A DNA stretch of 20,000 nt, from IMG/VR virus record IMGVR_UViG_3300022917_000009; one strand, written 5' to 3'. Every line of letters begins with the position of its first letter. Position 1 is the stretch's first letter. The notes beneath the pieces were generated by a model that made no database searches, had not been told where the DNA came from, and saw only the letters and a list, made by a program, of their open reading frames with translations. The DNA comes from an uncultured virus (IMG/VR IMGVR_UViG_3300022917_000009) (Duplodnaviria; Heunggongvirae; Uroviricota; Caudoviricetes). A program made the position numbers and the translations under genes. This document shows positions 1-20,000 of the stretch, piece by piece.

Positions 1-162
1 TCATTCACAATCAAATACCTCACCAAGTGCGACGATATGGGGCGGTGTCAATTCACCCTCTCATGGTGCCAGCATTACGCCCCCGGATACGTGGGGATGC
101 CGTGGATGCGCACTCAGGTTTTCTTCGCCGATCCCACAAGCTACGGATTTCCCAGACCATGA
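1..162 (+). CDS. 3' end of hypothetical protein (truncated by window)
   Basis: Frame 1 is open from base 1 (SFTIKYLTKC...YGFPRP) to TGA 160-162, which overlaps ATG 159 (ATGA coupling). Confidence 0.6.
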   Translation, partial: SFTIKYLTKCDDMGRCQFTLSWCQHYAPGYVGMPWMRTQVFFADPTSYGFPRP

Positions 163-365
163 CAGACAACGAGCTAATCGAGTACGGATTCCGAAAGGGC
201 CACTTCTGGTATCTCGGCGAATTCGCGAAGCCCGGCAATCCACGGCACAGCATCGACATCGTGGACGGGTGGAGAATGTCGCCCGCTTTCAAGTCCGGGA
301 GGCTATCGGCGAATGCCCGACTAATCCTCACCCAGCACGCCACCGGCGACGGAGAAATCAAATGA
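159..365 (+). CDS. Hypothetical phage protein
   Basis: MTDNELIEYGFRKG...ANARLIL; ATGA overlaps at both ends. Confidence 0.7.
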   Translation: MTDNELIEYGFRKGHFWYLGEFAKPGNPRHSIDIVDGWRMSPAFKSGRLSANARLILTQHATGDGEIK

Positions 366-997
366 TCGTTACGACCGCCTTTTGTGACCGATGCGGGAAG
401 CAGCAACCGCCCGACGTGTATTGGGCGGAGGTCGTCAAGACCTTCGTGTTTGACCTCCGCGCCGACGGGATAAATGGCGTCCCTCGCAACGTGGACCTGT
501 GCGGATCGTGCCGCCGCGCGGTGATTGCCGCGATGGATGAAGCACTCAAGCCGCAACCATCTCCCGCCCCCACGTTCGCCGCGCCCATGACGAACGGAAT
601 GCCGGAAGGACTGAAGGAAATTACTCAGGGAGCGATGGCAACAGGTCGCTACGAAGGCTCGGAAGACACGATCATATTTCGGTCGCCCGATGGGAATTGG
701 CGCCCGGTTGCGCGCGTGACGACCAACGTAGACACCGAAAACGTACGCGCACTCTTCGCCGCCGCCCCGGACCACGCCCTGCTGCTCGCGGCGATAATGG
801 CCGGACGCGCCAATATGCTCTATCCGCATGAGATGGACATGCACGCGGACGAAATTGAGGGAGTGCCAACCGAGGTACTTGTGCGGGACGGCGATGGCAC
901 CGTTGCGTATCCTATCGTGCGTGATTCATTCGGTGGACAGATAGTTGACGACGCCCTGCGCGCCGCGCTCGTGAAGGCGCTGGAGGGGAAGCCATGA
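362..997 (+). CDS. Hypothetical phage protein with N-terminal Zn-binding motif
   Basis: GGAG RBS, ATGA start; CDRC...DLCGSC motif; 'RALFAAAP' resembles the common phage ARLIAAAP motif. Confidence 0.75.
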   Translation: MIVTTAFCDRCGKQQPPDVYWAEVVKTFVFDLRADGINGVPRNVDLCGSCRRAVIAAMDEALKPQPSPAPTFAAPMTNGMPEGLKEITQGAMATGRYEGSEDTIIFRSPDGNWRPVARVTTNVDTENVRALFAAAPDHALLLAAIMAGRANMLYPHEMDMHADEIEGVPTEVLVRDGDGTVAYPIVRDSFGGQIVDDALRAALVKALEGKP

Positions 998-1170
998 GAC
1001 GGTTGATATATCGACTCCTCGGCGTCTGCTTCCATCACTGGAAATACGGCGCAGTTAAGAACCTGACTGCGACAGTACCCGGCTCTCCCGGCGAGTGGGA
1101 AGTTACGCGCCAAGAGCGAACCTGCCGCATCTGTGGGAAGAAGGAATTTGCCAAGATGTTGGAGTTGTGA
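994..1170 (+). CDS. 58-aa prophage protein, DUF1660-like (not in ORF track)
   Basis: Translated by hand: MRRLIYRLLGVCFHHWKYG...RTCRICGKKEFAKMLEL*; C-x-H-x-W plus CxxCG pattern; ATGA coupled. Confidence 0.7.
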   Translation: MRRLIYRLLGVCFHHWKYGAVKNLTATVPGSPGEWEVTRQERTCRICGKKEFAKMLEL

Positions 1171-1171
1171 T

Positions 1172-1251
1172 TCTGCCCGCCTCGAAGCCCCTCGCCTGCG
1201 GCAGCAAGAACACGTCGCGCGTCGCAGGTCTGAGGCTTCAGGGCGCGCAGG
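1172..1251 (+). other. Long imperfect RNA hairpin (about 31-position rod), possible RNase III site
   Basis: tctgcccgcctcgaagcccctcgcctgcggc pairs in register with gtcgcaggtctgaggcttcagggcgcgcagg; intergenic; no U-tract. Confidence 0.6.
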
Positions 1252-1287
1252 GTTGGCGCTAGAAGGACACGACAAGGAGAGCCGAAC

Positions 1288-1545
1288 GTGGGAAAGAAAA
1301 CCGCCGCACCCGTATCGCGATACGAAGCTGCCCTCGCCGACGAACATCCTCTCGCCGAGTGGTGCGAAGCATTGGCGACGAAGCCGAAGACCCGGCACTT
1401 GTCGCCGGAACTGATCTACGACGCTGCCGTGCGCAATTGCTGGGATGAGCGCCGGTTACGTCTGATGAGCCCGGCAGACCTCGCCGCGCTTGAAGTCCCG
1501 CATCCGAGTGTTACATGGCCATCTATGATTGAGGAGGCGCTCTAA
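1288..1545 (+). CDS. Hypothetical protein
   Basis: AAGGAG RBS before GTG; TAATG coupling to next gene. Confidence 0.75.
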   Translation: MGKKTAAPVSRYEAALADEHPLAEWCEALATKPKTRHLSPELIYDAAVRNCWDERRLRLMSPADLAALEVPHPSVTWPSMIEEAL

Positions 1546-1973
1546 TGCTCTTCGCCGTCGAAACCACAGCATCCGCCTCGGTGAACCCCGCGCCGGAGTC
1601 GTTCGTCCGCCGCCTCGCCATGAAGTTCCGCCGCTTCACCGACGCACAAACCGCCGCGCGGGACGCTTCACTCTCGGCGACAAAGGGCGTGCTGAAGTGC
1701 AACGCCCGGGTGGTGCCGGAAGATGCGGAAGCCGAGCACGAACTCTCCCGCATGAAATTCTGGCGCTCCTGTTTCGAGAAGGCGCTGGACCTCCGCGCGG
1801 CGCAGTTTGAAAAGGCGAAGGCCAAGGCGCTGGAATTCCCCTGCGCTGAGACGCTCGCCGCCGTCACTGTCACGAAGACCAAGTGGGAGACGAACCCGAC
1901 GCACGATGAAGTCCTGCGCCTTGTCATCGCCGAGGCTCGCGCGGAGTGGGCGCAGAGGGAGCGGGCACGATGA
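1545..1973 (+). CDS. Hypothetical protein
   Basis: GAGGAGG RBS; coupled at both ends. Confidence 0.75.
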   Translation: MLFAVETTASASVNPAPESFVRRLAMKFRRFTDAQTAARDASLSATKGVLKCNARVVPEDAEAEHELSRMKFWRSCFEKALDLRAAQFEKAKAKALEFPCAETLAAVTVTKTKWETNPTHDEVLRLVIAEARAEWAQRERAR

Positions 1974-2188
1974 GGCCGAACACTCACTACTCCCGCGTGG
2001 TCTATATCGACTTCCCGGCTTCCGACATCACGACCCTGCGAGCCATCGAAGAAGCGCACGAATTGGCCGTCGAGGAGGACGTTGTTGTGCGCTTCAACCT
2101 CAACGGCTGGGATTGCGAAGTGACGCGGTGGCACAAGCCGAAGGAAGTAGATGCGGCGTTTAAGAAGTGGTTGAAGGCTGAGCTATGA
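1970..2188 (+). CDS. Hypothetical protein
   Basis: ATGA-coupled start (MRPNTHYSRVV...). Confidence 0.7.
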   Translation: MRPNTHYSRVVYIDFPASDITTLRAIEEAHELAVEEDVVVRFNLNGWDCEVTRWHKPKEVDAAFKKWLKAEL

Positions 2189-2490
2189 CTCTCCGCCGAT
2201 TCTTCGCCGCCATCCTCCCCTCACCCTCGGTGCCCCGCCGCTTTCCGCGCGCCTTGGTCTCCTCCCGCATGGAATTCTGGCAGGAGGCCAAGCGCGCGCT
2301 GTACCGCGAGCGATCCGAGACGTTGAACCACCTGCAATCCATCGCCGCGAACTTTCCGGGCGATGAAAACGAGGAGCGGGCCGGGCGCGCCGCTCTGCAA
2401 TTCTCGGTGCCCCTCACGCACGCGGAAATCGTCGGCTGGATTCACGGCGAGGCCCTGCGCGAGGCGATGGAAGAGAGGAGCGGGAGATGA
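2185..2490 (+). CDS. Hypothetical protein
   Basis: ATGA coupling at both ends. Confidence 0.7.
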   Translation: MTLRRFFAAILPSPSVPRRFPRALVSSRMEFWQEAKRALYRERSETLNHLQSIAANFPGDENEERAGRAALQFSVPLTHAEIVGWIHGEALREAMEERSGR

Positions 2491-2711
2491 GCGGAATCGA
2501 AACGAACAACCGCGAGGATCGCGAGGATGGCCGGTGGTATGCGGCTTCAGGCAGTGGTTCTTCGGCGCGCCCTTGGTTCGTCGGGCGCAAGATAGGTCCC
2601 GGGCGAGGGCACGAAAATGCCGAGAGTAGCAAAGGCATTCGCAGGTGCTTCGCAACTCGCCGCGTCGCTCAGGATGCAGCAGACAAATTGAACAATGAGG
2701 TGGCCAAATGA
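2487..2711 (+). CDS. Hypothetical protein
   Basis: AGGAG RBS, ATGA coupling. Confidence 0.7.
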   Translation: MSGIETNNREDREDGRWYAASGSGSSARPWFVGRKIGPGRGHENAESSKGIRRCFATRRVAQDAADKLNNEVAK

Positions 2712-2818
2712 CCTCCCTCCTCTCCCTGTTTCCCTGCTCGCCCTTGCTGATCGTGGTCGTGCTGGTCGCCGGGTCTTTTGTCTGCGGGCTTTTCTCTAGG
2801 CGCCCGCCTGAGTCGTGA
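2708..2818 (+). CDS. 36-aa single-transmembrane peptide (not in ORF track)
   Basis: GAGGTG RBS, ATGA coupling; MTSLLSLFPCSPLLIVVVLVAGSFVCGLFSRRPPES*. Confidence 0.55.
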   Translation: MTSLLSLFPCSPLLIVVVLVAGSFVCGLFSRRPPES

Positions 2819-2857
2819 ACCTCGACGAACCGCCGCACTTCATCCTCGCCGCTCTTC

Positions 2858-2891
2858 GCCCCTCCGCTCCGGCTGAGGGGCTTTTCTTTTT
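2858..2891 (+). terminator. Rho-independent terminator
   Basis: GCCCCTC-loop-GAGGGGC followed by TTTTCTTTTT. Confidence 0.8.
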
Positions 2892-2918
2892 CCCTCGGCG
2901 ACAACCACTTCCGCACGC

Positions 2919-2984
2919 TAAATAATTCTCGCCCTACCCCGCATTATTTCCTTGACCCGGCGCCCGCATTTTGAGGGCATGCGG
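2919..2984 (+). promoter_or_regulatory. Putative promoter/operator
   Basis: AT-rich tract; TTGACC at 2952-2957 flanked by CCCGCATT at 2938-2945 and 2963-2970; inverted ATGCGG at 2979-2984; no consensus -10. Confidence 0.55.
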
Positions 2985-3001
2985 CCAAGGAGAAAAAGCA
3001 A

Positions 3002-3217
3002 ATGGCAGACAACAAGACCAAGCGAGCCCCGACGGTAAGCGCGCGGGAGTTCGCGGCGAGTCACGGAGTCCACGTCAAGACCGTGCATGCCGCGTGCCGG
3101 GCCGGGCTGCTGAAGTTCAAGAAGGACGCGCTCGGGTTTTATCGCATCCCCGACGGGCCGAAAAACAGGGCGGCGTTCGCGAAGCGCCCGGCGCCGGGAA
3201 GGAAGCGGGGGAAGTGA
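3002..3217 (+). CDS. Excisionase/MerR-like helix-turn-helix DNA-binding protein (HTH_17-like)
   Basis: VSAREFAASHGVHVKTVHAACRAGLL...GFYRIP winged-HTH pattern; basic tail; AAGGAG RBS. Confidence 0.8.
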   Translation: MADNKTKRAPTVSAREFAASHGVHVKTVHAACRAGLLKFKKDALGFYRIPDGPKNRAAFAKRPAPGRKRGK

Positions 3218-3447
3218 GCAACCACACATACACCGAGGAGCAGGTTCGCAAAGCCGTTGCCGATGCGTTCGGAGTCGGGATGGCGATGGGTCTGATAGAT
3301 GCTGGCGTGGACCCTGTAACCAGCATCATATCAATTTCCAGATACACGGATAACGGGGATCGCGTGGTTGCCATCCGTTCCATACAGGACAAGGTAGTCG
3401 CGAGGCTAGTGGCTGGGGTGGCCTTAAGGAAGTCGCAAGAGAACTGA
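3214..3447 (+). CDS. Hypothetical protein
   Basis: GTGA-coupled start (MSNHTYTEEQVRKAV...). Confidence 0.65.
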   Translation: MSNHTYTEEQVRKAVADAFGVGMAMGLIDAGVDPVTSIISISRYTDNGDRVVAIRSIQDKVVARLVAGVALRKSQEN

Positions 3448-3497
3448 TCCCAGCAGGTCCGCCGCGCAGTACATTCTGAAGAGGAGCAAGGACACCG

Positions 3498-4115
3498 ATG
3501 CCTACCGGATACACAGCACCAGTTGCAGACGGAGAGATTGTGGAGTTCAACGAGTTCGCATGGAACTGCGCACGGGCATTCGGCGCACTGTACTTTCTGC
3601 GCGATGCCGACGAAGGCAAGGATGGGCAGCGCCGCATTCCGAAGACGCTCCCGACCGTGTGCGACTGGAACCAAAAGCGCCTTCAGGAATCTGTAGCCGC
3701 TCTCGCCGCCTTCGAAAAGATGAGCCCCAAAAGGCTCGTGGCCGCATACGAAAAGCACGTGCGAGACGCGAAGGAAACCGGGAAGAAGTATGCCGCAGAG
3801 GTCCGTGAAAAGAAGCTGCGATACAACACCATGCTCAAGAAGGTGCGGGCGTGGGAATCCCCGAGCAGCGATCACGAGGAATTCAAGAAGTTCATGATCC
3901 AGCAATTGGAGGAGTCCATCCAATTCGATTGCGGGCATACGTACAAGCCGGAATGGGCCAAGAGCATCGTCATTTTCGTGGCTCAAAGAATCGCCTCGCT
4001 CAATCGCGACATCGAATACCACACCAAGGAGCACGCCGCCGAGGTCGAGCGCACTGCTGGCCGCAACGCGTGGATCACAAAGCTGGCCGAATCTCTGGAC
4101 GCCAAAGGAGCCTGA
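3498..4115 (+). CDS. Conserved phage hypothetical protein (MPTGYT...CARAFGA type)
   Basis: Recognisable N-terminus MPTGYTA and CARAFGA, plus W-x-x-P-x-x-x-H-x-x-F-K-x-FM-x-x-QL motif; GAGGAG/AAGGA RBS. Confidence 0.85.
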   Translation: MPTGYTAPVADGEIVEFNEFAWNCARAFGALYFLRDADEGKDGQRRIPKTLPTVCDWNQKRLQESVAALAAFEKMSPKRLVAAYEKHVRDAKETGKKYAAEVREKKLRYNTMLKKVRAWESPSSDHEEFKKFMIQQLEESIQFDCGHTYKPEWAKSIVIFVAQRIASLNRDIEYHTKEHAAEVERTAGRNAWITKLAESLDAKGA

Positions 4116-4119
4116 CCCC

Positions 4120-4626
4120 ATGACCTTATCGCCGAAGCCAGCAGAGAAGATCGGATTTCGCTACCAAGAAGACCAAGGACAACGGTTCGACGTCCACGAC
4201 CTCGACAGACACGCCCGCGTCGCCACGTTCTACAACGAGGAGGACGCCAAGCAGTACGTCATTGAGCACAACGCCTGCGCGCCCTTCGCGAACCCCGCAG
4301 CGTTGGGACAGGCGGTGGAGGCGCTGCGGGAGCTGATCCGTGCTGACGGCGCTCTGATGCGGGTAGGTGAGGGATCGCCAAATCGCGTCGACGTTGAGAA
4401 CGCTGTGCGCGGGTGCTTCCATAACGCCCGTGCTGCTGTCGCGGCCCTCGACGCAGGCGCGCCCAAGTTCGCATTAGGAGACAAGGCTCTAGTTGTTTCC
4501 GATTTGGCGGGCGTGCCAGACAAGATTGGCGTCGTGACGCGGGTTAGCCCCGGGCCGAATGGAACCGAGTGCGAGGTGAACGGCTCTTGGCACTGGGAAA
4601 ATACACTGGGAAAGGTGCCTCAATGA
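4120..4626 (+). CDS. Mosaic hypothetical protein with C-terminal SH3-like segment
   Basis: AAGGAG RBS; C-terminal KFALGDKALV...GVVTRV pattern. Confidence 0.75.
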   Translation: MTLSPKPAEKIGFRYQEDQGQRFDVHDLDRHARVATFYNEEDAKQYVIEHNACAPFANPAALGQAVEALRELIRADGALMRVGEGSPNRVDVENAVRGCFHNARAAVAALDAGAPKFALGDKALVVSDLAGVPDKIGVVTRVSPGPNGTECEVNGSWHWENTLGKVPQ

Positions 4627-5033
4627 ATCAGCATATGATCGAAGTCGTGAAGGCCCGCGCAGACGAATTTCTCGCCCAATATGCAAAGGAAAACCCGCCG
4701 ATGAAGACCGAAACTTTCTTCCGCCTGTCAGATGCGCGCTTTGCCGAGATTCAGCGCATCGCCGAATCGCCGAATTCATGGCCTCCCCACAGGGCGAATG
4801 AGATTAGCGGCGCCATCAACGACCTGATTCGTGAACGCGCGGACTTGCTGGAAGTGCTCGACGGGATGCGCGCTTTCCTAGACGGCGAAGACGACTGCCC
4901 CGGCGTCGGCGACGTGGACGGATTCGCTGACTTCGAGCCAATCGACGTGGGCATCAACGCGCGGATGGTTCGCGCGATCCGGTCAGTGTGCCGTGCAGGC
5001 GCGGCCATTGACGGAACGGAGGGGAAGAAGTGA
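4623..5033 (+). CDS. Hypothetical protein
   Basis: ATGA-coupled; AAGGTG RBS. Confidence 0.75.
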   Translation: MNQHMIEVVKARADEFLAQYAKENPPMKTETFFRLSDARFAEIQRIAESPNSWPPHRANEISGAINDLIRERADLLEVLDGMRAFLDGEDDCPGVGDVDGFADFEPIDVGINARMVRAIRSVCRAGAAIDGTEGKK

Positions 5034-5272
5034 TGGGAATGCGCCGGAGGTTCATGATTGATCCACGATTGCTCGGCGCGGTTCTCGACGCATCCATGCA
5101 GGCGCCCCCTGAAGACGAGCCCCCGCAGAAGATGATGCTGGAGATTCGGGCGCCGGTTGAGTGGGGCGACTTGAACGACGCGCTCCGAACCGTGGACAAG
5201 AAGACCGAAGAAGCTCGCGACAACGACCGCCGCAGCCGCACGGGCCGCGCGAAGCACGACTGGAGGCAGTGA
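5030..5272 (+). CDS. Hypothetical protein
   Basis: GTGATG-coupled start (5030 or 5033); GGAGG RBS. Confidence 0.65.
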   Translation: MMGMRRRFMIDPRLLGAVLDASMQAPPEDEPPQKMMLEIRAPVEWGDLNDALRTVDKKTEEARDNDRRSRTGRAKHDWRQ

Positions 5273-5274
5273 GC

Positions 5275-5712
5275 ATGATCGTTTCTAAGTTTGAGCACGC
5301 AGGATTGCAGTGCATTATCCGCCCCGGTGGATTTGAAGGATTTTGCGGATATGTTGCCGTCCCCGAGGGACATCCCCTCCACGGTGTGGATTATGGTGCG
5401 GAGTGCGCGGCGTTGGCCGAGGCGCACAAGCTGGCGCTTCAGGGGCCAGTCGGGAAGCGTGGCGTGATGACTCTCTTTCGCGGCGATGTGGCGTGCCCGG
5501 AAACAGTCTTCAACGTGCACGGTTCTCTTACGTTTTCGGGCGCATTCCGCCGGGAGCCGGAACTCGACCCGTCCCTTTGGTGGTTCGGGTTTGACACGGC
5601 GCACGCCAATGATGGTCCGAGCGTACAGAACGTCGAGTACGTCACCGAGGAATGCAAGAGCCTCGCGGACCAGATCGCAGCGCTCTTCCCGCAACCGGTG
5701 GCCGCCCCATGA
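5275..5712 (+). CDS. Conserved phage protein (CGYV...HP...VHG-LT...WWFGFD-AH family)
   Basis: Motifs CGYVAVPEGHPLHG, VHGSLTFS, WWFGFDTAH, YVTEECKSLADQI are typical of a widespread phage family; GGAGG RBS. Confidence 0.85.
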   Translation: MIVSKFEHAGLQCIIRPGGFEGFCGYVAVPEGHPLHGVDYGAECAALAEAHKLALQGPVGKRGVMTLFRGDVACPETVFNVHGSLTFSGAFRREPELDPSLWWFGFDTAHANDGPSVQNVEYVTEECKSLADQIAALFPQPVAAP

Positions 5713-5903
5713 CCGAGCGCCAGAAGGTAATCGCCAGCATCGCGGGGCAACTATTCGCCGATTGGGCATCCAAAAACACGGACCACAACGGCGTCCTGTC
5801 CATCGAAGCTTCAACCAGATTGGGCAACGCCGCGATTGAAGTGGCGAAGTCTCTCGTCATCGCCGCCGAGGCCATCCCGGACCCGAGGGAGAGGGAGAAA
5901 TGA
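5709..5903 (+). CDS. Hypothetical protein
   Basis: ATGA coupling at both ends. Confidence 0.7.
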   Translation: MTERQKVIASIAGQLFADWASKNTDHNGVLSIEASTRLGNAAIEVAKSLVIAAEAIPDPREREK

Positions 5904-6325
5904 AGACGACGGACCATGGACTGCATGAAAAGATGATGGAAGGATGCGAACACGCAGTCACGGAAATGCATGGCGCCAGCTTGTACGACCTAGCCGCGTG
6001 GGTCGCTGAGATTTCTGACGTGCCCGTCTCCGCTGCTGGCGCAATCACGGCGTCATCCATGATACTGGCGTGGCTGGCATCGCGTGGAATCATGGTGGGG
6101 GATTGTCCGCCAGCATCTCAAGACACCTCAGGGCGTCGATTTCGGAAACAGGGGAGGCGCCTGCCGAGTGAGCGATTTGATGACGTGCGATTCTGCGAAA
6201 GGGTAACTTGCCTAAAACCTGTACCATCGTCCCGGCGCCGCAGCGGGTTATCTGCGGCCCCGAAAGGGACACCTGAAAGAGGAGCGAGAACGTGGGGCTT
6301 GACATTCGGTACTACACGAAACTGA
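5900..6325 (+). CDS. Hypothetical protein; C-terminal half may be read-through into non-coding DNA
   Basis: GGGAG RBS, ATGA start; after about 6120 the translation is Arg/Ser/Pro-rich and overlaps the next gene by 34 nt. Confidence 0.5.
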   Translation: MKTTDHGLHEKMMEGCEHAVTEMHGASLYDLAAWVAEISDVPVSAAGAITASSMILAWLASRGIMVGDCPPASQDTSGRRFRKQGRRLPSERFDDVRFCERVTCLKPVPSSRRRSGLSAAPKGTPERGARTWGLTFGTTRN

Positions 6326-6819
6326 AGGACATCGGCAATGCACCCGCTGATGGGGGATATGGCGACGGGCAGATCGTCTTCTACGACAACGAATACTTCC
6401 CGGGCCGGATCGCGCCGTGGAAAGACACCATCCTTTACTCGTACGATTGCAGCGAAGACCGAGAGGAACGCCACTTCCGATGCGGGTACACGAGCTATTC
6501 GGTGATGCGAAACAAGCTCGCCAAGCTCGCCGGGTACACTGCGACAGAATCGAAGGAACCGATGGCTACATTCCTCTACTCCAACGGCGTCTATGCTTCG
6601 GAGTGCGGCCCGCTCTTCGAACTGCTCAACTTCAGCGATTGCGAGGGGACAATCGGCGCCGACGCATGCAAGAAGATGGTCCCGGAATTTGAAGAACTTT
6701 GGCCGCAGATCGAAGCAGAGCACGTTGATGGGCCGTTCGACCACTTCAGGACATTCTGCGAGTATCTTCGCCGAGCACTGAAGGCTGGCGCAGATAAAGG
6801 AGCGATTCGGTTTTCGTAA
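6292..6819 (+). CDS. Conserved phage hypothetical protein (MGLD... / NFSDCEG type)
   Basis: GAGGAG RBS; MGLDI start; motifs RNKLAKLAGY and ELLNFSDCEGTIG. Confidence 0.85.
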   Translation: MGLDIRYYTKLKDIGNAPADGGYGDGQIVFYDNEYFPGRIAPWKDTILYSYDCSEDREERHFRCGYTSYSVMRNKLAKLAGYTATESKEPMATFLYSNGVYASECGPLFELLNFSDCEGTIGADACKKMVPEFEELWPQIEAEHVDGPFDHFRTFCEYLRRALKAGADKGAIRFS

Positions 6820-6837
6820 GCACGCGCGGTCGCCGAG

Positions 6838-7282
6838 GCCGCGCTGCACTGTGCCTCCTTGGGAATAACCTCTTCGAGCCGTGGCAATCTCGGCGGCTGA
6901 AGGCAAGGCTCCCCAAGGGGCACAGTGGAGCGCAGCGAAGGCTCCAACACTCTTGAAAGGCATGCTGTCCGAGATCAAGCGTAGGGCGGGGGATGGGTTG
7001 GGATGCCCTCCCCCCGCAGAACTCTCCGCCACGCCGCGTTGCAGTATGCTCCTTGCAGATCGTCGCCGATTCGCCGAGGAGCAGACTGGAGCGCAGCCAA
7101 ACTCCACCACTCTTTGAAAGGAAAACCGCAGTGGGTATCGAAGGTGATATGTCAGGTCACGTCAGTTAGCGCGCGGGCACCGATTAGGCCGTATCTCATG
7201 CGATTGAACAACGCTGGTACGCAGGTCGGCTGCTTTGCATCGCGCCCTCGGAACACAGGCCGAGGTCGCGGTAGGAAGCAGC
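6838..7282 (+). ncRNA. Putative structured RNA array: three related long hairpins (6838-6936, 7033-7097, 7229-7282)
   Basis: Homologous arms (gccgcgctgcactgtgcc / gccgcgttgcagtatgc / gctgctttgcatcgcgcc; 3' arms end in gcagc), G.G mismatch at pair 9 in all three, compensatory changes, variable apices. Confidence 0.6.
6926..7121 (+). repeat. Two 35-nt imperfect direct repeats (6926-6960, 7087-7121): hairpin plus boxA-like motif
   Basis: tggagcgcagcgaaggctccaacactcttgaaagg versus tggagcgcagccaaactccaccactctttgaaagg. Confidence 0.8.
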
Positions 7283-7310
7283 AGGGCAAAATCAAACAAG
7301 GAATAAGAAC

Positions 7311-7658
7311 ATGGAAAACGCAGAGAAGAACCCGGAATTTCTGCCCAACCTCGGCGCCATCGCAGTTGGGATTCCGAAGGCTCCGGACAAGCCGGAACCC
7401 ATCCCCGCTTCCGACGACGAAGCCAGCATGAACACCCTGCGCTACGCCAAGAGCGTCGCCGCGGATGAGCGGCGCAAGGCGTACAAGGCGCTCGACAAGG
7501 CCCTCGATGCTTACGGCGCCGAGGTCGACGGGAAGACCGCTGGTGCCCTCTGGACGTCGCTACAAGCTCGCGGGGAAGAGTACGCTGAGAAGGTGCGCAT
7601 CGAGGGACTGGCTCGCCGCGCAGTGACCGTGCGCGTTGCGGCGAAGGCGAAGAAGTGA
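7311..7658 (+). CDS. Hypothetical helical protein
   Basis: AAGGA RBS; GTGATG coupling downstream. Confidence 0.8.
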   Translation: MENAEKNPEFLPNLGAIAVGIPKAPDKPEPIPASDDEASMNTLRYAKSVAADERRKAYKALDKALDAYGAEVDGKTAGALWTSLQARGEEYAEKVRIEGLARRAVTVRVAAKAKK

Positions 7659-8908
7659 TGGCAACTCCCCGCGAAGTATACGAGCACGGGCTGGCTAAGG
7701 CGCAGATGATCGCTGTTCTTACTGCGGGGCATCAGGCCGCGTCCAATCAACACGGAAACGCTGAACTGTATATGGCATGGGCCGACAAGAACGCTTCCAA
7801 GATCATGGAGGTGAACGGCGTGGGCGAGCCCTTCCCCGGCGATCCTACGGTGTTTGGCGTTGATGTCTCCAACGGCCCGGACTGGACGGTCGTGCACACC
7901 ATACAACGCCCGTCAGCGCCGTGGAACACAACAGACGAAGCCCTCCCCGGTACTGGCGCCCTTGTGGAGTTCGAAGTGCGAGGCACAAACGCTGGAATCC
8001 ATTTCGGTCAGTACTACAACTGCAACCGCCTCCCATGGGTGGACAACAAGAAGCAGCAGTTATTTGCCGATTCCCAAATCGTGCGCTGGCGCATGGCCGA
8101 TGGCGCCGAGTGGTCGGAGTACAATACGGGTGGTGGGCGTCAGTCGCTCCAGCAGTCCGTCTCCGCGCAGGCCGACGCGAGGGCGCGGCTCCTTCTACGC
8201 GAGTGCCTTCTCAGGATGCAGGGAGACTTGTCGTTGGCGAGCCTCGAAGGGGAGGTGAAGGACTTCCTGCGCCAGACGACGGACGCGCCGGTCGCGGTCA
8301 CTCCCGAATCATCTTCGATTGTGGCGCACAGCCTAATGCGGTGTGCCGAATGGTTCGCCAAGCGCGCCCAAGACGGGGATACGTCAACATCGTTGCAGCT
8401 AAAGCGGCTAGCGGAGAAGGCGCGAGTGGTTGCGGATGCGCCGGTCGCGAAAGAGGAGAAGGCGCAAGCATCGGTGGCTGCCGCTATCGGGAACCTCACC
8501 ATGACTCTTGCCGGTGGCGACTGGCGTGTGGCTGCTCCGGGCACTGAACGTGCTTACTCCCCGCAATGGAAGGAGGCTCTTCGTCAGGCGCGCAACGAGG
8601 GTGGGCGACTCGGCCATAATTGCGTGGCGTCTCTTCACTTGCTCCTTGGTATTATCAAGACCGGATACCAGTTTCCCGGAGTGAACGTGATCGCGATGAG
8701 GGCCGCAGCAGAGCTTGCGTCAGAACCGAACATCGGACCCACCGTGGGCATCTTCCCGCACACGCCCGAAACGAAGTCGATTATCAGATCGGCGCAAGTG
8801 CTTGCCGCGGCTGATGGCAGTCCTCAGTTCGAAGTGAACCACCTTGTCCGCGCTCTTCGATGCGTCGAGTCTGACGCCAAGAAGATCATGGAGAAATACC
8901 ATGCCTAA
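7655..8908 (+). CDS. Mosaic protein: DUF551-like segment plus C-terminal Clp N-terminal (Clp repeat) domain, no ATPase
   Basis: WNTTDEALP...IVRWR is DUF551-like; YSPQWKEALRQARNEGGRLGHNCVASLHLLLGII and HTPETKSIIRSAQVLA...EVNHLVRAL resemble the two ClpA/B/C N-domain repeats. Confidence 0.75.
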   Translation: MMATPREVYEHGLAKAQMIAVLTAGHQAASNQHGNAELYMAWADKNASKIMEVNGVGEPFPGDPTVFGVDVSNGPDWTVVHTIQRPSAPWNTTDEALPGTGALVEFEVRGTNAGIHFGQYYNCNRLPWVDNKKQQLFADSQIVRWRMADGAEWSEYNTGGGRQSLQQSVSAQADARARLLLRECLLRMQGDLSLASLEGEVKDFLRQTTDAPVAVTPESSSIVAHSLMRCAEWFAKRAQDGDTSTSLQLKRLAEKARVVADAPVAKEEKAQASVAAAIGNLTMTLAGGDWRVAAPGTERAYSPQWKEALRQARNEGGRLGHNCVASLHLLLGIIKTGYQFPGVNVIAMRAAAELASEPNIGPTVGIFPHTPETKSIIRSAQVLAAADGSPQFEVNHLVRALRCVESDAKKIMEKYHA

Positions 8909-9140
8909 ATTCCGCTCCCGCGAGGTCGTCGAGGCCGTCCAGTGGGATGGGACGGAGGAGGCGAGGAAGGCGATTGAGGCAATGATTGGCGAGAAAACAT
9001 TGCCGCGATTGTACGTCCGAGGCGCGGATATGGGGAACGGTCGATATGTGGATGAAGGGCAGTGGGTCGTTAATGTCTGGCTTGGCCCCGAGGTCATGTC
9101 AAACGTCGCGTTCCTCGCCAGATACGAGCCCCTCGTATGA
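8901..9140 (+). CDS. Small phage protein (K-F/Y-R...VEAVQW family, PGDYG-like)
   Basis: MPKFRSREVVEAVQWDG...GQWVV...FLARYEP; GGAG RBS. Confidence 0.7.
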   Translation: MPKFRSREVVEAVQWDGTEEARKAIEAMIGEKTLPRLYVRGADMGNGRYVDEGQWVVNVWLGPEVMSNVAFLARYEPLV

Positions 9141-9355
9141 CCACCCCTCTCCGCCCCCAGCCGATCCCCGACACCGAAGAGCGCCGGATCATGCGCTCCA
9201 TCCAAGCTCAGGACGAGACCCTCGAAGGACTTCGGCGAATGCAGGACGAGAACCGCAACGGCGCGTGGCGCAAGGCCGGGATGCCCGTCTCGGCGAAGGC
9301 AGAATGGGACTACGAAATCCCGGCACCGCAACCCATCGAAAGGAAGAGACCGTGA
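9137..9355 (+). CDS. Hypothetical protein
   Basis: ATGA/GTGA coupling. Confidence 0.65.
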   Translation: MTTPLRPQPIPDTEERRIMRSIQAQDETLEGLRRMQDENRNGAWRKAGMPVSAKAEWDYEIPAPQPIERKRP

Positions 9356-9600
9356 GCACGAACATCAAAGGCCAGTACGCCACCGAACGCGTAGCCAACC
9401 CGCTCAACGACGCTATCCACCCGTCTGAGTTTGCCCGCATCGCCGCCCTTCGCGCGTCCGGCGTGGAGTTCTCGGCGATGGCAAAGACGGAGGAGTGGTT
9501 GTGCAAGGATGGGGAGAAGCGCAAGAAGTCCCCGCGGACGTTGGCGAAGGCCGCGGAGCGCGCGACGCAGGACGACGTGATGCTGGCGGGGTTGGGATGA
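9352..9600 (+). CDS. Hypothetical protein
   Basis: AAGGA RBS, GTGA-coupled start (MSTNIKGQY...). Confidence 0.7.
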   Translation: MSTNIKGQYATERVANPLNDAIHPSEFARIAALRASGVEFSAMAKTEEWLCKDGEKRKKSPRTLAKAAERATQDDVMLAGLG

Positions 9601-9842
9601 TGAAAATGTGTGTGGCGTGCCCATTCAACTCCACTCCCGAAAGCGAAATAGCGTACAATTACGCGTGCCTTCCGACTGCCGAAGAAGCCGTATCGCACTT
9701 CGACGCAAAGCAAGAGTCTATTTCTTGCCATGGTCGAGACACTCACTGCGCCGGACTCTTGGAACACAGACCGGAAGCGGAGGACTTCCCAATCCTTCCA
9801 TATCCCAAGTGGTATCGCGGAGAGTCCGATGCCCCTCAGTGA
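9597..9842 (+). CDS. Cys/His-rich putative metal-binding phage protein
   Basis: CVACPF...NYACLP...SCH...CAG motif; ATGA coupling. Confidence 0.7.
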   Translation: MMKMCVACPFNSTPESEIAYNYACLPTAEEAVSHFDAKQESISCHGRDTHCAGLLEHRPEAEDFPILPYPKWYRGESDAPQ

Positions 9843-10098
9843 CCGCGACGCCGACGCCCTCTCCGAGTATGAGAACGACGAGTTCCATCGGGCTTGCGAG
9901 GAGGAGAGGCCGCGCTGGGTTATCTCAAAGCGAAGTCGCCTCCAAACAGATCGCTCGTACTCCGGCCCAACGTGGGACACGGCTGGCATTCGAAACAGGT
10001 ATCAGAAAGTGTACGACGATCACGATGAAGCGGCTCAGTGTGCCAGTCTCCTTTCGGCGCACAATCCCGTAGGATTCGATGTTGTAGAGTACTGGTAA
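9829..10098 (+). CDS. Hypothetical protein
   Basis: GGAG RBS; MPLSDRDADALSEY... Confidence 0.65.
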   Translation: MPLSDRDADALSEYENDEFHRACEEERPRWVISKRSRLQTDRSYSGPTWDTAGIRNRYQKVYDDHDEAAQCASLLSAHNPVGFDVVEYW

Positions 10099-10141
10099 TC
10101 ACCCAACCCGCCCGGCGCCGCCGGAGAATAAGGAGCAGTAA

Positions 10142-10696
10142 ATGAGTAGCTACGGAAGTGGCAGTTACGCGAACGACCCGGACGCCGAGATGGACCTCAG
10201 CAAGTACGAAGCCTACGGTGCCGAGTTGCCCGTTGGCGAGTACGTTTGCACCATCCAGTCTGCGGTTCCCGGCACGTCGAAGAACGGAGGCCGTATTATG
10301 GGCGTCACCTTTCAGGACACCGTGAGCGGCGGCACCAAGAAGAAGGATTACGCCCTCAGCGACAAGGCCATGGGGTACTTCGTCGGTATGGTTCAGGCCG
10401 CTGGCTTCGACACCAAGCAGCCCGGGTTCAAGCCTTCGTCCCTCGTCGGCGCCAAGATCAAGATCATCATCGCGCACCAGCAGGACAACCCGCAGTACAC
10501 CGAAGTCAAAGGCACCTTCAAGTGGGATGCCCCGACCATGCTCCGCGCCACGCCCGCCCCGGCACCGAAGAGGCCCGTCGATCCGTCCACGCCCGAAGGT
10601 CAGCAGCCCCGTCGCCCGGTTGAACACCGCGCCGAGCAACTCGACATCACCGACGGCCCGCCCGTCACCGGTACCGAAGACGACTTGCCATTCTGA
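10142..10696 (+). CDS. Phage single-stranded DNA-binding protein, DUF669-like
   Basis: LPVGEYVCTIQSA...SKNG N-terminus, Pro-rich linker, acidic SSB-type C-terminus EDDLPF; TAAGGAG RBS; next to RecE/RecT. Confidence 0.8.
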   Translation: MSSYGSGSYANDPDAEMDLSKYEAYGAELPVGEYVCTIQSAVPGTSKNGGRIMGVTFQDTVSGGTKKKDYALSDKAMGYFVGMVQAAGFDTKQPGFKPSSLVGAKIKIIIAHQQDNPQYTEVKGTFKWDAPTMLRATPAPAPKRPVDPSTPEGQQPRRPVEHRAEQLDITDGPPVTGTEDDLPF

Positions 10697-11553
10697 TGCC
10701 CGAGCCCAATGACATCTCACTCGACGACCTGCCCGACGACACCCGGTACGGGGCGTACTACAATCTCCCCGTCGCCGAATATGACGCAGCACCGGCGCTT
10801 CGCAGTACGTCCATCCGACTGCTGATGAAGTCTCCGGCGCACTATCTGGCGAACCATCGCGTCGAGACCGAGGCGATGAAGACGGGGAGCCTTGTCCATG
10901 CGGCGATGCTGGAGCCGGAAGTCTTCGGCTCCCGCTACATGGTCATGGAGAAGGTAGACCGCCGGTACAAGGAAGGTAAGGTGAAGTACGAGGACGCATT
11001 GCGACAGGCTCAGGAACAGAAATTGATCCTGATAAATGAGGCGGACCAACGGCAGGTGTTCGGAATTCGCGCGTCGCTCTTGGGCCACAAGCGAATCTCA
11101 AAGCTCCTCACTCAGGCCAAGCGCGAGGTGTCGTTGTTCTGGAATGAGGAGGACGTTTCCTGCAAGGCGCGCATCGACATTCTGCCCGTCATCGACAACA
11201 CCATCGTTGATCTGAAGACGACCGAGGACGCGCAGCCCAAGCCATTCATGCGGTCAGTGTATCGGTACGGCTACAACTTCCAAGCCGGTCACTACTGCCG
11301 CGGCGGGGAGCGAATCTTGGGGATGGAGCGCCCGGACTTCCTGCTTGTAGCAATCGAGAAGGAACCGCCCTACGCCGTCGCCATGTACACACTCCCCCGA
11401 TCCATCATCGAAGAGGGTTGGCGACAATGCGCCGCGGCGATGGAAGTTTACCGCAAGTGCCTCGCAACGAAGGAGTGGCCCGGGTATACCGAGGAGACCC
11501 TTGAACTTCACGACTGGAAAACCGCCAAGGAGGCGATGAAAGATGAGCAGTGA
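10696..11553 (+). CDS. recE: RecE/exonuclease VIII-like PD-(D/E)XK nuclease (DUF3799-like)
   Basis: SPAHY, GSLVHAAMLEP, EVSLFW, CKARID, IVDLKTT, YNFQAGHY, FLLVAIEKEPPY motifs. Confidence 0.9.
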   Translation: MPEPNDISLDDLPDDTRYGAYYNLPVAEYDAAPALRSTSIRLLMKSPAHYLANHRVETEAMKTGSLVHAAMLEPEVFGSRYMVMEKVDRRYKEGKVKYEDALRQAQEQKLILINEADQRQVFGIRASLLGHKRISKLLTQAKREVSLFWNEEDVSCKARIDILPVIDNTIVDLKTTEDAQPKPFMRSVYRYGYNFQAGHYCRGGERILGMERPDFLLVAIEKEPPYAVAMYTLPRSIIEEGWRQCAAAMEVYRKCLATKEWPGYTEETLELHDWKTAKEAMKDEQ

Positions 11554-12469
11554 ACTCGTAAAGTCCGGTGAAAGCCTGCCGGAATTCCGTGGCCTTCAGC
11601 CGCGCACGTTCTCCGAAATCATGGAGTTCGCCGATGTCCTATCGAAGTCCACCATCGTCCCGGAGGCATACCGCGGCCAGCCCGCGAACATCCTGCTAGC
11701 GATGCAGATGGGTTCCGAGGTCGGCCTCTCGCCGATGCAGTCCTTGACGAACGTGTACATCATCGACGGCAAGCCTTCGCTATCGACCGATGCCATGCTC
11801 GCCGTTGCCAAGTCATCGGTGCATTGGGACCCTGCCGGATTCGACGTGAAGTACGAGGGCACCGGCGACAATCGCAAGTGCATCGTCACCGTCCAGCGCA
11901 AGGGCGAGAAGGCGCAGCGTGGGGAGTTCGTCACCTCGACGGCGCGTGCCGCAGGCAAGATGTCCAATCCGAAGAGTAACTGGTCACTGTACCCCGACGA
12001 CATGCTCCGCGCTCGCGCCATGGGCCGCGCCCTAAAGATGGCGTTCCCGGCGGAAATCAAGGGGTTCAAGAGTCGCGAGGAGGCCGAAGATTCTGTGATC
12101 GAAACCGATGCCGTGCCCGTGCGCCAGTCTCTCGACTCCCGCATCGACGCCACGCCCGTTGCTCCCCTCGCGACCCCGGCACCGGCGGTCGTGCAGGTCG
12201 TTGTATCGGAGGCTCTCGACGATACCGGGCTGACGAAGGAAGAGAAGTTGTCCGCGCTCGACAAGCTGGCCCACGCGAACGCCGTCGAGAAGGGCACCGA
12301 GTACGCCGAGGAACTGGCCGCGCTTCTGCGATACGAGACTGGCAAGCCAGACAAGCCCGTCTTCGAGGTCGCATCGTTGGACTATTTCCGCGAGGGTGAC
12401 GCGAAGGAGAACGCCAAGCGGGTGAAGCTCCTGTACCTGATCTACAAGAAGGCGTGCCTTATCTCGTAG
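11543..12469 (+). CDS. recT: RecT-like single-strand annealing protein
   Basis: IVPEAYRGQPANILLAMQMGSEVGLSPMQSLTNVYIIDGKPSL and W-x-x-YPDDMLRARA...AFP; follows RecE-like gene; GGAGG RBS. Confidence 0.8.
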   Translation: MSSELVKSGESLPEFRGLQPRTFSEIMEFADVLSKSTIVPEAYRGQPANILLAMQMGSEVGLSPMQSLTNVYIIDGKPSLSTDAMLAVAKSSVHWDPAGFDVKYEGTGDNRKCIVTVQRKGEKAQRGEFVTSTARAAGKMSNPKSNWSLYPDDMLRARAMGRALKMAFPAEIKGFKSREEAEDSVIETDAVPVRQSLDSRIDATPVAPLATPAPAVVQVVVSEALDDTGLTKEEKLSALDKLAHANAVEKGTEYAEELAALLRYETGKPDKPVFEVASLDYFREGDAKENAKRVKLLYLIYKKACLIS

Positions 12470-12498
12470 TAGAAGCCCACAACCTTGGCCGGCACGCC

Positions 12499-12539
12499 CC
12501 GGCGCATCGCTTGGAGAGGGTGCGCCGGATATTTATTTT
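12499..12539 (+). terminator. Probable Rho-independent terminator
   Basis: CCGGCGCATC...GGTGCGCCGG stem followed by ATATTTATTTT. Confidence 0.7.
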
Positions 12540-12540
12540 C

Positions 12541-12590
12541 AATCCGCTAGCGAATTGTCTTGACCCGCGCTAGCGAATCTCGCGGAGTGA
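12541..12590 (+). promoter_or_regulatory. Putative promoter with two palindromic operators
   Basis: CGCTAGCG(AAT) at 12545-12555 and 12568-12578 flank TTGACC at 12560-12565; no consensus -10. Confidence 0.65.
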
Positions 12591-12610
12591 CCGCGCAAAG
12601 GAGATCGACG

Positions 12611-12904
12611 ATGGCAAAGCCGAAGAACGGAGTAGCGATGCCGAACTTGGGCATCAGAGTCCCGGCGGAGGTGAAGGCCGCGGCGGAAGAGGACACCGAT
12701 GGGGCGCGTGCAGCCTTGGTTACGTGGAACTACAAGACCAAGTGCGCTAACTGTGGGAAGGCGAAAGGCGACCATCTTGCCGGGATCATGAGTTGCCCGG
12801 TTGGATGCAAGAATCGCGTTCACGGATACAGTACTTACCACAAATGTCAAACATTCCAGCCAAAGCAGCCGAAGGGCACCGCGAAGGGAAAGGGGCAGTT
12901 ATGA
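12611..12904 (+). CDS. Ribbon-helix-helix (Arc-like) regulator fused to Cys/His Zn-binding domain
   Basis: AAGGAG RBS; PNLGIRVPAEVKAAAEE beta-strand/helix pattern; CANCG...H...CP...C. Confidence 0.65.
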   Translation: MAKPKNGVAMPNLGIRVPAEVKAAAEEDTDGARAALVTWNYKTKCANCGKAKGDHLAGIMSCPVGCKNRVHGYSTYHKCQTFQPKQPKGTAKGKGQL

Positions 12905-13056
12905 CACCGTACGATGAAGGATTCGAAGCCTACTACCGGGATGCAGCCGGAAGCGCGAACCCGTGGCCGGAAGATACGCTGGAGCACGAGGCTTGGCTGC
13001 AAGGGTTCCGTGCCGCAGAGAAAGAGCATGAGGAGGACTTCGCCGATGGCAACTGA
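12901..13056 (+). CDS. RMF/CrpP-fold-like mini-protein
   Basis: Y-x-x-G-F-x-A...NPW...AWLQGF pattern resembles RMF (G-Y-x-A...CPY...WL-x-GW); ATGA-coupled. Confidence 0.6.
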   Translation: MTPYDEGFEAYYRDAAGSANPWPEDTLEHEAWLQGFRAAEKEHEEDFADGN

Positions 13057-13411
13057 CTCCGCGTGGCTGAAGTCGCTGAAGCCGGGCGACGAGGTGGGAA
13101 TCAGGTTCGCCAACGGTTCCCGCGAGATTTGGAAGGTGGCGCACTGGTCAGGCGGCACGCTCTGGGTGCAAAACGACCTTCCGGGGAATCGCGGACGTTG
13201 GATCAAGTTCGGAATGCGCGGCAAGGAACTCGGCGGAGGAACAGCAACCATCGCCAAGGTCGATACCGCATTCCGCTTGGAGATGGAAGAAGATGAAGAG
13301 GCCGGGATATTGGAGAAGCGTCTGAATGGAATCGGCTGGACGTGGCGATCTCACGGCATCGGCAAACTGCGGCGCATCTGCGCAATCCTCGACGAAAAGC
13401 CGGAGGCGTGA
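13046..13411 (+). CDS. Hypothetical protein, SH3-like N-terminus
   Basis: GAGGAGG RBS; WLKSLKPGDEV. Confidence 0.75.
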   Translation: MATDSAWLKSLKPGDEVGIRFANGSREIWKVAHWSGGTLWVQNDLPGNRGRWIKFGMRGKELGGGTATIAKVDTAFRLEMEEDEEAGILEKRLNGIGWTWRSHGIGKLRRICAILDEKPEA

Positions 13412-13414
13412 GCC

Positions 13415-13738
13415 ATGGCAACGAAGAAGAAGGACGATGCTCCCAAACACCTGTGGCACAGTGCGCTGGAAATCGAGATATTCAAGGAGGCGCCACCGGC
13501 CTCGACGGACCCGCGCGTCAAGATCGTACACGTCGGCGCCTTCGCGATTCCATATCCGCCGAAGACTATCCCGGGTAACGCCATGGTGAAGAAGTTGGCG
13601 ATTCAGGATGCGGAGACTGGCAACTGGCTCAACTTCACGGCTCCACTGTCGAACGAATTGGCACACGCGCTCGATAGATTGGAGCCGGAAGAGTGGTACT
13701 TCGCACGACTAACTCGCGTGGAGATTCCGCTCAAATGA
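13415..13738 (+). CDS. Hypothetical protein
   Basis: GGAGG RBS. Confidence 0.75.
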   Translation: MATKKKDDAPKHLWHSALEIEIFKEAPPASTDPRVKIVHVGAFAIPYPPKTIPGNAMVKKLAIQDAETGNWLNFTAPLSNELAHALDRLEPEEWYFARLTRVEIPLK

Positions 13739-14115
13739 CCACCTCCCCGATGACGCCGGAGCGGCTGGCGGAGATTGAAGACGCCGTATGGCATTCTGAA
13801 GCCATGGGCGAAACGCACCCCGAAGAAGCCGGGGTTCACCCGCGCCATGTCCGCGCCCTGCTGTCCGAACTCGCGCGGGAACGGGAGGCGGCGGAGGACG
13901 CGCGGATGGTGGCGTGGGCGATTGAGAACTGGCACACGTATCGCGGCAAAGGCGTCGCGATTCAGCGGGCGCACGGTGGCGGCAAGTGGGTGCTGATGCA
14001 GGATCACAATGTCGCTGTATGGATGGAGAACACGTTCCTGCCCGTCCTCACGCCCGAAGCCCGCGCCATCATTGCGGCCAGCGAATCCTACCGCAAGTGG
14101 AGGGCGGAGCAATGA
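13735..14115 (+). CDS. Hypothetical phage protein
   Basis: MTPERLAEI...VRALLSEL motif common in phage early genes; ATGA coupling. Confidence 0.75.
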   Translation: MTTSPMTPERLAEIEDAVWHSEAMGETHPEEAGVHPRHVRALLSELAREREAAEDARMVAWAIENWHTYRGKGVAIQRAHGGGKWVLMQDHNVAVWMENTFLPVLTPEARAIIAASESYRKWRAEQ

Positions 14116-14519
14116 GCCACCAACTGACGGACGCGGAGCGGGCGACGCTCACGGCAGAAGAGATTCACCTGTTCGACCTGTGCGTGCAGCCCACGCCAGC
14201 ACTTATCAAGGTCATTGCCCGTGAGCGCGCGGCGAGAAAGCAGGCGGAGGAAGATCACGCGCGGACGGCGTGGGCTATGAAGCGTAGCGCTAGCAGTTTC
14301 GGCGACGTTGGCGCTGGGTGTCTTGTCCGGCTCGAATACACCGAGAGTGACGAGAGCGACAAGATTACGCTTTCCGACTGGGCACTGTATACCGGACGCC
14401 CTGTGCGACTCCCCATAAGCGATTTCCGAATCCGAATGGGCATGGGAGACTTCCCCGACTGGTCCGTGCCCGGTGCCCGCGAGGCCGTGGACGCGGCGCG
14501 AGGGGAGGGCGGACGGTGA
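14112..14519 (+). CDS. Hypothetical protein
   Basis: ATGA/GTGA coupling. Confidence 0.7.
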   Translation: MSHQLTDAERATLTAEEIHLFDLCVQPTPALIKVIARERAARKQAEEDHARTAWAMKRSASSFGDVGAGCLVRLEYTESDESDKITLSDWALYTGRPVRLPISDFRIRMGMGDFPDWSVPGAREAVDAARGEGGR

Positions 14520-14710
14520 GTAGGTTCGCATACTACTACAACTTTACCGGCACGTTCGCCGGGTTCGCTTCGTGCCTCACCGCGCTATTGCTCGCCGCCT
14601 TCACAGGGCATCCGTTCATCTCCGGGATCAGTGGCATCGGCGCCGGATACTTCTTCGAGGCGTGGCTGTTCTTGCGCCGCCCAATTCAAGATCGAAAGGA
14701 CCGCCCATGA
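14516..14710 (+). CDS. Small two-transmembrane membrane protein
   Basis: GGAGG RBS; two hydrophobic stretches and a basic tail. Confidence 0.65.
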   Translation: MSRFAYYYNFTGTFAGFASCLTALLLAAFTGHPFISGISGIGAGYFFEAWLFLRRPIQDRKDRP

Positions 14711-15060
14711 CCGCGAAGCGCCGCAGTGCGAAAGTATGTCTAAGGATTCTACTCGCTAAGATCAAGACGACGCTCGACGTATGGGTGGATCGCAGGCCAA
14801 CTGGCGAAGGGCTTGATGGCATGGAGCGCGACATAAAAACAGCCATTCGATTCGCCCGCAAGGAGGCGCGAGAGTCGGAGCGCCGGAAGATCGAGAAGGA
14901 GAATGTGCCCGCATTTGCCCGGGCAAAGAAGCGTGAACTCTGCGGGCGCAAGATGTCGAATCTCTGCTGGAACTGGGCACAGCACAAGAAGACGACTCTC
15001 GACGAAGGCGACCGGAAACAGTGCGAGCAACTCGCCACCGAGTGGGACGCCATCAAGTAG
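14707..15060 (+). CDS. Basic hypothetical protein
   Basis: AAGGA RBS, ATGA coupling. Confidence 0.7.
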   Translation: MTAKRRSAKVCLRILLAKIKTTLDVWVDRRPTGEGLDGMERDIKTAIRFARKEARESERRKIEKENVPAFARAKKRELCGRKMSNLCWNWAQHKKTTLDEGDRKQCEQLATEWDAIK

Positions 15061-15145
15061 TAAGCCGCCCTGCTGCGAGGAACGCACGAAGGAGTACCGG
15101 AGCCCGCTTCACCGGGGCCACCTCGACCGAAAGGGAGCAGTGACG

Positions 15146-15580
15146 ATGAGCCGTTCTGGATACAGCGATGATTGTTGCGGAGCAGAACTTGGACTCTGGC
15201 GCGGAGCCGTGGAGAGCGCCATTCGTGGGAATCGCGGGCAGCAGTTTCTCCGTGAAACGCTTGCCGCATTGGATGCGATGCCGGAGAAGCGGCTTATCGC
15301 CTCCGCGCTGGTGGCGGAAGATGGATGCGTATGCACCATGGGCGCCACCGCCAAGGCTCGCGGAATCGACACGTCCAAGGTTGACCCAGAGGACCGCGAT
15401 GCAGTGGCGCGAGCCCTCAATATCGCCCCCGCTCTCGCCGCCGAAATAGCATTCCGAAACGATGAAGAGTATTCGTGGCGCGACCCGGACAACGAAACGC
15501 CGGAGCGCCGATGGGAGCGCATGCGCAAGTGGGTGGCGGACCATATCCTACCGCTGGAGGCCCCCAATGCGAACACCTGA
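15146..15580 (+). CDS. Conserved phage hypothetical protein (MSRSGYSDD... type)
   Basis: MSRSGYSDD, WRGAV-x-SAIRG-x-RGQ-x-FL, LDAMPEKRLI, ETPERRWERMRKWV motifs; GGGAG RBS. Confidence 0.85.
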   Translation: MSRSGYSDDCCGAELGLWRGAVESAIRGNRGQQFLRETLAALDAMPEKRLIASALVAEDGCVCTMGATAKARGIDTSKVDPEDRDAVARALNIAPALAAEIAFRNDEEYSWRDPDNETPERRWERMRKWVADHILPLEAPNANT

Positions 15581-16151
15581 GCAGTGCGAGCAGGCCGCAG
15601 CGCAGGGGGAAGTAGCGACAATGGCGTGGGTGCATTGGCCCTGCGGCGACAAGAAGGATATGAGCGCGTTCGGATTCCTGAACGACTCCGCCGTCCGCAT
15701 CTACTGGCCCGATGGTCCGATGGGAACGCCCGGCAAATGGACAGCGTGCTTTGGCGTGCAACAGAGCAGCCGAGACGAGTGCAAGCGGCAGGATTTCACC
15801 TGCCTACTCGCCGCGCAACTCTGGTGCGAGTCGCTCCTTGCCGCTGCCACCGCGCCGCTCCACGCCGCCGAGATCGCTGGGCTGAAGGCGGAGGTGGCGC
15901 GCCTTCGTGGGGACATCGCGAAGATCGTCGTGACCGCTGTGCTTCCAGAAACACTTACGAAAGCAGTCGCCGAGGCGCGGAGCGCGGCGCTCAAGGAGGC
16001 GCAGGCCGCACTCCCATCGGCGTCGGCGTCGCCCGTGGATGATCGCGGAGTCGGGTTCGATGCTGGAATCACCCACTGTCGCAAGCTGCTCTCCGCGCTT
16101 GCGCAACCATCACCGAAGAACGAGCCAACGAAAGAGGAGGAGCGAGAGTGA
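15567..16151 (+). CDS. Hypothetical protein
   Basis: GGAGG RBS; coiled-coil C-terminal half. Confidence 0.7.
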   Translation: MRTPEQCEQAAAQGEVATMAWVHWPCGDKKDMSAFGFLNDSAVRIYWPDGPMGTPGKWTACFGVQQSSRDECKRQDFTCLLAAQLWCESLLAAATAPLHAAEIAGLKAEVARLRGDIAKIVVTAVLPETLTKAVAEARSAALKEAQAALPSASASPVDDRGVGFDAGITHCRKLLSALAQPSPKNEPTKEEERE

Positions 16152-16339
16152 AGAACCCATGGAAGTTGCCGCCGGACTACAAGACATTCACAGAGGACTT
16201 GACGCGACGGAAGGAGCAGCAGCCGTGCCTGCATGAGCAAATGAGCAAGCGTTGGCGCGAACAGAACGGCGACGCGCCCGAACCGGTTCACATGATTTCG
16301 TGCCCGTGTCCGCGCTGCACGCCGAGGTATTCACTATGA
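16148..16339 (+). CDS. Small Cys-rich phage protein
   Basis: GAGGAG RBS; CLH...HMISCPCPRC. Confidence 0.7.
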   Translation: MKNPWKLPPDYKTFTEDLTRRKEQQPCLHEQMSKRWREQNGDAPEPVHMISCPCPRCTPRYSL

Positions 16340-16776
16340 CAACCCCATCCCCCGCCGCAATGCTCGCCCACGCCAAGGATGTGCTGGCGAAGGCAGAGGA
16401 GGTGATGAAGAGGAATCCAGAGCCATGGCGCCCATACCTGACGATTCATGGCGACCCGTTTGTGGTCACGGATTCTGATTCAGGCCAGTATCCAATCATC
16501 TGCCGGGTCGAAACAAGCTCTCCGGAATATGGCAAGCCGTACATGGAGAGCATCTGCCTCGCGCACGCCGCCCTGCCGGACTTCCTCGCGTCCGTGCGCA
16601 AAGAGGTGTGGGATATCAACAACCTCACCGAGCGCCAGATGATAAGCGGCAACGTGGAAATCGTGGCACACTACGGCGCCGAGATAGTCTCCCGGACGAA
16701 GGCGATCTGCGCCAGACTTGCGCCGCTGGCTCTCGCACTCAACATCGCGGCGCCGAGCGCGGAAGGAGAAGGATGA
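16336..16776 (+). CDS. Hypothetical protein
   Basis: GAGGT RBS, ATGA coupling. Confidence 0.7.
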   Translation: MTTPSPAAMLAHAKDVLAKAEEVMKRNPEPWRPYLTIHGDPFVVTDSDSGQYPIICRVETSSPEYGKPYMESICLAHAALPDFLASVRKEVWDINNLTERQMISGNVEIVAHYGAEIVSRTKAICARLAPLALALNIAAPSAEGEG

Positions 16777-17129
16777 TGGAAGGAACCGAAGCTTACAAGG
16801 CCGGTCGCGCCATGGGCCGAATGCAGGCCGAAAAGGAAAACGCGGAAGAACTCGCCCGGCTCCGCGCCGAGAACGAGACGCTGCGCTGCATCGCGTGGCT
16901 GTTTGGGAATTCAAGAGATGGCTTGTTCGGTAGCAGTCCGTTTCTTCGGCACAACAACCACAAGCTAGTGTGGGAGTGCATGACCGATAAGGACCGCGCC
17001 GGGTTCACTGTCACGAAGTTACCAAAGGGCTGGATGCCAACGGACCCGATGCCGCGCGCCATCCTCGCCGAAGTCCTCCCCGCGTTCCGCGCGTGGGAGC
17101 AGGAGCAGCGAAAGGAGAAGGACGCATGA
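16773..17129 (+). CDS. Hypothetical protein
   Basis: AAGGAG RBS, ATGA coupling. Confidence 0.7.
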   Translation: MMEGTEAYKAGRAMGRMQAEKENAEELARLRAENETLRCIAWLFGNSRDGLFGSSPFLRHNNHKLVWECMTDKDRAGFTVTKLPKGWMPTDPMPRAILAEVLPAFRAWEQEQRKEKDA

Positions 17130-18322
17130 GCGACGGAACAACAGCGGCTCGCGAACTTTGGCGACTCTCACATTTGGGCGTGGAGACATGGCCTAACGAT
17201 GACGAGTTGGTAGAGTGGCTCGTCTCGGAGATCGACCTTCGGAAGGCACAGGGTCAGGCCGCGCGGTCAGCGAGGAATCGCGCCGACGATCTAAGGCGGA
17301 ATGCGCAAACAGAAAACCGTATATTTGCTAGGCGAGTTCAAGAACTGGAAGCCGAACTCGCCACCGCCAACCGCGAACTCTCCGACCGCCGCGCCGCCGA
17401 AGGCGTGGACCTGCGCGAGGAGAACAAGCGGCTGACGCGGGCGCTGGAGGAGCAGAGCGCGATGCTGGCGAGCGTGCCGGTGGAAGAAGAGCCGCGCCAG
17501 TTCTACAAGATGGAGTGCATCCCGAACAAGTACGGCGTCATCGCGATTGGCGGTCCCGAGCCAACACCCGAAAGCACGATTCGGAATCTGGAACTGCGCC
17601 TGCGACTCGCCGAAGCGCGCGAGAAAGCGAGGGATGAGCAACTGAAGCTGCGCGACGCCTGCGCGATGCACAAAGCGGCGGAGTGGATCAACGGAGGCGA
17701 GGCGTTGAGAGCGGCCCTGCGTGGCATAGTCAACGGCGACAAGAATAGCGGGGACACCATAAACGCGCTTACCGCTCTCGCCGCCGAACTGCGCGCCCTC
17801 GTCCCGTCCGATCTGGTGCCGAAGGCGGAACTGGACGCGGCGGAGGAAAAGATCGCGTGGCTAGAACAGGAGCACGACAACGAGTGCGCTTCTCACGAAG
17901 AAACTATTGAGCAGAGGAATAACGCCAACGCCCGCATTGCCGCGCTCGAATCGGGAAGCGCGTGGGTTGGTGTGGAGTGGCTGCGGGCGAAGGCGTTGTC
18001 CTATCGCCGGGCAGACGCCGGAGCCGACCAACACCACATGGACAGAGGCGCAGAGAACTACGAAGCAATCGCGGACGAACTCGCCGCCGCGCACCCGCAG
18101 GGGGATAAGATGGTCAGCGAGAAGGTGGCGCTGCGGGCCGCTTTTCTTGCAGTCGATGCTGGCGAAATCTGCAAGACCCTTGGCGACTCAAGCCTGCCGC
18201 TTCCGTCATGGGAAGAGATTGTCGCGCGTGCCTCGGCGTGGCCCTACGTAGAGAATCAAAATGCCATCGCTGCTGCCGCGCTCGCCCGCGCGGCGCAAGA
18301 GGCCGGGGAGGGGAAGACGTGA
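17126..18322 (+). CDS. Coiled-coil mosaic hypothetical protein
   Basis: AAGGAG RBS; repeated heptad-like E/L/A/R-rich helices. Confidence 0.75.
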   Translation: MSDGTTAARELWRLSHLGVETWPNDDELVEWLVSEIDLRKAQGQAARSARNRADDLRRNAQTENRIFARRVQELEAELATANRELSDRRAAEGVDLREENKRLTRALEEQSAMLASVPVEEEPRQFYKMECIPNKYGVIAIGGPEPTPESTIRNLELRLRLAEAREKARDEQLKLRDACAMHKAAEWINGGEALRAALRGIVNGDKNSGDTINALTALAAELRALVPSDLVPKAELDAAEEKIAWLEQEHDNECASHEETIEQRNNANARIAALESGSAWVGVEWLRAKALSYRRADAGADQHHMDRGAENYEAIADELAAAHPQGDKMVSEKVALRAAFLAVDAGEICKTLGDSSLPLPSWEEIVARASAWPYVENQNAIAAAALARAAQEAGEGKT

Positions 18323-18579
18323 GCAATCCAGTGCTCTCCAGAAGACGACTGGCGCTTGGCTGGCACGCCACCGAGGAACCCGACTGCTACTCGTGCGAGC
18401 GCAGCGATTTTGAGATGCACGCCAACATGAAGACCGGAGCGGCTTGGGTGGCTGGACCACGAAAGCAGGATTCAATGGTGCGTCAGGACATCCACCGGTT
18501 CCCCTCCCATCACGCTATCGAGTGGTGCGAGAATGCGAAGGCGTACTGCGAAGCGCAGCCAAACAAGGAGGCGAAATGA
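18319..18579 (+). CDS. Hypothetical protein
   Basis: GGGAGG RBS, GTGA coupling (MSNPVLSRRR...). Confidence 0.65.
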   Translation: MSNPVLSRRRLALGWHATEEPDCYSCERSDFEMHANMKTGAAWVAGPRKQDSMVRQDIHRFPSHHAIEWCENAKAYCEAQPNKEAK

Positions 18580-19070
18580 CCACGCTACCCGCCGGGCCTC
18601 TGTTGGACTTGGAAGTGGACAAGGCGATGGACAAGGATTCGCGAAAGTACCAATTCGAGTGCCATAACTGCATGGAGACTTGGAGTCGCGAGGCTGAGGT
18701 ATATCGTCCAGTGGATCGAATGATATGCCCGGTTTGCGCGAATGAGTACTACAAGGGAACGGGCCGGTATCTCAAGACCGACGATGAAGTGGCGGCGCTT
18801 CGAGCTATCCCGTTGAGAAAAGCCTCCCGCGCGTGGTCCACCGACCCGGGCGCCGTGGGACATATGATGGAATGGCTCCGCATCGAGTGCCGCAAGTTCG
18901 GCGAGCGCCTGCAAGTTATCGAAGGCAGTTGCGACGACTTCATGGTGGGGACATGCACCGACGGAGAGTCCAACGAGCCGATGTCGGACGAGGACTCCCT
19001 ACCGCACGCCTTGTCCCTTGCAATCGTCGCAATCTCAGCCCGCCCGGCCCCCGCGCCGGAGAAAGAGTGA
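18576..19070 (+). CDS. Phage ABA-sandwich domain protein with inserted Zn ribbon
   Basis: AGPLLDLEV...WSTD...LPHALSLAIV framework; insert FECHNC...ICPVC; AAGGAGG RBS. Confidence 0.7.
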   Translation: MTTLPAGPLLDLEVDKAMDKDSRKYQFECHNCMETWSREAEVYRPVDRMICPVCANEYYKGTGRYLKTDDEVAALRAIPLRKASRAWSTDPGAVGHMMEWLRIECRKFGERLQVIEGSCDDFMVGTCTDGESNEPMSDEDSLPHALSLAIVAISARPAPAPEKE

Positions 19071-19077
19071 GGAGCAA

Positions 19078-19380
19078 ATGGCAGTATTCACGCACAAGCC
19101 GATGACTGTTGAGCCGTCTACGCGATGGCGCTTCGGGCAGGTATCGCATCTGTCCGCAGACTCCATTTCCGAGCTTCACGCCTTCGCCGAAAAGATCGGA
19201 GTGAAGCGGTGCTACTACTCGAACAAGCGCGGCAAGTATCGCCCACACTATGACCTTTCCCCGGCGGGATTCCAGCGTGCCGTCGATGCGGGCGCCGAGG
19301 TCATGGGCCTGCTGTCTTTCGTACAGCGGCTCGCACCCATCTACAACCCCGCCATCAAGGAGGCCGCGCCCGATGCCTGA
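19078..19380 (+). CDS. DUF4031 family protein
   Basis: SHLSAD...ELHAFAEKIG...HYDL...AVDAGA motifs; GAGGAG RBS. Confidence 0.85.
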   Translation: MAVFTHKPMTVEPSTRWRFGQVSHLSADSISELHAFAEKIGVKRCYYSNKRGKYRPHYDLSPAGFQRAVDAGAEVMGLLSFVQRLAPIYNPAIKEAAPDA

Positions 19381-19634
19381 GCCACGAGAGTACGGATGCG
19401 GCGCCGAGGTCGAGGTGTGGCCGAAGACGCGATTGAAGCGGCTCCTTTACGGCGAGGTTCGTGCGGGGCAAATCGTCGCCCAGCATGTGATCCGATTCGA
19501 CGAAGCCGCCCAGCGGTGGATCGTTCGCCACAAGGTCAAGTTCCAGTGGCGCGGAATCATGGGGTCCGGCTGGTTCAACACTGACGAACTGATCCCCTAC
19601 TGCATATCGGAGCGAGACGATGCCTGAGCCACGA
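19371..19634 (+). repeat. 17-bp perfect direct repeat at gene junctions (19371-19387, 19618-19634)
   Basis: CGATGCCTGAGCCACGA twice; each copy contains the ATG of one gene and the TGA of the previous one. Confidence 0.85.
19373..19627 (+). CDS. Hypothetical protein (possibly SH3-like)
   Basis: AAGGAGG RBS; MPEPREYG... Confidence 0.7.
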   Translation: MPEPREYGCGAEVEVWPKTRLKRLLYGEVRAGQIVAQHVIRFDEAAQRWIVRHKVKFQWRGIMGSGWFNTDELIPYCISERDDA

Positions 19635-19802
19635 TTCAAGGTGGGAGACAGGGTGCGGGTGAAGTGTCTGGCAGTAGGAGTTGTTTTGGACGTGGAAGAG
19701 GACGGAGACCTGTGGCTTGTCCAAGTCGGCCACGATGACTGTCAATGGTGGTACGTCGAGTCCGAACTTGAGGAGGCCCGCGATGCCGATTCGCAAAAGT
19801 GA
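19620..19802 (+). CDS. Small SH3/KOW-like beta-barrel protein
   Basis: FKVGDRVRV...GVVLDV...WYVESELE. Confidence 0.75.
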   Translation: MPEPRFKVGDRVRVKCLAVGVVLDVEEDGDLWLVQVGHDDCQWWYVESELEEARDADSQK

Positions 19803-20000
19803 GATGCACAAGTATCCCGGCGGCGGGACGCACTCCAAGGAATGGAAAGCGTTGCGCGCGTCGATTCTGGAGCGAGCCAAGGGCCGGTGCGAGACGTGCG
19901 GGGTCAAGAATCACTCCATGGTCTGGCGCGTCCGAAAGGGGAAAGGGATGTTGGCCGACACGAGCGTCGAGGTGAAGGTTGTTCTCACGGTGGCGCATCT
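19783..20000 (+). CDS. HNH endonuclease-family protein, N-terminal part (truncated; not in ORF track)
   Basis: Translated by hand: MPIRKSEMHKYP...WKALRASILERAKGRCETCG...VVLTVAH; GAGGAGG RBS. Confidence 0.8.
   Translation, partial: MPIRKSEMHKYPGGGTHSKEWKALRASILERAKGRCETCGVKNHSMVWRVRKGKGMLADTSVEVKVVLTVAH

Follow-up and report, generated by a model that had tools for sequence, protein, structure and literature searches.

The window analysed here is a stretch of 20,000 nucleotides of phage-like DNA from an uncultured virus. A single contig of 34,948 nt from a leaf-litter run, of which the window is the last 20 kb, contains it without a single difference; since this run may be the source of the window, the agreement does not count as separate evidence. 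Its listed genes all lie head to tail on the plus strand, and coordinates refer to that strand unless the minus strand is named. The features under study occupy a gap of about 491 nt (6820-7310) between an unnamed upstream gene (6292-6819), which belongs to a widespread family with identities of 30-43%, and a downstream gene (7311-7658). The latter encodes an orphan protein of 115 aa without relatives, which is not N-like and has at most three arginines per 12 residues. Three long hairpins were found in the gap. The first (copy 1, 6838-6936, inverted repeat I1) begins 18 nt 3' of the stop of the upstream gene; its stem of 24 pairs contains the mismatches C.A and G.G and carries a folded top of 45 nt. 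The second (copy 2, 7033-7097, inverted repeat I4) has the same register, the same two mismatches and a short top. Each of them is followed by a tail. The tail of copy 1 (6937-6960) consists of a linker, CTCCA, a boxA-like 12-mer (6948-6959) and GAAAGG (6955-6960), and that of copy 2 (7098-7121) has the boxA-like 12-mer at 7108-7119, overlapping GAAAGG at 7116-7121. The third hairpin (7229-7282) is looser, has neither CTCCA nor a boxA-like tail, and is followed by a purine-rich leader in which AAGGA (7298-7302) lies 8 nt 5' of the ATG at 7311. A G+C-rich hairpin between the copies (6986-7017) is without a U tract, and no terminator was found there.

A consensus scan of 6200-7700 returned no sigma-70 promoter and no intrinsic terminator. 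Promoter-like sites were recognised by eye at 2952 and 12560, each 3' of a terminator-like hairpin, and the module is about 3.9 kb from the nearest of them. These two sites would therefore place the gap in the middle of a single transcription unit of about 9.5 kb. Both junctions (2858-2992 and 12499-12604) show the order of a T-tract hairpin, an A+T-rich stretch, TTGACC and then AAGGAG, and their -10 regions were not TATAAT-like. A direct repeat, CGCTAGCGAAT, flanks the TTGACC of the second junction and is likely an operator. Small ORFs follow AAGGAG at both junctions; the product of that at 3002 is helix-turn-helix-like by a weak match, and that at 12611 is ribbon-helix-helix-like by eye.

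The preliminary description had placed the site upstream of an operon ending in genes for SSB, RecE and RecT. The genes for RecE (10696-11553) and RecT (11543-12469) were confirmed, whereas the name SSB for the product of 10142-10696 was not borne out. This protein has an acidic 'DDLPF' end and matched no Pfam, PHROGs or NCBIfam family, nor any family in the four libraries searched; its PDB matches were three, all weak, to proteins named SAKe. In the 417-aa protein encoded at 7655-8908, a Clp_N repeat domain forms the C-terminal part (Pfam E 0.009; structure neighbours with TM 0.83) and the ATPase part is absent; the protein may act on host Clp proteases as an adaptor or a decoy. The hints on the host were two weak matches of RecT to entries named Myxococcota, and neighbours of the Clp_N domain that were mostly unnamed, followed by Planctomycetota and Verrucomicrobiota.

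Extent and conservation of the duplicated module

A repeat of 35 nt had been described at 6926-6960 and 7087-7121, and both 35-mers were found at these coordinates with a spacing of 161 nt. The repeat is real, yet it covers no more than the 3' half of a larger unit (6838-6960 and 7033-7121), of which the 5' arms are homologous too. In alignments of copy against copy, the z values were 6.8 for the 5' arms, 6.0 for the 3' arms and 6.7 for the tails, and none of 1000 shuffles scored as well. The hairpin tops (z -0.6) and the DNA 3' of the tails (z 0.1) had no likeness between the copies. The module thus runs from GCCGCG to GAAAGG and is laid out as an irregular hairpin of 24 positions with a free top, followed by CTCCA and a tail. 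Identity was about 80% in stems and tail alike, and the similarity ended exactly at GAAAGG.

The stability of the folds was evaluated against shuffled sequences. No other 120-nt segment of the window was as stable as copy 1, and the z value of this copy (6820-6965) was -3.5 on the plus strand and -5.2 on the minus strand, which folds better. Copy 2 (z -2.4 on the plus strand and -0.9 on the minus strand) and the third hairpin (z -3.7 on the plus strand) folded better on the plus strand than on the minus strand. A model was then built from the two copies. Apart from the copies themselves, its best plus-strand match was the third hairpin, with the register unchanged (10.5 bits, E 0.09), and the alignment of this hairpin to copy 2 gave a z value of 2.2.

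The pairing between the arms was compared at the 24 shared positions. Sixteen were invariant pairs, two were invariant mismatches (C.A and G.G) and one was broken; the pair-keeping changes were three one-sided and two two-sided, such that five of the six differing positions still pair. The copies had 22 and 21 of the 24 positions paired. When the same nine substitutions were placed at random in a simulation, equal pair retention was reached with P 0.0004-0.036, and with P 0.002-0.085 when the register-dependent top pair was left out. A shuffle control on the pairing, with two sequences as its input, gave 58 of 500 and 130 of 500 and was not significant. The evidence for selection on the fold is moderate, and the module is real and probably functional. 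The module might instead be a functionless relic in which one hairpin was duplicated and both copies decay, as the equal divergence of stems and tail, the lack of a gene behind copy 1 and the lack of any homologue found would suggest. However, pairing was retained beyond the expectation for random substitution while loop and spacer lost all likeness, and a relic is considered very unlikely.

A fourth long, irregular hairpin (1169-1256) fills the gap 5' of the GTG at 1288, with AAGGA and AAGGAG on its 3' side. Its z value was -1.8, with 9 of 200 shuffles as good, and it matched the two-copy model with 10.2 bits (E 0.11). On the minus strand, the word CTCCAACATCTT (1153-1164) lies 3' of this hairpin, is one base short of the module tail and overlaps the end of the ORF at 994-1170; the pattern that finds it was fitted after it had been sighted.

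No homologue of the module was obtained in the viral, metagenome and genome scans, in DNA BLAST or in searches with the two-copy model. In viral contigs, strict patterns gave no match and loose patterns gave 7, 18 and at least 120, and among the matches listed none folds into the stem of the window. In metagenomes, the first pattern gave none; a two-arm pattern, which covers copy-2-like spacing only, gave at least 119, and among the matches listed none had the tail and all were inside stop-free frames of at least 59 codons. The two-copy-model matches in 80 of these matches (at least 119) were explained by the search pattern itself. The only match in genomes was antisense within an ORF of 698 aa read as DNA ligase, and phage and plasmid sequences searched by BLAST contained no more than short, weak matches. 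With the two-copy model, no convincing match emerged from sets of 96 loci, 81 loci and 101 Chloroflexota genomes, and the flanking proteins used as queries returned no loci. The module was absent from 80 recT loci, which were only 32-43% alike. Rfam covariance models gave no match up to an E value of 10 in 5500-8000 and none at the gathering score across the window, ARAGORN called no tRNA gene in the window, and a literature search by text, as distinct from sequence, found no description of the element.

The sharp borders of similarity raise the question of a palindromic repeat or recombination module acting at the DNA level, PeSL- or REP-like, which would mark gene swaps and in which RNA folding would be secondary. 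The inverted tail-like word just behind the fourth hairpin (1164-1153, minus strand) can be counted in its favour, with the limit that its pattern was fitted after sighting, and GAGCGCAGCGA recurs in a palindromic repeat of another locus (L107). Repeated regulatory cassettes also shuffle genes in T4-type phages, as the available text of PMC2839356 describes. On the other side, G-U wobbles of the plus strand take part in three of the changes that keep pairing, no promoter or terminator of the PeSL kind was found in 6200-7700, and no copy elsewhere came out of the collections searched, while the fourth site gave only the weak match described above. Such a DNA-level role is therefore judged highly improbable. 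The repeat at L107:1530-1690, which we take to be REP-like, starts with GTAG and contains GGAGCGCAGCGA; it has 14 bases in common with copy 1 and a different layout.

Two further candidates were rejected. A CRISPR-like repeat was discarded on the spacer of 126 nt and the lack of an Rfam match, and a tRNA-like end was discarded on the occurrence of CTCCACCA in copy 2 only. The words CTCTCCGCCA (7023-7032) and CTCCACCA (7102-7109) presumably resemble tRNA 3' ends; copy 1 has ACA for CCA.

Alternative pairing of the 3' arm

In both copies, the TGGAGC strand of the short hairpin doubles as the 3' arm of the long hairpin, as the preliminary description had pointed out. The short hairpin of copy 1 (TGGAGC/GCTCCA, 6926-6946) formed only without the 5' arm, and that of copy 2 (TGGAG/CTCCA, 7087-7106) had a pairing probability of 0.77-0.9 without it. 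In the intact module, the probability was 0.0 for both copies. Fragments without the 5' arm gave values of 0.77-1.0 in five of six cases. For copy 1, the value was 1.0 in the fragments 6850-6985 and 6927-6985, and 0.0 if the fragment included the 5' arm of copy 2, with which the arm of copy 1 paired instead. The two folds are thus mutually exclusive as nested structures, as had been claimed, but the claimed competition at equilibrium is not upheld by these values. Because the short hairpin is absent from the intact module and present only after removal of the 5' arm, it would be a post-cleavage fold and not an equilibrium switch. The short hairpins alone were no more stable than shuffles (z -1.0 for copy 1 and +0.4 for copy 2). 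Moreover, a complement to the arm of five bases occurs in 9% of random 14-nt segments and one of six bases in 2.5%; hence the short hairpin may be due to chance.

The modules were also considered as the starts of two small non-coding RNAs, of about 118 and 150 nt, or as cis-acting switches of the H-type pseudoknot kind that are held by a protein or ligand, in which TGGAG would leave YTGCA, with which it pairs imperfectly, for its perfect match CTCCA. The presence of three stems in about 491 nt with no convincing gene between them agrees with both forms. In the pseudoknot, GCCGCG/CGCAGC and TGGAG/CTCCA would abut without a linker and the third loop would be 4-5 nt in both copies, which is sterically tidy, and the G.G and C.A mismatches are invariant. 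However, the swap costs +4.3 kcal/mol in copy 1 and +1.8 kcal/mol in copy 2 before any pseudoknot penalty is added. The DNA 3' of the tails was neither conserved nor more structured than shuffles, and no Rfam family was found in the window. Antisense targeting by the tails was rejected, as their targets in the window were no better than those of shuffled queries (as good in 8 of 25 and 5 of 25). Small RNAs or switches of this kind are accordingly held to be unlikely. A related possibility is that the stems are cut in series to give two small RNAs, each with a hairpin gated by cleavage (or a pseudoknot stabilised by a factor), and the resulting decoy array is decidedly unlikely. Equally so is its proposed action, in which an exposed CUCCA-CACUCUU-GAAAGG box would titrate a host factor, e.g., NusB/NusE or the ribosome.

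The boxA-like tail and the leader reading

The tails had been read as tandem nut-like sites, at which NusB/NusE on the boxA-like word would allow RNA polymerase to read through into recE-recT. According to the available parts of the sources, the boxA forms are UGCUCUUUAACA in E. coli and AUGAUCUUUGAAA in B. subtilis (PMC13753749) and GYTCTTTAANA in gamma-proteobacteria (10.1101/091223). NusB contacts are extensive at G2, C5 and U6, and the change G2U inhibits antitermination (PMC3177189, text in part). G2 is present in the E. coli, gamma-proteobacterial and Aquifex forms in the passages available (PMC13753749, 10.1101/091223, PMC3177189). With the register taken from the text of PMC13753749, position 2 is A in both copies in the window (6949 and 7109). 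The core C5-U6-U7-U8 with a purine is present in copy 2, where TCTTTGAAA equals the core of the B. subtilis consensus as the available text of PMC13753749 gives it; copy 1 is one U short and has a purine at position 8. This core pattern was matched once in the window, by copy 2, against 0.13 expected, and in 22 of 200 shuffles. A pattern that requires G and allows one mismatch was matched once against 1.18 expected, and copy 1 fits neither pattern. Among 13 boxA candidates chosen by eye from 18 Chloroflexota leaders, 12 had G2 and none had A; this is a general check, since the phylum may not be that of the host, which might have a boxA variant of its own.

Several features agree with a nut-like site. 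The hairpin precedes the word as in rrn leaders (PMC8632103, in the part available), and the purine at 8 of copy 1 occurs in lambda and the G9 of copy 2 in Aquifex (PMC3177189, in the part available). Words of the true boxA type, GYTCTTTRAAC in a shared context, were observed on three other recT loci (L032:242, L033:239 and L042:147) and are probably real lambdoid nut sites. However, nut sites are promoter-proximal and depend on an N protein that carries an arginine-rich motif, according to the available text of PMC8632103, and the module is a mid-operon site without a promoter- or terminator-like site in 6200-7700. No N-like gene was found in the window, where the product of 7311-7658 lacks an arginine-rich motif and none of 40 ORFs matched an antiterminator family. 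The order of a lambdoid nut site was not found either: the hairpin is 5' of the word and the DNA 3' of it is not conserved. Furthermore, the shared sequence continues to GG and ends there. Antitermination at these tails was not supported and is quite unlikely. The cited paper, in the part available, covers only G2U, whereas the change seen here, G2A, is a transition (PMC3177189); boxA function is for this reason rated as unlikely and no lower. TTGAAA as a -35 box was rejected, with no conserved -10 region.

The end of the tail was examined as part of a ribosome-binding leader. GAAAGG occurs 14 times on the plus strand of the window, and six of these occurrences are 7-11 nt 5' of listed gene starts. 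Judged from sequence, it is an ordinary Shine-Dalgarno word of the phage. In copy 1, an ATG at 6962 is only 1 nt past GAAAGG, no start codon is at a usable distance, and the ORF of 51 codons (6962-7117) scored like off-frame DNA, below 99% of real segments. In copy 2, a GTG start 9 nt past GAAAGG opens an ORF of 12 codons (7131-7169), and 7% of real segments score as low. Two of the three leaders are consequently without a clear gene, since the ORF of copy 1 is not gene-like and copy 2 has the 12-codon frame only.

The tail of copy 2 was 92.6% identical over 27 bases (E 0.08) to the start of gp12 in the T7-like Sphaerotilus phage vB_SnaP-R1 (MN844877.1). At that start, GAAAGG is kept 8 nt 5' of the ATG and CTCTTT is changed to CTTTTT; on the plus strand of that phage, eight of nine TGAAAGG words precede annotated starts by 8-9 nt. 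No long hairpin is present 5' of this look-alike, and the match is thus regarded as analogy and not homology, at best convergent. The next gap of the same phage (L366:1927-1978) contains a long, near-perfect and unannotated hairpin (z -4.3), after which come TGAAAGGAG and the gp13 start, and this hairpin is likely an RNase III site by its sequence. On the 80 recT loci, YTTGAAAGG was 5' of an ORF start in one of five plus-strand cases, which does not support the leader reading. On the best reading, the likeness to boxA is a by-product of a U-rich leader that runs into GAAAGG.

Possible RNase III processing and comparison with known systems

[quoted passage not shown] The T7 early precursor has five RNase III signals, and the distal box of the enzyme is not conserved across species (PMC3867540, in the part available). 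In the cspA RNA of S. aureus, a cut by RNase III leaves a short stabilising 5' hairpin, as the part of PMC3386247 at hand states. As in T7-type signals, the stem of each copy in the window lies between genes, on the strand that is transcribed, and has about 22 pairs. A ribosome-binding site of a gene 3' was found for the third stem, whereas copy 2 is followed by the 12-codon ORF and copy 1 by no usable start. The preferences of the E. coli RNase III boxes, with the register taken from the available text of PMC1540722, were matched at three to four of six positions in each copy. Summed over the two copies, the score was 7 of 12, reached by two registers alike, and stems made by shuffling scored as well with P 0.20. 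One of the tied registers would leave the short hairpin flush with the new downstream 5' ends, at 6927 and 7088, and the other would destroy that hairpin; this coincidence carries little weight.

The preliminary description had linked the tail to the long hairpin and to possible cleavage by RNase III, and this fits the evidence at the level of sequence and fold. There is about an even chance that the module is an intercistronic processing-and-restart cassette, in which RNase III stems of the T7 type are combined with leaders whose genes were shrunk or lost. Such an early-operon cassette would be present in two full copies and one looser form. On the strand that is transcribed, each copy folds into a stem roughly two helical turns long, the pairing of which was kept during divergence. 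Host RNase III would then cut this stem near its middle, in the way it does at the five T7 early-precursor signals. After the 5' arm has been cut off or degraded, the freed TGGAG is predicted to pair with CTCCA, forming a 5' hairpin on the downstream RNA that would be protective. The G-poor tail would serve as the leader and GAAAGG as the Shine-Dalgarno site. A likeness that stops exactly at GAAAGG is expected of a leader to which different genes were joined. In copies 1 and 2, these genes would have been lost or cut to the 12-codon frame, and the third copy may still serve the gene for the 115-aa protein.

If this processing cassette is real, the module would add an uncultured soil phage, unrelated to T7, to the cases of T7-style message punctuation. 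It would have an additional property, in that the cut strand carries its own replacement partner; cleavage would therefore cap the downstream RNA with a hairpin. Its weight would be greater if the pieces between the stems are stable small RNAs. For annotation, the module is of use and also a caution, as U-rich leaders ending in GAAAGG mimic boxA.

The module was compared with four known systems, as described in the available parts of the sources. PeSL cassettes of T4-type phages are likewise repeated small stem-loop cassettes, situated among non-essential early genes (PMC2839356). They combine a sigma-70 promoter with a terminator, neither of which was found in the module (6200-7700) (PMC2839356). 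The rrn boxB-boxA and nut regions share with it the order in which a CUCUU(U)GAAA word comes after a hairpin (PMC8632103, PMC3177189, PMC13753749, 10.1101/091223). The module differs from them in that it has no G2, copy 1 is one U short, the nearest promoter-like site is far, there is no downstream boxB, and no N-like protein was found (PMC8632103).

The module most likely works like the intercistronic signals of T7. Both are long, imperfect hairpins of the mRNA strand in a gap of an early operon, with a Shine-Dalgarno-type word at most about 20 nt 3' (PMC3867540). In contrast to the T7 signals in the available account (PMC3867540), the module places three stems in a single gap without a clear gene separating them, its stems are G+C-rich and fit the E. 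coli proximal and distal boxes weakly, and it has a built-in alternative hairpin; cleavage is here a prediction. The phage itself is of the RecE/RecT type, and no T7-like gene was seen in the window. The 5' UTR of cspA resembles the module in that a long hairpin is cut to leave a shorter 5' hairpin, which in cspA stabilises the RNA and improves translation (PMC3386247). However, the cspA element is a single 5' UTR of a host gene, whereas the module is tandem and intercistronic, and its short hairpin would be formed with a new downstream partner (PMC3386247).
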